DNA of 64,000 nt from Methanocaldococcus indicus. GTDB taxonomy: Archaea > AGJL01 > Methanococci > Methanococcales > Methanocaldococcaceae. The translations under genes were made by a program, and so were the position numbers. Below are positions 1 to 64,000 of the stretch, in pieces (position 1 is the stretch's first letter; the number at the start of each line of letters is the position of its first letter). Under the pieces are notes generated by a model. The model ran no database searches, was not told where the DNA came from, and saw nothing but the letters and a program-made list of their open reading frames with translations. The stretch spans positions 256,001 through 320,000 of the forward strand of contig NZ_CP186926.1 in assembly GCF_049554935.1 (NCBI RefSeq), given 5' to 3'.

Positions 1-313
1 TAATAAATCAGTTGTTGATGCTTTAAAAGTTGGATGTACTATTGAAGATTTAGATATTTATGACCTTCAACAATGGATAAACAAGACAGATAATGCGGAT
101 ATAAAAACTGTATATGAAAACCTAATGAAAGGCTCAAGAAATCACATGAGAGCTTTCTATAAATTATTAGTTCAATATGGAGGTAATTATACACCTCAAT
201 ATATAAGCCAAGAAGAGTTTAATGAAATTGTAAATTCTGAAATTGAAAGAGGTCCTGCAAGTGGAAATGTAGGAATAGGTGGCCAGAGAGGTTTTAGTAA
301 AGCTATGCAATAA
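1..313 (+). CDS. DUF2202 ferritin-like domain protein, 5'-truncated by window edge
   Basis: Frame 2 is open from position 2: ...DALKVGCTIEDLDIYDL...VYENLMKGSRNHMRAF...YTPQYISQEEF, the typical DUF2202 motifs (ExxDIxDL, GSRNHLRAF); Gly-rich tail. Confidence 0.8.
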   Translation, partial: NKSVVDALKVGCTIEDLDIYDLQQWINKTDNADIKTVYENLMKGSRNHMRAFYKLLVQYGGNYTPQYISQEEFNEIVNSEIERGPASGNVGIGGQRGFSKAMQ

Positions 314-347
314 ACTTTTTATATCTCTTTTTACTTTCTTAAACTCT

Positions 348-1520
348 ATGTTTAAAGATAAAAATATCCTTGTTCTCTGGCTCACTACATTTATTACTAT
401 GTTGGGTATTGGTATTATAGCTCCTATTTTATCAATATATTCAAAAATATTAGGAGCAAGTAATTTAGAGATTGGTTTAATTTTTGGTAGTTTTGCATTA
501 GCAAGAACATTAGCACAAATTCCAATAGGTTATTTATCAGACATCTATGGAAAAAAGATATTTATTGTTATAGGGACTTTTTTTTGTAGTGTTTTTACAA
601 CTGCTTATGCATTTGTCCATACTGTATATGAGTTAATTGTTGTTAGAATGTTAAATGGTGCTTTTTCTTCATTTATAACTCCTGTTGCAGGAGCATATAT
701 CTCTACAATAGCTCCAAAAGATAAACATGGAGAATATATGGGTATTTTTGGTAGTTCTTTGGCATTGGGATTTGCATTAGGTCCATTGTTTGGAGGATTT
801 TTAGCTCAAATAAATATAACATTACCCTTCTATTTTTGTGGTGCTATTACATTCATAGCTTTTTTATTATGTCTATTTAAGTTAAAAAATATTGAAGTTG
901 TAGATGGTAAAGTAAGATTTACCAATAAATTAATATTGTATAACAAAAAACTGAAATCAAATAAAGTTATTCCAACAGATTTTTTTAAAAATAGAAGATT
1001 TTCATTAGCATATATTTTAAATTTATTATATATTTCTGCAATGTCTGGAATTATGGTATATCTCTCCTTATATGCTTATTCTTTAAAGTTATCATTAGCA
1101 AGTATAGGATTTTTAATATCCTACACAAACATCTTATCTGGAATGACACAGAGAAAATTTGGAGGTTTTTATGATAAATATGGAAAGAAAGTTGCATATT
1201 ATGGAATTGTATTAATTACTCTTGGACTAATTTTATTAACAATCTCTAAGAATTTTACAGATTTATTGTTAGACTTAACATTTTTCTCTATTGGAGGAGC
1301 AATATTTTCTCCTGCTGTTAATAGTATTGCTATGGAAAAAATAGATATAGAAAAAAAAGGTTCTGCAATGGGATTATTTACAACAAGTTTAAATATTGGA
1401 ATGTTAGTAGGAGCAATTATCTTAGGATTTATAGCTGATTTATTTGGAATTAAAACAATGTATTTGCTGGTAGGAATAGTATTTTTTATTTTTTCAACAG
1501 TAATTTTAAGGACTATTTAG
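348..1520 (+). CDS. Major facilitator superfamily transporter (TetA/DHA1-like)
   Basis: About 12 hydrophobic segments, MFS motif A GYLSDIYGKK and GPLFGG; ATG at 348 preferred because the ORF-track start at 279 overlaps the upstream gene. Confidence 0.85.
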   Translation: MFKDKNILVLWLTTFITMLGIGIIAPILSIYSKILGASNLEIGLIFGSFALARTLAQIPIGYLSDIYGKKIFIVIGTFFCSVFTTAYAFVHTVYELIVVRMLNGAFSSFITPVAGAYISTIAPKDKHGEYMGIFGSSLALGFALGPLFGGFLAQINITLPFYFCGAITFIAFLLCLFKLKNIEVVDGKVRFTNKLILYNKKLKSNKVIPTDFFKNRRFSLAYILNLLYISAMSGIMVYLSLYAYSLKLSLASIGFLISYTNILSGMTQRKFGGFYDKYGKKVAYYGIVLITLGLILLTISKNFTDLLLDLTFFSIGGAIFSPAVNSIAMEKIDIEKKGSAMGLFTTSLNIGMLVGAIILGFIADLFGIKTMYLLVGIVFFIFSTVILRTI

Positions 1521-1776
1521 ATAGAGTTATTGATATATAGGATATATTTATATCTCTTCCATCCTTATCTTTTACTTTATCTGTTCCAATTTCTATATTT
1601 TCTATTTTAATATTTCTAAGGACTCTATTTCTTACTATTTCAGCAACATCAACAGCTTTTGCTATTGCTTTACCTCTTGCTTTTATAGTAACTTTATTGT
1701 TGTTAGTTAGTTGAGCAAGAACAGCAACCACATAGTTTTTAACTGGCTTTTTGCCAATATATACAATTCCTTCCAA
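1513..1776 (-). CDS. albA: DNA/RNA-binding chromatin protein Alba
   Basis: IGKKPVKNYV...KARGKAIAKAVDVAEIVR Alba signature. Confidence 0.95.
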   Translation of the reverse strand: MEGIVYIGKKPVKNYVVAVLAQLTNNNKVTIKARGKAIAKAVDVAEIVRNRVLRNIKIENIEIGTDKVKDKDGRDINISYISITLSK

Positions 1777-1788
1777 AAATTTCCACCT

Positions 1789-3354
1789 TTATTTTTCTAT
1801 AATTTTCTTTTTAGATTTTTTAGACAATATTTTATTAATCCCATCAATAACTGCCTCAACAGATGCTCTAACTATATCTTCTCTTGCTGATTTTGATGTT
1901 ACCTCTTCTCCATAACCTTCCAATGTAACAACTACCTCAGCTAATGCATCAGTTCCTCCTGTTATAGCATCTATATGATACTCCTTAATCTTTATCTTTT
2001 CTCCTAATGCTTTTTGTATAGCTTTTACTGCTGCATCTACTGGACCCACACCAATAGATGACTCTTTAACAACTTCATCATCAACTTTTAAAGATACTGA
2101 TGCAGTAGGGATTACTTTATTTCCAGTCATTACTGCTATTTGCTCTAAATCTACAACTCTATCCTTTTTAGCAACTCTACCAACAACATCCTCAACTATT
2201 GCCTCAATATCTCTATCAGTAACTCTCTTACCTTTATCTCCTAATTTTTTGATTCTCTTAACTATCTCCTCAAACTGCTCCTTAGTTAAATTAGTTATAC
2301 CTAATTCTTTTAGCTTAGCTTCAATTGCATGAGTTCCTGTATGTTTTCCTAAGATTATTTTTCTTTTCTGTCCTACTAATTCGGGTGGAATAGGTTCATA
2401 AGTTAATGCATGGGCTAAAACACCATGTGCATGTATTCCACTCTCATGAGCAAATGCATTCTCTCCAACAACTGCTTTATTTGGTTGTGGTTTTATCTCT
2501 GTGTATTTAGCAACTAATTGGGATATATTATAGAGAAGTTCTGTTTTAATATTAGTTTTTATATTGTATAAAGCAAATAATGACATAACAACCTCTTCTA
2601 ATGCAGCATTTCCTCCTCTTTCTCCTAAACCATTAATTGTGCAATGAACTTGTTCAGCCCCTGCTTCAATAGCTGCTAATGAGTTTGCAACAGCTAAACC
2701 AAAATCATTATGACAATGGATAGATATTGGAATATTAATTTCTTTTTTTAGTTTATCTATTAAATAAAACATAGCCCTTGGAATCATAACTCCAACAGTA
2801 TCTGGGACATTTATAATATCTGCCTTAGCTTCCTCTGCTTTTTTATATACTTCTATTAAATAATCTAATTCTGTTCTTGTAGCATCTTCTGCAGAGAACT
2901 CCACTTTTAAACCATGTTCTTTAATATAATCAATTGCTTCAACAGCTATATCAATAATCTCTTCCTTAGATTTTTTTAATTTATATTTTCTATGTAGTGG
3001 AGAAGTTGCTATAAATGTGTGAATTCTATCAACTCCACAATCAATAGCAACATCTATATCTTTCTTTACAGCTCTTGCCAATCCACAAATTTCAGCATCT
3101 AAATTTAGGGAACATATCTTTTTTATAGCCTCTTTTTCTCCTGCTGATGAAACAGGAAAACCAGCTTCAATAACATCCACACCTAACTTATCTAAGTTAA
3201 TAGCAATCTCAACCTTTTCCTCAGGTGTTAGAGATACTCCAGGTGTTTGTTCTCCATCTCTTAATGTTGTATCAAATATATACACTCTCTCTGGAAGATT
3301 TAGATTTTTTAGAGCTTCTTTAATATAGGTATTCTCCTCTCTATAATTTATCAT
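1789..3354 (-). CDS. leuA: 2-isopropylmalate synthase (LeuA/CimA family)
   Basis: [27 protein letters not shown] and C-terminal regulatory domain (GVGPVDA); resembles MJ1195. Confidence 0.85.
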
Positions 3355-3392
3355 AGTTATCTCCTCCCTTAGATTCCAACATAAATTAATGA

Positions 3393-4268
3393 TTATATAA
3401 CACTATATATAACCCTAATTATTGCTCCTAAAATAAAGGCCAATATTGGGGCTGTTATCCACCAAATTAGGAATTTTTTTAATACACTAAATTTTATAGT
3501 TTTTATTCCTCTTGTTAATCCAACTCCAACAGTTGCTCCAACAATACCATAAGTTGTAGATACAGGAATTCCAAAATATGTAAAAAGTAGAATAGCCAAA
3601 CCACCAGAAAATTGAGCAATAAATGCTGATATAATATCCAAATTTATTATCTTACCTAATTCCTTAGATATATTCTTTCCAAATAATGCTCCTAATGATA
3701 GAAATACAGCTCCAATTAAATGATACTTTAAAGATGTTGTAAATACTCCTAAGATTGTTGGTAAGTCATTACTACCTAAATTAAATGCAACAATGCCAGA
3801 GGATAGTATAAGAAGAATTTTAATTATTCTAATTTTTTTCAATATTGGAATTTTTATTTTATTATATAAATTATATAGGATATAAGCTAAAAACATAGCT
3901 AATAAAGGAGATATAATCCAGCTTAAAACTATTTTAAAAAATAAATCAAAGTTTTTTAAAGACAAACCTACTAATGAAGATATAATTAAAGTATGTAAAG
4001 AAACTGGGACTCTAAAATAGTTAGAAATAACAAATAAGATAGCTGTTATAATTAGGGCTAAAAATGGTTTGTATGAGAGATAATGAACAGTTGAGCTAAC
4101 TTTAAAGGAAAATAGTGCTCCTAAAAATACAAATACTGTAAATGTTAATATAAGAATTCTATAATCTATTTTTGCAGAATATGCTAATCCAATAGCATTG
4201 GCTGAATTGTTAATTCCTAATAAAAATACTAAAATATATGCAAACAATAGCTCTATATTATCACACAT
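3393..4268 (-). CDS. Inorganic phosphate transporter, PiT family
   Basis: [10 protein letters not shown] and GSNDL repeats, PVS motifs, hydrophobic; coupled to DUF47 gene. Confidence 0.85.
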
Positions 4269-4875
4269 TCAAATAAATTATTTGAAGTTCATCAGCAATA
4301 TCTTCAATATAATCACTTATCTTAACTATAAACTCTAAAAAATCACTTAAAAGCTTTCCTTCCCAAAAATTAGCCACATCAATATTAATTAACTTTCTAT
4401 AAATGTTGTTGTAATAAATTAAATCAATATCCTTCTCATATTTTTTTATCTTTTTTAAATGATAATCAAAATCTCCACCATGTTCAAATACACAAATAAG
4501 GTGTTTTAGTTCAACATACATCTCTTTTGTTATATTTAATATCTCTAAAACTTCATCTAAGAAATAAATATTATCAAAAAGATTATAAATTAAAGCTGAA
4601 TGCTTAATATTATCTAATGTCTCATCTAACAACTCTGTGGCTTTTGATAACTCTCTTCTAATGTTTGGTAAGAAAGCTGAGGATAAATTTATTCTTATAT
4701 ATCTTGTTATTGTGTCTCCTTTCTCTTCTAATTCAATTATTTTATTAACTAATTTTTTATCTTTATTTATAAGTAATGTTTTTATTAATTCTATTCCTTC
4801 AATACCATAATCAACCAGTTCAATAAATTTATTTAGAATTTCTGACTCTTTATCCTTTTTAAAAATAAATAGCAT
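4261..4875 (-). CDS. DUF47 / PhoU-like phosphate transport regulator
   Basis: ExxxD repeats (LEEKGD, YEKDID, SDYIEDIADEL); adjacent to PiT. Confidence 0.85.
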   Translation of the reverse strand: MLFIFKKDKESEILNKFIELVDYGIEGIELIKTLLINKDKKLVNKIIELEEKGDTITRYIRINLSSAFLPNIRRELSKATELLDETLDNIKHSALIYNLFDNIYFLDEVLEILNITKEMYVELKHLICVFEHGGDFDYHLKKIKKYEKDIDLIYYNNIYRKLINIDVANFWEGKLLSDFLEFIVKISDYIEDIADELQIIYLNV

Positions 4876-4955
4876 ATAGAATCATCCTAAAATTTTTATA
4901 TAAATCTCTATATTAAAAATAATAATATATTAATTTTGAGTTTTGAGGTGATAGT

Positions 4956-5576
4956 ATAAAAAAATTGGTTATTGTTACTTTATCAATCATGATATTAACA
5001 TCTTTAAGTATGTGCATAAATACAAATGAAAAGATAAAGGAGGAGAAGCAAATGAAAGGAAAAATTTTAATGGTTATAGCTCCAAAAGATTTTAGAGATG
5101 AGGAATTATTTGAACCAATGAATATATTTGAAAATCATGGTTATAAGGTTGATGTTGCTTCAACAAGAAAGGGAGAATGTGTTGGAATGCTTGGACATAA
5201 AATATATGTTAATTTAACAATTGATGAAGTAAATCCTAATGATTATGTAGCTCTTGTTATTCCAGGAGGAATAGGCTCAAAAGAATATTTATGGAATAAT
5301 AAAAAACTCTTAGAATTAGTCAGAGAATTTTATGAAGAAAATAAAACAGTTGCAGCTATATGTTTATCACCTGTGGTATTGGCAGAAGCTGGAATATTAA
5401 AAGGAAAGAAAGCTACAGTTTTTCCAGATAAAGAAGCAATTGAAGAGCTAAAAAAATATGGAGCAATATATGTAGATAAAGGAGTTGTAAGAGATGGTAA
5501 AATAGTTACTGCCAAATCTCCTGAGTATGCCAGACTATTTGGATTAGAAGTATTAAAAACTATTGAGCAGCAATAG
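4956..5576 (+). CDS. DJ-1/PfpI family protein with N-terminal lipoprotein signal
   Basis: FRDEE, PGGIG, AAICLSP (catalytic Cys); start probably ATA at 4956 (alternatives TTG 4965, internal ATG 5052). Confidence 0.85.
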   Translation: MKKLVIVTLSIMILTSLSMCINTNEKIKEEKQMKGKILMVIAPKDFRDEELFEPMNIFENHGYKVDVASTRKGECVGMLGHKIYVNLTIDEVNPNDYVALVIPGGIGSKEYLWNNKKLLELVREFYEENKTVAAICLSPVVLAEAGILKGKKATVFPDKEAIEELKKYGAIYVDKGVVRDGKIVTAKSPEYARLFGLEVLKTIEQQ

Positions 5577-5646
5577 AAAATAAGATATAATTTTATTATA
5601 CCATATATAACTTAGAATAACATACATATTAAATTGCTAATTTTTT

Positions 5647-5685
5647 CCGTAAAATATTTATATTGGTATTAGGAAACTTATTTCC
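5647..5685 (+). promoter_or_regulatory. glnA promoter (BRE/TATA) with NrpR operator GGAA-N6-TTCC
   Basis: CCGTAAAA then TTTATAT at 5657-5663; GGAA-ACTTAT-TTCC at 5672-5685 matches the Methanococcus nitrogen operator. Confidence 0.85.
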
Positions 5686-5714
5686 AGAAAAATTTTGGAA
5701 CCAGGGTGAAATAG

Positions 5715-7055
5715 ATGAACATAGAAGAAGCAATAAAATATGTAAAAGAGAACAATGTTAAATTTATAAGATTCCAATTTGTAGATATCTTAGGATTCCC
5801 AAAAAATGTAGCATATCCAGTTAAAACTGGAGAAAAAGGAGAAGAAGAATTAAGAGAAATATTTGAGACAGGAGTTTGGTTTGATGGTTCTTCTATAACT
5901 GGTTTTGTTGGAATTGAAGAATCAGATATGTTATTAAAGCCAGATTTATCAACACTATCTGTTTTACCATGGAGACCTGAAGAGAAGAGTGTTGCAAGAG
6001 TTATATGTTATGTCTATAAAGATGAAAAGACACCATTTGAAGGAGACCCAAGAAGTAGATTAAAAGCTCTTCTAGATGAATTAAAAGAAGAAATGAACGG
6101 AGAGTTCTTTGTTGGTCCTGAACCAGAGTTCTTTTTATTAAAGCAAGATGAATGTGGAAATTGGATTCCTGCAGATGATGGAGGATACTTTGATGTTGAG
6201 CCATTAGATGATGCTCCAGATATCAGAAGAGATATTGTTTTAGCATTAGAAAACTTAGGATTCCATGTAGAAGCTTCTCACCACGAAGTAGCTCCAGGAC
6301 AACATGAAGTTGATTTCAAATTTGACAATGCTTTAAAAACAGCTGACAGTGTTGTAACATTCAAAATGACAATTAAAAATATAGCTAAGAAACATGGATT
6401 AAAAGCTACATTTATGCCAAAACCATTCTTTGGAATGAATGGTAATGGAATGCACTGCCACCAAAGTGTTTGGTTCAATGGAAAACCATCATTCTATGAT
6501 GAAAATGGACCTTATGGAGGATTAAGTGAAATATGTTTAAGCTACATAGCTGGAATTTTAGAACATGCTAAGGCATTAGTTGCTATAACAAACCCATTAG
6601 TTAATTCATACAAGAGATTAGTTCCAGGATATGAAGCTCCTGTAAATATTGCTTGGGCAAACAAAAACAGAAGTGCTATTATTAGAGTTCCAGCTGCAAG
6701 AGGAAAAGCTACAAGAATTGAATTCAGAGCTCCAGATCCATCATGTAACCCATATTTAGCATTTGCATGTATGTTAGCAGCTGGTTTGGATGGAATTAAA
6801 AGAAAATTAACACCACCAGAACCAGTAGAAAGAAACATCTTCAAAATGAGTGAAGCTGAGAAAAAAGAGTTAGGAATAGAATCAGTTCCTGCAAACTTAA
6901 AAGAAGCATTAGATAAATTAGAATGTGATGAAGTATTACAAAAAGCATTAGGAAAACACATATATGAAAACTGGATAGAAATTAAAAGAGCTGAATGGGA
7001 TGAATTTAGAACATCAGTTACTGATTGGGAGTGGAACAAATACTTAATCTACTAA
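5715..7055 (+). CDS. glnA: Glutamine synthetase type I
   Basis: FDGSSI, GPEPEFF, HHEVAPGQHE, FMPKP, NGNGMHCH, RIEFRAPD. Confidence 0.98.
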   Translation: MNIEEAIKYVKENNVKFIRFQFVDILGFPKNVAYPVKTGEKGEEELREIFETGVWFDGSSITGFVGIEESDMLLKPDLSTLSVLPWRPEEKSVARVICYVYKDEKTPFEGDPRSRLKALLDELKEEMNGEFFVGPEPEFFLLKQDECGNWIPADDGGYFDVEPLDDAPDIRRDIVLALENLGFHVEASHHEVAPGQHEVDFKFDNALKTADSVVTFKMTIKNIAKKHGLKATFMPKPFFGMNGNGMHCHQSVWFNGKPSFYDENGPYGGLSEICLSYIAGILEHAKALVAITNPLVNSYKRLVPGYEAPVNIAWANKNRSAIIRVPAARGKATRIEFRAPDPSCNPYLAFACMLAAGLDGIKRKLTPPEPVERNIFKMSEAEKKELGIESVPANLKEALDKLECDEVLQKALGKHIYENWIEIKRAEWDEFRTSVTDWEWNKYLIY

Positions 7056-7059
7056 ATTA

Positions 7060-7118
7060 AAAAATTCTTTTTTATTTTTTTATCAATTAAAAATTTTAAA
7101 AATAAAAAATAATAAATA
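7060..7118. terminator. Bidirectional T-tract terminator region between convergent glnA and ppsA
   Basis: T-runs at 7065-7081 on +, A-runs at 7097-7117 (T-runs on -). Confidence 0.45.
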
Positions 7119-7119
7119 G

Positions 7120-9414
7120 TTATTCTTCTAAGGATTTTCTTCTAATAAAGTTCAATATAACTTTTTGCTCTGTTCTTGCTACTACTCTTCTTATTGTATC
7201 TACTGCATCTATATTTGCTGAAACTGCATCAATTCCCCACTCTACTAATTTCTCTACTATATGAGGCCTACTTCCTGCCTGGCCACATATTGATACTTTG
7301 ACATTATGTTTTTTACATGTTTTAATAACATTTTCTACTAATTTTAAAACAGCAGGATGGTCTTCTTTATAATATTTTGAAACTAATTCATTGTTTCTGT
7401 CTATAGCAATAGTGTATTGTGTCAAATCATTAGTCCCTAAACTAACAAAGTCTATTCCTTCTTTTATAAAGTCTTCAATTATTAAAGCAGCTGCAGGAGT
7501 TTCTACCATTATTCCAAAAGGAACATCTTTTCTTAATTCTAAGCCCACTTCTCTTGCTATTTCTTTAACTCTTTTTACTTCATCAGGATGAGTTACAAGA
7601 GGTATCATTATTTCTATATTTTTGTATCCCTCTTCTCTTAATCTTTTTATTGCTTCCAATTCACATTTTAATATCTCTACCTCATCTAACCCTCTTCTAA
7701 TTCCTCTCCAACCTAACATTGGATTATGTTCTATTGGTTCTCTTTCCCCTCCTTCTAATCCTCTAAATTCATCAGTTGGAGCATCTAATGTCCTATAAGT
7801 TACAGGTCTTGGATAGAATGCATCAGCTACTTTTCTAATTCCTTCCATTAATGCATTTATTAGTGCTTCTTTTCCTTCCTCTTCTAATATTTTTTTAGGA
7901 TGCTTACCCAGCCCTAAAATCATATGTTCAGCTCTCAATAATCCTACTCCATCAGCTCCTGTCTTAGCAGCTCTTTCAGCCACTTCTGGCATAGAAACAT
8001 TAACTTTAACCTCAGTAGCTGTAATAATTGGAGGAGCTAATATTACTTCTTTAACTTCCTCAACTTTTTTCTCTTCTTCTTTTTTCTTTATAATTCCTTC
8101 ATAGACTAAACCTTTTTCTCCATCTACTGTAACTATCTGTCCTTCTCTTAAAACTTTTGTAGCTTTCTTAGTTCCAACAACACAAGGAATTCCTAACTCT
8201 CTTGAAACTATTGCTGCGTGACAGGTAAGTCCACCCTCATCTGTTACAATAGCAGATGCTTTTTTCATTGCTGGAACCATATCAGGAGTAGTCATAGGTG
8301 CTACTAAAACATCTCCATCTTCAACTTTATCAATATCCTTAATATCCATAACAATTTTAACCTTTCCAGAGGCGATTCCTGGAGAAGCTCCAATACCTTT
8401 TAGTATAATTTTTCCTTCATCTACTTCTTCACTTTTTTCTTCTTTTTTACCTTTTTTCAATGTAGTTATGGGTCTTGCTTGAAGCATATATAACTTATCT
8501 TTTTCATAAGCCCATTCTACATCCATTGGTCTTTTGTAATGCTCTTCTATTTTAATTCCTACTTTTGCAACCTCTTTTATTTGTTCATCTGTTAAAACTT
8601 GTTTCTCTTTTAAATCTTCTGGGACATCTACTAACTTAGTTTCTCCTTTTTCATCTTTTATAAACATCTTTTCCTTTCTTGCTATATGCTTATCTTTAAT
8701 TTCCAAAGTTTTTTTATCTACAATGTATGTATCAGGAGATACTGTTCCACTAACTACACCTTCTCCTAATCCCCATGCAGCTTCAATAACTAACTCATCA
8801 TAATTCTGATTTATTGGATTAACTGTGAACATAACTCCAGCTTTATCAGCATTAACAAGTTTTTGAACAACAACAGCAATAGCTACATCAAAATGGTCAA
8901 AACCTTTCTCTTCTCTATAAAAAATAGCTCTTGGAGTAAATAATGAAGAAAAACATTTCTGGACATATTTAACAACATTATCTGCTCCTTTTACATTTAA
9001 ATAAGTATCTTGTTGTCCTGCAAAACTTGCATCTGGCAAATCTTCTGCTGTTGCAGAACTTCTTACAGCTACTGGAACCTCTTCCCCAAATTTTTCACAT
9101 AATTTATTGTAAGATTCTACTATTGCAAGTTTTAAATCATAAGGCATTTCTACACTTTCCATTAATTCTCTAATCTTTTTAGATGTCTCTTCTAAGGCTT
9201 TTGTGTCTCTAATATCTAAATTTTTTAATAACTCCTTAATCTTCTCTTTTATACCTGTCTCAGTTATAAAGTATCTGTATGCATCAGCAGTAACAATAAA
9301 AGCATCTGGAACTGGTAAGCCAGCATTCCACATTTCTCCTAATGATGCTCCTTTACCTCCTGCTATATGAACATCCTTATTAGTTATTTCATCCAACCAA
9401 ACAACAAATTTCAT
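7120..9414 (-). CDS. ppsA: Phosphoenolpyruvate synthase (no intein)
   Basis: GGKGASLGEM, AVRSSATAED, GGLTCHAAIVSRE phospho-His motif, GTNDLTQY. Confidence 0.96.
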   Translation of the reverse strand: MKFVVWLDEITNKDVHIAGGKGASLGEMWNAGLPVPDAFIVTADAYRYFITETGIKEKIKELLKNLDIRDTKALEETSKKIRELMESVEMPYDLKLAIVESYNKLCEKFGEEVPVAVRSSATAEDLPDASFAGQQDTYLNVKGADNVVKYVQKCFSSLFTPRAIFYREEKGFDHFDVAIAVVVQKLVNADKAGVMFTVNPINQNYDELVIEAAWGLGEGVVSGTVSPDTYIVDKKTLEIKDKHIARKEKMFIKDEKGETKLVDVPEDLKEKQVLTDEQIKEVAKVGIKIEEHYKRPMDVEWAYEKDKLYMLQARPITTLKKGKKEEKSEEVDEGKIILKGIGASPGIASGKVKIVMDIKDIDKVEDGDVLVAPMTTPDMVPAMKKASAIVTDEGGLTCHAAIVSRELGIPCVVGTKKATKVLREGQIVTVDGEKGLVYEGIIKKKEEEKKVEEVKEVILAPPIITATEVKVNVSMPEVAERAAKTGADGVGLLRAEHMILGLGKHPKKILEEEGKEALINALMEGIRKVADAFYPRPVTYRTLDAPTDEFRGLEGGEREPIEHNPMLGWRGIRRGLDEVEILKCELEAIKRLREEGYKNIEIMIPLVTHPDEVKRVKEIAREVGLELRKDVPFGIMVETPAAALIIEDFIKEGIDFVSLGTNDLTQYTIAIDRNNELVSKYYKEDHPAVLKLVENVIKTCKKHNVKVSICGQAGSRPHIVEKLVEWGIDAVSANIDAVDTIRRVVARTEQKVILNFIRRKSLEE

Positions 9415-9591
9415 AGATATCCACCAAATAATGATTATAATATTAACTCTATTCTAATACTATATAAAAAATTTTGTTACTTAAAACTACCATACAGGAT
9501 GTCTGATATTAAACAAATCAAACAATAAAATTTTTATAAAAATTTAAATTATAGTTAAGATTTTGTCCAAAAATTTAATATGGTGAGAAGA

Positions 9592-10827
9592 ATGAGAAAG
9601 TGGCTAATACTTTTGTTAGTTCCAATCTTAATAGGAAGTTTTTTAGCAGGATGTACTCAACAAAGTAATGAAAATAATGAGATAAAAATTGGATTATTAG
9701 TTGATTTATCAGGGGGTTTATCATCTTATGGACAAAATGAAAAAGATATCTGCCAATTAGCTCAAGAGAAAATAAACAACTACTTTAAAGACCATAACAT
9801 TCCTTACACTGTAAAAATATATGTTGAAGATACAAAAGCAGACCCAAAAGTTTGTTTAGATAAAGTTCAAGCTCTCCATGCTATGGGAATAAATGCTTTT
9901 TTAGGACCAATGGCAAGTGGAGAAGTTAAAAATATAAAAGATTATGTAAATTCAAATAAATTAGTTATAATATCTCCATCATCTACAGCAGCTCCACAAA
10001 TATTAGGATTTGAAACTCCTGAACAGAAAAAATATATATTTAGATTTGTTCCAAATGATAACTTCCAAGGTAATGGTATTGCAGATATTGCAAAAAGTTT
10101 AGGAGTTAAAAATGCTGTTATAATATACAGAGGAGATGCTTGGGGAGATGGATTAAAAGAAGCAACAGTTAAAAAATTAAAAGAATATGGAATTAATGTA
10201 GTTGATGAAATAAGATATCCTCCAGATATTGGAGACTGGAGTCCTATAATACAAACAGCTACAAATGATATAAAAGGAAAAAAAGATGCAGCTGTTTTAT
10301 TTATTGGATATGAAGAAGTAGCTACTCTACTTTCACAGTTAAATGATAACTCACCTTTATTAAATTGTATATGGATAGGTTGTGATGGAACTGCTAAGAG
10401 TGAAAAAGTTATAAATGAAGTTAAAGATAAAGCAGCAAAAGTTAAATTGTATTCAACAATGTTCTACTCTGAAAGTGATGATGCAAAGATTTTAAAAGAA
10501 GAATTTAAAAAGAAATTTGGTAGAGAACCAGACCAATATGCTCTAAATGTTTATGATGCAGCATGGGTATTATCATTGTCATATGCAGAGATGTTAAATG
10601 AGACAAAAGGAAAATATGACGCTGATTTATTAGCAAAATTAATAAAAGAGAATACTGAAAAGTACTCAAAAGGAGAGTTTGGTGTTAAACCAGTAACAGG
10701 ATATATAAAATTAAATATATGGAATGATAGAGCTTCTGGTAATTATGGAATATTTGCTGTTACAAAAGATGGTTGGAAGTTAGTTGGTATCTGGAACTCT
10801 GAAACTAATAAAATAGAATGGTTATAA
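9592..10827 (+). CDS. Branched-chain amino acid ABC transporter substrate-binding lipoprotein (LivJ/K-like)
   Basis: Lipobox LAGC, KIGLLVDLSG, ISPSSTA, FRFVPND; GGTGA RBS before ATG 9592. Confidence 0.85.
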   Translation: MRKWLILLLVPILIGSFLAGCTQQSNENNEIKIGLLVDLSGGLSSYGQNEKDICQLAQEKINNYFKDHNIPYTVKIYVEDTKADPKVCLDKVQALHAMGINAFLGPMASGEVKNIKDYVNSNKLVIISPSSTAAPQILGFETPEQKKYIFRFVPNDNFQGNGIADIAKSLGVKNAVIIYRGDAWGDGLKEATVKKLKEYGINVVDEIRYPPDIGDWSPIIQTATNDIKGKKDAAVLFIGYEEVATLLSQLNDNSPLLNCIWIGCDGTAKSEKVINEVKDKAAKVKLYSTMFYSESDDAKILKEEFKKKFGREPDQYALNVYDAAWVLSLSYAEMLNETKGKYDADLLAKLIKENTEKYSKGEFGVKPVTGYIKLNIWNDRASGNYGIFAVTKDGWKLVGIWNSETNKIEWL

Positions 10828-11574
10828 TTTAACCATATACTTTTTTGATAATTTTGCACTATAATATCCAAAAGAACTACCAGATTTTAAAAATTTAAGA
10901 ACTTTTTCTATGTCATATATCTTTGTTGATGCTATATAATCAACATTGTACTCTTTTAAAAATTCTGGATACAATTGAGCTGTTGCTCCAACTAACACAT
11001 TTATTGAATTTTTTGCTCTATCTAAAATCATATCTATTGTATTGTTCAACAATGATGTTCCAGAGATAAAAACAACATCCATATTGGGAAGTAAGGAATA
11101 TTCATAACTGTCAGAATATACATTTTCATTTATATTCTTTGGATTTCTTTCAAAGATATATATTTCTAAGTTATTATAATTGTTTTTTAAGTATTTAACA
11201 ATAGGTGTCATATTTCCAATTAAAGCAACTTTTTTATTGTTATCTACAACATCTAACAGAGTTCTTTTAAAATCTTCTTCATCTAACTTTATATAGTATT
11301 GTGAGACTGCATTTATAAAAGCTAATGTTAAAGTTCTATCTACAATATCATAACTCTCAACTAAAAAATCATCAATATCTTTTTTTATTTCAAATCTCAT
11401 TTTTGGATGTATCTCCTCTAATAGCATCATTGCTACTCCTAAGGATTTGTTTCCTTCATCATCCTCAATTAATACATAACTATATGGATAAGAAAAAGAA
11501 AAATCAACTATTTGGAAGTCTGAATTTTTTATTAATTTTTTAGTTTTTTTAATAATATTGGAAAATATGGTCAT
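10822..11574 (-). CDS. DUF364 / Rossmann-like domain protein
   Basis: LAFINAVSQ, KVALIGNM, DVVFISGTSLLNNT, GAT motifs. Confidence 0.75.
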   Translation of the reverse strand: MTIFSNIIKKTKKLIKNSDFQIVDFSFSYPYSYVLIEDDEGNKSLGVAMMLLEEIHPKMRFEIKKDIDDFLVESYDIVDRTLTLAFINAVSQYYIKLDEEDFKRTLLDVVDNNKKVALIGNMTPIVKYLKNNYNNLEIYIFERNPKNINENVYSDSYEYSLLPNMDVVFISGTSLLNNTIDMILDRAKNSINVLVGATAQLYPEFLKEYNVDYIASTKIYDIEKVLKFLKSGSSFGYYSAKLSKKYMVKL

Positions 11575-12113
11575 AGTTCCAACCTCTTTAAAATCTCATT
11601 AAAAACATTATCTATACTTTTATTTGATGTATCAATAACAATAAAATTATATTCCTTAGCTAATTCTAAATACTTCTTTTGAACTTTCTCTAAAAAAGAT
11701 TTTTTTTCAAATAAGTCAGAAGTTTTTAATCTTTTTATAGCTTCATCAACATCAACAACTAACAGAAATACAACATCTGGCATTATTATATCTTTATTTA
11801 TATACTTAATAAATTCATCTTCAACTCCTAAAACAGATTGATATGCCAAAGTAGAAAAAAAGTATCTATCACAAATAACTCCTTTTTTTATATTTTCTTT
11901 AATAATTTTCTGATGTTCATATCTATCAGCAGTAAATAGTAGAGTTATTGCTTTACTATCTATATTTTTATTCTTTGTTAATATCTCTCTAATAAATTTT
12001 CCAATCTCTCCATCTGTTGGCTCTGCTGTCCAAAAATAACCTAAATGATTAGCCAACATCTTTGATATTGTTGTTTTTCCACTACCATCAATTCCTTCAA
12101 AAACTATAAACAC
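11571..12113 (-). CDS. tmk: Thymidylate kinase
   Basis: FEGIDGSGKTT P-loop, EP, LFTADR, DRY. Confidence 0.95.
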   Translation of the reverse strand: MFIVFEGIDGSGKTTISKMLANHLGYFWTAEPTDGEIGKFIREILTKNKNIDSKAITLLFTADRYEHQKIIKENIKKGVICDRYFFSTLAYQSVLGVEDEFIKYINKDIIMPDVVFLLVVDVDEAIKRLKTSDLFEKKSFLEKVQKKYLELAKEYNFIVIDTSNKSIDNVFNEILKRLEL

Positions 12114-12114
12114 T

Positions 12115-12822
12115 TTACAAAACCCCCAAAATTTTGTGTATTTGGATAGAAAACATTACATTATCTCCTAAATGTTCTCCACAAGCTTCCATAATTTTAA
12201 ATAGTTTTTCTTTTGGGATATTATAACCACTAACTGGTTGGATACATAATAATATATCTCCTATATTTGATAAATCCTTAGCTATATTTTTAATATCCTC
12301 TATCTTTGTATTTTCCATAATAACAACTTTTGCATATACATCTGTTTCTAAGTTGTAGAATTTTTCAATAGTTTTTAGTTCATTTTTATATATACTTGAA
12401 TAATTAACTATATTATTAAAATGTTCTTTAAGCTTAATATCTATTGAAGCAATATCAACATAAAAAACTCTTTCAGGATATATTCCATTACTCTCTAAAA
12501 AAGTTCTATACCCATTCTCTTTTAACATTTTATTTAATTCTTTACAAAACTTATAGTAGTATAGTGGCTCACCACCAGTAAAAGAGACAGCAAATAAGTC
12601 AGGAGTTTTTAATTTTTCAATAGAACTAAAAATATCATTTAAATTATAATTAATTTTTTTAAAAACTTCTGTTCCAGGTTTTACTTCTGCTCCTCTATAT
12701 GGTTTTTTATCTTCATCACAATAAATACATTTTAAAGGGCACTTATCAAATCTAACAAAAATAAATCTCCTACCTATATATTTCCCTTCTCCCATTATAG
12801 AGCTAAAAATTTCTTTAATCAT
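12115..12822 (-). CDS. queE: 7-carboxy-7-deazaguanine synthase (radical SAM)
   Basis: EIFSSIMGEG, CPLKCIYC (CxxxCxxC), TGGEP, QIHK. Confidence 0.85.
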   Translation of the reverse strand: MIKEIFSSIMGEGKYIGRRFIFVRFDKCPLKCIYCDEDKKPYRGAEVKPGTEVFKKINYNLNDIFSSIEKLKTPDLFAVSFTGGEPLYYYKFCKELNKMLKENGYRTFLESNGIYPERVFYVDIASIDIKLKEHFNNIVNYSSIYKNELKTIEKFYNLETDVYAKVVIMENTKIEDIKNIAKDLSNIGDILLCIQPVSGYNIPKEKLFKIMEACGEHLGDNVMFSIQIHKILGVL

Positions 12823-12895
12823 ATTTTCATTTTTAAAAAAGTTTTATAATAATAACAACAAAAAAATTAATAATTAATAATAATATAAAAAATAA

Positions 12896-13099
12896 TTATT
12901 TTTTTAAAGCCAATTTTATATCTTCAACTTTAACAGTTTTTCTCTTAGCATGTTTAGCTAACTCTACAGCTTCTTTTGCTATTTCTAATGCTATTTCTTC
13001 AATTGCTTCTGCTAAATATTCTGCTGCTGCTCTACTAACTCTCTCTGCTCCTGCCTTTTTTAAGATTCTTTCAAATGGTGCAACTGGAAGCTCTGCCAT
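12896..13099 (-). CDS. Archaeal histone (HMf family)
   Basis: [20 protein letters not shown]...[15 protein letters not shown] histone fold. Confidence 0.97.
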
Positions 13100-13144
13100 C
13101 TTATCACCTCAAAACCTTTCTATTATCTTTTTAATTAAAGATTT

Positions 13145-13162
13145 ATTATAAATACTTTTCGG
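13145..13162 (-). promoter_or_regulatory. Histone gene promoter (BRE + TATA)
   Basis: Minus strand CCGAAAAG-TA-TTTATAAT about 45 nt upstream of ATG; GAGGTGA RBS. Confidence 0.7.
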
Positions 13163-13200
13163 TTTTTTGGTTCTAATTGTGCTCAATATCTTTGTTAAAA

Positions 13201-14208
13201 TTATGGATGGAGAGATATATCCATCAACCCTAATTTTTCATCATATCCAAATAAGATATTCATATTTTGTATTGCTTGCCCACTTGCTCCTTTAACAAGG
13301 TTATCTATTGCTGATATAACAACTAACCTATCTCCTCCAACCTCTATACCCATATCACAAAAGTTACTACCTCTCACATAACTTAATTTTGGAGTATCAA
13401 CTAACCTAACAAAAAATTCATCTTTATAGAATTTTTCATATATATTAATTATTTCATCTTTTGATATACTATCTCTTAAAAATGTATGAGCTGTTGTTAA
13501 AATACCTCTTGTTATTGGAACTAAGTGTGGAGTAAAATAAATTTTAGCTTTTCCTAATTTATTTAACTTCTCTTCTATTTCTGGCTGATGTCTATGATTA
13601 ACTATTTTGTATGGATTTACATTTTCATTTACATTTGGAAAGTGTGTAGTTTCACTTGGATTTATTCCAGCCCCACTAACTCCTGTTTTTGAGTCAATAA
13701 TAATCCTTTCTTCAATTATATCATTTTTTACTGCTGGAGCTAAGGCTAATATTGCTCCAGTTGGGAAACATCCTGGATTTGCAACTAAATCAGCTTTTTT
13801 AATATCTTCTCTAAAAATTTCTGGTAATCCATATGCAATATTTACATCTGGCAAGCCTTTATGCTTAATTTTATAATATTTTTCATATAAATCTAAATTC
13901 TCAAATCTATAATCTCCACTTAAATCAATAACCTTTATTCCTCTCTCTATATACTTTGGAACTATTTCCATAGATGTTCCATGAGGAGTAGCTGTAAAAA
14001 CTAAATCAACATCCCCAACATCTTCTGTGAAGTATAAGTTTTCATATTTTTTAACACCTTTTAAAAATGGATAAACTTTAAAAAGATGTTTTCCTTTCTC
14101 TTTTCTTGATGTTATATATTTAACCTCTACCTCTGGATGTTTTGCTAAAAATCTTAACAATTCACTTCCTGTATATCCAGTAGCTCCTACAATTCCAACA
14201 GTAATCAT
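13201..14208 (-). CDS. argC: N-acetyl-gamma-glutamyl-phosphate reductase
   Basis: [35 protein letters not shown]. Confidence 0.96.
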
Positions 14209-14583
14209 CTACTCACCTAAATTTTTTCTTAGTTTATAGTAGTGGTACTCAACAGTTTTTAAATTTAACCCAGTTTTTTCAGCTATCTCTTTTGGTTTTA
14301 GATGAATATACTTCTTAATTATTTTATCTATATTTGTAGGTCTTCCTGTTTTAGGTTTTATTTTTATAATCTCTATCCCTACACCTTCCAAAGCCTTTAA
14401 TATCTTTTTTGAAGTTCTTTTATATTTTGATTCTGGTAAATATATCTTCTTTGGTTCAACATACTCTAAAAGAGCTATTGCAATATCTCTATCTATTTCT
14501 CTATTTATGTATATTTCATCAACATGTCCTATTTCTTCAATTTTTTTTAGAATATCTTCTTTTTTTCCATACAACTTAATCAT
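14209..14583 (-). CDS. DUF1699-like protein with C-terminal HTH
   Basis: IYLPESKYKRTS, TGRP linker and PKEIAEKTGLNLKTVEYHY HTH. Confidence 0.55.
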   Translation of the reverse strand: MIKLYGKKEDILKKIEEIGHVDEIYINREIDRDIAIALLEYVEPKKIYLPESKYKRTSKKILKALEGVGIEIIKIKPKTGRPTNIDKIIKKYIHLKPKEIAEKTGLNLKTVEYHYYKLRKNLGE

Positions 14584-15092
14584 TCTCTTTTCACTTTAAT
14601 GGCTTTTCTCACTATTTTTGAGCCACAAATTTCACATTCTCCTTCATAATCAATAGGATAAATCTTCTTACAACCTTTACAAACCTTTTTCCAAACAAAT
14701 GATTTATTAGTTTTATAAAAAATTCCTTCACAATCTAAATTTAGTTTTTTAGCAACATTTTGAATTCCAAAATCATCAGTTAAAATAGTTGCATTTAGTT
14801 GTAGAGAAAGAGCAACACATAAAATATCTTGATAAGAGAGATTATCTCCTGTCTCTTTCATAACTTCTTTAACTTTTTTAATATACTCTTCTTTTGGTTG
14901 GATTATTTTAACTTTTCCTAACTGTATAGCTTGATTTATAATAACTTTGTTCTCTTCTATCTCTTCCAAAGTTTCAGGAGTAATATAATATTCATAATCA
15001 TAATAATTTGGATTATATCCATGTATTATTGCAGAGGCATCTAAAACATACTTTTTATTCTTCTTTTCTTCTCTGTGAGATGAGATAAACAA
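14580..15092 (-). CDS. nob1: Nob1 endoribonuclease (PIN + zinc ribbon)
   Basis: [24 protein letters not shown]...CEICG; start TTG 15092 (5 nt after GGTGA) or GTG 15101, overlapping the MCP 3' end. Confidence 0.88.
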
Positions 15093-15792
15093 GCAAGTCA
15101 CCTAAATCTTTATTAAATTTTACTTGTAGTTTATGTAATTCTTCTAATGTCATAGCTAATCCAGATAATCCCTTTATATCATGAACAATTCCCTCTTGTT
15201 CTTTAGCTATATTATCTAATAATTTACTTATCTCAATTATTTTGTTTATATCCTCTCCTAACAAAGAAGTTCCAGCCTTAATCTTGTCAATAACCTCAAT
15301 AGCCTCCCTTAGTTTATTTAAATCTTCCATTATTTCTTCATTAAACTTTCTTATTCTTTTTGTTAATTGCATTGTTTGGTTTGCCATTCTTCTAATTTCA
15401 TCAGCTACAACAGCAAAACCTCTTCCATATTCTTTAGCTCTCTCAGCCTCAATAGATGCATTTAAAGCTACTAAATTAGTATGTTTAGCTACCTTACTGA
15501 TTTCTTCACTTATTTCAGAAATATATTTTAGATTCTCCACTAATTTATTGAATTCTTTAGAAAATATTTCTAATTTTTCAAAAAATGGTAAAAAGTCATT
15601 TCTAAACTTCTCTAATTCATCAACAATTTCAGAAAGTTTTTCTATATTATTTAAAATAATGTAGTTATTTTCTAAAAATTTTCCAGAGATTTCCTTAGCT
15701 AATGAGTCAATAATTTTTGAAGTCTCTTTACTTCCTGCTTCTAATCTTACTGCATCAGATAATATTTCACATGTTTTTTCAACTTCTTTCAT
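15055..15792 (-). CDS. Soluble (cytoplasmic) methyl-accepting chemotaxis protein
   Basis: [33 protein letters not shown] hairpin tip; no TM segments. Confidence 0.9.
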
Positions 15793-15804
15793 AAATCATC
15801 CCCC

Positions 15805-16584
15805 TTACAATAAATCAACCCCACATTTTAGATTTTCTAAAAAGCTAAAGAATCTGTTTATATATTTTTTTGGAATTATAGAACCATGTTGTGGTAATAT
15901 AGCCTCTATATCATACTGTCTAACATTACTTAGCCACCATCTTAGTGCATGATTACTTGCCATTAACTTTTGATGTAGTGGTTTCATAGCTTCAATATGC
16001 TTATCTATATCCTCAACTACCAACTTTGGCTCATCTAATATAGCTATTCCAATATCTCCTGTAAATAGAAACTTACTTTTTCTATCATAAATAGAGTAAT
16101 GTCCTGGACTATGTAAATAATGGGCTGGAATAAACTCTAATGTTGTAGAACCAAACTTAATTCTATCTCCTTCATCTGGTAGAGGATATGCAACACTATC
16201 AACATCTTCAAAACCAAAGTGAGGTAAAAATCTAATCCACAACCAACTTGTAACTATCTTTGCATCTGTCAATGCTCTCCATAAAGGAATACTTCCAGCA
16301 ACATCTGGGTCTTGGTGACACATATAAATATATTTTATATTTTTAGGGTTTATATATTTTGATATATTAGATATAACTTTTGGAAATATTTTGTATCCTC
16401 CAGGGTCTAATAAAAATCCTTCTCTTCTACTAACAATTAAGTAACTATTAACATCAACATCTCCCTCTCCAATGTAAGTTCCTAAATACACTACTTTATA
16501 ATCTCCATCTTCAAAAAGCACATGGTCTTTCCTTGCATCCAATCCTTCCTTGATATAGTAGTTCAAAGTATCACCCCAATACAT
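15805..16584 (-). CDS. Oxygen-binding di-iron protein (ODP), metallo-beta-lactamase fold
   Basis: [25 protein letters not shown] motifs; no flavodoxin domain; directly upstream of a soluble MCP. Confidence 0.8.
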
Positions 16585-16735
16585 CTAAAAACTTAATTAT
16601 ATAGCAATAATTAAACAATTATCATCTGTAATAATTAAAATCTTAAAAGTCAATTTATATAGTTCAAATCTTAATATTTGTTGTTTTATTTTTTTTATAC
16701 CCATACAAATATAAAAATACTATGTTTATTTAAGG

Positions 16736-17236
16736 ATGATTGCTATGCATAGAGTATTAAAAAATATTAATTATGGGATTATAACAGTTAGTACAAGTAG
16801 GTATAAAAATCTTATAGAAAATAAGAGCTTTACTGATGAATCTGGGAAGTTTTTAAAAGATGAGTTTAATGCAAAAGTACATCTATTGGTTCCTGACAAT
16901 GAGGAGATGATAATTGGAGCTATTAAGTTTATAGTTGAAGAATATGAAGATATAGATTGCATTATCTTAACAGGAGGAACTGGATTAGCTAAGAAAGATA
17001 TAACAGTTGAAGCATTAAAAAGGCTTGTTGAGAAGGAAATAGAAGGATTTAAAATTTTATTTTGCATGCTAAGTTTTGAAGATGTAGGGACAAGAGCTAT
17101 GTTATCAAGAGCTTTTGCAGGAATTTATAAAGATAAAGTTATATTTTCACTTCCTGGCTCTGTAAATGCTTGTAAGTTGGGAGCTAAATTAATTAAAAAA
17201 GAGATAGGACATATATTAGGACATGTAAGGGAATAG
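16736..17236 (+). CDS. moaB: MoaB/MogA molybdopterin adenylyltransferase
   Basis: ITVSTS, DESG, TGGTG..KDIT, SRA, LPGS. Confidence 0.88.
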   Translation: MIAMHRVLKNINYGIITVSTSRYKNLIENKSFTDESGKFLKDEFNAKVHLLVPDNEEMIIGAIKFIVEEYEDIDCIILTGGTGLAKKDITVEALKRLVEKEIEGFKILFCMLSFEDVGTRAMLSRAFAGIYKDKVIFSLPGSVNACKLGAKLIKKEIGHILGHVRE

Positions 17237-17238
17237 AG

Positions 17239-17610
17239 ATGTTAGAGAAAGTTATTAAAGGAATATTTAAAGAGTTTAATGTGAATGTAAAAAGAAAAAC
17301 TTTAGATGAACTCTTAAAGGAAGAGAGGCCTCATGTTATTATAAATGGTAAAAGACATAGGATTAAAAGAAGAGAATTGGATTTATTAAAAGAGATTGGA
17401 GATAAAGATTTAAAATTACCTATTGTTTTAGAGGTTCATGAGAATTTTATTGTAGTTAAAGGCAAAAAAGAGGTTAAAGTTATAGCTAAAATTTTAGATA
17501 AGGAAATTAATCCTTTTGAGGAGCCAGATATCCTCTATATATATAAACCAGAACTTAAAATTATTAGAAGAGAACTTCCAACTGCTACTCAATTAATCTT
17601 TAAATGGTAA
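17239..17610 (+). CDS. DUF61 (UPF0216) family protein
   Basis: RKTLDELLKEERP...H.IKRREL...LKLPI...RRELPTATQ. Confidence 0.7.
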   Translation: MLEKVIKGIFKEFNVNVKRKTLDELLKEERPHVIINGKRHRIKRRELDLLKEIGDKDLKLPIVLEVHENFIVVKGKKEVKVIAKILDKEINPFEEPDILYIYKPELKIIRRELPTATQLIFKW

Positions 17611-17688
17611 TATATAAATTTTTTATAGAAAGGTTTTTATAGAACTTCATAAACATTTTATTAAAAAATTTTAAGATGAGGTGAAAAA

Positions 17689-19389
17689 GTGTTTTTAAAG
17701 AAGAGACACTTAGAAATTATAAAGAAGATGAAAGAGACAGAAGAGCAAAAAGTTATTGAAAGTTCTCTACCAGAAGAGTTTAAAGTTAGAGCTTTAGAGT
17801 TGTTTATTTTAGGATTTGTTGAGTTAGAAGATGATAAAATAAAATTTACAAAAGCTGGAGAAAGACTTTTAAAATTAGTTGAAAAATTAGATTTAGAGAA
17901 AATTCCTGATGTATTTGTTGATTCTGAAATTATAAAAATCTTAGAGTTATTAGAAGAAACTGGAAATGTTCCAGAGGATTGGCTAACACTATTAAAAGAA
18001 AGATTTTTAGCTGATGATGAAGGTTTAAGTGAGATTGGAAAAGAAGTTTTAGAAATATATAGAGAGACACATCCAGTTTTATATTTAAATCCTGCAATAA
18101 TTGCATTTATAAGAGATATGCCAAAGATTGGAACTTATGATGAGTTGATAGTATATAAAGAAACAAAACCAAATGCAGACAACATAATAAATGCTTTACA
18201 AGCTATGAGATTATTATTAATTTCTCCAAAGACAGAAGGAGGAAAGGCATTTGCTACAACATCAGCAGTTAAGGAAATTTTAAAATTAATTAATTTAGTT
18301 CCTAATTTGAGCAGAACATTAATTTTAAGACAAGAAGATTTAGAGATGTTAGAAAGTGGTAAATCATCAAAAGAATTAGAAGAAAGTGGATTCTATAAGG
18401 ATGGAATAACTGAATTAGGACAACAAATGATTGACACATATAAAGAGATGGGAAAATCATTAGAGAAAGCACTACCTATTTATGTATTAGAGGATGAAAT
18501 TAAAGTTTTAAAGGCAATTGAAGAAATAGAAGAGAAGTATAAAACAAATCCAGAAATAATCCCAACATATAAAGAAATTGAAAAAAGAACACAAATAGAA
18601 GATTTAGGGGCAATCTTACATAGTTTAGAAGCTAAGGAACTAATTAAAAGAGAGGTTATAAAAGAGAAAGATTGTTATTGGTACACTGATTATGGAAAGA
18701 AAGCTAAGGACTTTGGATATGTAACAACTGATGGAATGAAAGCAGTAACATATCCAGAAGGTAATGATGTTCCAATAGCTGAATGGGTTATGAAAGGTAA
18801 AGAAGAAGGGACAGTTAAGAGAGGAATAACAGAAAAAGGAAAATTCTATATGAAGTTATCAAGAACTATTAAAAGAAAACCATACTTAACAAAGTATGAT
18901 ATATCATTGTTAGTTAAAACTCCAAAGAAAAAATATATTCACAGAGATGAATTAGTTAAATTAATTCAAGACCATGTTGGTGGAGCAGAAAAAGAAATTA
19001 TAAAAGCAATTGGAGAAGCTGAGTCTAAGGGATTTGTTGTTGAACTTCAAAATAAAATGGTTAAATTAACAGAATTAGGAGAAAAAGTTAAAGAAGCAAT
19101 AGAAAAAGCAAAAGTTCAAGAACTATTAAAAGTTAAATTTGCTATTACACCAACTACATACAACATATTAAAGGCTATATATGACAACAGAAAAGAGTTT
19201 GATAGAGTATATAAGGAGATGTTAGAAGGAAAAGCTCATAAAGAAAATGATATAATCTTATTAGCTAAGTTGTTACCACTAACTATTGATGAAATTAAGA
19301 AAAACATTGTTATATTGAGAGATACTGGATTTTTAGGTAAAAGAGGTTTAACTGATGCAGCAATTACATTAATTGAAGCTTATGAATAA
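17689..19389 (+). CDS. DUF505-like protein of tandem winged-helix repeats
   Basis: GAGGTGA RBS + GTG; repeated (L/I/F)TxxG wing motifs along 566 aa. Confidence 0.65.
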   Translation: MFLKKRHLEIIKKMKETEEQKVIESSLPEEFKVRALELFILGFVELEDDKIKFTKAGERLLKLVEKLDLEKIPDVFVDSEIIKILELLEETGNVPEDWLTLLKERFLADDEGLSEIGKEVLEIYRETHPVLYLNPAIIAFIRDMPKIGTYDELIVYKETKPNADNIINALQAMRLLLISPKTEGGKAFATTSAVKEILKLINLVPNLSRTLILRQEDLEMLESGKSSKELEESGFYKDGITELGQQMIDTYKEMGKSLEKALPIYVLEDEIKVLKAIEEIEEKYKTNPEIIPTYKEIEKRTQIEDLGAILHSLEAKELIKREVIKEKDCYWYTDYGKKAKDFGYVTTDGMKAVTYPEGNDVPIAEWVMKGKEEGTVKRGITEKGKFYMKLSRTIKRKPYLTKYDISLLVKTPKKKYIHRDELVKLIQDHVGGAEKEIIKAIGEAESKGFVVELQNKMVKLTELGEKVKEAIEKAKVQELLKVKFAITPTTYNILKAIYDNRKEFDRVYKEMLEGKAHKENDIILLAKLLPLTIDEIKKNIVILRDTGFLGKRGLTDAAITLIEAYE

Positions 19390-19525
19390 ATTATACTTTA
19401 ACTACTTAACTACAATTAACTATTTTTTTTTTTAGTTTTATTTTTTAAATTTTAGATATAGAATAAAATTTTTAAAGTAGGTATTATTATTTTCCCATTA
19501 AACTATAAAAAGTCAATTTTAAAAT

Positions 19526-20233
19526 GTGAAAATTATGATAGAAAGATTAATAAAATTAGCTGAAAAGATAGAAGACAAAGATTTAAGAGAAAAAGTTATA
19601 GATTTTATAAAAAATCCAAAAGCTACACATCCAGAGATAAAAGATACTGGTATAAGCTTAGAAGAATCTCCTGCAAGTATAAACTGGCACCATAGATATA
19701 AAGGAGGATTGATAGAGCACACTGAATCTGTGACAAAATTAGCTCTAAAAATGGCAGAAGTTTTTGAAGATGTCTATAATGTTAAAATAAATAAGGATTA
19801 TTTAATAGCTGGAGCTCTTTTGCATGATATTATGAAACCTTACAATTACATAAAAACAGAGGACGGTTTTGACCACATTGATTTGTTTAATTTAGACCAT
19901 CTCACATTAGCTGTTGCTGAACTATATAAAAGAAACTTTCCATTAGAAGTAATTAAAATAGTTGCTTCTCATCATGGAGAACATTCACCAACAAAGCCAA
20001 ACTCATTAGAGGCATTAATAGTCCATTATGCAGATGAAGCTGATTCTAAAATAAATGATGTTGCTGTAAGAGTTTGTTCTGCAAGAAGTAGAGATTTAGG
20101 GGTAGATGAACAAGATATATATGAAAAAATAACACCTCTAAAAGTTTATGAAGTTAGAAGTAGAGAAGGTAGAGAGAAAACTATAGAATTCTTAAAAAAG
20201 CTTTTAGATTTAATAGAAGAAAAAATAGATTAA
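19526..20233 (+). CDS. mptB: Dihydroneopterin 2',3'-cyclic phosphate phosphodiesterase (HD domain, methanopterin biosynthesis)
   Basis: SPASINWHHRY.GGLIEH, LLHD, SHHG, HYAD; near-identical in layout to MJ0837. Confidence 0.88.
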   Translation: MKIMIERLIKLAEKIEDKDLREKVIDFIKNPKATHPEIKDTGISLEESPASINWHHRYKGGLIEHTESVTKLALKMAEVFEDVYNVKINKDYLIAGALLHDIMKPYNYIKTEDGFDHIDLFNLDHLTLAVAELYKRNFPLEVIKIVASHHGEHSPTKPNSLEALIVHYADEADSKINDVAVRVCSARSRDLGVDEQDIYEKITPLKVYEVRSREGREKTIEFLKKLLDLIEEKID

Positions 20234-20244
20234 AAACTAAAAAA

Positions 20245-20321
20245 TGGAGCCTCGGGCGGGGTTTGAACCCGCGACCTCCTGCTTACCAAGCAGGCGCTCT
20301 ACCAGGCTGAGCCACCGAGGC
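20245..20321 (-). tRNA. tRNA-Thr(GGT), CCA encoded
   Basis: GCCTCGG acceptor, anticodon arm CCTGC-TTGGTAA-GCAGG, GTTCAAA T-loop. Confidence 0.96.
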
Positions 20322-20413
20322 GCATTATTACAATAATTCAGAACTCATATATATATTTTTCTGCGTAAAGTATATATATTAGTTCAACATTTAATAATAA
20401 ATCGCTTTTAAGT

Positions 20414-20489
20414 AGCCCGGTGGTGTAGCGGCCTATCATCCGGGGCTTTGGACCCCGGGACCGCGGTTCGAATCCGCGCCGGGCTGCCA
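20414..20489 (+). tRNA. tRNA-Gln(TTG), CCA encoded
   Basis: AGCCCGG/CCGGGCT acceptor (A1-U72), CGGGG-CTTTGGA-CCCCG, TTCGAAT. Confidence 0.96.
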
Positions 20490-20565
20490 ATTTTTTAGAA
20501 ATTATTATTTTTTGCTTAATTTTATACACTTCTTCATTAATTAATTTAAATAAATTGGTGAGAAT

Positions 20566-21444
20566 ATTATTACAAAACTTTTAAAGAATTTAAAAGAAGC
20601 AAAAGATGAAGATTTTAAAATTTTAAAAATAATTGAGTTAGAGATGAGAAGGCATGAATGGGTTCCTTTGGATGTTATAGTTAGAAGAGCTAATATGCCT
20701 GAGAAGGATGTTCTATATAGATTAAAAAGATTAAATAAATTTGAGTTTGTTGTTAGGAGTACTTATGGATATGCAGTTTCTGGGATGGGATATGATGCAT
20801 TAGCTTTGAATGCTCTCTATAAGAAAGGAATTTTAAAAGCTATTGGAAATAAATTGGGAGTTGGAAAAGAAGGAGATGTATATCTTGTTTTATTAAATGA
20901 TGATAGAGAAGCTGTATTAAAATTCCATAAGCATGGAAAGACATGTTTTACAAGAAGTAAGAGATATAGAGACTATTTAGCAGATAAACATCATATTAGC
21001 TGGCTGTATGTTTCAAGATTATCAGCAGAGAGAGAGTATAATATCTTAAATGAGTTGTTTCCATTAGTTAAAGTCCCAGAACCAATAGCTTGGAATAGAC
21101 ATGCAATAATTTTAGGAAAAGTAGAAGGAGAAGAATTAAAAAGAATTGATTTGGAAAAATTTTTAACAAAAGATGAAATAAAAAAACTGTTTTATGATGT
21201 TGTTGAAGAGATTAAAAAGGCTTATGATATTGGATACATTCATGGAGATTTAAGTGAATTCAATATTTTATACAATGGGGAGGATTTTGTAATAATTGAT
21301 TGGCCACAGGCAATAGAAAAGTATCATCCAGAGGCAGATTTTTATTTGAAGAGAGATATACACAATGTATGTAGATATTTTAAAAAGTATAAAATAGACA
21401 TTGATGAAAATAAAATATTTAAATATGTTAAAGGGATAGAATGA
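20566..21444 (+). CDS. rio2: RIO2-type Ser/Thr kinase
   Basis: HEWVP w[32 protein letters not shown]; N-terminus extended to proposed ATT start at 20566 (first ATG 20644). Confidence 0.9.
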
Positions 21445-21743
21445 GAATTCTTGGAGTTATTGGCTATTTATTAGTTTTTTTAAAGGCAATAACTGAGGCA
21501 TGGATAGATACAGTTAGAATAAGCATTAATGGAGACATAAAACCTGAGATAGTAGAAATAAAATCTATAATTGATAGTCCAGCTGGATTAGTTTTATTAG
21601 GTTGGAGTATAACAGCCACACCAGGAACATTGGTTATTGATATAGATGAAAAAAATAAAATATTAAAAGTAGCTTCTATATATCCAAGAAAAAGAGAGGA
21701 TATAGTGCCATTTGAACCATATATTAAAAAGATTTTTGATTAA
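21441..21743 (+). CDS. MnhE-like cation:H+ antiporter subunit / Ehb hydrogenase subunit A
   Basis: [28 protein letters not shown]. Confidence 0.8.
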
Positions 21744-21763
21744 AAACATATGGAGGATGAAAA

Positions 21764-22225
21764 ATGAACATATCTTTTGAAGATATATTTAATGAAGTTT
21801 TTAAGCATATGAAATATTTTACTCCAGAGGAGAGTGATTATTCTAAGTTAGTTGAGTATAAAGACAAAGTTAAAGATGTTATTAATGAAGTTGTAGATGA
21901 AGTCTTTGAGGATATATTTAGATATGAAGAAACAAAAAATATTTTTGATATAAATAAAAAAGATGAATTAAAAGAAGACTTTGAAAAATGGATTATAAGT
22001 TTTTTTGATATTCATAATGCAAATGAATTAAATGAATTTTATAAAAATGTTGTCAAAAGAGGAATAAAATTTGTTGAGTATGAATTTCTTCCAGAATATC
22101 TTACAGCTATTTTAATGAAAATTGATGATATGAACTTTGAAAGGAAGGTTTTAGATTATATTGGGATTAATAAAAATCTTAAACATAATACTATCAAATT
22201 ATCAATAAAAAAGATGAATCTATAA
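21764..22225 (+). CDS. Protoglobin/globin-like sensor-domain protein, apparently lacking proximal His
   Basis: All-helical pattern F..E.D...L......V...INEVVDEVF..IF...ET..IF......L...F..WI..FF typical of globin-coupled-sensor domains. Confidence 0.55.
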   Translation: MNISFEDIFNEVFKHMKYFTPEESDYSKLVEYKDKVKDVINEVVDEVFEDIFRYEETKNIFDINKKDELKEDFEKWIISFFDIHNANELNEFYKNVVKRGIKFVEYEFLPEYLTAILMKIDDMNFERKVLDYIGINKNLKHNTIKLSIKKMNL

Positions 22226-22247
22226 ATATTTTTAAAGAGGATAAGCT

Positions 22248-22718
22248 ATGTTAATTGGAATATTATCAGATACACATATTCCAGATAGAGCCTATTCTCT
22301 ACCAAAAACTATATTTGATATATTTTCAACAGTTGATTTAATAATACATTGTGGAGATATAACTGATAGAGAGGTTTTAGATAGTTTAGAAGATTTAACT
22401 AATGTTGTTGCAGTTAAAGGGAATATGGATTATCTTGATTTACCAAAAAAAGAAATATTAAATATTGATAACTTAAAGATAGGAGTAATACATGGAGACA
22501 TTATTTATCCAAGAGGAGATTTATTGAAATTGAAATTGTTGGCTAAGGAGATGGGGGTTGATGTTTTGATATCTGGGCACACACATATCCCATTTATTGA
22601 AAAGAGAGATATACTATTACTAAATCCTGGCTCTCCAACTGTTCCAAGATGTCCATTAAAAAGTGTCATGACTTTTGACACTGAAAATAAAGAAGCAAAA
22701 TTAATAATTATTGAGTGA
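22248..22718 (+). CDS. YfcE/Vps29-like metallophosphoesterase
   Basis: SDTH, HCGD, GNMD, HG, GHTH, NPGS. Confidence 0.9.
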   Translation: MLIGILSDTHIPDRAYSLPKTIFDIFSTVDLIIHCGDITDREVLDSLEDLTNVVAVKGNMDYLDLPKKEILNIDNLKIGVIHGDIIYPRGDLLKLKLLAKEMGVDVLISGHTHIPFIEKRDILLLNPGSPTVPRCPLKSVMTFDTENKEAKLIIIE

Positions 22719-22724
22719 AGTAAT

Positions 22725-22895
22725 ATGGAAATCAAAATTTTAGATAATTGTGTAGGTTGTGGAACCTGTGTATTCTCCTGTCAAAAGAGAGCAATAAGAA
22801 CTTATGGAAGAGCATATATAGACAAAGAAAAATGTGTATTATGTAAGATTTGTATAAAATACTGTCCAATAAAAGCAATTAAATTAGAAAATTGA
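22725..22895 (+). CDS. 2[4Fe-4S] ferredoxin, 56 aa (not in ORF track)
   Basis: MEIKILDNCVGCGTCVFSCQKRAIRTYGRAYIDKEKCVLCKICIKYCPIKAIKLEN*: two CxxCxxCxxxC motifs. Confidence 0.9.
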   Translation: MEIKILDNCVGCGTCVFSCQKRAIRTYGRAYIDKEKCVLCKICIKYCPIKAIKLEN

Positions 22896-22915
22896 AAATT
22901 AAGAGGGATTGGGTT

Positions 22916-23527
22916 ATGTATATTGGAAGATTCTTGGTAGTAGGTAAAACAAAAGAAGGAAATAACTTTTTAGCTTATAGAGTATCAAGTAGAAGTTTTC
23001 CCAATAGAATTGCTAAAATTTTTGGAAATTCAATATCAATAATTCCAAAAAATTTGGATGAAATATTCAAAAATCCATATATTTGTTATAATTGCATAAA
23101 AGTTGTAGATAATGTTGTTGTTGGTAGTAATGGGTCTCATACTGATTTTATAGCTGAAAAGCTACATTATGGATATAGAGATGCATTAGCATCAGTTTTG
23201 TTGTCTATGGATTATGAAAAGGATGAATATGGAACTCCAAGAATTGCAGGAATAGTTGATAAAGACAGATGTTTTTTAGGATATGTTAAGGAGGACAGTA
23301 TAAGAGTTGCAAAATTTAATTTAAAAGAGAGTGGTATTGGATACTACTTAGGAGTATATAACTCTTGTAAGATAACAAAAAAGCAAAAAATAGAAGTTCC
23401 ATATAATTCTGCTGAGGAAATAGCAGAGTATATATTAAATTATAAGGATTTTGAGCACCCAGTTGCCTGTGGGGTAGCTCTTATAAAAGATAATGATGTA
23501 GAATTAGCAGTTAAAAACAAAAATTAA
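22916..23527 (+). CDS. purO: Archaeal IMP cyclohydrolase
   Basis: MYIGRF, YRVSSRSFPNR, NPYI.YNC, SNGSHTD, DYEKDEYGTPRIAG. Confidence 0.93.
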   Translation: MYIGRFLVVGKTKEGNNFLAYRVSSRSFPNRIAKIFGNSISIIPKNLDEIFKNPYICYNCIKVVDNVVVGSNGSHTDFIAEKLHYGYRDALASVLLSMDYEKDEYGTPRIAGIVDKDRCFLGYVKEDSIRVAKFNLKESGIGYYLGVYNSCKITKKQKIEVPYNSAEEIAEYILNYKDFEHPVACGVALIKDNDVELAVKNKN

Positions 23528-23542
23528 TTTATAGATTTAAAC

Positions 23543-24418
23543 TTATTTTGTTATCATTGTTCCTATACCTTCTTCTGTAAATATTTCTAATAGGAGAGCA
23601 TGCTGTTTTTTTCCATTTATTATATGGACAGATTTAACTCCCTTTTTAAGAGCATTTATTGCTGCTTCTGCCTTAGGTATCATACCTCCTTTAATTACTC
23701 CTTTTTCATTTAAATTTTCTAATTCATCCAATGTTAATCTTCTATAAAGAGTATTTGGGTCTTTTGGATTCTCCATTATTCCATCTACATCAGTAATTAA
23801 AATTAATTTTTCAGCTTTTAATGCTCCAGCAATGTCTCCTGCAACTGTATCAGCATTTAAATTGTATGCTTCTCCTTTTGTATCTATTCCTATTGGAGAT
23901 ATAACAGGAATGTAGTTGTTATTTATTAAAATCTCTAAAAGTTCTGTATTAACTTCAACTGTCTCTCCTACTTTTCCTAAATCAACTTCAACATGCTCTC
24001 CTTTGTCATTTTTAATATACTTCTTCTTTTTCTTAGCTAAAATTATTCTTCCAGATTTTCCTGATAATCCAACAGCTTTTCCACCATATTTGGAAATCTT
24101 AGAGACAATATCCCCATTTATTTTTCCAACCAACACCATCTCAACAATATCCAAAGTTTCCTCATCAGTCACTCTCAATCCATGAACAAACTCTGGCTTT
24201 TTTCCCATTTTTTCCATAGCCTTATTTATCTCTGGGCCACCACCATGGACAACAATAGGTTTAATACCAACATATTTTAATAGAACAATATCCTGGGCTG
24301 TTAGATTTTTAGCAGTTTTATCAATCATTGCATGTCCTCCATACTTAATAACAAAAACTTTATCATGAAATTTTTGTATAAATGGCAATGCCTCCAATAA
24401 AATCTTAGCTTTTTGCAA
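23543..24418 (-). CDS. argB: Acetylglutamate kinase
   Basis: IKYGGHAM, VHGGGPEI, GLRVTD, NLNADT, GGMIPK. Confidence 0.96.
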   Translation of the reverse strand: MQKAKILLEALPFIQKFHDKVFVIKYGGHAMIDKTAKNLTAQDIVLLKYVGIKPIVVHGGGPEINKAMEKMGKKPEFVHGLRVTDEETLDIVEMVLVGKINGDIVSKISKYGGKAVGLSGKSGRIILAKKKKKYIKNDKGEHVEVDLGKVGETVEVNTELLEILINNNYIPVISPIGIDTKGEAYNLNADTVAGDIAGALKAEKLILITDVDGIMENPKDPNTLYRRLTLDELENLNEKGVIKGGMIPKAEAAINALKKGVKSVHIINGKKQHALLLEIFTEEGIGTMITK

Positions 24419-24430
24419 ATTCTCACCAAA

Positions 24431-25678
24431 TTATAGTTTATTTGTTATGTATCCTTTAATAGCAGATATTGCAGCAACTTTTGGAGATGAAAGATAGACA
24501 TAACTCTCAGGATGACCCATTCTTCCCTTAAAGTTTCTGTTTGATGTTGATAGACAAACTTCTCCTTCTGCTAAAACACCTTGATGAGCTCCTAAGCAAG
24601 GACCACATCCTGGATTACAAACATAAGCTCCACTTTCTAAGAAAATCTTTATCAATCCTTCTTCCAAAGCTTTTAAATAAACTTTTTTAGATGCTGGAAT
24701 AACAACTAATCTAACATCTTTATGAATTTTTCTACCTTTTAAATATCTTGCTGCTATCCTTAAATCTTTCAATCTTCCATTTGTGCAACTACCAATAAAA
24801 ACCTGATTTATTTCAATTCCTTCAACATCTGATATATTTTTAGAATTAGCAGGAGAGTAAGGGACAGAAACTTGCTCCTCTATATCAGAAATATCAACAA
24901 CTACCTCTTTATAATAACTTTCATCTTCATCAACAGTTATTCTTTCTTTTTTTAATTTTAAAATTTCTTTATCTGATAAGTTCCTCTCATTTTTTAGATA
25001 GTTGTAAGTTATTTCATCAGCCTCAATAATTCCTGTTTTTGCCCCCATCTCAATAGCCATATTACATATTGTTAATCTATCATCCATATCCATTTCTTTA
25101 ACTAATCCATGGAATTCCAAAGCTTTATATATATTTCTTGTTCCTAAAATTTTGCAAGTATAAAGAATTATATCCTTAGCAGATAGCTCTTTATTTTCTC
25201 CAACTATCTCAACCTTAATAGTTTCAGGAATCTTTATCCAAGTTTTTCCTGTAGCATAAATATAAGCCATATCAGTAGCTCCAAATCCAGTAGAGAAAGC
25301 TCCAAAAGCTCCATGAGTGCAAGTGTGAGAATCACCACCAGCAACAAACATATTTGGTAAGATATAGCTTTCAGCTAAAACTTGATGACAAATTCCATCA
25401 TTCTTGTGGAAATTTTTTATATTATATTTTTTGACAAATTCCAAAGCCAACTTTTGTGTTTCAGCAGCTTTAACTGTATTAGGAGGAACATTGTGGTCAA
25501 ATACTATTACTATTTTATTACTATCCCAAACTTTATCACTCATCTCTCTCAAAGCTTTATAAGCTAATGGTGTAGAACCATCATGAGTCATAGCTAAATC
25601 AACATCAACCTCTATACTCTCTCCTTCTTCTACTCTTCTACCTAACTTTTTTGATAAAATCCTTTCAACTAAACTCAA
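24431..25678 (-). CDS. hacA: Methanogen homoaconitase large subunit (LeuC/HacA family)
   Basis: HD, DHNVP, GICH, DSHTCT, IGSCTNGR, CGPCLG, NRNF.GR; most like MJ1003 (HacA/AksD). Confidence 0.8.
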   Translation of the reverse strand: MSLVERILSKKLGRRVEEGESIEVDVDLAMTHDGSTPLAYKALREMSDKVWDSNKIVIVFDHNVPPNTVKAAETQKLALEFVKKYNIKNFHKNDGICHQVLAESYILPNMFVAGGDSHTCTHGAFGAFSTGFGATDMAYIYATGKTWIKIPETIKVEIVGENKELSAKDIILYTCKILGTRNIYKALEFHGLVKEMDMDDRLTICNMAIEMGAKTGIIEADEITYNYLKNERNLSDKEILKLKKERITVDEDESYYKEVVVDISDIEEQVSVPYSPANSKNISDVEGIEINQVFIGSCTNGRLKDLRIAARYLKGRKIHKDVRLVVIPASKKVYLKALEEGLIKIFLESGAYVCNPGCGPCLGAHQGVLAEGEVCLSTSNRNFKGRMGHPESYVYLSSPKVAAISAIKGYITNKL

Positions 25679-25861
25679 TATTTCACCAAAGGAATATTTT
25701 TAAAATTAAGAATATACTGAATAATTAAAACTATAATTTCTTTAAAATTTAAAAAAATAAAATAGTGCCTTATATACTTTTTTAAATCTTTAATTTAGAA
25801 CTTTAAAAAGAGAATTTTAATAATTTTAGTATTTCTACTCCTTATTTTAACCAAAAATAGT

Positions 25862-26430
25862 AATTCAATTACAAGATGGTCTTATTTTAACAACTCCTGA
25901 TGAGCATCTTTTATTTGCCAACTTAATTTCCATCCTCCAAGAGGCACGATTTTAACATATAAAAGCTTTAAATTTAAGTTGTGTTAAGACTTACTTTCCA
26001 TCCTCCAAGAGGCTCGATTTTAACCAAATCCAAAGTAAAGAACTTAAAACCACTATCAAATTCAGAGTTTCCATCCTCCAAGAGGGTCGATTTTAACTTA
26101 CAATATTGAGAGCAGTTCCTAAAAAAGAAAGTTCCATCCTCCAAGAGGCTCGATTTTAACGAAACTAATGAATTGATTTTAGAACATGAAGTTGTGTTCC
26201 ATCCTCCAAGAGGCTCGATTTTAACGGAGAATTACATAACTTCTGAGGATATAGAAATTCCAGGTTCCATCCTCCAAGAGGCTCGATTTTAACAACACTC
26301 ATATTGCTGTTAGTAACAATAATTGTAGGAGGTATGTTCCATCCTCCAAGAGGCTCGATTTTAACGTAGTTCCACATATAAATTATGGGAGTGATAAAAA
26401 GTTCCATCCTCCAAGAGGCTCGATTTTAAC
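25862..26430 (-). CRISPR. CRISPR array 1: 9 repeats (30 nt; + strand consensus KTTCCATCCTCCAAGAGGCTCGATTTTAAC), 8 spacers of 33-43 nt
   Basis: Repeats start at 25862 (divergent, array-2 type), 25927, 25995, 26068, 26131, 26196, 26264, 26336, 26401; degeneration at the left end, leader on the right. Confidence 0.97.
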
Positions 26431-26804
26431 AGGAGGCACATTTTAGACATAATAACATTAACGACCTTCTCATATATAAGCTTTTCTACACAAAAATTTT
26501 TGAAGGGTAGGTTTCCCTATTTATTTATATACCTTCGAACTTTTATAAAAATCTTTCTATTTAATATTATTCCGTTAAAAACCGTCTATTCTCAAAAACT
26601 AAACCAATTTATCAAGGATTTTCAAATATTAAAATGAACAACAAAAAACTTTAAAAAATCTCAGTAAATTACATAATCAAAATATATAAAATATTCAAAA
26701 TACAGACCCCTTCGAATTTTTCTAAAAATCCTCTAAATTAAAAATATCCTTCTAAAATCAAATAAAATCAAAAAATAAAGATTTTTAGCGTGATAATTGT
26801 CATC
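26431..26804 (-). promoter_or_regulatory. CRISPR leader 1 (374 bp, Methanocaldococcus long-repeat element) with BRE/TATA
   Basis: Minus-strand GAAAAGCTTATATATG at about 26471-26486; colinear homologue at 44317-44690. Confidence 0.9.
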
Positions 26805-26885
26805 TGAATATTTAAATTAACGAAATAGTTAAGTTTTTATTAAGATTCTTTAAATTTTAAGATAAGACATCTATTAGGTGAAATA

Positions 26886-27539
26886 ATGAAGTTTTTCTTA
26901 GATACTGCAAATGTTGAAGAGATAAAAAAATATGCTGAGCTTGGTTTGGTTGATGGAGTTACAACAAATCCAACATTAGTAGCAAAGGAAGGAAGAGATT
27001 TTTATGAAGTTATTAAAGAGATTTGTGAAATTGTTGATGGTCCTGTAAGTGCAGAAGTAATTTCCTTAGAAGCAGATAAGATGGTTGAAGAGGCAAGAGA
27101 ACTATCTAAAATAGCTGATAATGTTGTTATAAAAATCCCTATGACAAGAGACGGAATGAAAGCTGTTAAGATTCTTTCAAAAGAAGGTATAAAAACAAAT
27201 GTTACACTTGTTTTCTCTCCTCTACAAGCTTTATTAGCTGCTAAGGCAGGAGCTACTTATGTCTCTCCATTTGTTGGAAGATTAGATGATATTGGCCATA
27301 CTGGAATGGAATTAATTGCTGATGTTGTTAATATATATAGAAACTATGATATTGAGACAGAGGTTATTGTTGCTTCTGTAAGACATCCAACACATGTATT
27401 AGAGGCAGCAAGATTAGGAGCAGATATTGCTACAATTCCTCCTGCAGTTATGGATAAGTTGTTTAACCATCCTTTAACTGATATAGGAATTGAGAGATTT
27501 TTAAAAGATTGGGAAAACTACTTAAAAAGTAGGAAATAA
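26886..27539 (+). CDS. tal: Transaldolase (FSA-type)
   Basis: [38 protein letters not shown]. Confidence 0.94.
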
Positions 27540-27566
27540 AATAATAATATTTATTTTGGTGAAAAA

Positions 27567-28706
27567 ATGGATAAATTATTAATGCTTCCAGGTCCTACAA
27601 TTGTTCCATCAGAGGTTTTATTAGCAATGGCTAAGCCCACAATTGGACATAGAAGTAAAGAGTTTGGAGAAATATTTTATGATACAATAGAAAAGTTAAA
27701 AAAAGTGTTTATAACTGAGAATGATACATTTATTGTAACTGGTTCAGGAACTGCTACAATGGATATGGCTATATCCAACATTATAAAAAAAGGAGATAAA
27801 GTTCTAACTATAATTACTGGAAACTTTGGGGAAAGATTTGCTAATATAGTAGAGAGTTATAAAGGAAAAGCTATTAAGTTAGAGTATGAATGGGGAGACT
27901 TAGCTAAACCAGAGGATGTTAAAGAGATTTTAGATAAAGAAGAAGATATAAAAGCTGTTACAATTGTCCATAATGAAACATCAACAGGAGCAAGAAACTA
28001 TATAGATAAGATTGGTAAGGTTGTTAAAGATTATGATGCCCTCTATATTGTAGATACTATTTCCTCATTAGGAGGAGATTATGTAAATGTTGATAAATTC
28101 CACATTGACATTTGTGTAACTGGCTCACAAAAATGTTTAGCAGCTCCTCCTGGATTGGCTGGAATAACTGTCAGTGAAAAAGCTTGGGAAGTTATAAATA
28201 AAAATGAAAATGAAAAAGTAGGATTTTATTTAGATTTAAAAGCTTATAAAAAATATTTAGAAAAGAAACAAAATCCTTACACACCAGCTGTGAATTTAAT
28301 TTATGCATTAAACAAAGCTCTTGAATTAGTTTTAGAGGAAGGTATAGAGAACAGAGTAAAAAGACATGAAAGATTAGCAAAAGCTACAAGAGCTGGATTA
28401 GAAGAGATGGGAATTGAGTTATTTGCTAAGGAAGAGGCAAGAAGTATAACAGTTACCTCTGCTAAATATCCTAATGGAATTGATGATAAGCTAAGAGAAA
28501 TTATGAACAAAAAATACAATATAGTTATAGCAGGAGGACAGAAACATCTTTCTGGAAAAATATTTAGAATAGGTCATATGGGAATTTGTGGAGAAAAAGA
28601 AATATTAGCTACTCTATCATGCTTAGAGTTAGCCTTAAAAGAATTAGGTTTTAATATAGAAGGTAGTGGAGTAGAAAAAGCAAAAGAGATTTTATCTAAA
28701 TTATAA
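27567..28706 (+). CDS. Class V PLP aminotransferase (MJ0959-type phosphoserine aminotransferase)
   Basis: LMLPGP, HNETSTG, VDTISS, GSQKCL, FRIGHMG; follows tal as in M. jannaschii. Confidence 0.85.
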   Translation: MDKLLMLPGPTIVPSEVLLAMAKPTIGHRSKEFGEIFYDTIEKLKKVFITENDTFIVTGSGTATMDMAISNIIKKGDKVLTIITGNFGERFANIVESYKGKAIKLEYEWGDLAKPEDVKEILDKEEDIKAVTIVHNETSTGARNYIDKIGKVVKDYDALYIVDTISSLGGDYVNVDKFHIDICVTGSQKCLAAPPGLAGITVSEKAWEVINKNENEKVGFYLDLKAYKKYLEKKQNPYTPAVNLIYALNKALELVLEEGIENRVKRHERLAKATRAGLEEMGIELFAKEEARSITVTSAKYPNGIDDKLREIMNKKYNIVIAGGQKHLSGKIFRIGHMGICGEKEILATLSCLELALKELGFNIEGSGVEKAKEILSKL

Positions 28707-28710
28707 CTTT

Positions 28711-29292
28711 TTATTTTTTCATTAATTTAAGTAATTCAGCTATTTTTTTACCTAAGTTTTTAGATGTTTCTATTCCAATTTTATCATTTTTACATTCTTC
28801 TGGAGCTTTTCCTACTCCTGTTCCTCCATAATGAGCTGTTGGTTCTCCATCTCCAACAACTATCATAGAGTGAATTAAGAAGAAGTTATGTATTTGTTGT
28901 ATTGTTGTCTCTTGTCCTCCATTTCTACTTGCTCCAACTGCAATAGCTCCTCCAATTTTGTTTTTTAGCTGAAATCCAACTCTTAAAGGTCTTGACCTAT
29001 CCATCAACATCTTCAATTGTGCTGAAACTCCTCCAAAATAAACAGGTGAGCCAAGTATTATAGCATCTGCTTCTTTCATTTTTTCTAATATATCATTTAT
29101 ATCATCAGATATTTCACATTTTCCTGTCTCTTTACATAAATCACAAGCTAAACATGGATTCATATCTTTATCAGATAAAGAGATAAATTCAACATCAATA
29201 CCTTCTTTTTTTATAACTTCTAATGCTTCTTTAACTAAAAATGAAGTATTCCCATGTGGTCTTGGACTTCCACTAATTCCTAACACTTTCAT
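28711..29292 (-). CDS. Iron-sulfur flavoprotein (Isf)
   Basis: GSPR..GNT, CLACDLC.....C, GSPVYF, RNGGQE. Confidence 0.9.
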
Positions 29293-29957
29293 TTTTCTCC
29301 CTCCAATTCTTCCTCTTTGATTCTTTCTCCAGTTATCATATATACAATTCTATCTCCAATAGATGAAACTATATTACCACTTCTCTCTAAATACTTTCCA
29401 GCAAATATAATCTCTGTTGCAACAGTTAAGTTCTTTGAAGGATTTTCTAATATTTTACTTATCATACTTCTATATAACTCTTCATATAGCTCATCTAATT
29501 TTTTGTCCATATTATATACTTCTCTTGCTAAATCTTCATCCCTATTTTTAAATGCAATCATAGCATTTTTTATCATTAATATTAAGTAATCTTTCATAAC
29601 TAAGAGGAGTTGATTTTCTCTCTTTCCTTCATATTCAGATTTTAAAATAATTCTACATATCTTAGCTGCATTATCTCCAACCTTTTCTAACTTAGAAGAT
29701 ATTTTTATAGAGGTAAAAAGTTCTCTTAAATCTGATGAAACTGGATGATACAAAGCAAGAGCTTTTATACATTTTTCTTCTATTTTCATCTCTAATAAAT
29801 CTATTGCAGTATCTCTTTTTCTAATTTTTTTAGCTTCTTCTTTATCTCCATTTATAAAAGCCAATACTGCCTTTTCTGTTTGATCAATACATAAATCTGC
29901 CATTTCTAAAATGTCATTTTCAATCTCTTTTAAAATTTCTTCAAACTTCTTAGGCAT
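29289..29957 (-). CDS. phoU: Phosphate signalling protein PhoU
   Basis: PVSSDLR, LEKVGD, D..LD, YLERSGN. Confidence 0.92.
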
Positions 29958-30612
29958 CTAAACTCACCTTCTGTCCAGTTGTGAAAAAATAAATATCATT
30001 TCTAAAATCAGTTATATAATTTTCAATCCTTTCAAGATACTTTCCAACTGTTGTTAATTCATTTACAAATGCAATATTAAAAACATCTTTAAATACTAAC
30101 TTCATCATTTCTCTATGTAGTTCCTTATAATATATCTTTTCAATCTTTTTGTGTATTTTATATATTTCATCAACAACTTCAATGTTATTATTTGTTATTC
30201 CAAGATATGAAAGTTTTAGCATTTTTTTAATAAGTTCTCTCATATTTCTTAAATAATTGTTGTTTCTATCAAAATTATAATCTGATTTTATTGTGATTCT
30301 ACAAATTTTCATTAAATTAATAATAATATGTTCAATAACTCTTATATATATAAATATAACAATAATAAACCTTAAATCTTTTGATACAGGTCTATATAAA
30401 CATAAAACTTTAACTGTCTTAGATTCTAAGGTATGCACTCTTTTGTAGAGATTATTTAATTTAATTATGCTGGATTTTGCCATTTCTTTATCAAAATTAA
30501 AATAAGAATCAGTAACTGACTCTAATAAATTTATTATATTCTCTGTCAAATTCTCAATATCTTCAACTATTTCATTACACACTTCATTAAATTTTATTGG
30601 CATATTTACCAC
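29950..30612 (-). CDS. Divergent second PhoU-like protein
   Basis: [17 protein letters not shown]; several acidic metal ligands degenerate. Confidence 0.75.
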
Positions 30613-30652
30613 ACAATTTCATATTTTGTGAATAAAAATAAAAAAATATAGT

Positions 30653-31411
30653 TTAACCAAATCTACCACTAATGTAGTCATCAGTTTCTTTCTTCTTAGG
30701 ATTTAAGAAGAGTTCATCTGTCTTATCAAATTCAATTAGTTTTCCCATTAAAAAGAAAGCTGTATAATCTGAAACTCTACTTGCCTGTTGCATATTGTGG
30801 GTAACAACAACAATTGTATAATCCTTGGCTAACTCAATCATTAACTCCTCTATCTTTTGAGTTGATATTGGGTCTAATGCAGATGTGGGCTCATCCATTA
30901 ATAAAACCTCTGGTTTAACAGCTATTGCCCTTGCAATACACAACCTTTGCTGTTGTCCTCCTGATAATGCAAAAGCATTTTTATCTAACTCATCCTTAAC
31001 CTCATCCCATAAAGCAGCTTTTTTTAATGCCCATTCAACTATCTTATCAAGCTCTTTCTTATCTCTAACTCCATGAATCCTTGGACCAAATGCAACATTG
31101 TCATAGATACTCATAGCAAAAGGATTAGGTTTTTGAAAAACCATTCCAACTCTTTTCCTTAAATCATAGACATCAACATCCTCATCATAGATATTTTTAT
31201 TATCTAATAGAACTTTTCCCTCAATTCTGACATTTGGAATTAAATCATTCAACCTATTCAAACATCTTAAAAATGTTGATTTTCCACAACCACTTGGTCC
31301 TATAAGTGCTGTTATCTTTTTTTCATAAATAGGCATTGTTATGTCATAAAGAGCTTGCTTATCTCCATACCATAAATTTAAATTAATTGTTTCCATCTTT
31401 TTCTTTTCCAT
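30653..31411 (-). CDS. pstB: Phosphate ABC transporter ATPase
   Basis: [35 protein letters not shown]. Confidence 0.96.
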
Positions 31412-31423
31412 ATTTTCACATCT

Positions 31424-32263
31424 TTAAATCTTTATATCATCTTTTAAAACATATCTTATTGGAATAAATATAGATAGGAAGATAATTAACATTATTAGAG
31501 CTGCTCCCCAAGCAATTTTATGGTCTTCTGGTGAAGGACTTTGAACTAATGTATATATTAAGAGAGGAATAGCTCCAACTGGCTGTAAGGGATTGGTAGG
31601 ATAGACCTCATACAATCCACCAGCAGTAAATAATAGAGGAGCTGTTTCTCCTGCAACTTTTGCCATACCAATTAAGACTCCTGTTAAAATTCCTTTTTTT
31701 GCCATTTTTGTAATAACTTTGAATATAACTTGTGCTCTTGTGCAACCTAATGCATAACCTCCTTCTTTATATATTTTAGGTATTTCAGCCATTGCTTCCT
31801 CTGTATAAACAGCAACATAAGGAATTAAGATTAAAGCTAATGCTATAGCCCCAGCTAATGCTGAATATGTTCCCATAGGAATAACTAATACAGTCATTAC
31901 AAAAGTCCCAACTAATATAGTCGGAAACTCTAACATAATTTGTAGAAGAACTTTTGTAGCTCTTCCAATTAAACTCTCTGGAAACTCATAAGCATAAGCT
32001 CCTGCTAAAAATGCAATTGGAATTCCTATCAATGTTGCTAAAATAGTTAGCATCAAAGTTCCAACAATTGCTGGACCAATTCCTCCCTCACTTAAAGGAT
32101 TTACAATGAAAGATACACCTCTCTCCATTATAATTGGAAGTCCTTTAACAGATATTGAGTATATTATGTGAAATAGTGGAACAACTGCTAAAAAAGTCAG
32201 AAATCCAACAAAAAATAAAAATATTTTATCTTTAATCATTCTAATTGTTTTAATGTTGGACAT
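31424..32263 (-). CDS. pstA: Phosphate ABC transporter permease
   Basis: GGIGPAIVGT, FPTILVG, EGGYALG, AGETAPLL. Confidence 0.92.
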   Translation of the reverse strand: MSNIKTIRMIKDKIFLFFVGFLTFLAVVPLFHIIYSISVKGLPIIMERGVSFIVNPLSEGGIGPAIVGTLMLTILATLIGIPIAFLAGAYAYEFPESLIGRATKVLLQIMLEFPTILVGTFVMTVLVIPMGTYSALAGAIALALILIPYVAVYTEEAMAEIPKIYKEGGYALGCTRAQVIFKVITKMAKKGILTGVLIGMAKVAGETAPLLFTAGGLYEVYPTNPLQPVGAIPLLIYTLVQSPSPEDHKIAWGAALIMLIIFLSIFIPIRYVLKDDIKI

Positions 32264-33188
32264 GTTTTCTCCACCTTCTTAAATATATAATTCCAATTAT
32301 ATTTACAATTAAACCAACAACAAACAAAACCAAACCAGCAGCATATAAAGTAGGTAGCATATATTCATACAAGACAGCATTACCAAACTGATTAGCAATT
32401 AATGAAGATATGGTATATCCAGGAGCAAACAACTTGTAAGTTAAATTAAAGGCATTACCAATAACCAATGAAACAGCAACTGTCTCACCTAATGCTCTAC
32501 CAAAAGCTAAAATTAATCCAGAGACAATAGCTGGTCTAATATACTTAATTAGCTCCTTAGTAGTTTCATATTTTGTGCATCCTAATGCATACAAACCTTC
32601 TTTATAGACAGTTGGCACCATAGCATAAGCTTCTCTTATAATTGCTGATGCAAAAGGAGTTACCATTATTCCCAATAATATTCCAGCAGCAAAGAAAGAG
32701 TATCCTGATAAAGGAGGATAGTCAAATAGAGGAATAAATGATAAATGCTCATAAAGAGGTTTCATAATATAATCTCTTAAAATAGGAACTAAGATAAATG
32801 CTCCCCAAATACCATAAATTATTGTTGGTAGTCCAGCCATTATATCAGAGATGATTATTAAAGGATGTTTTAACTTTTTAGGAGCATAATCATTTACAAA
32901 TATTGCATAAGCTATAGAGAGTGGTAAAGCCACTAAAATTGCCAATGTAGCTGTATAAATACTTCCCCATATTGGAGCAGCTAATCCATAAACTTCCTTT
33001 GCAGGATTTTCAGATGCTTTCCAAACATTTTTTATAAATAAATCTATTCCAAACTTTTGCAAAGCTGGAAGTGCATTAATAAAATAAGTGTAAAGAATAT
33101 AGACAAATACAAAGAAAGCTATTATAATTGCTGGATAGGTAATAATTTTAAATTCATCAATTTTTTTCAATATTCTTTTTAATTCCAT
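32250..33188 (-). CDS. pstC: Phosphate ABC transporter permease
   Basis: AGLPTIIYG, EGLYALG, GRALGETVAV; GGGAGG RBS before ATG 33188. Confidence 0.92.
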   Translation of the reverse strand: MELKRILKKIDEFKIITYPAIIIAFFVFVYILYTYFINALPALQKFGIDLFIKNVWKASENPAKEVYGLAAPIWGSIYTATLAILVALPLSIAYAIFVNDYAPKKLKHPLIIISDIMAGLPTIIYGIWGAFILVPILRDYIMKPLYEHLSFIPLFDYPPLSGYSFFAAGILLGIMVTPFASAIIREAYAMVPTVYKEGLYALGCTKYETTKELIKYIRPAIVSGLILAFGRALGETVAVSLVIGNAFNLTYKLFAPGYTISSLIANQFGNAVLYEYMLPTLYAAGLVLFVVGLIVNIIGIIYLRRWRKHVQH

Positions 33189-33363
33189 ATTTTCCTCCCT
33201 AAAATTCATAAATTGTGAATTTTTTGTTAATTTAGTTAATATACTTATTGGATATATAAAGTTATTTGTTTTACTTTATGAAGTTATATAAGTACATACG
33301 TTTAAGAGAAATTATTCTATAAGTTATTTAAATTAGTTTTTTGTTATTTTTATACTTACAAGA

Positions 33364-33771
33364 TTGATGGGAATGTCTATGAACAAATTTAAATTAGTAT
33401 TTAAAACACCATGTCATACTTGGGATATTGAAAATTTAATGTCATGCATATTTGGAATAAAGAGTTCTGATGTTAGAGTTTATTTTGATTTATTGATTAA
33501 TGGACCATCTAAGATAAGTGATATAGCTAAGAGAATAGATAGAGAGAGAAGCACGGTACAAAGAGCAGTGCAAAATTTATTAACAGCTGGATTGGTAACG
33601 AGAAAGCAGGTAAATTTAAAGGAAGGAGGTTATTATTATATTTATGAAGCTATTCCATTTGAAGATGTAAAAAAAATAATTAAAGAGAATATTGAAGAGT
33701 GGAGTAAAAATATGATAACATGGATTAACAATATATCTTTAGAGGATATTAAAAAAGAGATGGGAGAATGA
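33364..33771 (+). CDS. TrmB-like winged-helix transcriptional regulator
   Basis: CIFG....DVRVY..LL..GP....IA....RERSTVQRAVQNL...GLV.R.....GGY.Y.Y; exact start uncertain (33364-33379). Confidence 0.8.
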   Translation: MMGMSMNKFKLVFKTPCHTWDIENLMSCIFGIKSSDVRVYFDLLINGPSKISDIAKRIDRERSTVQRAVQNLLTAGLVTRKQVNLKEGGYYYIYEAIPFEDVKKIIKENIEEWSKNMITWINNISLEDIKKEMGE

Positions 33772-34706
33772 TAACATTCTTAGGGACATCTGCTGCTGTC
33801 CCAACAAAAAAAAGAAATCATATTGGAATAGCTTTTAAATATAATGGAGATATCTTCTTATTTGATTGTGGGGAAAATATTCAAAGGCAATTTTTATATT
33901 CTCCCCTATCTCCAATGAAAATTAAAGCTATCTTTATTACACATCTTCATGGAGACCATATTTTAGGACTCCCTGGAATAATACAAAGTTTATCTTTTTT
34001 AGAGAGGAAAGAAGATTTATTAATTTTTGGACCAAAAGGTATTAAAGATATTGTAAAATACTCATTATCTTTTGGTTATTGTTCAATAAATTTCAATATA
34101 AAAGTTTTTGAGATTGATAGTAGAGAGCCAATAGACGTATATAGAGAAGAAAAATTTAGGATTATAGCTTATCCATTAGAGCATTTTGTTGATAACTATT
34201 CATATACATTTTTAGAGATAAAGAAACCAAGATTAGATATAGAAAAAGCTAAGAAATTGAAGGTTAAAATAGGACCAGATTTAAAAAGATTGAAAAATGG
34301 ATATCCTGTAAGAAATATTGATGGAGAATTAATATATCCTGAGGATGTCCTTTTACCACCAAAAAAGGGAATATCCTTATCTTATTCAGGAGATACATTA
34401 CCAATTAAAGAATATGGGAAATTTTTAAAAGATAATGGTGTTGATATTCTAATCCATGAAGCTACTTATGATGACTCTTTAAAAGATTTAGCTGTTGAAA
34501 GTTATCACTCTACAATTGGAGATGCTGTAAAAATTGCTGATATAGCAGAAGTTAAAAGTTTAATTTTAACACATATATCTGCAAGATATGACAAGGATGA
34601 GGATATATATTATAAAAATGTTGAAAGATATAAAAAAGATTGTAAATTTAAAATTTTTGTAAGTGAGGATTTAAAGAGCTATAACATTAAGGAGTTGATA
34701 AAATGA
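33768..34706 (+). CDS. rnz: Ribonuclease Z
   Basis: FLGTS, FDCGE, THLHGDH, GP exosite, SGDT, HEAT, HST, LTHISARY. Confidence 0.95.
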   Translation: MITFLGTSAAVPTKKRNHIGIAFKYNGDIFLFDCGENIQRQFLYSPLSPMKIKAIFITHLHGDHILGLPGIIQSLSFLERKEDLLIFGPKGIKDIVKYSLSFGYCSINFNIKVFEIDSREPIDVYREEKFRIIAYPLEHFVDNYSYTFLEIKKPRLDIEKAKKLKVKIGPDLKRLKNGYPVRNIDGELIYPEDVLLPPKKGISLSYSGDTLPIKEYGKFLKDNGVDILIHEATYDDSLKDLAVESYHSTIGDAVKIADIAEVKSLILTHISARYDKDEDIYYKNVERYKKDCKFKIFVSEDLKSYNIKELIK

Positions 34707-35359
34707 AGATTGCTATTGTTGGAGGGACAGGAGATTTAGGATTTGGATTGGCTTTAAGGTTATCTAAACACTACAATATTATAATTGGTTCAAGAAAAGA
34801 AGAAAAAGCTAAAAAAGCAGCAGAAGAAGTAAAAAAATTAGTTAAAGATGCAAAAGTTGAAGGTAAAGGGAATATAGAAGCTGTTAAAGAAGCTGATGTA
34901 ATTATATTGTCTGTTCCTTATGAGTATGTCCTTTCAACTTTAAAGGATTTGAAAGAGTATTTAAAAAACAAAATAGTTGTTTCTGTCGTAGTTCCACTCT
35001 CTACTGTTATTGGTGATTCTCCAGAGAAACCTCTCTTTCCATATGATGGCTCAGTTGCTGAAATGATTCAAAATTATTTAAAAGATAGTAAAGTAGTAGG
35101 AGCTTTTCAAAATATATCATATAAATCTTTAAGAGATTTAGATAATAAAGTAGATGCTGATGTATTAGTTTGTGGAGATGATGAAGAAGCAAAAAAAATA
35201 GTTATTGAAATAGCAAATAAAATAGATGGAGTTAGAGGAATAGATGCAGGAAAATTAGAAATGTCAAGAATTGTAGAAGGTTTAACTCCTCTCTTAATTG
35301 GAATTAATAAAAGATATAAATCTGAGTGTAGCATAAAAATAAGTAATTTGAAAATTTAA
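34703..35359 (+). CDS. npdG: F420-dependent NADP oxidoreductase
   Basis: [37 protein letters not shown]. Confidence 0.9.
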
Positions 35360-37260
35360 TAATCTTTATATTTATCTACTTCTTTTTGATGTTTCTCTAT
35401 TTCTTCAATACTTGCAACTTTAAACTCATTAGCATATTTTTCAAGGTCTTTAGCAACATTTACAAGTTCATTAGTTGCCTTCTTAATTTCTTCAATAATT
35501 GCGTTTAATTCTTCAGTTGAGGCAGTTAGTTCTTCAGCGGTAGCGGCGAACTCTTCAGATATAGAAGCGACATCTTGCACATCTCTTAAAGCGACTTGAA
35601 TACTATCAGCAGCTTTTTCAGCCGCTGATTTTATCTCTTCCATCTTTTGATTTACTAAATCAACACTCTCCTTAATTTTCATAAATGCATTATTAACTTC
35701 ATCAATTGCGACAACTCCTTTATCAACCTCTTCTTTTCCAGCTAACCCTAAATCAATTGTTTTATTAATTTTCTCTTGTATTTCACTTATAGTTTTGTTA
35801 ATGTCATCAACAGACTTACCAATCTCTTCAGCTAAACCTTTAATTTCACTTGCAACAACAGCAAAACCTCTTCCAGCATCTCCTGCTCTTGCAGCTTCAA
35901 TAGATGCATTTAGGGCTAATAGTCCTGTTTGTTCAGCAATATCTTTTATTAAAGCGGTTATCTCATTAATTTTTTGGCTTTCTCTACCTAACTCTTCTAA
36001 AGCTCTACCTAACTCATCTATAACGTTTGCAATTCTTTGCATTGTTTCAATTGCGTGCTCAACCTTTTCAACTCCTAAATTTGTAGAATCTTCTACTACT
36101 CTAACAGCTTCAACTCCATTAATAGCAGCGTCATAAACACCTCTTGTTATATTTGTAACCTCTTCTAATTCTTGACTTATATCTTGTAGTTTTGTTGATT
36201 GGTCTGTTGCTGCTGTAGCTACTTGTTGTGTTGCATCTGCTATTTGGTCAGATGTCTCTTTTGCTCTCTCTAATTCAGCGTTAATTCTTTCAATTTCTGT
36301 ATTTAACCTAATGACTTCATCTTTTAAGTTTCCAATTAATAAAGATAGTTTATTAATTGAAGTGTTAATTGCATAGTAAAGATTTTCAAAACCTTCAAAT
36401 TTTCTAACATGAACGTTTAAGTTTCCATTAGCAATAGCTTCCATAACATTGATAATGTCTTTAAATATCTCCTCTAATTTTTTTCTAAATGCTTTTTCTT
36501 TTTCCATATCTTCTTTTATATTTTCAATGATTTTCATAATGTTACTATAAACTCTTCCAATCTCATCATTTGCAAATTTTATTCTTGGCTCTACAAATCT
36601 TTTATTAGCAAGTTCATTTGTTATATATTCCAATTCAAGAATTGGTCTAATGACAATTTTATCTATTAGCAAGAACAATCCTATTCCTGAGGCAAATACT
36701 AAAAAGATAATTCCTAATAACATATAGTTTAAATTATTTGTATATTTATTAACACTAATTACCAAACTGTCACTAAGCTTATCTAATCCATCAATTAATT
36801 TGTCATGATTTTCTAAAAGGTAATTTAGAGCTTTTTCTCCTTCTGGAGAGTTGGGATTTGATAAATAAACATTTATATATCTATAGAATTCATCCCAATC
36901 AGATTTTAGTTTTAATAAATTATCTCTATTCTCTGATATTGGAGATATTACTATATTATGATTCCCTATTTTTACTGTCCCACCATTTAATATAGCATTG
37001 AGAATTTTATTGAAGTTCTCTGCAGAATCTTTTACTTCCTTTAAATCATCTGGATTCTCTGTGTATTTATAACTAATACTATGAGCCACTATTTTTGCTA
37101 ATAAGAATTTTTCATATTCTAATAATTTAGCATCTGTACTATATTCATCAACTTTTTGAAGTTCAAAATAGCTAACTACTCCTAATGCACATATTATTAA
37201 AATAACTGGGATAAAAACTAACATTATCTTAGTTCTGATAGAATTAAGATTTATCTTCAT
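35356..37260 (-). CDS. Membrane-bound methyl-accepting chemotaxis protein (2 TM, helical sensor, HAMP)
   Basis: Two TM helices, RPI...[38 protein letters not shown]. Confidence 0.95.
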
Positions 37261-37419
37261 TTTTCTCCCTCATAACTATATATTTGTTATATAAAAAATC
37301 TTAATAATAAAATTAAACAATAATGCAATAAAATATTAAATCATAATATTAATAAATATTTTTTGTGTAGGTAGATATGTAACAAAAAATTAAAAAATAA
37401 TAAATAAGTAAGAATATAA

Positions 37420-38352
37420 TTATTCATATTTTTTAATATATTCTGCTATTGCTCTACTTACACATGGAGGGACACTTTCTCCAACTTGGTTGTATTGAAC
37501 CTCTCTCCCACCAAAAAATATGAAATCATCAGGATAACTCATTAATCTTGCTTGCTCTCTAACAGTTAATAATCTATCTTCATAAGGATGGATAAATCTA
37601 ACCTTTCCTTTAACAGTTGGAGCTAATTTTTTTGGATGTAATCTAATCCAGTTGTGCATAACTTTTTTAAATCCTCTAAATCTATACAATGACTCTCCCC
37701 ACCTTAATTTAGATATTAGTTCTTTCTTTTTATCAGATAGCTTTTTTATTTCATGGTTTGGAGCATCTTTTGGTATATCTTTTAAAGCTTCTTCAACAAC
37801 TATTTTTTTATTAAGTTTTTTAGGTTTTAACTTTATATTGGATATAAAAGCTCTTGCTCTTATTGATGGATTTCCATAATCCTCAGCTCTTAAAATATTT
37901 AAATAAGCTTCTATTCCAATATTGCTAAATAATCTTTCCAATTCATCCCATAACTCCTTTATCTGAGGCACATTCTCCATAACAAAGATTAAATCATTAT
38001 TTTTATTATAGAAATATTCTAAATATTTAATAAATTCTAAGGTTAATCTTCCAGTTCTATCTTTATATAATCTATCCAATGGGTTCTCTTCTATCCTCTT
38101 AGCTTTTGTAAATGCTTCACAAGGTGGAGAGCCAATTAATATATCAACTTTTTCATTTTTAATAATAGAGTTGTCAAACAACTTAGGAGGAACTTTCTTT
38201 ATATCTTCAACATACACAGGAGCTTTAATGTTATATTGGTATGTCTTAACTGCTGGTTTAAAATTTTCTAATCCAGCTAAGATTTTATAGCCTTCATCTA
38301 AAAATCCTTTTGAAAATCCACCACATCCACAGAATAAATCTACAACATTCAT
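37420..38352 (-). CDS. DNA (cytosine-5)-methyltransferase, orphan
   Basis: DLFCGCGG (motif I), GSPPC (IV), ENV (VI), R.R (VIII), RLLTVRE.ARL (IX), Q.GESVP (X). Confidence 0.9.
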   Translation of the reverse strand: MNVVDLFCGCGGFSKGFLDEGYKILAGLENFKPAVKTYQYNIKAPVYVEDIKKVPPKLFDNSIIKNEKVDILIGSPPCEAFTKAKRIEENPLDRLYKDRTGRLTLEFIKYLEYFYNKNNDLIFVMENVPQIKELWDELERLFSNIGIEAYLNILRAEDYGNPSIRARAFISNIKLKPKKLNKKIVVEEALKDIPKDAPNHEIKKLSDKKKELISKLRWGESLYRFRGFKKVMHNWIRLHPKKLAPTVKGKVRFIHPYEDRLLTVREQARLMSYPDDFIFFGGREVQYNQVGESVPPCVSRAIAEYIKKYE

Positions 38353-38355
38353 ACT

Positions 38356-39108
38356 CTATAACCTATAAAATTCCTTTGCATTTAAATATAAAGATTTATT
38401 TATTTTATTTTCATCTACACCTAACTTTTTTAACTCTAACTTAGTTTTTGGTAAAGCATAAATATCTGATTTCAAACTTCCTAAGTCACTACTTAAAATA
38501 AATTTTTTATTATACTCTTTAATTATCTTTGCAGCTCTCTCAGGTGTTAATTTTAAAGATTGGACAGTTAAGCCAATATAGTATTTCTCTACTAAATCAA
38601 CCGTTTCCTCATTTAGATGGTCTATCATAACTAAATCTTCTTTTATCTTTACTTCATCTAAAATCTCTAAGATTTTTAATAACGCCTCTTTTTTGTTTTT
38701 CTCAGGAGTGTGAATTACTATTGGCATTTTGTAATCCTTAGCTATATACAACTGCTCCTTTAACAAATTAATTTCATCTTCTTTTAAATAATGTAGTCCT
38801 GTCTCTCCAATGCATACAACATTCTCATTATCTAAAAATTTTGGTATTTCTTTGATTAATCTTTCCCAATTTTTTGGATATCCCATAGGATGAACTCCTA
38901 TCCCTACCTTAACCTCAACATTAGCTATTTTTCCTCTTTTTACTTCTAAGTTTATTAATCTATCCCACAAATCTAAATAAACCTCTGGAACACTCATCTT
39001 ATATGGGTCATGTGAAAGAGTTATAATCTTCTCTATTCCTGCTATTGCCATATTCTCTAAATCTTCAAAACTTCTAACATCTAAATGTGTATGTGCATCT
39101 ATCATCAT
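38356..39108 (-). CDS. TatD-family metal-dependent hydrolase
   Basis: DAHTH, GVHP, IGETG, IHTP, DH, SSD. Confidence 0.85.
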   Translation of the reverse strand: MMIDAHTHLDVRSFEDLENMAIAGIEKIITLSHDPYKMSVPEVYLDLWDRLINLEVKRGKIANVEVKVGIGVHPMGYPKNWERLIKEIPKFLDNENVVCIGETGLHYLKEDEINLLKEQLYIAKDYKMPIVIHTPEKNKKEALLKILEILDEVKIKEDLVMIDHLNEETVDLVEKYYIGLTVQSLKLTPERAAKIIKEYNKKFILSSDLGSLKSDIYALPKTKLELKKLGVDENKINKSLYLNAKEFYRL

Positions 39109-39312
39109 ACTAACCCCCTTTCTATTAATTTATTTCATTTTTTTATTCATTTTTTATCCCTATTTCTATTTATAATTAATTTCAATAATTATAATATAAT
39201 ATTTAATGGAAATATATAAAACTATAAATTATTAATTTTCAAAACAATATTAAGCTATATATAACAAGAAAGATATTATTTAAAATTACAAAAAATGAGA
39301 AATGGTGAAATT

Positions 39313-39729
39313 ATGGAAGATTTAAGAGAAAAAGCATTAGCTTTGGAAATGTATAATCAACAAATTCAAATTTTACAACAAGAAATAGCAAGTATTAGAG
39401 GTTTAAAAGAGGAAATTGAAAAATGTATTAATACATTGGAGAATGTAAAAGTTGATGATGAAACCCTAATTCCTGTAGGTCCAGGAGTATTTTTAAAAGC
39501 AAAAATTATAGATGATAAAGCAATTTATGGAATAAAATCTGATATATTTGTTGAAAAACCAATATCTGATGTTATAGAGAATTTAAAAAAATCATTAGAA
39601 GATTTAAATAAGGCAGAAGAAGAAGGATTAAAAAAATTAAATGAAATTACAGCATTAGCTATGAAATTAAAAGAAGAATTACAAAAAGAATTTGAAAAAC
39701 AACAGAAAAACCAACAAAAGAAAAATTAA
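39313..39729 (+). CDS. pfdA: Prefoldin alpha subunit
   Basis: Coiled coils flanking ETLIPVGPGVFLKA hairpins; GGTGA RBS before ATG 39313. Confidence 0.9.
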   Translation: MEDLREKALALEMYNQQIQILQQEIASIRGLKEEIEKCINTLENVKVDDETLIPVGPGVFLKAKIIDDKAIYGIKSDIFVEKPISDVIENLKKSLEDLNKAEEEGLKKLNEITALAMKLKEELQKEFEKQQKNQQKKN

Positions 39730-39745
39730 AATAACTAAAAATTAG

Positions 39746-39819
39746 TGGGCCCGGCCGGATTCGAACCGGCGACTTTCGCCTTGTAAGGGCGACGTCATAG
39801 CCAGCTAGACCACGGGCCC
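39746..39819 (-). tRNA. tRNA-Val(TAC), CCA not encoded (CTA)
   Basis: GGGCCCG acceptor, TCGCC-CTTACAA-GGCGA, TTCGAAT. Confidence 0.96.
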
Positions 39820-39881
39820 TAAAAAAGCATTATTATAATTTCTATTTTTGGTATATATACTTTTCTATTATTGGGATAATT

Positions 39882-40919
39882 ATGAATTTAGATTTATTTT
39901 TAAAAGATAGGGAAGAAGTTATAAAAGATGCTAAAAGAAAAGATTTATCCATAAAAAAATTTAAAAAACTTATTGATAAGTTGAGAGAAAATAAGAAAAT
40001 AGTTGCTGATTTTACAGAATACAATCCTCTCCATAAAGGGCATAAGTATGCATTAGATAAAGGAAAGGAATATGGTTTTTTTATATCTGTCCTTCCAGGA
40101 CCATTAGAGAGAAGTGGTAGAGGAGTTCCCTATTTTTTAGATAGATATACAAGAGCTGAATTGGCTATAAGAGCAGGAGCTGATATAGTTGTTGAAGGCC
40201 CTGCTATGGGAATTCTTGGCTCAGGCCAATATATGAGATGTTTAATAAAAATGTTCTATACATTAGGAGCTGAAATAATTCCAAGAGGCTATATTCCTGA
40301 GGAAACAATGAATAAGGTTATTGATAGGATAAATAAGGGTTTTCATATTAGAGTTAAGCCATATAAAATTATGTGTATAGAGACAGGAGAAGTTTTAGGA
40401 GAAAAGTTAAATATAGATAATTATGTTATTGCTTCTATGTCTCAAACAATATATAAACTAAATAAAGAAGAAAATTTAAACTATCATCCAAAATTTGTAT
40501 TTATAAAAAGATTAGAAGGAATTAGTGGGACAAAAATAAGAGAGGCAATAAAATCTGGAAAATTTGATTTAGTTAAAGATTTATTACCAAAAAGCACTTT
40601 GGAGGTGTTAGAAGATAAATACAAAAAAGGAGAACTAACATTCTTAGAAAGATTTGAAGATAGAATTTTAGAAACAGCTAATGAGTATGATTTATATAAA
40701 TATCTACCTAAAAATATAGCAGAAATATTAGAAAAAAATAGGCCTTACAATAGTATTGATGAAATAAAAAAGGTTATTCCTTTTGGTTTTACAAGACATT
40801 TCAAAGAGAGAATTTTAAATTTATTGGAGGCAAGGATTGAGAAAGACCTTATAAAGAAATATATTAACAATTATCCATCTAAGATAAAAATATTAAAAGT
40901 GAAAAATTATGATAATTGA
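39882..40919 (+). CDS. HIGH-motif nucleotidyltransferase (UPF0348/TmcAL-like)
   Basis: EYNPLHKGH, RG.P....R..RAELA..AGADIVVE, ISGT.IR. Confidence 0.75.
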   Translation: MNLDLFLKDREEVIKDAKRKDLSIKKFKKLIDKLRENKKIVADFTEYNPLHKGHKYALDKGKEYGFFISVLPGPLERSGRGVPYFLDRYTRAELAIRAGADIVVEGPAMGILGSGQYMRCLIKMFYTLGAEIIPRGYIPEETMNKVIDRINKGFHIRVKPYKIMCIETGEVLGEKLNIDNYVIASMSQTIYKLNKEENLNYHPKFVFIKRLEGISGTKIREAIKSGKFDLVKDLLPKSTLEVLEDKYKKGELTFLERFEDRILETANEYDLYKYLPKNIAEILEKNRPYNSIDEIKKVIPFGFTRHFKERILNLLEARIEKDLIKKYINNYPSKIKILKVKNYDN

Positions 40920-42039
40920 TGAAATATTAAAAAAAGAAGTGTATAAAGCATTAGGATGCACAGAAGTTGTTTTAATAGGAAAGACTGTTGCAAAAGCAAA
41001 ACCAAAAAACTTAGATGATATAAAAAAGATTAGATTGGTTTTAGGAAAAGAGATATTTAAAAATGCTTATGCTGTTGGAGTTCCAAATACTGGAAAGTTT
41101 GGAATAGTTCCAGCTGTTGTGGCTGGATTGTTGAGTAAGAGAGATGATAATGAAGTTTTTAGAGATATTGATTATAATGAAGAGTTAGAAGAAAAAATTA
41201 AAAATCTAATTGATATTGAGTTAGTTGATAAAAAAGTATATTGTAAGGTTGAAATATTTGCTGATAAATTATACTCTGCTGAGAGTGAGGAGTATAATGT
41301 TAGTGTAGATAATAAACTAAAAGAACAGTTTAAAAATTTAAATTTGGATGACTTCTTAGAGTATATCAATAATATCCCAAAAGATATTAAAAAACTGATT
41401 AATGATGTGATAAAAACAAACTATGAAATAACTACTCCAACAGTTGATAGAGAGTTTTTAAGTTTAGATTTCAATGATGAAAGATTTAGATATGTGTTAG
41501 AAAAGACAGTATCAGCAGTATATAATAGAATGATAGGTGTAAATAAAGTTGTTTATGCCATAGCTGGCAGTGGAAATATGGGACTAACTGCAACAGTCCC
41601 AATTATAGCTTATGATGAGCTAACTAATAAGGATAAGGATTTGTTAATTAGGAGTATAACTCTCTCAGCTTTAACAACTATCTACTCATCTTACTACTCT
41701 GGCTATACATCAGCTATGTGTGGATGTGTAAATAGAGGAGGATTAGGAGCTTTAATAGGGCTATCTTACTATTTAGGAAAAGATATTAATAAAGCTATTA
41801 AAGGTTTTGTAGCAAATCTTCCAGGAATTGTTTGTGATGGTGGTAAAGTTGGCTGTTCTTTAAAAATAGCCTCTGGAATATTTTCAATATTTTTATCTTT
41901 AAACTCTTCAATACCATATAACAATGGAATTATAGGAAAAGATTTTAAAGAAAATATTATAAATATAAATAAAGTTGCTAATGCAATGGAAAGAGTTGAT
42001 GATGTTATAATTGAAATTTTAAAAACAAAAAAAATTTAA
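40909..42039 (+). CDS. L-cysteine desulfidase (MJ1025-like)
   Basis: ALGCTE, KNAYAVGVP, GSGN.G, SAMCGC, GIVCDGGK.GC. Confidence 0.85.
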   Translation: MIIDEILKKEVYKALGCTEVVLIGKTVAKAKPKNLDDIKKIRLVLGKEIFKNAYAVGVPNTGKFGIVPAVVAGLLSKRDDNEVFRDIDYNEELEEKIKNLIDIELVDKKVYCKVEIFADKLYSAESEEYNVSVDNKLKEQFKNLNLDDFLEYINNIPKDIKKLINDVIKTNYEITTPTVDREFLSLDFNDERFRYVLEKTVSAVYNRMIGVNKVVYAIAGSGNMGLTATVPIIAYDELTNKDKDLLIRSITLSALTTIYSSYYSGYTSAMCGCVNRGGLGALIGLSYYLGKDINKAIKGFVANLPGIVCDGGKVGCSLKIASGIFSIFLSLNSSIPYNNGIIGKDFKENIININKVANAMERVDDVIIEILKTKKI

Positions 42040-42053
42040 GGAGGTTGGATAAA

Positions 42054-43283
42054 ATGTTTGATGAACCTGTAAAAGAGATAATGACTAAAGATGTAGTAAC
42101 AATAACACCAGAAACACCAATATCCAAGGCTATTGGGATTATGGATGAAAATAACTTCCACCATTTAATTGTTGTAGATAAAAAAGATGGTAAAGAGGAG
42201 TATTATTTAGTTTCAATGAGAGATTTGTTATTAGCAAGTAATCCAGAGGAAGAAGTTAGAACTTTGATGTACAAAGCTCACTGTATAGATGAAGATACTC
42301 CTGTTCTTGATGCTGTATGTGAGATGGTTGAAAGTGGATTAAGAGCAGTTCCAATAGTTAATAAATATGGAGTATTAGTAGGAATTGTTACTGATTATGA
42401 TATAATGAATAGAGCTTCAAAATCTAAGTTATTAAAAGATATAGAAGTTAAAAAATTGATGACAAGACACCCAATAACAATATATGAATATGAATCAATA
42501 GGTAAGGCAAGAGCTTTAATGAGAGATAACAACATAGGTAGATTGATAGTTTTAGATGAAGAAGGGAAACCAGTAGGGATTGTTACAGAAGAGGATATTT
42601 TAAAGAAGGTATTTAAGCCAAAAAGAAGAATGGGTGCTGGAGACTTAAAAGGGGAAAAAGTCCCAAGAATGGGACAGCCAGTTAAATTAATTATGAGTAC
42701 TCCATTAATCTCTATTGAGCCAGAGGCAAGTGTTGCAGATGCTGCAAGAATGATGAAAGAGTATAGTATTAGAGGACTTCCAGTTATTAAAGGAGATAAA
42801 TTAAGAGGAATAATTACAAGACATGATATAGTCAAATATTTAGCTGATTTAAAGAAAGGAGCAATGATTGAAGTTGAGATTCATGGTGAGTTGGATAAAG
42901 ATGTTGAAGACTTAGCTAAAAGAATTATTGCAACAGAAGTTAAAAAAATGGTTAAACATGCTGGAAAAATACACTGGATAAAAATAAATATTAAGAAAGA
43001 GAGAGACAAAGGGGGAGTTCCTTATTATAAAATAACTACTTATGTTAAAACACCACACAAGTTGTATGTTGGAGAAGCTAAGCCAAAAGGTTCAATACCA
43101 AACAAGTTAGAGGCAGAAGGAGAAGATGTTGGTTATGTTTCCGAGCATGTAAGATGGGAGTTTATTGATATATTAAAAGATTCATTAGACTCTGTATTAA
43201 AACAATTAGAAGCAGACCATGATAGATTAAATCCAAAACATAAAAAAGAAAGACAACCAGAAGAAGGAATAAGAGAAGAATAA
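42054..43283 (+). CDS. Four-CBS-domain protein with C-terminal HPF/RaiA-like domain
   Basis: Four CBS repeats (GIVT.YD, GIVT.ED, GIIT..D) plus about 120-aa C-terminal beta-alpha-beta-beta-beta-alpha segment; GAGG RBS before ATG 42054. Confidence 0.75.
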   Translation: MFDEPVKEIMTKDVVTITPETPISKAIGIMDENNFHHLIVVDKKDGKEEYYLVSMRDLLLASNPEEEVRTLMYKAHCIDEDTPVLDAVCEMVESGLRAVPIVNKYGVLVGIVTDYDIMNRASKSKLLKDIEVKKLMTRHPITIYEYESIGKARALMRDNNIGRLIVLDEEGKPVGIVTEEDILKKVFKPKRRMGAGDLKGEKVPRMGQPVKLIMSTPLISIEPEASVADAARMMKEYSIRGLPVIKGDKLRGIITRHDIVKYLADLKKGAMIEVEIHGELDKDVEDLAKRIIATEVKKMVKHAGKIHWIKINIKKERDKGGVPYYKITTYVKTPHKLYVGEAKPKGSIPNKLEAEGEDVGYVSEHVRWEFIDILKDSLDSVLKQLEADHDRLNPKHKKERQPEEGIREE

Positions 43284-43408
43284 TATCTATATTTTATTTT
43301 TTTATTTTTAAATTTTTAATTTTATAAGTAAAACAATATTCATGAGATAAAATTAATTTTCAATTGAAATAATCTATTTTTACTTTAAAAGAAAAATCAA
43401 CTAGAAAA

Positions 43409-44316
43409 ATTTCCATACCGGGACGGTCTTATTTTAACGGAGTGGAAAGAGTCCCCGCTGAGATAAACATAGAACACAAATTTCCATACCGGGACGGTCT
43501 TATTTTAACTTGTTCAAGAATGAATCATATCTATACAGTGAACCTACATTTCCATACCGGGACGGTCTTATTTTAACCTTAGTGTATTGTAATAGGAATT
43601 ATTGATTCATTTAATTTCAATTCCGAGACGGTCTTATTTTAACGATATATCATAAAGTGCCTGTGGTTTATAGAGATGAGAGATTTCAATTCCGAGACGG
43701 TCTTATTTTAACCATCTTGGACACAAATACACTTTTGCCTTCTTAATTTATTTCAATTCCGAGACGGTCTTATTTTAACAAGGATATTGTTTATAAGGAT
43801 TTGTATAAATTATGTGATATATTTCAATTCCGAGACGGTCTTATTTTAACGACACCTTCACATACAAAGAATATGAGATAAAGAAAACATTTCAATTCCG
43901 AGACGGTCTTATTTTAACATTGATGAAGAAGGGGATATTTATTTGTTTTATAGAGATTTCAATTCCGAGACGGTCTTATTTTAACTTTTAACGAAGGAAT
44001 TTTAGATTATGCTGGATTGAGATTGATTTCAATTCCGAGACGGTCTTATTTTAACTTAATGAATAATGTAAAAATTGCAAATCTAACTAATTTCAATTCC
44101 GAGACGGTCTTATTTTAACATAAAATGCTCACTAACATCAAAAATTTTTATTTTATATTTCAATTCCGAGACGGTCTTATTTTAACTTTATATCAAATAA
44201 AAGAAGGGTATAATTGTAATGATTTCAATTCCGAGACGGTCTTATTTTAACTTTTTGTATTTTTTCCATTTTTCAAGTGCTTCAAAATTTCAATTCCGAG
44301 ACGGTCTTATTTTAAC
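43409..44316 (-). CRISPR. CRISPR array 2: 14 repeats (30 nt; + strand ATTTCAATTCCGAGACGGTCTTATTTTAAC x11, ATTTCCATACCGGGACGGTCTTATTTTAAC x3), 13 spacers of 34-41 nt
   Basis: Repeats start at 43409, 43480, 43548, 43614, 43683, 43750, 43821, 43889, 43956, 44026, 44090, 44157, 44222, 44287; ATTGAAAT 3' end on the minus strand; leader on the right. Confidence 0.98.
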
Positions 44317-44690
44317 AGGAGGCACATTTTAGATATAATAATATAACGACTTTCTCATATATAAGCTTTTTGGTACTAAAATTTTCGAAGGGTAGGTTTC
44401 CCTATTTATTTATATACCTTCGAACGTTTATAAAAATCTTTCTATTCCCAATTATTCAATTAAAAATTTTTTATATCTAAAAATTAAACCAATTTATCGG
44501 GGATTTTCAAATGTTAAAAGAAATAACCTAAAACACCTAAAAATCTCGTTATATTATTAAATCAAAATATATAAAATACTCAAAATATGGACCCCCTCTG
44601 AATTTTTCTAAAAATCCTTTAAATTGAAAATAACCAACTAAAACCAAATTAAATCAAAAAATAAAGATTTTTAGCGTGATAATTATCATC
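44317..44690 (-). promoter_or_regulatory. CRISPR leader 2 (374 bp), homologous to leader 1
   Basis: AGGAGGCACATTTTAGA...CATATATAAGCTTTT...GAAGGGTAGGTTTCCCTATTT...TTTAGCGTGATAATT.TCATC shared with 26431-26804. Confidence 0.9.
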
Positions 44691-44751
44691 CAAATATATA
44701 TAACTGTTACTGTAAATTATTATTTTAAAAACTTAATTATGGAGAAAATCC

Positions 44752-45486
44752 ATGTATCAGAAAATAGGAGATATTTTAGTAGTTAAAAGAGATTTATCTC
44801 AAAAAGAGATTGAAACATTAGTAAATAAAACAAAATGCAAAACAATAGTTAGATACACTACACAAATAACAGGAGAATTTAGAACTCCAAATGTAAAAAT
44901 TTTATTTGGTAAAGAAACTGAAACTATACACAAAGAGCATAAATGCTTATTTAAGTTAGATGTTGCTAAAATTATGTGGAGTCAGGGAAATATTAAAGAA
45001 AGGGAAAGAATAGCTAAAATTTCAAATAAAAATGAGATTGTTATTGATATGTTTGCAGGAATTGGTTATTTTTCTATACCTATAGCAAAATACTCACAAC
45101 CTAAAAAAATCTATTCAATTGAAAAAAATCCAATCTCTTTCTATTATTTAACTGAAAATGTAAAATTAAACAAATTAAAAAATGTAGTTCCTATTCTTTC
45201 GGATAATAGAGATGTTGATTTAAAAGGAGATAGAATAATTATGGGATATATACATAAAACCCATAAATTTTTAGATAAGGCTTTTTCATTTTTAAAAGAT
45301 GTTGGTTATATCCACTATCATGAAACTGTTGCTGAAAAAGTCCTTTATAGACCAATAGAAAGGCTAAAATACTATGCAGAAAAGAACAACTATAAATTAG
45401 AATCTTATAATCTAATAAAAGTTAAGAAATATGCTCCAGGAGTTTGGCATGTTGTTGTAGATGCTAAATTCTGTGCATATAGTTAA
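44752..45486 (+). CDS. taw2: tRNA(Phe) 4-demethylwyosine aminocarboxypropyltransferase (Trm5/TYW2 family)
   Basis: ITGEFRTP, MWSQGN..ER, DMFAGIGYF, EKNP, KKYAPG; resembles MJ1557. Confidence 0.88.
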   Translation: MYQKIGDILVVKRDLSQKEIETLVNKTKCKTIVRYTTQITGEFRTPNVKILFGKETETIHKEHKCLFKLDVAKIMWSQGNIKERERIAKISNKNEIVIDMFAGIGYFSIPIAKYSQPKKIYSIEKNPISFYYLTENVKLNKLKNVVPILSDNRDVDLKGDRIIMGYIHKTHKFLDKAFSFLKDVGYIHYHETVAEKVLYRPIERLKYYAEKNNYKLESYNLIKVKKYAPGVWHVVVDAKFCAYS

Positions 45487-45733
45487 AAATATCTTCATGC
45501 TGAACAAAAACCTCAACTCCAAGCTCTTTAGCTTTCTTTTCTAACTCTTTTTTTAAAGATAATAAATCTATCTTGCTATTTGATAAATCTACAATCATAA
45601 TCATAGCAAAGACATCTTGTATGATTGTTTGGCTAATATCTACAATATTGACATTATACTCTGCTAAAACATTGGATATGCCTGCAACTATTCCAGTTTT
45701 ATCTTTTCCTATAACAGATACTACTGCCCTCAT
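45464..45733 (-). CDS. ACT-domain protein (UPF0237)
   Basis: VIGKDKTGIVA, NI.DISQT, QHEDIF..MHRI. Confidence 0.9.
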   Translation of the reverse strand: MRAVVSVIGKDKTGIVAGISNVLAEYNVNIVDISQTIIQDVFAMIMIVDLSNSKIDLLSLKKELEKKAKELGVEVFVQHEDIFNYMHRI

Positions 45734-45745
45734 GATTTCACATTT

Positions 45746-46207
45746 TTAAATTGTTATTATTTTTCCCTGTCTTCTAACTTCAACTTTTCCATCTCTTAGA
45801 TAGAATTTTACTATTCTACTACCAGTCCCTCCTGTATCTTCTCCTTTCAAAGGAATTTTATATTTAGCTAATAACTCCTTAGCCTTTTTAACATTTTTCT
45901 CTCCAATATTTATAGTTGAAGATGTCTTAAACATCTTAGCTCCACCAGCAAGTTTAGCAATTAATTTATGTGGCCTTGCACCTTCAACTGTTAATTTTGT
46001 AATTAAGGCAGGAATTGCTGTATTTACATATCTCCCCGGGTCTCTTGGATTGGTTTCTTTTGTCTCTGGAAGTACTGAATGAGCCATACCTCCAATTTTC
46101 TTTCCAGGGTCATAAAGCATTATAGCTACACATGAGCCAAGAAGTGTTTCTAAAATTTCTGGACTTCTTGCTACTTCTAAACCCCCTATCCTAACTTTTA
46201 TAACCAT
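45746..46207 (-). CDS. cheD: Chemoreceptor glutamine deamidase CheD
   Basis: LGSCV, GGMAH..LP, KLAGGA.MF, IGEKN, EDTGG..R. Confidence 0.93.
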   Translation of the reverse strand: MVIKVRIGGLEVARSPEILETLLGSCVAIMLYDPGKKIGGMAHSVLPETKETNPRDPGRYVNTAIPALITKLTVEGARPHKLIAKLAGGAKMFKTSSTINIGEKNVKKAKELLAKYKIPLKGEDTGGTGSRIVKFYLRDGKVEVRRQGKIITI

Positions 46208-46296
46208 ACACAGACACCCACACAACAGAAAATAAAATAAAATTACTAAATATAAAAAATTATAATGATTTCTTAAAATTAAATTATATAATTTAT

Positions 46297-49143
46297 TTAT
46301 GCATTACTTAAATCTAATATTAAAGCTACTCTACCATCCCCTAAAATAGTAGCTCCTGCCAATCCAGGAATATTTTTAAGTATTCCAGTTAATGACTTAA
46401 CAACAATATCCTCTCTTCCTATAACATCATCTACTACTAATCCCATTTTTCCATCACTTTTTTCTATAACAACAACTGTGAGCTCATTATCATCAGAAGT
46501 CCTTGTAGGTAGGTGGTGCATTCCTAAAAAGTCTTTTAGCCATATCACAGGAATAATCTCATCTCTATATATTATAGTTTTTATTCCTTCAACATTCTTA
46601 ACATCATCTTGTTTAACTGTTGTAACATCTAAAACACTTGTTATAGGAATTGCATAAACTTGATTTGCTAATTTCATTAATAATGCTGTAATAATTGCCA
46701 TTGTTAATGGTAGTTTTAGAACTACTCTTGTACCTTTTCCTTTTTCAGAATATACTACAACACTACCCCCTAAAGATTCAATTTTTGTTTTAACTACATC
46801 CATTCCTACTCCTCTACCTGAAACATCAGAAACTTTTTCAGCTGTAGAGAATCCTGGCATAAATATTAAGTTTATAATTTCATGGTCAGACATTTTTTCT
46901 GCTTCTTCTGGAGTAATTAATCCTCTTTCAATTGCTTTCTTCTTAATCTTTTCAGGGTCTATTCCCCTACCATCATCTTCAACAATAATTAATACATAAT
47001 CTCTTTCTCTTTTTGCTGCTAATCTTAATAGTCCTTTTCTTGGCTTTCCTACTTTTTCTCTTTCTTCTGGTGGTTCTATTCCATGGTCTAATGCATTTCT
47101 AATTAAATGAACTAATGGTTCAGCTAATTCATCTAATACTGTTCTATCTAACTCAATATCAGTACCTTCCATAACAAATTCTACTTCTTTTCCTAAAGCC
47201 TTAGCTAAATCTCTGACCATTCTTGGGAATCTGTTAAATACATAAGAAACAGGAACCATTCTCATGGCCATAACTTCTTCTTGCAACTCATTTATGAGCA
47301 TACTTAGTCTATTAACAGCATTTTGCAACTCTTTTAGTTGATACTTGTTAGCTATCTGTGCAAAGTTTGCTCTTGTTATAACTAACTCTCCTACTAAATT
47401 CATAAGTTTATCTAATTTTTCAATATTAATTCTTATTGTTTTAGTTGTAGGTTTTTTCTCTTCTTTTTTTAGTTGTGGTTTAGGTTGTTGAGCTGCAGGT
47501 TTTTTCTCTTCTTTCTTTTCTTCCTTTTTCACTTCTTCTTTCTTTTCTTCTTCTTTTTTACCTTCTCCAGGTTTATATATTTCAACATCTTTTATTTCAG
47601 GAATATTTAAGACAGTTTCTTTAATATCATCTTCATTATACTCTTCATTTAATTTAATATATACAACAAACTTTGTTCCATTAAATTCTCCATTTTGTAT
47701 TTTTTCTAATGGAGGTATAGTCTTTACAATTTCCCCAAGGTTTTGTAATTCTTTAATAACCATATATGACCTAACAGCTCTTAAAAGACACTCATCATCT
47801 AAATAAACAATAACTTTATATGCATCAGGAACATCTTCCTCTTCTATAATTTCCTCTTCTTTGACTTCTTCCTCAATTTCTTCAATTTCAACATCTACTT
47901 GAGCTATTGCAACATATTCAATCTCTGGAAGACCATCTAAGTGTTTTTTTAACTCATCTAAATCTTTATCAGATAAAAGTAATATTTCAATATATTCAGA
48001 TGGTTTTTCTTTTAACTCTCCCTCAGTAGGTTTTGATACTAAAACTTCTCCTAAACTTCTTGCTCTTGCTAATACAACAGCTAATCTTGCAGCTTTTAAT
48101 TCACATTCATCTTCAACTTTTGCTTTTATATGGTAGAGTTTATATCCTTCATCTAATTTTTGTTTTATTAATTCCCCAAATTCAGATAAATCAAATTGTT
48201 CATGATTTAATTCAACTTCAAACTCTTCCTCTCTAACAATTTCTTTAATTTCTGTTTTACTTTCTTCTTTAATATTTTTTATTTTTTCAATTAATGAATT
48301 TATATCAATCTCATTTAAATCTTTATTCTCCTCTAATAAATTAGCTATCCTCTCTAAAGTATCCATTATTTCCTTTAATACATCTTCAACATTAGGTGTT
48401 AATTTAATTTCTTCATTCTCTATACTTTCAATAAACTCTTTAATTGTATCTAAAAGTGGCTTTAAATTTTCAATATTTAATACTTCACAGATTTTATAGA
48501 AAACATCTAAAGATTTTTTGATACTCTCAATTATTCCTTTTATTTCATTAAAGTCAATTTCTTCCTCAGTAATCTCTATCTTTTCTTTAAATACTTTTTT
48601 AACTTTTACAACACTTTTAGGATTTTTAAATTTAACAACTATTTTTTTTATTTTCTTAGTTGTTTCTGTTTTAGTTTCTTGTTGCTCTTCTACCTTTTCC
48701 TCTTTTTTCTCTTCTTCTTTCTTTTCTTCTTTGATATCTACTTTTCCTTCCAAATATTTTGCCTTTAATCTTTGAATTTCATCAATTATAGCTTGAAAAT
48801 CAACACTTGTTTCATAATTTCCTGATTTCACTTCTTCTAACATTGTTTCTAATGCATCTAAACATTTAAAGAGCATATCAATAATTTCAGAAGTAACTGG
48901 AATTTGCCCATTCCTAATATAATCTAAAATATCTTCCATATGGTGGGTTAATTCAGATATATGAGTTAATCCAACAGTTCTTGCTCCTCCTTTTATAGTA
49001 TGTGCAGACCTAAAAATTTGATTTACTAAATCTAAATTATCAGGATTTTTTTCTAATTCTAATAGACACTCATTAATAGTTTGAATATGTTCTTCTGCCT
49101 CCTCTACAAATACATCTAAATATTCCTCCATAATGTCTGTCAT
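46297..49143 (-). CDS. cheA: Chemotaxis histidine kinase CheA (Hpt, degenerate Hpt, 2x P2, dimerization, HATPase, CheW-like)
   Basis: FRSAHTIKG (H48), LMNLVGELV, HLIRNALDHGIE, DDGRG, GFST, GRGVGMDVV. Confidence 0.96.
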   Translation of the reverse strand: MTDIMEEYLDVFVEEAEEHIQTINECLLELEKNPDNLDLVNQIFRSAHTIKGGARTVGLTHISELTHHMEDILDYIRNGQIPVTSEIIDMLFKCLDALETMLEEVKSGNYETSVDFQAIIDEIQRLKAKYLEGKVDIKEEKKEEEKKEEKVEEQQETKTETTKKIKKIVVKFKNPKSVVKVKKVFKEKIEITEEEIDFNEIKGIIESIKKSLDVFYKICEVLNIENLKPLLDTIKEFIESIENEEIKLTPNVEDVLKEIMDTLERIANLLEENKDLNEIDINSLIEKIKNIKEESKTEIKEIVREEEFEVELNHEQFDLSEFGELIKQKLDEGYKLYHIKAKVEDECELKAARLAVVLARARSLGEVLVSKPTEGELKEKPSEYIEILLLSDKDLDELKKHLDGLPEIEYVAIAQVDVEIEEIEEEVKEEEIIEEEDVPDAYKVIVYLDDECLLRAVRSYMVIKELQNLGEIVKTIPPLEKIQNGEFNGTKFVVYIKLNEEYNEDDIKETVLNIPEIKDVEIYKPGEGKKEEEKKEEVKKEEKKEEKKPAAQQPKPQLKKEEKKPTTKTIRINIEKLDKLMNLVGELVITRANFAQIANKYQLKELQNAVNRLSMLINELQEEVMAMRMVPVSYVFNRFPRMVRDLAKALGKEVEFVMEGTDIELDRTVLDELAEPLVHLIRNALDHGIEPPEEREKVGKPRKGLLRLAAKRERDYVLIIVEDDGRGIDPEKIKKKAIERGLITPEEAEKMSDHEIINLIFMPGFSTAEKVSDVSGRGVGMDVVKTKIESLGGSVVVYSEKGKGTRVVLKLPLTMAIITALLMKLANQVYAIPITSVLDVTTVKQDDVKNVEGIKTIIYRDEIIPVIWLKDFLGMHHLPTRTSDDNELTVVVIEKSDGKMGLVVDDVIGREDIVVKSLTGILKNIPGLAGATILGDGRVALILDLSNA

Positions 49144-49146
49144 ACA

Positions 49147-50259
49147 TTATCCCCCAAGAATTTCTCTACAGAACTTAACAATTGCCTTAGGTATTTCAGA
49201 TGGAGGCAGAACTGCATCAGCTATACCCATTTCAATAACAGCTTTAGGCATACCAAAGACAACACATGTCTCTTTATTTTGAGCTATAATTTTTCCTCCT
49301 TTTTCTTTAATCTTTTTAAATCCATAAGCTCCATCTCTACCAATTCCAGTTAATATAACTCCTACAGCTTTACCACCATAAACATTTGCAACAGAATCAG
49401 CAGTAACATCTACTGCAGGCCTACAACCATTAACTTTAGGCATTTGATTATCTAAGGCAATATATACATTGCTTCCTCTCTTTCTTAATAACATATGATA
49501 ATCTCCAGGAGCTATATACACATATCCAGGTTGTACTCTTTCTCCATGCTCAGCTTCTTTAACATTCAATACAGATACTTGATTTATTCTATCAGCAAAT
49601 AACTTAGTGAATCCTGGAGGCATATGTTGGACTACAAATATTGGGGGCATTTTTTTAGGTAATTTGGATATAATTTCAGTTACAACTGGTGGTCCTCCTG
49701 TAGAGGAACCAATGATAACACACATCTCACTTAGCTTACTTTCAGGGAATGGTAGTTCTTCAACAACTGCTCCAGGAACTTTAGGTTTTTCTTCTGCTGG
49801 TTGTTGCTGAGTTGAAGTTGTAGGTCTTGTTATTGGTCTTCTTCTAACTAATTTAGCTTTTGCAGCTTGTTTAACTTTTTCTATAATCTCTTGTCCTATC
49901 TTTCTAATATCTAATGATATACTTCCAGAAGGTTTAGGAATAAAATCAACAGCTCCAGCTTCTAAAGCTTCAAATGTAACTCTTGAACCTTCTTTTGTTA
50001 GAGCTGAGAGCATTACAATAGGTGTAGGTTTAATTTCCATTATTTTTCTAACTGCCTCTAAACCATTCATTCTTGGCATTTCTACATCCATTGTAATAAC
50101 ATCTGGCTCTAACTTTTTAACTAATTCTATTGCCTCTAAACCATCCTTCGCAGTTCCTACTACTTCAATTTCAGGGTCAGAATTTAATATGTCTGAGATA
50201 ACTTTCCTCATAAATGCTGAATCATCTACTACTAATACTCTAATTTTTTTGCCAGCCAT
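49147..50259 (-). CDS. cheB: Chemotaxis methylesterase CheB
   Basis: Receiver domain (VVDDS, DVEMP) plus GSSTGGP, QHMP, LTGIG.DG. Confidence 0.96.
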   Translation of the reverse strand: MAGKKIRVLVVDDSAFMRKVISDILNSDPEIEVVGTAKDGLEAIELVKKLEPDVITMDVEMPRMNGLEAVRKIMEIKPTPIVMLSALTKEGSRVTFEALEAGAVDFIPKPSGSISLDIRKIGQEIIEKVKQAAKAKLVRRRPITRPTTSTQQQPAEEKPKVPGAVVEELPFPESKLSEMCVIIGSSTGGPPVVTEIISKLPKKMPPIFVVQHMPPGFTKLFADRINQVSVLNVKEAEHGERVQPGYVYIAPGDYHMLLRKRGSNVYIALDNQMPKVNGCRPAVDVTADSVANVYGGKAVGVILTGIGRDGAYGFKKIKEKGGKIIAQNKETCVVFGMPKAVIEMGIADAVLPPSEIPKAIVKFCREILGG

Positions 50260-50727
50260 TTAATAATCCCCTCCTAAATCTATATCTAATAAACTTGATA
50301 TATTTAATAAAATAATTAATCTTTTATCTAACTTAATAATTCCATCTATATACTCTCCTGCAGTTGATTTTTTAATTGAACTAACTGGCGTAATTGTATC
50401 TTTGGATATTTGCATAACATCATTTACTCCATCAACTAAAATTCCAAAAGTTTGATTATTAACCTCAATAACCATAACTAATAACTCTTCTTTATCATCT
50501 AAACTTTCATAATTATCATAAATTCCTAATTTACCTTTTAAATCAATAATTGGAGTAATTTCTCCTCTAATGTTGGTTACTCCAACAATATAACTTGGAG
50601 CATTTGGTAATGGAGTAATATCTCCTTTCTTTAATTTCAAAACTTCCCTAACCTCATCAACTTTTAATCCATATTCGTTTTCCCCTAACTTAAAGACCAC
50701 AATTTTTAATAACTCATCATTACTCAT
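50260..50727 (-). CDS. cheW: Chemotaxis adaptor CheW
   Basis: VVFKLG..EYG, P.AP.YIVGVTNIRG.I.PIIDL, GILVD.V. Confidence 0.94.
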   Translation of the reverse strand: MSNDELLKIVVFKLGENEYGLKVDEVREVLKLKKGDITPLPNAPSYIVGVTNIRGEITPIIDLKGKLGIYDNYESLDDKEELLVMVIEVNNQTFGILVDGVNDVMQISKDTITPVSSIKKSTAGEYIDGIIKLDKRLIILLNISSLLDIDLGGDY

Positions 50728-50834
50728 ACTTTCTAACCCCTAACTAATTTATAAATCATTGAAAATAATATTTTTGCTGATTAAATATATATGTTATTGT
50801 TTATGTTCTAAATTTTCCTAACTTTGGTGAGTAA

Positions 50835-51809
<975 letters not shown>

Positions 51810-51815
51810 TAGTTA

Positions 51816-52661
51816 ATGATAATCTCAATATTACAAAAAGTTATACCACTAATATTTTTGGGAGTATTTTTATCAAATTTTCTATATTATTCAAATATTA
51901 TATATTTTCTTCAAAAAAAGCTAAATAATAGCTATGTCCCAATATTGTCTGTTTTCTTTTTTAGCTCTACTTCAGGATGCTATTTATTAAAAAATCTTTT
52001 AGAAAAAAAAGAAATAGATAAAAATTTAATTTTACCTCTTTACATATTAGGAATGTTTGTATTTGGTATTCATGTAATTATATTTTATATAATTCCTGTT
52101 GCTATAAGTTTAGGTTATGTGGGATTAGAGTATATAATTATTAGATTTGTTGTTATTTCATCATACTTAATTGTTGGACTAATCTTACTAAGAAAAAATA
52201 ATGTTCCAAAAATAGAACTAAAACCTAAAAAGTTTTCTTTAAAATTAATCTTTAAGGATACTTTCAAGCAATTTTTTAATATAATAATTGTATTTGTCCC
52301 ATCAGTATTAATAATTAGTTATTTAATAGATTTAGGAGTATTTAATCATTTTTTAGGAGACTTTTTAGATAGTATTCTTCCACCAAAAGCAATAATGATT
52401 TCATTAACTGGTTTAGCAACTATTACAGGGGCTTTAGCAGTTGCTGGAAGTTTATTAGAAAAGAAAGTACTTACTAATGATGTAGCATTAATTTCAATAC
52501 TATTAGCAGATTTTTTAAATAGAATAGTTTTATATGTTAGGAAATATCTACCAATACATACCTCAATTTTTGGTAAATTAGGTATAAAATTAGCAACAAT
52601 TCAATTTCTTATATATGAGTTATCTTTATTAACTATATTGGTAATATTCCTTTTATTTTAA
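51816..52661 (+). CDS. Polytopic membrane protein (possible Gate/nucleoside-recognition domain)
   Basis: About 8 hydrophobic segments in two similar halves. Confidence 0.5.
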   Translation: MIISILQKVIPLIFLGVFLSNFLYYSNIIYFLQKKLNNSYVPILSVFFFSSTSGCYLLKNLLEKKEIDKNLILPLYILGMFVFGIHVIIFYIIPVAISLGYVGLEYIIIRFVVISSYLIVGLILLRKNNVPKIELKPKKFSLKLIFKDTFKQFFNIIIVFVPSVLIISYLIDLGVFNHFLGDFLDSILPPKAIMISLTGLATITGALAVAGSLLEKKVLTNDVALISILLADFLNRIVLYVRKYLPIHTSIFGKLGIKLATIQFLIYELSLLTILVIFLLF

Positions 52662-52718
52662 GAGGGTTAGTATATATATTATTCCAATTTTAATTTAAAT
52701 ATTTAAATGTGTGATATA

Positions 52719-54008
52719 ATGACTCAAATTGAATCTGCAAAAAAAGGAATTATAACTGATGAGATGAAAACAGTTGCTAAATATGAAGATATAGATGTTG
52801 AGAAACTTAGGAGATATGTTGCTAAGGGATATGTTGTTATCCCAAAAAATGTAAATAGAGATATTAAAGCAGTTGGAATTGGAAAAGAACTAACTACAAA
52901 AGTAAATGCTAATATAGGAACTTCTCCAGATTTAGTAGATATTAACTTAGAGGTAGAAAAAGCTAAGATAGCTAAAAAATATGGAGCAGACACTATAATG
53001 GATTTAAGTGTTGGTGGAGATTTAGACAAGATTAGAAAAGAAATTTTAAAAGCTGTTGATATTCCATTAGGGACAGTTCCAATATATGAAGTAGCTAAGA
53101 TTGCTAAGGAAAAGTATGGAAAAGTTGTAGAGATGGATGAGGATTTAATATTTAATGTTATAGAGAAGCAAGCTAAGCAAGGAGTAGATTTCATGACACT
53201 ACATTGTGGAATAAATAAAAATTCAGTTGAAAGATTAAAAAGAAGTGGAAGAGTTTTAGGAGTTGTTAGTAGAGGAGGTTCTTTTTTAGTAGCTTATATT
53301 TTACACACAGGTGAAGAAAATCCTCTATATAAAAATTATGACTATTTAATGGAGTTGTTGAGAGAGTATGATGTAACTATCAGTTTAGGAGATGGACTAA
53401 GACCAGGATGTTTGTTAGATAATACAGACAGAGCTCAGATAGAAGAACTTATAATTTTAGGGGAATTAGTTGAAAGAGCAAGGGAGATGAATGTTCAAGC
53501 TATGGTAGAAGGTCCAGGACATGTTCCTCTAAACTATATTGGAACAAATATAAAACTACAAAAGAGATTATGTAAAGAAGCTCCATTCTATGTCTTAGGA
53601 CCAATAGTTACTGATATAGCTCCAGGATATGACCATATCACCTCAGCTATTGGTGGGGCATTAGCAGGATACTATGGAGCAGATTTCTTATGTTATGTAA
53701 CTCCTGCTGAACATTTAAGATTACCAAATATTGAAGATGTTAAAGAGGGAGTTATAGCTGCAAAAATAGCAGCTCAAGCAGCAGATGTTGCAAAAGGAAA
53801 TAAATTAGCTTTAAAAAAAGAAAAAGAAATGGCTTATGCAAGAAAAAATCATGATTGGGAAAAAATATATAATTTAGCAATAGATAAAGAGAAAGCTAAA
53901 AAAATGAGGGAAGAAATTCCACCAAAAGAAGAAAAAGCTTGTTCCATTTGTGGAGAGTTTTGTGCTCTATTAATGGTTAAAGAATTCTTAGAAAAAAATA
54001 AAAAATAA
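52719..54008 (+). CDS. thiC: Phosphomethylpyrimidine synthase
   Basis: KVNANIG, MDLS, VSRGG, SLGDGLRPG, EGPGH, YVTPAEH, CSICG.FC. Confidence 0.95.
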   Translation: MTQIESAKKGIITDEMKTVAKYEDIDVEKLRRYVAKGYVVIPKNVNRDIKAVGIGKELTTKVNANIGTSPDLVDINLEVEKAKIAKKYGADTIMDLSVGGDLDKIRKEILKAVDIPLGTVPIYEVAKIAKEKYGKVVEMDEDLIFNVIEKQAKQGVDFMTLHCGINKNSVERLKRSGRVLGVVSRGGSFLVAYILHTGEENPLYKNYDYLMELLREYDVTISLGDGLRPGCLLDNTDRAQIEELIILGELVERAREMNVQAMVEGPGHVPLNYIGTNIKLQKRLCKEAPFYVLGPIVTDIAPGYDHITSAIGGALAGYYGADFLCYVTPAEHLRLPNIEDVKEGVIAAKIAAQAADVAKGNKLALKKEKEMAYARKNHDWEKIYNLAIDKEKAKKMREEIPPKEEKACSICGEFCALLMVKEFLEKNKK

Positions 54009-54095
54009 TTTTTAACATTGAATATTTTAAAATTAAAAAATTTTGAAAAAATATATAAACTTAAACAATTAATTTTTAAATGCTCAAAAAAATGA

Positions 54096-54170
54096 TAGGG
54101 CGGCGGGGATTTGAACCCCGGACCACCCGGTTATCAGCCGGGCACTCTGACCAGGCTGAGCCACCGCCCT
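54096..54170 (-). tRNA. tRNA-Ile(GAT), CCA not encoded (TCA)
   Basis: AGGGCGG/CCGCCCT acceptor, CCCGG-CTGATAA-CCGGG, TTCAAAT. Confidence 0.95.
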
Positions 54171-54251
54171 ACAACAAAGGCAAAAATAAAATAAACAAAA
54201 GTCATATATAAAGCTTTTGGTTGTAATAAATTATAATATATGGTGGAATAA

Positions 54252-55040
54252 ATGTTAAAAAAACTTCTGATATTGATATGTAGTATATTACTACTTTCTG
54301 GATGTATAAACAACAATCAAAACTCAACACAAATAAAGACACAGATAAATATTGAAAATATTGATGTTAAGGATATTTTATCTATGGGATATTATGCAAA
54401 TAGCTTAGGTTATGTCAATGTAAAAAAACTTTCTAATACTCCTTTATCTCAAACATTAGTTTATGTTTTAGCTCCTGTTTATAAATTAGGTGTTAAGCAG
54501 GAGGATATTAATTATGTTATTTCTATGAAAGTAAATAATACACCTATATTACTATACTCTATAAACAAGGAGATTATTATAACTACTTCCCAAGTAGGAA
54601 AATATAATGGAGTTGATATCTACAAATCTGGTGATGTGTATTTATCTGTATATGACAACTATCTAATTATATCAACAAATCAAAAAGGAGTAGAGCTTGG
54701 AATATTATCTTTAAATAATAACAAGATAAAAAAAGAGTTTGAAGATATTTTAAAATATACTGATAAGAGCTATGATGCATTAAATACATTTGTAAATAAA
54801 ACATTAAATGTAACTTACAACAACAAAACATACAATTTAAAGATGATGTGCTATTTTGAAGGTGTAAATTTAAATAACAATATACTCTATGACAAGTTAA
54901 TTATAGCTTTCAACAACAAAACAGCAGCAGATATAGCCTACAATATAACTTTAAATCAAGCCAAAAACAATACAAAAAATATGAATATATCAAAAATAGG
55001 AAATGTATTAATAATAACTTCTAAATCTCAGCTAAAATAA
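54252..55040 (+). CDS. Hypothetical surface lipoprotein, Asn-rich
   Basis: MLKK + hydrophobic stretch + LSGC lipobox; GGTGG RBS. Confidence 0.7.
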   Translation: MLKKLLILICSILLLSGCINNNQNSTQIKTQINIENIDVKDILSMGYYANSLGYVNVKKLSNTPLSQTLVYVLAPVYKLGVKQEDINYVISMKVNNTPILLYSINKEIIITTSQVGKYNGVDIYKSGDVYLSVYDNYLIISTNQKGVELGILSLNNNKIKKEFEDILKYTDKSYDALNTFVNKTLNVTYNNKTYNLKMMCYFEGVNLNNNILYDKLIIAFNNKTAADIAYNITLNQAKNNTKNMNISKIGNVLIITSKSQLK

Positions 55041-55587
55041 CATATAACTCTTCAAATGGAATTTTTTCTTTTTCTAAAATTTTTGTTTTAAATCCTAATC
55101 TCTCAAATCTTTCTAATGTTTTATTTAAGTTTGTTAATGAACTTTGAACAATAACAACTCTACCATTTTCTTTTAAGTAGTTTTTAACTTCATCTATAAA
55201 TCTATCTAAAATTTCTCTTCCATCTTTTCCTCCATCAAATGCATAATTTAGATAACTATCTATTTTATCCTCTTCAACTGTTGGAAGATATGGAGGATTA
55301 AAAACTATAATATCAAATTTTTTATTTATATTTTCAAATAAGTCACTTTTAATAACTTCTATATTTACATTCTCAATATTGGCATTTTTCTTAGCCAACT
55401 CAACAGCCTTAGGATTTATATCTGCTGCTAAGACATTAGCTCCTCTCTTAGCAAGTTCAATAGCTACTATTCCTGTCCCTGTTCCCATCTCCAAAACATC
55501 TTTATCTTTCACATCAAGCTTTTTTAAAGCTCTTATTAGAAGATAAGTATCTTCTGCTGGTTCATAAACATCTCTATCCAATAGCAT
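55021..55587 (-). CDS. HemK2/Mtq2 protein-glutamine methyltransferase
   Basis: VYEPAEDT.LL, EMGTGTG, NPPY, DGG.DGR. Confidence 0.9.
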   Translation of the reverse strand: MLLDRDVYEPAEDTYLLIRALKKLDVKDKDVLEMGTGTGIVAIELAKRGANVLAADINPKAVELAKKNANIENVNIEVIKSDLFENINKKFDIIVFNPPYLPTVEEDKIDSYLNYAFDGGKDGREILDRFIDEVKNYLKENGRVVIVQSSLTNLNKTLERFERLGFKTKILEKEKIPFEELYVILAEI

Positions 55588-56440
55588 CTTTTAACTCCTT
55601 TCCTAATTCTTTACCAAACTTAATAGCTCTATCCAAATCATTAATACTACATTTAATTTTTTTAGATAATTCAAAATATTTCTCTTGTGTAGAAACTCCA
55701 ACTTTTAGAGTTAATATATTATTTTCAAAAACAGCAAGAGCACCAAATGGGACAGAACATCCAGAACCAAATTCATTTAAAGCTGCTCTTTCAGTTTTAA
55801 CTTCTAAAAAAGTCTTTTTATGGTTAATTCTTTTAAGAATTTCTTTTATATCATTATCGTCTTTTTTGTATGCAATAGCTATAACACCCTGAGCAGGAGC
55901 TGGTAAAATATCAGGATAGAATATTTTTAAATCACCTAAATCTATATTTAACCTTTTTATACTTGATTCAGACAAGACAATTGCATCATACTCTCCATTT
56001 TTTAATTTTCTTACTCTTGTATCTATATTTCCTCTTAGAAGTTTAAATTTTGCATTTGGAAATAAATTTTTTAAAAATGCTCTTCTTCTTATACTTGATG
56101 TTCCAATTGTTATATCTTCTTTTAGCTCATTTTTATATAGTAATATATCTTTATATCCATCTCTTTCTAATACAAAATAATCAAAATTAGGATTCCAGAT
56201 AGTTGGAATATCTTTTAAGCTATGGACAGCAATATCTATCTCACCATTTTCTAATGAAATATCCAATTCTTTTGTAAAGGCACCAATTCCAATATCAGAG
56301 ATTTTCTTATCTAAAATTTTGTCTCCTCTTGTTTTTATTATCTTTATTTCCACTTCATATCCAAGTTTTTCTAATTCTTTTTTAACTTTTTCAGCCTGAT
56401 ATAAAGCTAATTTACTTCCTCTTGTCCCTAATCTTATCAT
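55574..56440 (-). CDS. hemC: Porphobilinogen deaminase
   Basis: GTRGSKLAL.Q, GD, FTKE, VHSLKD, GTSS.RR, RGNIDTR, GCSVP. Confidence 0.95.
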   Translation of the reverse strand: MIRLGTRGSKLALYQAEKVKKELEKLGYEVEIKIIKTRGDKILDKKISDIGIGAFTKELDISLENGEIDIAVHSLKDIPTIWNPNFDYFVLERDGYKDILLYKNELKEDITIGTSSIRRRAFLKNLFPNAKFKLLRGNIDTRVRKLKNGEYDAIVLSESSIKRLNIDLGDLKIFYPDILPAPAQGVIAIAYKKDDNDIKEILKRINHKKTFLEVKTERAALNEFGSGCSVPFGALAVFENNILTLKVGVSTQEKYFELSKKIKCSINDLDRAIKFGKELGKELKDAIG

Positions 56441-57082
56441 TTTTTCCCAATAATAACTGATTTTTTATTAAATGGATTTGCTCTTACACATAAAGAATAA
56501 AGGTAAGGATAGTTTTCTTTTAGATGTATTAAATAGTTTATCCATTGGATAACCAACATTTTATATACTCTCAAAATATCATTTTTTAAATGCTCTAAAT
56601 CTTCCTTTGGTAGATTATCAAGATTCTCTCTTTTTTGAAGTTCATCAGCTAAATGAAAAACAGCTAATAAAAGCTCTGTAAAGTCCTCATGCTCCAATAG
56701 TATTGGATTCTCTAACAATCTTAAAAGGAACTCTCTATTTCTCTCCAAAATATTCTTTAATTCATATAAATCAATTTTATTTATATCTATATCAAAATTA
56801 TAGTTCTTTAAAATGTCTTTAACTTTGTTATATTTCTTTAAATCCCAAGAATCATCTATATTGAGTAAATCTTTTATATTGTTTTTATCAGCTTTAACAA
56901 TAATTTTTAATAGTTCATCACCAACAGCATTAAAAAAAGCTCCAATAACCATATTTAGCTTTTCTAAAAGAATATATTTCTCTCTATGTTCTAAAACTTT
57001 CTCTACAATGATAGTTATAAGTAATACTTCAATAGGAACATAACAAAAATAAAGATATTATTATGATTTCCTTCTTATTCAT
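56437..57082 (-). pseudogene. Frameshifted conserved methanogen membrane-anchored protein gene
   Basis: ATG 57082 gives MNKKEIIIISLFLLCSY*; another frame carries VPIEVLLITIIVEKVLEHREK...KLNMVIG into the 171-aa ORF; the two starts are 130 nt apart (out of frame). Confidence 0.7.
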
Positions 57083-57085
57083 AAT

Positions 57086-57565
57086 TTATCCTTTAAAATT
57101 CCAAATTTCATCTCCAACATAATGAATATTTTTTATAGCTTTTCCTTTATCTTTTTCTTTAATTTCTTTTGCAGAGAGTAAAGCTATACCAACACAAATA
57201 GGTTTTTTATGCTTCTCATCTAAAACAACTACTACATCCCCTTCTTCAATATCTTCATCAATCTCTACAATTCCAGGAATCATCACGTCAGCACCATTTA
57301 TTAAATATTTTATTGCTCCCATATCAATAATTACTTTTTTAAAGTCAGCTGGATACTTAGTTAGAAGATTTATTGTAGGGAAGATTTTATCATCAATCTT
57401 TATAGCTATTGGTTCTTTATCAGAAAGAATTAAATCAAATTTATCAGTTATAACCAACTCCAAACCTTTCTTTGGTAAAATATCATCTTTAAAAATTTTA
57501 GCCAACTCTTTTTTAATATTTTTTATCTCTTTCTTACTTAGATAAAACCTTTTTTTTATTTCCAT
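57086..57565 (-). CDS. PUA-domain RNA-binding protein (DUF1947/MCT-1-like)
   Basis: R..LSKKE, FPT, VIIDMGAIKYLINGADVMIPGI, KGKAIKNIHYVGD. Confidence 0.9.
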   Translation of the reverse strand: MEIKKRFYLSKKEIKNIKKELAKIFKDDILPKKGLELVITDKFDLILSDKEPIAIKIDDKIFPTINLLTKYPADFKKVIIDMGAIKYLINGADVMIPGIVEIDEDIEEGDVVVVLDEKHKKPICVGIALLSAKEIKEKDKGKAIKNIHYVGDEIWNFKG

Positions 57566-59041
57566 CTATCTACCCTCTTTTTGTATATTTTCTAAGATAT
57601 TAATAGCTTTTATACTATTTTTATCTAAATTTCTTATTAAAAGTAATTCTTTTTTCCACTCATTTGGATTTTTACCTCTCCATACAGAAAGTATTTCACC
57701 AACATATTTTAAGTTTATTTTACCAAAAACAACAGCAGTTGTATATATAAAATCTCTAACATTTTCCCAAGTTAAAAAATCTTTTGGTTTATCAAAAGAT
57801 ACATATATAGGAATTATATTTGTTAAAGCATCTAAGTTTGAGAAAAATTCTTTATCAGATGTAATAACTAAAAGCTTACCATTTTTATCTTTTAAAAACT
57901 CTAAAAATGACTCTTTAATTTCATTATCTCCTTTTCCTTTGTAGGGAATTATAATACAATTTTTATTTTTTAAATATTCAACCTGAGACAATCCTAATTT
58001 AAATACTCTATCTTTTGGAGATGGTTGATTTTCAAAATCTTTATCTTTTGGATTTTTTATTTTATAAAATTCAGTGGAGAGTTCATTACTAACACTTTCT
58101 GATAGCACAAAATTTGGAAGTATTTTTTCTTTATTATTCTCTAAAAAATCAATTAATTTCCTTGGAATTTGATTTATTAGAGCATTAGTATCAAAGGTTA
58201 TATAGTAAGTTTCTTTCTCCTTAAATTTATTTAATAAAGAATTAAAAAATTCTTCTTCATTCAACCAAGTTTCAAAATCATAAGTATATTTAACTTCATT
58301 TATAGAATTTAAAATATTGTTTATAAAATTACCATAGAGCTCATCATCTAATTTAATATTTTTATTTACTTCAACTTTTGCTTTATTGTCATTTAATAAA
58401 GTTATTTTTGCAAATTCTTGGCCATTTACTTTTATTTTTGTAGTATGTTTATCAAACAAATACATATTGTTTAAAATTGCCATTAAATTTTCTCTATTAA
58501 CTTTTTTGTTATCTTTACCATCAATTTTTAAAGGATTTTTATCTATTTTCTCATTTTTTAGCCAACTATTAAATTCATAAAGCTCTTGAATAGAAAATGG
58601 AATTAAGAATAATGGATAATTCATATATTTTAAATCTTTTAGATGTAAATAATAAACTTTATCACATTTATATTTTCCTTCTACTCCCTCTAACCCAGCA
58701 AATAATGAAAATGCACTCATAAACTTTCTTCCAGGAGTTATATCTATGGCAATTTCATTGTTTTTTAATTTTTCATTTTTTATTATTTTTTTTAAAGCAT
58801 TGGAGAATTCCTTAATATTTTCCTCACTAACTTTATAATCTTTGTTTATTTCAACTTTAAAATTGTATTCATTAGATAATATATTTACCCACTTTTCTAA
58901 TTTCTCTAAATTGTGTTTAACTTTATCATTCCATAAAAAATAAATTTTATCTGGAAGATAGCTATCTCTAACAATTGCAAACCATAAGGTATTAAAAACT
59001 GCATAAGGTGAAGTCCCCACAGTAGTTATCCAAATTTTCAT
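57566..59041 (-). CDS. CRISPR-associated CARF (Crn1-like)-PIN fusion protein
   Basis: N-terminal VGTSP and DITPGRKFMS CARF motifs; C-terminal PIN with FDTN (D284), E320, GD (D372), TSD (D396); last cas gene in the type III-A operon. Confidence 0.8.
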   Translation of the reverse strand: MKIWITTVGTSPYAVFNTLWFAIVRDSYLPDKIYFLWNDKVKHNLEKLEKWVNILSNEYNFKVEINKDYKVSEENIKEFSNALKKIIKNEKLKNNEIAIDITPGRKFMSAFSLFAGLEGVEGKYKCDKVYYLHLKDLKYMNYPLFLIPFSIQELYEFNSWLKNEKIDKNPLKIDGKDNKKVNRENLMAILNNMYLFDKHTTKIKVNGQEFAKITLLNDNKAKVEVNKNIKLDDELYGNFINNILNSINEVKYTYDFETWLNEEEFFNSLLNKFKEKETYYITFDTNALINQIPRKLIDFLENNKEKILPNFVLSESVSNELSTEFYKIKNPKDKDFENQPSPKDRVFKLGLSQVEYLKNKNCIIIPYKGKGDNEIKESFLEFLKDKNGKLLVITSDKEFFSNLDALTNIIPIYVSFDKPKDFLTWENVRDFIYTTAVVFGKINLKYVGEILSVWRGKNPNEWKKELLLIRNLDKNSIKAINILENIQKEGR

Positions 59042-59050
59042 ATTTTTCCC

Positions 59051-60244
59051 TTAAATTTTTTCTAATAACTTTTTACAAATATTAATAATCTCTTTTGCAT
59101 TCTCTTTATAATTATTTAGGTTCTCTAAGTTTTTTCTTCTACCAGCATGAGATAATGTATTTCTTGTATTTTGAATTAAATTCCAGGCTCTAACTAAATC
59201 TTCTTTTATACCTTTTTCTAAAATAATTTTTTCTATTTGAGTAACTTCTTCTTTAATATTATTATCTATTTTTTTATTTTCATCAATTAATTTATATATT
59301 GCATTTTCAGCTATCATTCTACTATTTTCATAATCTAACCAATTATCTGTTAAATTTGCTAAATATAATATATAATCAATTATCCACTCTCTAATAGATT
59401 GATAAAATTGAGGAATTAATTCAATTGAATACTGATACTCAGCCACCTTAAATAACTTTATTAAAATGTCTTTATTTAACTCAGATATGTTGTTTCTTCT
59501 TCTAATTTTATATCCAAAATCTGTAAAACTAAAAATATCCTCTTTTAAGTATTCAACAGGTGGTAAGTTAGAGCTAATTTCTTCAATTAATTTCTTTTTG
59601 TTATTAAGTTCATTAGCTTTTTCTAATGTCCATAAGTTGTGGTTGTAGTATATGGAGTTAGATAGATTAATAAGTGTATTTACAAAAGATTTGTTATTTA
59701 TTAGATTTTTAAATTCATCAGCTTTCCCATATTCTTTTAAACTTTTAGTTGCAAAAATCCAATTAGATAGTTCTATAGCTTTTGTTACTTCAATTATTGG
59801 AGAATATCCTAATTTTCTACTAACTTCATAAGCTCCATAATATACTCCACTTATCTTTATATTTTTAGTTTCTTTTAAAAACAACAAAATTAAAAACCCT
59901 AAAAAAGGAAGATATCTTAAACTATGAGTAATATCTAAGATAATCTCTTTTTCTTTTGGAACACTTTCATAGATATTTTTAAAAAGTGTCCATAAATCTT
60001 TTTCTTCTTCTACATTGGGAATATCTACAACATTAATTCTTACATTCAGATTATTTAACAAATTTTTTAATTCATTAAGATTTTTATGCTCTTTAACTTC
60101 AGGAGTAGCATAAACAATAACTTCATCAATCTTAAAATGTTTAACTAATACTTCTTGAATAAATGGAGTTCTATATTCTTTATCATCAATTTTATATGTA
60201 GTTTCTTGATAGTTTCCAGTTCCTAAAAATGTTAAGAGTATCAT
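59051..60244 (-). CDS. csx1: CRISPR-associated Csx1 (CARF + HEPN ribonuclease)
   Basis: FLGTGNY, LDITHSLRY (DxTHG-type), YYGAYE, HEPN RNTLSH. Confidence 0.88.
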   Translation of the reverse strand: MILLTFLGTGNYQETTYKIDDKEYRTPFIQEVLVKHFKIDEVIVYATPEVKEHKNLNELKNLLNNLNVRINVVDIPNVEEEKDLWTLFKNIYESVPKEKEIILDITHSLRYLPFLGFLILLFLKETKNIKISGVYYGAYEVSRKLGYSPIIEVTKAIELSNWIFATKSLKEYGKADEFKNLINNKSFVNTLINLSNSIYYNHNLWTLEKANELNNKKKLIEEISSNLPPVEYLKEDIFSFTDFGYKIRRRNNISELNKDILIKLFKVAEYQYSIELIPQFYQSIREWIIDYILYLANLTDNWLDYENSRMIAENAIYKLIDENKKIDNNIKEEVTQIEKIILEKGIKEDLVRAWNLIQNTRNTLSHAGRRKNLENLNNYKENAKEIINICKKLLEKI

Positions 60245-61398
60245 TCTATCCCCTCTATTTTTATCCATCCCAATGGTTTTTTAGCTACTAATCCTCTACT
60301 TTGAATATATCTAACATAAAAGGTCTTAGTGGATGGAAATTCATAATAATTTCTTGCTTTTCTCCAAGCATTAAATGAATTTCTATTATTTTTATATAAA
60401 TTTAAATAAAATCCTTTTATTGTATTAAATAAAGATAGACTTTTATCATTTTTCCAAAATAACAAATATAATGTCTTACTAATAAATCCACCAGCAAATC
60501 CTAAATTCAAAAATATAGAATTTGAGTTATTTATTTCATCTAATAAATCTTTATAGAAGTTAATTATTTCCTTATTATATCTCTTATTTAATTCATACTC
60601 AACAATTGTTTTAGAGAAGTTATTACAGATATCTTTTAAGAGTTCATAACCATCTTTATAGTTAGTTTCTAACATCTCATTTACTTTTTTTATAAATTCA
60701 TCCTCAACTTTAATTTTAAATTTAAATTTTCCTTCATAGTATGCTTCCAAATTTATTGGAATTCCTTTTGTAGTCCTTGTTCCTTTCAATCTTTTAGTTT
60801 GGATAAATCTAAACTTTTTCTTAGTTAGTTCTAAACTATCAGAAACTTTTAAATATTTAAAAAAATCATTTTGTATATTTTTTTGAATTCTTCCTTTTTT
60901 TATATTTATTTTTCCTTCAATAGCTTTAACTTCTGCTGCTATTCCTTTTTCATGAATTGGAATTTCTCTACTGTTAATTATTTTCAACAATTCAGAAAAA
61001 TGATTATCATAGTATTTAAATAAATAAGCTGTTCTTATAGCCCCTTTTATGGAACTTCCTGGAATATAATAAGAGTTATTTGTGGTTATGAACTTTTTTA
61101 CTCTTGTCCTACTGTTTGATTTAATTTCTGAATATATTTCTTTAACAACATAATCTTCTGGGTTTAAATTAAATTCTTCTAAAAGTTCTTTGGCATTAAT
61201 TTCTACCCTATTCCCAAAAGTATTTTGTAGTATAAGCTCACTAATTTCATTTATAGCATTTATATCTCCTAAATCTTGAAGAGCTTTTTCTAAATCTACT
61301 ATTTTAGCTTTGTTATTTTCTATATAGTAATCTAACTGAGTGTATTCATCCCCACAGCCTATAAAAATTGGTGATAGCAATTCAGCTTTTAAAATCAT
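60241..61398 (-). CDS. csm5: Type III-A RAMP Csm5
   Basis: LSPIFIG.G, YIPGSSIKGAIRTA, LKVSDS, LGFAGG...KT, PLGW. Confidence 0.9.
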   Translation of the reverse strand: MILKAELLSPIFIGCGDEYTQLDYYIENNKAKIVDLEKALQDLGDINAINEISELILQNTFGNRVEINAKELLEEFNLNPEDYVVKEIYSEIKSNSRTRVKKFITTNNSYYIPGSSIKGAIRTAYLFKYYDNHFSELLKIINSREIPIHEKGIAAEVKAIEGKINIKKGRIQKNIQNDFFKYLKVSDSLELTKKKFRFIQTKRLKGTRTTKGIPINLEAYYEGKFKFKIKVEDEFIKKVNEMLETNYKDGYELLKDICNNFSKTIVEYELNKRYNKEIINFYKDLLDEINNSNSIFLNLGFAGGFISKTLYLLFWKNDKSLSLFNTIKGFYLNLYKNNRNSFNAWRKARNYYEFPSTKTFYVRYIQSRGLVAKKPLGWIKIEGIE

Positions 61399-62452
61399 CG
61401 TTCCACCTTTTAGTTGGAAGTAAAATAGGTTTTCCATGAGTATATACAGAATGAGATTTTTCTTTAATATTTGGAGTAGTATCTACAACATTTCCAACAA
61501 AATTATTTTTAACAATACTACCTTCTGAGAGTGCTAAAATTGTCTTTTTCCTTTTTGTTAAATATTTAAAATATGTTGATGAGTAAATATATCCTCCTAA
61601 CTCTAAAAGTTTGTAATATTCAATATTTTTAATATCTTCCTCCTTAGGAATACCTACACCTAAAAGCATTTTATATTCACAATCTTCATTTTTATCAAAA
61701 ATTTCTTTTAAATTATTAGGAATATCTTCTATCTCAACAGTTTCAAAAAATCCAGCTCCAGAAGTTCTTTCTCCACCTAAACCTTCATCTTCAATTAGTT
61801 TAATACTTGCATCAATTTTTTTTGTTGTATCTTTATCTAACCCATTATAATCAATTAAAAAATAAAATTCTACATTGTTATTTGGTTTGAAAAACTCTAC
61901 ACTATAAAGCTGTCCTTTTTCTAACTCCAAAGTAATATTTTTTATTCTATCCATAGCTATTTTATGCTCTATTTCTTTTCCAAAGAGTGACTCTTTATTA
62001 ATCATATTTCTTATTTTGTCTATTTCTTTATCTGTTAGTATTATATTCCCATATTTATTTTCAAGAATTTCTTTTAAATTATTATGCCAGTAGTTCTCAT
62101 CTTTTTCATTATTTAAAAGCTCTTTATAAAATCCAATTGAGAAATAACTAATCTTTTTTACATCTTTTGGCTTTATTCCTTCCATTATATGCTTATTATC
62201 TAAGATATAAAAATATGGATGCTCTGGTTTTGGAATTAAAAAAATATCTTCTATCTTTGGATATAATGATGATAATCTTATATTTTTTATTTTTTCTATG
62301 TCCAAATCATTAGAGACATAAAGTTTAACATAGTTATTTATTATGGTTGAAAAAATTGTATTTGAGTGTAAAAAGTAAGAAGTGCTTTCCAAAGAACCTG
62401 TTCCAAAATGGAATTTGGAGTTTATTTTTGGCTTTAAAACAACAACTTTCAT
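61382..62452 (-). CDS. csm4: Type III-A RAMP Csm4
   Basis: FHFG, HSNT, LSSLYP, PKP, DEGLGGERTSGAG, EGS. Confidence 0.92.
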   Translation of the reverse strand: MKVVVLKPKINSKFHFGTGSLESTSYFLHSNTIFSTIINNYVKLYVSNDLDIEKIKNIRLSSLYPKIEDIFLIPKPEHPYFYILDNKHIMEGIKPKDVKKISYFSIGFYKELLNNEKDENYWHNNLKEILENKYGNIILTDKEIDKIRNMINKESLFGKEIEHKIAMDRIKNITLELEKGQLYSVEFFKPNNNVEFYFLIDYNGLDKDTTKKIDASIKLIEDEGLGGERTSGAGFFETVEIEDIPNNLKEIFDKNEDCEYKMLLGVGIPKEEDIKNIEYYKLLELGGYIYSSTYFKYLTKRKKTILALSEGSIVKNNFVGNVVDTTPNIKEKSHSVYTHGKPILLPTKRWNDDFKS

Positions 62453-62491
62453 TATTTCTCACCAAAAGGTTAGATAATAAATTAAAATTAT

Positions 62492-63283
62492 TTATTGTTT
62501 AGAGTATGTCCAAATCATATTATCTTTATCTTTATTATCTAATAATTCATTTAATAGTTCATCTAAATCATTAACAACTTTCGAGTCTTTAATAGTTTCT
62601 TTACCTTCATAATACTCTCTTGGTTTATTTATCCATTTCATTTCTTCAAATTTAATTTTACCATAACCTCTACTTCCACTACCACCTAAGTAGTCATCTT
62701 CTAACAACTTCATACCTTCAATAAATTTTTTAATTAGTTCTATATCATTTTCATTATAGATGTTAAAAACAATTTCAAATTTAAATTTACTTCCAGCTAC
62801 AACCCTCTCTGTATTTCTAACTCCTCCTTTAACTGTTGTTCCTTTTATTCTGTCTATTGTATTCTCTACTTTTATTTCTAAATAGTCATAATGATTTTTA
62901 CCTTCATCTGGCTCTAAATAGGCATCTCTAACAATTACTCTAACAGGATCTTCTATATTGTTAGATTGATGAGGTCCAAATAATTTACATATTTCACATA
63001 ATCCACATTCACATGGTTTTCCATCATTTTTAGGTTTTTTTTCTTTTTTATTATTTTCGTCTCTTTTATAAGTTCCATATACTTTTTCTAATAAAGCTCT
63101 AATTTTTCCTTTGAGAGAACTTCCAGGAATTAAAACATTGTCGAATTTATCTTTTATAACAGGGTTGTCAGTACCTCCAATTTTTAAAGTTTCTTTTGTT
63201 CCACCAATGTGCATTCCAGTTAATAACCTAATTTTTCCTTCTAATATGAGTTTTCCTTTTAAAGTTTGTTGATTTTCAGCCAT
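62492..63283 (-). CDS. csm3: Type III-A backbone RNase Csm3
   Basis: TGMHIGG, IGGTDNPV (catalytic Asp), IPGSSLKGK, K.ENTIDR, LGGSGSRGYG. Confidence 0.95.
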   Translation of the reverse strand: MAENQQTLKGKLILEGKIRLLTGMHIGGTKETLKIGGTDNPVIKDKFDNVLIPGSSLKGKIRALLEKVYGTYKRDENNKKEKKPKNDGKPCECGLCEICKLFGPHQSNNIEDPVRVIVRDAYLEPDEGKNHYDYLEIKVENTIDRIKGTTVKGGVRNTERVVAGSKFKFEIVFNIYNENDIELIKKFIEGMKLLEDDYLGGSGSRGYGKIKFEEMKWINKPREYYEGKETIKDSKVVNDLDELLNELLDNKDKDNMIWTYSKQ

Positions 63284-63299
63284 TTATTATCCCTCTTTT

Positions 63300-63701
63300 T
63301 TATTGTGATTTAGCATAAATCTTGTGATAAGCAACAACTGCCTCAAAGAATGTCTTAAAACTTTTGAATTTATTTATATCTTGATTAATTTCATCAATAA
63401 TTTTACTAAAAGTTCCTGTTAATTTTTCTAAAGCTTCTTTTTTATTTCTATTAGTCTCTTTTCCATAAGTATATGCCAATTTTGGTTTTAGAAGAACTAA
63501 CTTCATATACCAATTATCATCTTTTTCATCAATCTTTAATACATAGTCATAAAATTCTCTAAATTTTGATGCTGATATTTGTTCATACTCTTTTGCCAAT
63601 CTTTCTGCAATTTCTATTATTTTATTTGCATTATCTTTGTTTATATTAAGAATTTCTTTGATTTCATTATCACTCAAGATACATTTTCCAATATTTGGCA
63701 T
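63300..63701 (-). CDS. csm2: Type III-A small subunit Csm2
   Basis: [26 protein letters not shown]. Confidence 0.92.
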
Positions 63702-64000
63702 TTAACCACCTCTATTTCTAAGTTCTACAATTTTGGCAGATACTTTTAAGTCATTAAAGTTTAGATTTATTTTCTTTTCAGGTTCTAACTTGCTAAATAT
63801 AACTTTCTTAGTTTTTTCTTTTATATATTCTTTTAAAAACTTGACATCTTTATTTAGCTCATTAGTTTTATTGTCTTTATAGTTCCTATGTAGATAGTAG
63901 AGAATTCTCCAATAGTATGGAATATTTACAATTATTTCTTTATTATTTTCTTTAACAACATTCTCCAATCTTAAACCAACAATTTGAGCAATATGTAATA
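63702..64000 (-). CDS. cas10: Cas10/Csm1 C-terminal end (truncated by window edge)
   Basis: Frame open to the window edge (LHIAQIVGLRLENV...WRILYYLHRN...ELRNRGG*), abutting csm2. Confidence 0.7.
   Translation of the reverse strand, partial: LHIAQIVGLRLENVVKENNKEIIVNIPYYWRILYYLHRNYKDNKTNELNKDVKFLKEYIKEKTKKVIFSKLEPEKKINLNFNDLKVSAKIVELRNRGG

Follow-up and report, generated by a model that had tools for sequence, protein, structure and literature searches.

Investigation of a 64,000-nt window of the Methanocaldococcus indicus genome (the whole stretch of DNA analysed, contig NZ_CP186926.1, positions 256,001 to 320,000) revealed a type III-A CRISPR operon on the minus strand with the gene order cas10-csm2-csm3-csm4-csm5-csx1, followed in last position by a gene encoding a protein in which a CARF domain is fused to a PIN domain (CARF-PIN). 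Membership of a type III-A operon had been proposed in a first-pass annotation and is confirmed by profile matches for cas10, csm2-5 and csx1. The features of the locus are as follows.

43409..44316, strand not given: CRISPR array in which a 30-nt repeat occurs 12 times or more, with a spacing of 64-71 nt
57566..59041, minus strand: CARF-PIN gene of the CARF_m1 family, 491 aa plus stop (ORF list; PADLOC PDLC01973; AF2 model)
59051..60268, minus strand: csx1, CARF-HEPN of the TM1812 type (TIGR02221, E 1.2e-32; PADLOC CARF2--CARF_HEPN, E 1.2e-77)
60241..61437, minus strand: csm5 (TIGR01899, E 1.5e-71)
61382..62452, minus strand: csm4 (TIGR01903, E 4.3e-56)
62492..63283, minus strand: csm3 (TIGR02582, E 7e-70)
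63300..63701, minus strand: csm2 (TIGR01870, E 1.5e-22; Pfam Csm2_III-A, E 3.7e-26)
63702..64000, minus strand: cas10/csm1, only the 3' end in the window (TIGR02578, E 2.4e-162, L038:702-3389)

The cas10/csm1 gene extends past the end of the window, and its full product of 895 aa has a GGDD motif at residue 637 as well as an N-terminal HD motif; in the csx1 product, an R-x4-H motif begins at residue 369. The CRISPR array lies approximately 13 kb from the III-A operon. The CARF-PIN open reading frame (57566-59041, minus strand, 491 aa) starts with an ATG located 9 nt past the csx1 stop codon, with a GGG 6-9 nt 5' of this ATG, while a plus-strand reading of the same interval contains many stops; the first-pass annotation gave no strand for it. 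The 3' neighbour is the gene of a universal archaeal PUA-domain protein (TIGR03684, E 1.7e-54), and no antitoxin-like small ORF adjoins the CARF-PIN gene, which is flanked by csx1 upstream and the PUA-domain gene downstream.

Regarding domain structure, the AF2 model of CARF-PIN (pLDDT 90.2, pTM 0.90) can be divided into four parts.

58562..59041, minus strand: CARF domain, residues 1-160, with G9-T10-S11 (motif I) and G104-R105-K106 (motif II) (VIA, profile matches, invariant columns)
58217..58549, minus strand: middle alpha/beta domain between CARF and PIN, residues about 165-275 (predicted secondary structure)
57770..58216, minus strand: PIN domain, residues about 276-424, with D284, E320, D372 and D396 (VIA matches to PIN folds)
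57569..57769, minus strand: C-terminal helical/beta region, residues 425-491, with W425, R429, D430, W454, G456 and K457

Residues 1-160 of the model match eleven or more solved CARF domains (VIA Z 12.0-15.1; Foldseek probability 0.9-1.0), including those of Card1, Can2, SSO1393 and Sso2081 (VIA Z 12.6-15.1), and the N-terminal domain thus has the CARF fold that had been assigned to it from the letters. A PIN fold occupies residues 278-422 of the model, which over residues 271-422 matches 3i8o, 3ix7, 8rdd (Nmd4), 2dok, 1o4w and 5yz4 with VIA Z of 8.0-10.3. Together with a full-length PADLOC match, these Foldseek and VIA results bear out the proposed CARF-PIN architecture. The PADLOC family CARF_m1--CARF_PIN (PDLC01973) was matched with an E of 4.9e-157, residues 1-478 being aligned to positions 1-459 of the 465 in the profile, and the same 491-aa protein matched PDLC01068 'CARF+PIN' (CARF_PIN) with an E of 2.5e-112; the CARF_m3--CARF_PIN model was far behind the CARF_m1 model (E 3.9e-12). 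Pfam and NCBIfam do not cover this CARF_m1 CARF-PIN family: the PIN domain went undetected by both (E <= 0.1), NCBIfam gave no match at all to the protein, and the only Pfam match was to Cas_APE2256, at 16.7 bits below the curated cut-off of 24.8 bits. Among 19 relatives of CARF-PIN, four matched Pfam PIN_12 and five matched Pfam HFX_2341_N. The latter does not make HFX_2341 a functional model, as the Haloferax product is a 308-aa Csa3-like CARF-HTH regulator of which only the CARF domain is related. Homology to solved structures could be reached only by profiles or by fold search: direct phmmer against PDB sequences returned a single match, to a cysteine desulfurase, which is due to chance (E 0.48), and the TAL-effector chains that topped the profile searches are an artefact of summed weak repeat matches, each stretch having an i-Evalue above 10.

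Translation places all motifs of the first-pass annotation at the residues named there: T6-T7-V8-G9-T10-S11-P12 and D100-I-T-P-G-R105-K106-F-M-S109 in the CARF domain, and F283-D284-T285-N286, E320, G371-D372 and T394-S395-D396 in the PIN part. In an alignment of 19 close homologues (A1), T7, G9, S11, D100, T102-A110, F283-N286, E320, E324, D372, T394 and D396 are invariant, and T10 is the sole residue of the two Crn1 motifs that varies; the C-terminal residues W425, R429, D430, W454, G456 and K457 also form invariant columns. Those still invariant in a wider alignment of 26 sequences, down to 19% identity (A2), are T102, G104, K106, Y131, P148, D284, E320, R345, D372 and D396, with S11 no longer among them. 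Since they are invariant across columns of these alignments, the CARF and PIN motifs represent conserved features and not chance matches.

The closest match of the CARF-PIN model in the PDB is SiRe_0806 of Sulfolobus islandicus, a 'PIN domain-containing protein' solved in the apo form (9jxw) and with cA4 (9jxx). Foldseek matched 9jxx with an E of 3.6e-18 and TM of 0.59/0.69, and by VIA 391 of 411 chain residues superpose with Z 25.1 and an rmsd of 3.6 Å, while the next match reaches Z 15.1. The two proteins have the same domain order across model residues 1-491, and the superposition on 9jxw includes the middle alpha/beta domain and the C-terminal region 425-491. The profile of A2 matched 9jxw with an E of 3.9e-11 through stretches in the CARF/linker and PIN regions, and the alignment to SiRe_0806 in that search takes in the start of the middle domain. 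Common to both are the D-I-T-P-G-R-K motif, a linker resembling Y-L-H-L and, in the PIN domain, the motifs G-D and T-x-D. However, identity is only 16-19%, the M. indicus protein is approximately 60-80 residues longer, and SiRe_0806 has S-D-K where CARF-PIN has G-T-S, as read from an HMM alignment with low posterior at these columns; motif I may therefore set CARF_m1 apart from SiRe_0806. Because CARF-PIN is weak on CARF_m3 and the Sulfolobus acidocaldarius control genome gave a match to the PADLOC model of that family, SiRe_0806 probably belongs to the sister family CARF_m3, an assignment made from these two matches. The CARF_m3 model (PDLC01982) had no match at E <= 1e-20 in 400 genomes of the phylum of genome G004, the S. 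acidocaldarius control being the only one matched.

To judge from title, date, organism and authors, the study of Wang et al. (2025, NAR 53:gkaf744) most probably concerns SiRe_0806; it is cited as reporting a CRISPR-associated PIN nuclease that is activated by cA4-induced dimerisation of dimers and cleaves RNA. Shah et al. (2018, PMC6546367) had already included accessory proteins combining CARF and PIN in their list, namely ST0035 of S. tokodaii and cluster 104 / Msed_1167, in which a PIN toxin domain is joined to CARF in proteins of type III cassettes; according to that report, ST0035 crosslinked only weakly to cA4 and cA4 brought no added RNase activity. PIN RNases are also included among the cOA-activated effectors in the 2025 CRISPR-Cas classification. 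Our literature search found no biochemistry on any member of CARF_m1. Thus the earlier view of the architecture as uncharacterised does not hold, given the PADLOC family CARF_m1--CARF_PIN, the listing by Shah et al. (2018) and the SiRe_0806 structures: the M. indicus CARF-PIN is a real effector candidate, but it is not a new kind, its architecture being already catalogued. The suggestion of cA4 as the likely ligand stands, since the closest solved structure (9jxx) is bound to cA4.

We consider it probable that CARF-PIN is a PIN RNase of the CARF_m1 family activated by cOA, most likely cA4, and a second ancillary effector of the III-A system beside Csx1. The first step would be binding of Csm to a target transcript, and cOA would be made by the cyclase of Cas10, in which the GGDD motif is intact, and taken up by a composite pocket of the CARF dimer around G9-T10-S11 and G104-R105-K106. 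By analogy with SiRe_0806, the ligand-bound protein may switch its oligomeric state to a dimer of dimers, a change that would assemble or unmask the PIN active site of D284, E320, D372 and D396; RNA would then be cut by the PIN domain, slowing the infected cell. Against this reading stand the results reported for ST0035, the failure of Pfam and NCBIfam to recognise the PIN domain and the low identity to SiRe_0806, a relative that probably falls in another minor family. Csx1 and Csm6 are CARF-HEPN RNases found in type III operons and switched on by cOA. As far as these enzymes have been described, the likeness lies in the pairing of an RNase with a CARF sensor, in the location in type III operons and in activation by cOA, which for CARF-PIN is the predicted mode; the effector domain, however, is HEPN (R-x4-H) in Csx1 and Csm6 and a PIN domain, metal-dependent and with an acidic active site, in CARF-PIN, and the CARF clades differ as well, with CARF2 in the neighbouring Csx1 and CARF_m1 in CARF-PIN. 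With VapC the protein shares the PIN fold with its four conserved acidic residues, but there is no antitoxin gene and the fused ligand sensor would replace the VapB partner, and the best structural matches of the PIN domain are not VapC proteins but archaeal and eukaryotic PIN domains (3i8o, Nmd4, EST1A, Utp24).

Regarding distribution, the CARF-PIN gene was detected in five of 40 genomes of the Methanococcales, M. indicus included, and two of the four relatives carry it at the end of a III-A operon. In one genome (G052) the gene directly follows csm5, and since no Csx1 homologue was found across the 19.9-kb stretch, CARF-PIN looks like the only CARF effector of that operon; this apparent sole effector would provide a simple system for PIN-mediated type III immunity. 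The copies in the other two relatives are without such linkage: in one (G075) the contig is short, and in the other (G045) the copy has an in-frame stop.

The CARF domain of CARF-PIN is also related to the ring nuclease Crn1. The profile of A1 aligns positions 4-127 to residues 4-125 of Sso2081, in which Gly9-Thr10-Ser11 is designated motif I and Gly104-Arg105-Lys106 motif II by Du et al. (2023), and the same numbering of the CARF motifs in both proteins, as claimed from the letters, is thereby supported. The Crn1 enzymes Sso2081 and Sis0455 (CARF_m13; PDB 7ygh, 7z55) thus have G-T-S and G-R-K at the same residue numbers as CARF-PIN, and the CARF fold of Sso2081 (7ygh) superposes with Z 12.6 and an rmsd of 2.6 Å over 141 residues at 21% identity. 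Crn1, however, is a stand-alone protein of approximately 180 aa that has a helical insert towards its C-terminus, while in CARF-PIN the CARF domain is followed by the middle and PIN domains and the C-terminal region. By the Crn1 profile (Pfam Cas_APE2256), CARF-PIN falls below the curated cut-off as given above, and as a 491-aa fusion it is larger than the stand-alone CARF proteins of less than 250 aa selected in the screen described by Hoikkala et al. (2025). None of the four ring-nuclease profiles scanned, those of Crn1 (PF09651), Crn2 (PF08960), Crn3 (PF09620) and Csx15 (PF09623), gave a match above its curated cut-off in the M. indicus genome, and the only Crn1-like and Csx15-like matches in this genome were to CARF-PIN itself.

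These observations have a bearing on two further readings. One extends the cA4-activated PIN RNase, with which it is compatible, to a bifunctional, self-limiting enzyme whose CARF domain would cleave cA4 by Crn1-type chemistry and also reset Csx1; this is a genuine but tentative possibility. It is favoured by the presence of both Crn1 motifs at the Sso2081 positions, invariant in the 19 homologues except for T10, by the CARF profiles, which directly after SiRe_0806 match Sis0455 (E 1.5e-10) and Sso2081 (E 1e-8), and by the lack of Crn1, Crn2, Crn3 and Csx15 above cut-off. According to Du et al. (2023), the 'GTS' sequence is missing from Can2 and Card1, two proteins with no cA4-cleaving activity, and the S-D-K of SiRe_0806, at its low posterior, points in the same direction. 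However, S11 varies in the wider family and in stand-alone CARF_m1 proteins, the helical insert of Sso2081 with its Tyr133 has no demonstrated counterpart in CARF-PIN, Csx1 may itself degrade cA4, and a ring nuclease outside the four scanned families, such as Csx16, Csx20/Crn4 or Csx14, may be present; moreover, the Crn1 motifs do not prove catalysis, because the same motifs also bind ligand. If bifunctional, CARF-PIN would be the only ring nuclease of the M. indicus III-A system. The other reading takes the protein to be mainly a Crn1-like off-switch, in which the PIN domain would be inactive, structural or engaged in housekeeping RNA processing and Csx1 would be the real effector. The Crn1 motifs, the absence of another match to the four scanned ring-nuclease profiles, the adjoining canonical csx1 with its intact R-x4-H motif and the report of no cA4-induced RNase activity for ST0035 (PMC6546367) are all in line with it, but the four acidic residues of the PIN domain and R345 do not vary in any of the 26 sequences of A2, even at 19% identity, which argues for a working active site, the G052 operon encodes CARF-PIN with no detectable csx1, and the characterised relative has been described as a cA4-activated nuclease. 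We therefore regard an off-switch role as unlikely.

Outside the Methanococcales, 15 full-length loci, out of 18 found, were retrieved from the Thermococcales, and a CRISPR array or cas match lies within about 10 kb of 14 of these 15. In Methanoperedens and Asgard archaea (loci L012, L015, L018 and L020), the gene has either genes for Cas10 and RAMP proteins or a CRISPR array beside it. A RAMP match was found in none of the 13 haloarchaeal genomes that have homologues. In flanking regions cas genes were detected by phmmer with few queries, which is of limited sensitivity; the Csm proteins of the window recovered few neighbours in 37 distant loci by phmmer, and a whole-genome search with RAMP families was more informative. 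A match to the N-terminal domain of CARF-PIN only is present in 83 of 99 Thermococcales genomes. In all 20 Thermococcales sampled, a split pair of CARF_m1 and PIN genes lies beside a DUF2284 gene in conserved order, with a CRISPR array within 10 kb in one and a cas match in none of the 20; the CARF protein of the pair has 164 aa. As regards an association of homologues with type III loci, the fused form is repeatedly linked to CRISPR, in the Methanococcales and Thermococcales as well as in Methanoperedens and Asgard archaea, whereas type III genes went undetected in the haloarchaea and the split pair is mostly without CRISPR nearby.

The split Thermococcales pair and the haloarchaea without detected type III genes indicate that the ligand need not always be cOA made by Cas10. 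The CARF domain of CARF-PIN might sense a ligand not produced by Cas10, such as RNA fragments ending in a cyclic phosphate or another nucleotide, its place in the operon then being due to the recent capture of a stress RNase with a wider role. The scarcity of arrays and cas genes near the sampled split pairs, the frequency of N-domain-only matches in Thermococcales and the haloarchaeal genomes without RAMP matches all suit this explanation. Nevertheless, the fused form is repeatedly linked to CRISPR in all four groups named above, the nearest solved structure is cA4-bound and the detection of flanking cas genes was limited as described, and for the M. indicus protein such a ligand appears very improbable.

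In the preferred reading as a cOA-activated RNase, the methanogen member in its seven-gene III-A cassette joins a class with one structurally studied, distant representative. Crn1-type ring-nuclease chemistry seems absent from the characterised SiRe_0806, and as both Crn1 motifs are kept in CARF_m1, this family could reveal how the activity of a PIN effector is limited in time. The broader proposal that CARF_m1 CARF-PIN is switched on by cA4 and off by its own Crn1 chemistry, and that an oligoadenylate-like signal exists outside type III CRISPR, is doubtful when taken as a whole. The split Thermococcales pair and the haloarchaeal homologues may nonetheless matter more than the M. indicus gene itself, as they raise the question of what CARF domains sense: sensor-nuclease modules outside type III loci would point to an oligoadenylate-like signal of non-CRISPR origin.

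The CARF-PIN gene identified in the first-pass annotation is real and was correctly described there; all of the reported motifs were found at the residues given when the gene was translated. It is encoded on the minus strand, the plus-strand reading of the same interval containing many stops, and its start lies 9 nt past the stop codon of the preceding gene, with GGG 6-9 nt upstream of the start. The gene belongs to a type III-A cassette with the following composition.

Genes of the III-A cassette
57566-59041, minus strand: CARF-PIN gene, ATG start, 491 aa
Upstream of the CARF-PIN gene, minus strand: csx1 (TIGR02221, E 1.2e-32; PADLOC CARF2--CARF_HEPN, E 1.2e-77; R-x4-H from residue 369)
Upstream, minus strand: csm5 (E 1.5e-71)
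Upstream, minus strand: csm4 (E 4.3e-56)
Upstream, minus strand: csm3 (E 7e-70)
Upstream, minus strand: csm2 (E 1.5e-22)
Crossing the window end, minus strand: cas10/csm1 (895 aa at full length in the genome; TIGR02578, E 2.4e-162)

In Cas10, GGDD is found at residue 637, and an HD motif is present in the N-terminal part. Directly downstream of the CARF-PIN stop codon, with a 0-nt spacer, is a universal archaeal PUA-domain gene (57086-57565), into which transcription from the cassette could read through, while the cas10 side is also occupied by housekeeping genes, with a PRK04334 protein and a metal-dependent hydrolase (L038:3433-4829, in the locus holding the full cas10); because housekeeping genes are present on both sides, the cassette looks like a compact seven-gene insertion. 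One CRISPR array of at least 12 repeats (43409-44316) is located about 13 kb from the cassette; this and a second array in the window (26131-26430) have different repeat families, and a k-mer scan detected ten array-like runs of at least three repeats on the chromosome, belonging to two repeat families, and one run on the 22-kb second contig.

Regarding family assignment, the Pfam scan returned only a sub-threshold match to Cas_APE2256 and NCBIfam returned none. A word-indexed search identified 19 full-length relatives with identities of 30-57%, which belong to Methanotorris, Methanocaldococcus, Pyrococcus and Thermococcus and are annotated, where named, as 'hypothetical protein' throughout, with weak Pfam matches to Cas_NE0113 (17/19), Cas_APE2256 (16/19) and PIN_12 (4/19). 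The PADLOC model PDLC01973 (CARF_m1--CARF_PIN) matched the protein end to end (E 4.9e-157), and PDLC01068 (CARF+PIN) matched it with an E value of 2.5e-112, whereas the CARF-PIN model of the clade CARF_m3 reached only 3.9e-12. These PADLOC matches make the protein, on its sequence, a clear member of a CARF-PIN family that had already been defined bioinformatically.

Shah et al. (2018; PMC6546367) list a CARF+PIN accessory cluster (Msed_1167) and report that ST0035, 'a CARF-PIN toxin', showed weak cA4 crosslinking and that its RNase activity was not induced. PIN RNases are included among the cOA-activated effectors in the 2025 CRISPR-Cas classification. Two preprints cite a 2025 paper on a CRISPR-associated PIN nuclease (Wang et al., 2025): one describes activation through cA4-dependent oligomerisation, the other a CRISPR-associated PIN fusion that cleaves RNA. 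PDB entries 9jxx and 9jxw (SiRe_0806 of S. islandicus with and without cA4, released July 2025) are, we infer, the structures from that paper. The apo structure 9jxw was the best PDB match (E 3.9e-11) of the profile built from the wider alignment, with shared stretches in the CARF/linker part, including D-I-T-P-G-R-K, and in the PIN region, including G-D and T-x-D. SiRe_0806 probably belongs to the sister family, CARF_m3, because its identity to our protein is only 16-19%, because our protein scores far better with CARF_m1, and because a match to the CARF_m3 model was obtained in the control genome, that of Sulfolobus acidocaldarius. The architecture had been put forward as uncharacterised, and this part of the annotation does not stand: the family, to which our protein is a new addition, is catalogued, and for its sister family there are solved structures and, as the citing papers state, a biochemical characterisation.

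An AlphaFold2 model built from the 19-sequence alignment had a mean pLDDT of 90.2 and a pTM of 0.90, with every segment at or above 50. The first five chains in a Foldseek search of the PDB were all SiRe_0806 (9jxx, 9jxw), aligned over the whole model (E 3.6e-18 to 1e-15), followed by matches of the N-terminal domain only to Can2, Cad1, Cdn1, Card1, Can1 and Csm6 and to the ring nucleases Sis0455 and Sso2081. A Foldseek-independent search gave the following matches.

Structural matches of the predicted model
Residues 1-491: 9jxw (Z 25.1, rmsd 3.6 A, 391/411 aligned, 19% identity)
Residues 1-160: CARF domains (Z 10.5-15.1)
Residues about 271-422: PIN domains (Z 8.0-10.3)

The PIN matches comprised M. 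jannaschii 3i8o, T. thermophilus 3ix7, Nmd4, EST1A/SMG6, AF0591 and Utp24; their Z scores were only moderately over the tool's background, yet the matches spanned the whole domain and coincided with the invariant acidic residues. The predicted model thus agrees with the proposed division into an N-terminal CARF and a C-terminal PIN part. The TAL-effector chains 3ugm, 6jw5 and 6jw0, which headed or entered the hit lists of the A2 and A3 profile searches of the PDB, were rejected as an artefact of summed weak matches, with 34-residue repeats aligned to profile positions 22-84 and no significant single stretch.

We consider it likely that the protein serves the III-A system as an effector, a PIN RNase switched on by cA4. 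In the 19-sequence alignment G9, S11, D100, T102-A110, F283-N286, E320, D372, T394 and D396 were invariant. When 13 more distant full-length proteins from an exhaustive search (242 matches at E <= 1e-3) were joined to this set, T102, G104, K106, Y131, P148, D284, E320, R345, D372 and D396 were still invariant, and the invariance of S11 was lost.

The protein was also proposed to limit its own activity by degrading cA4. Du et al. (2023) place motif I of the ring nuclease Sso2081 at Gly9, Thr10 and Ser11 and motif II at Gly104, Arg105 and Lys106, report impaired cleavage or binding in the S11A, R105A and K106A variants, and note that 'GTS' is absent from Can2 and Card1, neither of which cleaves cA4. 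Both motifs are present in our protein at identical residue numbers, in an alignment of Sso2081 to its profile with essentially no gaps, while SiRe_0806 tentatively has S-D-K opposite G-T-S (an HMM alignment of low posterior, in which a one-residue shift is possible). Profiles of Crn1, Crn2, Crn3 and Csx15 gave zero matches at cut-off in the M. indicus genome, and the sole Crn1-like and Csx15-like matches were to the CARF-PIN protein itself. The variability of S11 across the wider family, however, argues against self-limitation, which from these motifs seems plausible but less likely than not; if true, it would separate CARF_m1 from the characterised enzyme SiRe_0806.

Regarding genomic association, the gene was detected in 5 of 40 Methanococcales genomes, M. 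indicus included. Genome G076 has the same gene order (cas10-csm2-5-csx1-CARF-PIN), while in G052 cas10-csm2-csm3-csm4-csm5 is followed directly by CARF-PIN (L049:10342-17991) and no Csx1 homologue was found within the 19.9-kb stretch, so that CARF-PIN appears to be the only CARF effector of this operon. On the short contig of G075 the upstream 383-aa ORF had no Csx1 match. Within the species collection the nearest relative, at 55-56% identity, comes from G045 (L051:9658-11169, same record as locus L001). Its reading frame is interrupted by an in-frame TGA at about residue 131, giving pieces of 131 and 372 aa, for which a pseudogene, a natural split and an assembly error are all possible explanations; no cas matches were found near it, the nearby genes encoding a family B DNA polymerase and a TPR protein.

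In Thermococcales, full-length copies were present in 18 of 99 genomes. A CRISPR array or cas match was detected within about 10 kb in 14 of the 15 loci fetched, the exception being L052; clear cas10-csm genes were present in four (L056, L060, L061, L064) and a directly adjoining Csx1 homologue in L063. Among the 37 loci from the species-level genome collection, 10 had a CRISPR-Cas element, many of those without one being contigs below 6 kb. Here RAMP genes adjoin the gene in L006, L012, L015, L018 and L020, arrays lie within L006, L007, L012, L015, L018 and L020, Csx1 homologues are present in L006 and L017, and Cas1 or Cas6 homologues in L003, L006, L009, L012, L015 and L019 (Pfam-confirmed for the L003 members only, the others called via BLAST clustering). 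Of the 13 haloarchaeal loci (L022, L025-L031, L033-L037), 0 had a CRISPR-Cas element, and 0 of the 13 whole genomes had a RAMP (type III) match. Nine of the 13 homologues are full-length CARF-PIN proteins, while the match of the other four is confined to the CARF part; conserved neighbours encode a UvrD-PD-(D/E)xK helicase-nuclease (L022, L029, L033) or Orc1/Cdc6 (L027, L031, L034, L035).

Fused and split forms were classed with domain HMMs cut from the 19-sequence alignment in 167 proteins, a set picked by similarity to our protein and no census: 113 matched in CARF alone (median 162 aa); in 36, CARF was accompanied by one or more of the middle, PIN and C-terminal parts (PIN in 32); and 18 had such parts without CARF. 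Matches to the N-terminal domain only were found in 83 of 99 Thermococcales genomes, and a conserved trio, in which a CARF_m1 gene of 164 aa (PDLC01971, E 2.1e-78) comes after a DUF2284 gene and is followed on its own strand by a PIN gene, was present in all 20 complete Thermococcales genomes sampled (L067-L086; for example L067:8709-10679 in genome G155). The split PIN gene, about 350 aa stop-to-stop, matched Pfam PIN_4 over cut-off (E 3.1e-7) and aligned with CARF_m1--CARF_PIN in the C-terminal half of that model (E 7.6e-18). A CRISPR array was located within 10 kb of the split pair in only 1 of 20 genomes and a cas match, with the queries used, in 0 of 20 loci; the two genes have the look of core genes and not of an accessory to CRISPR.
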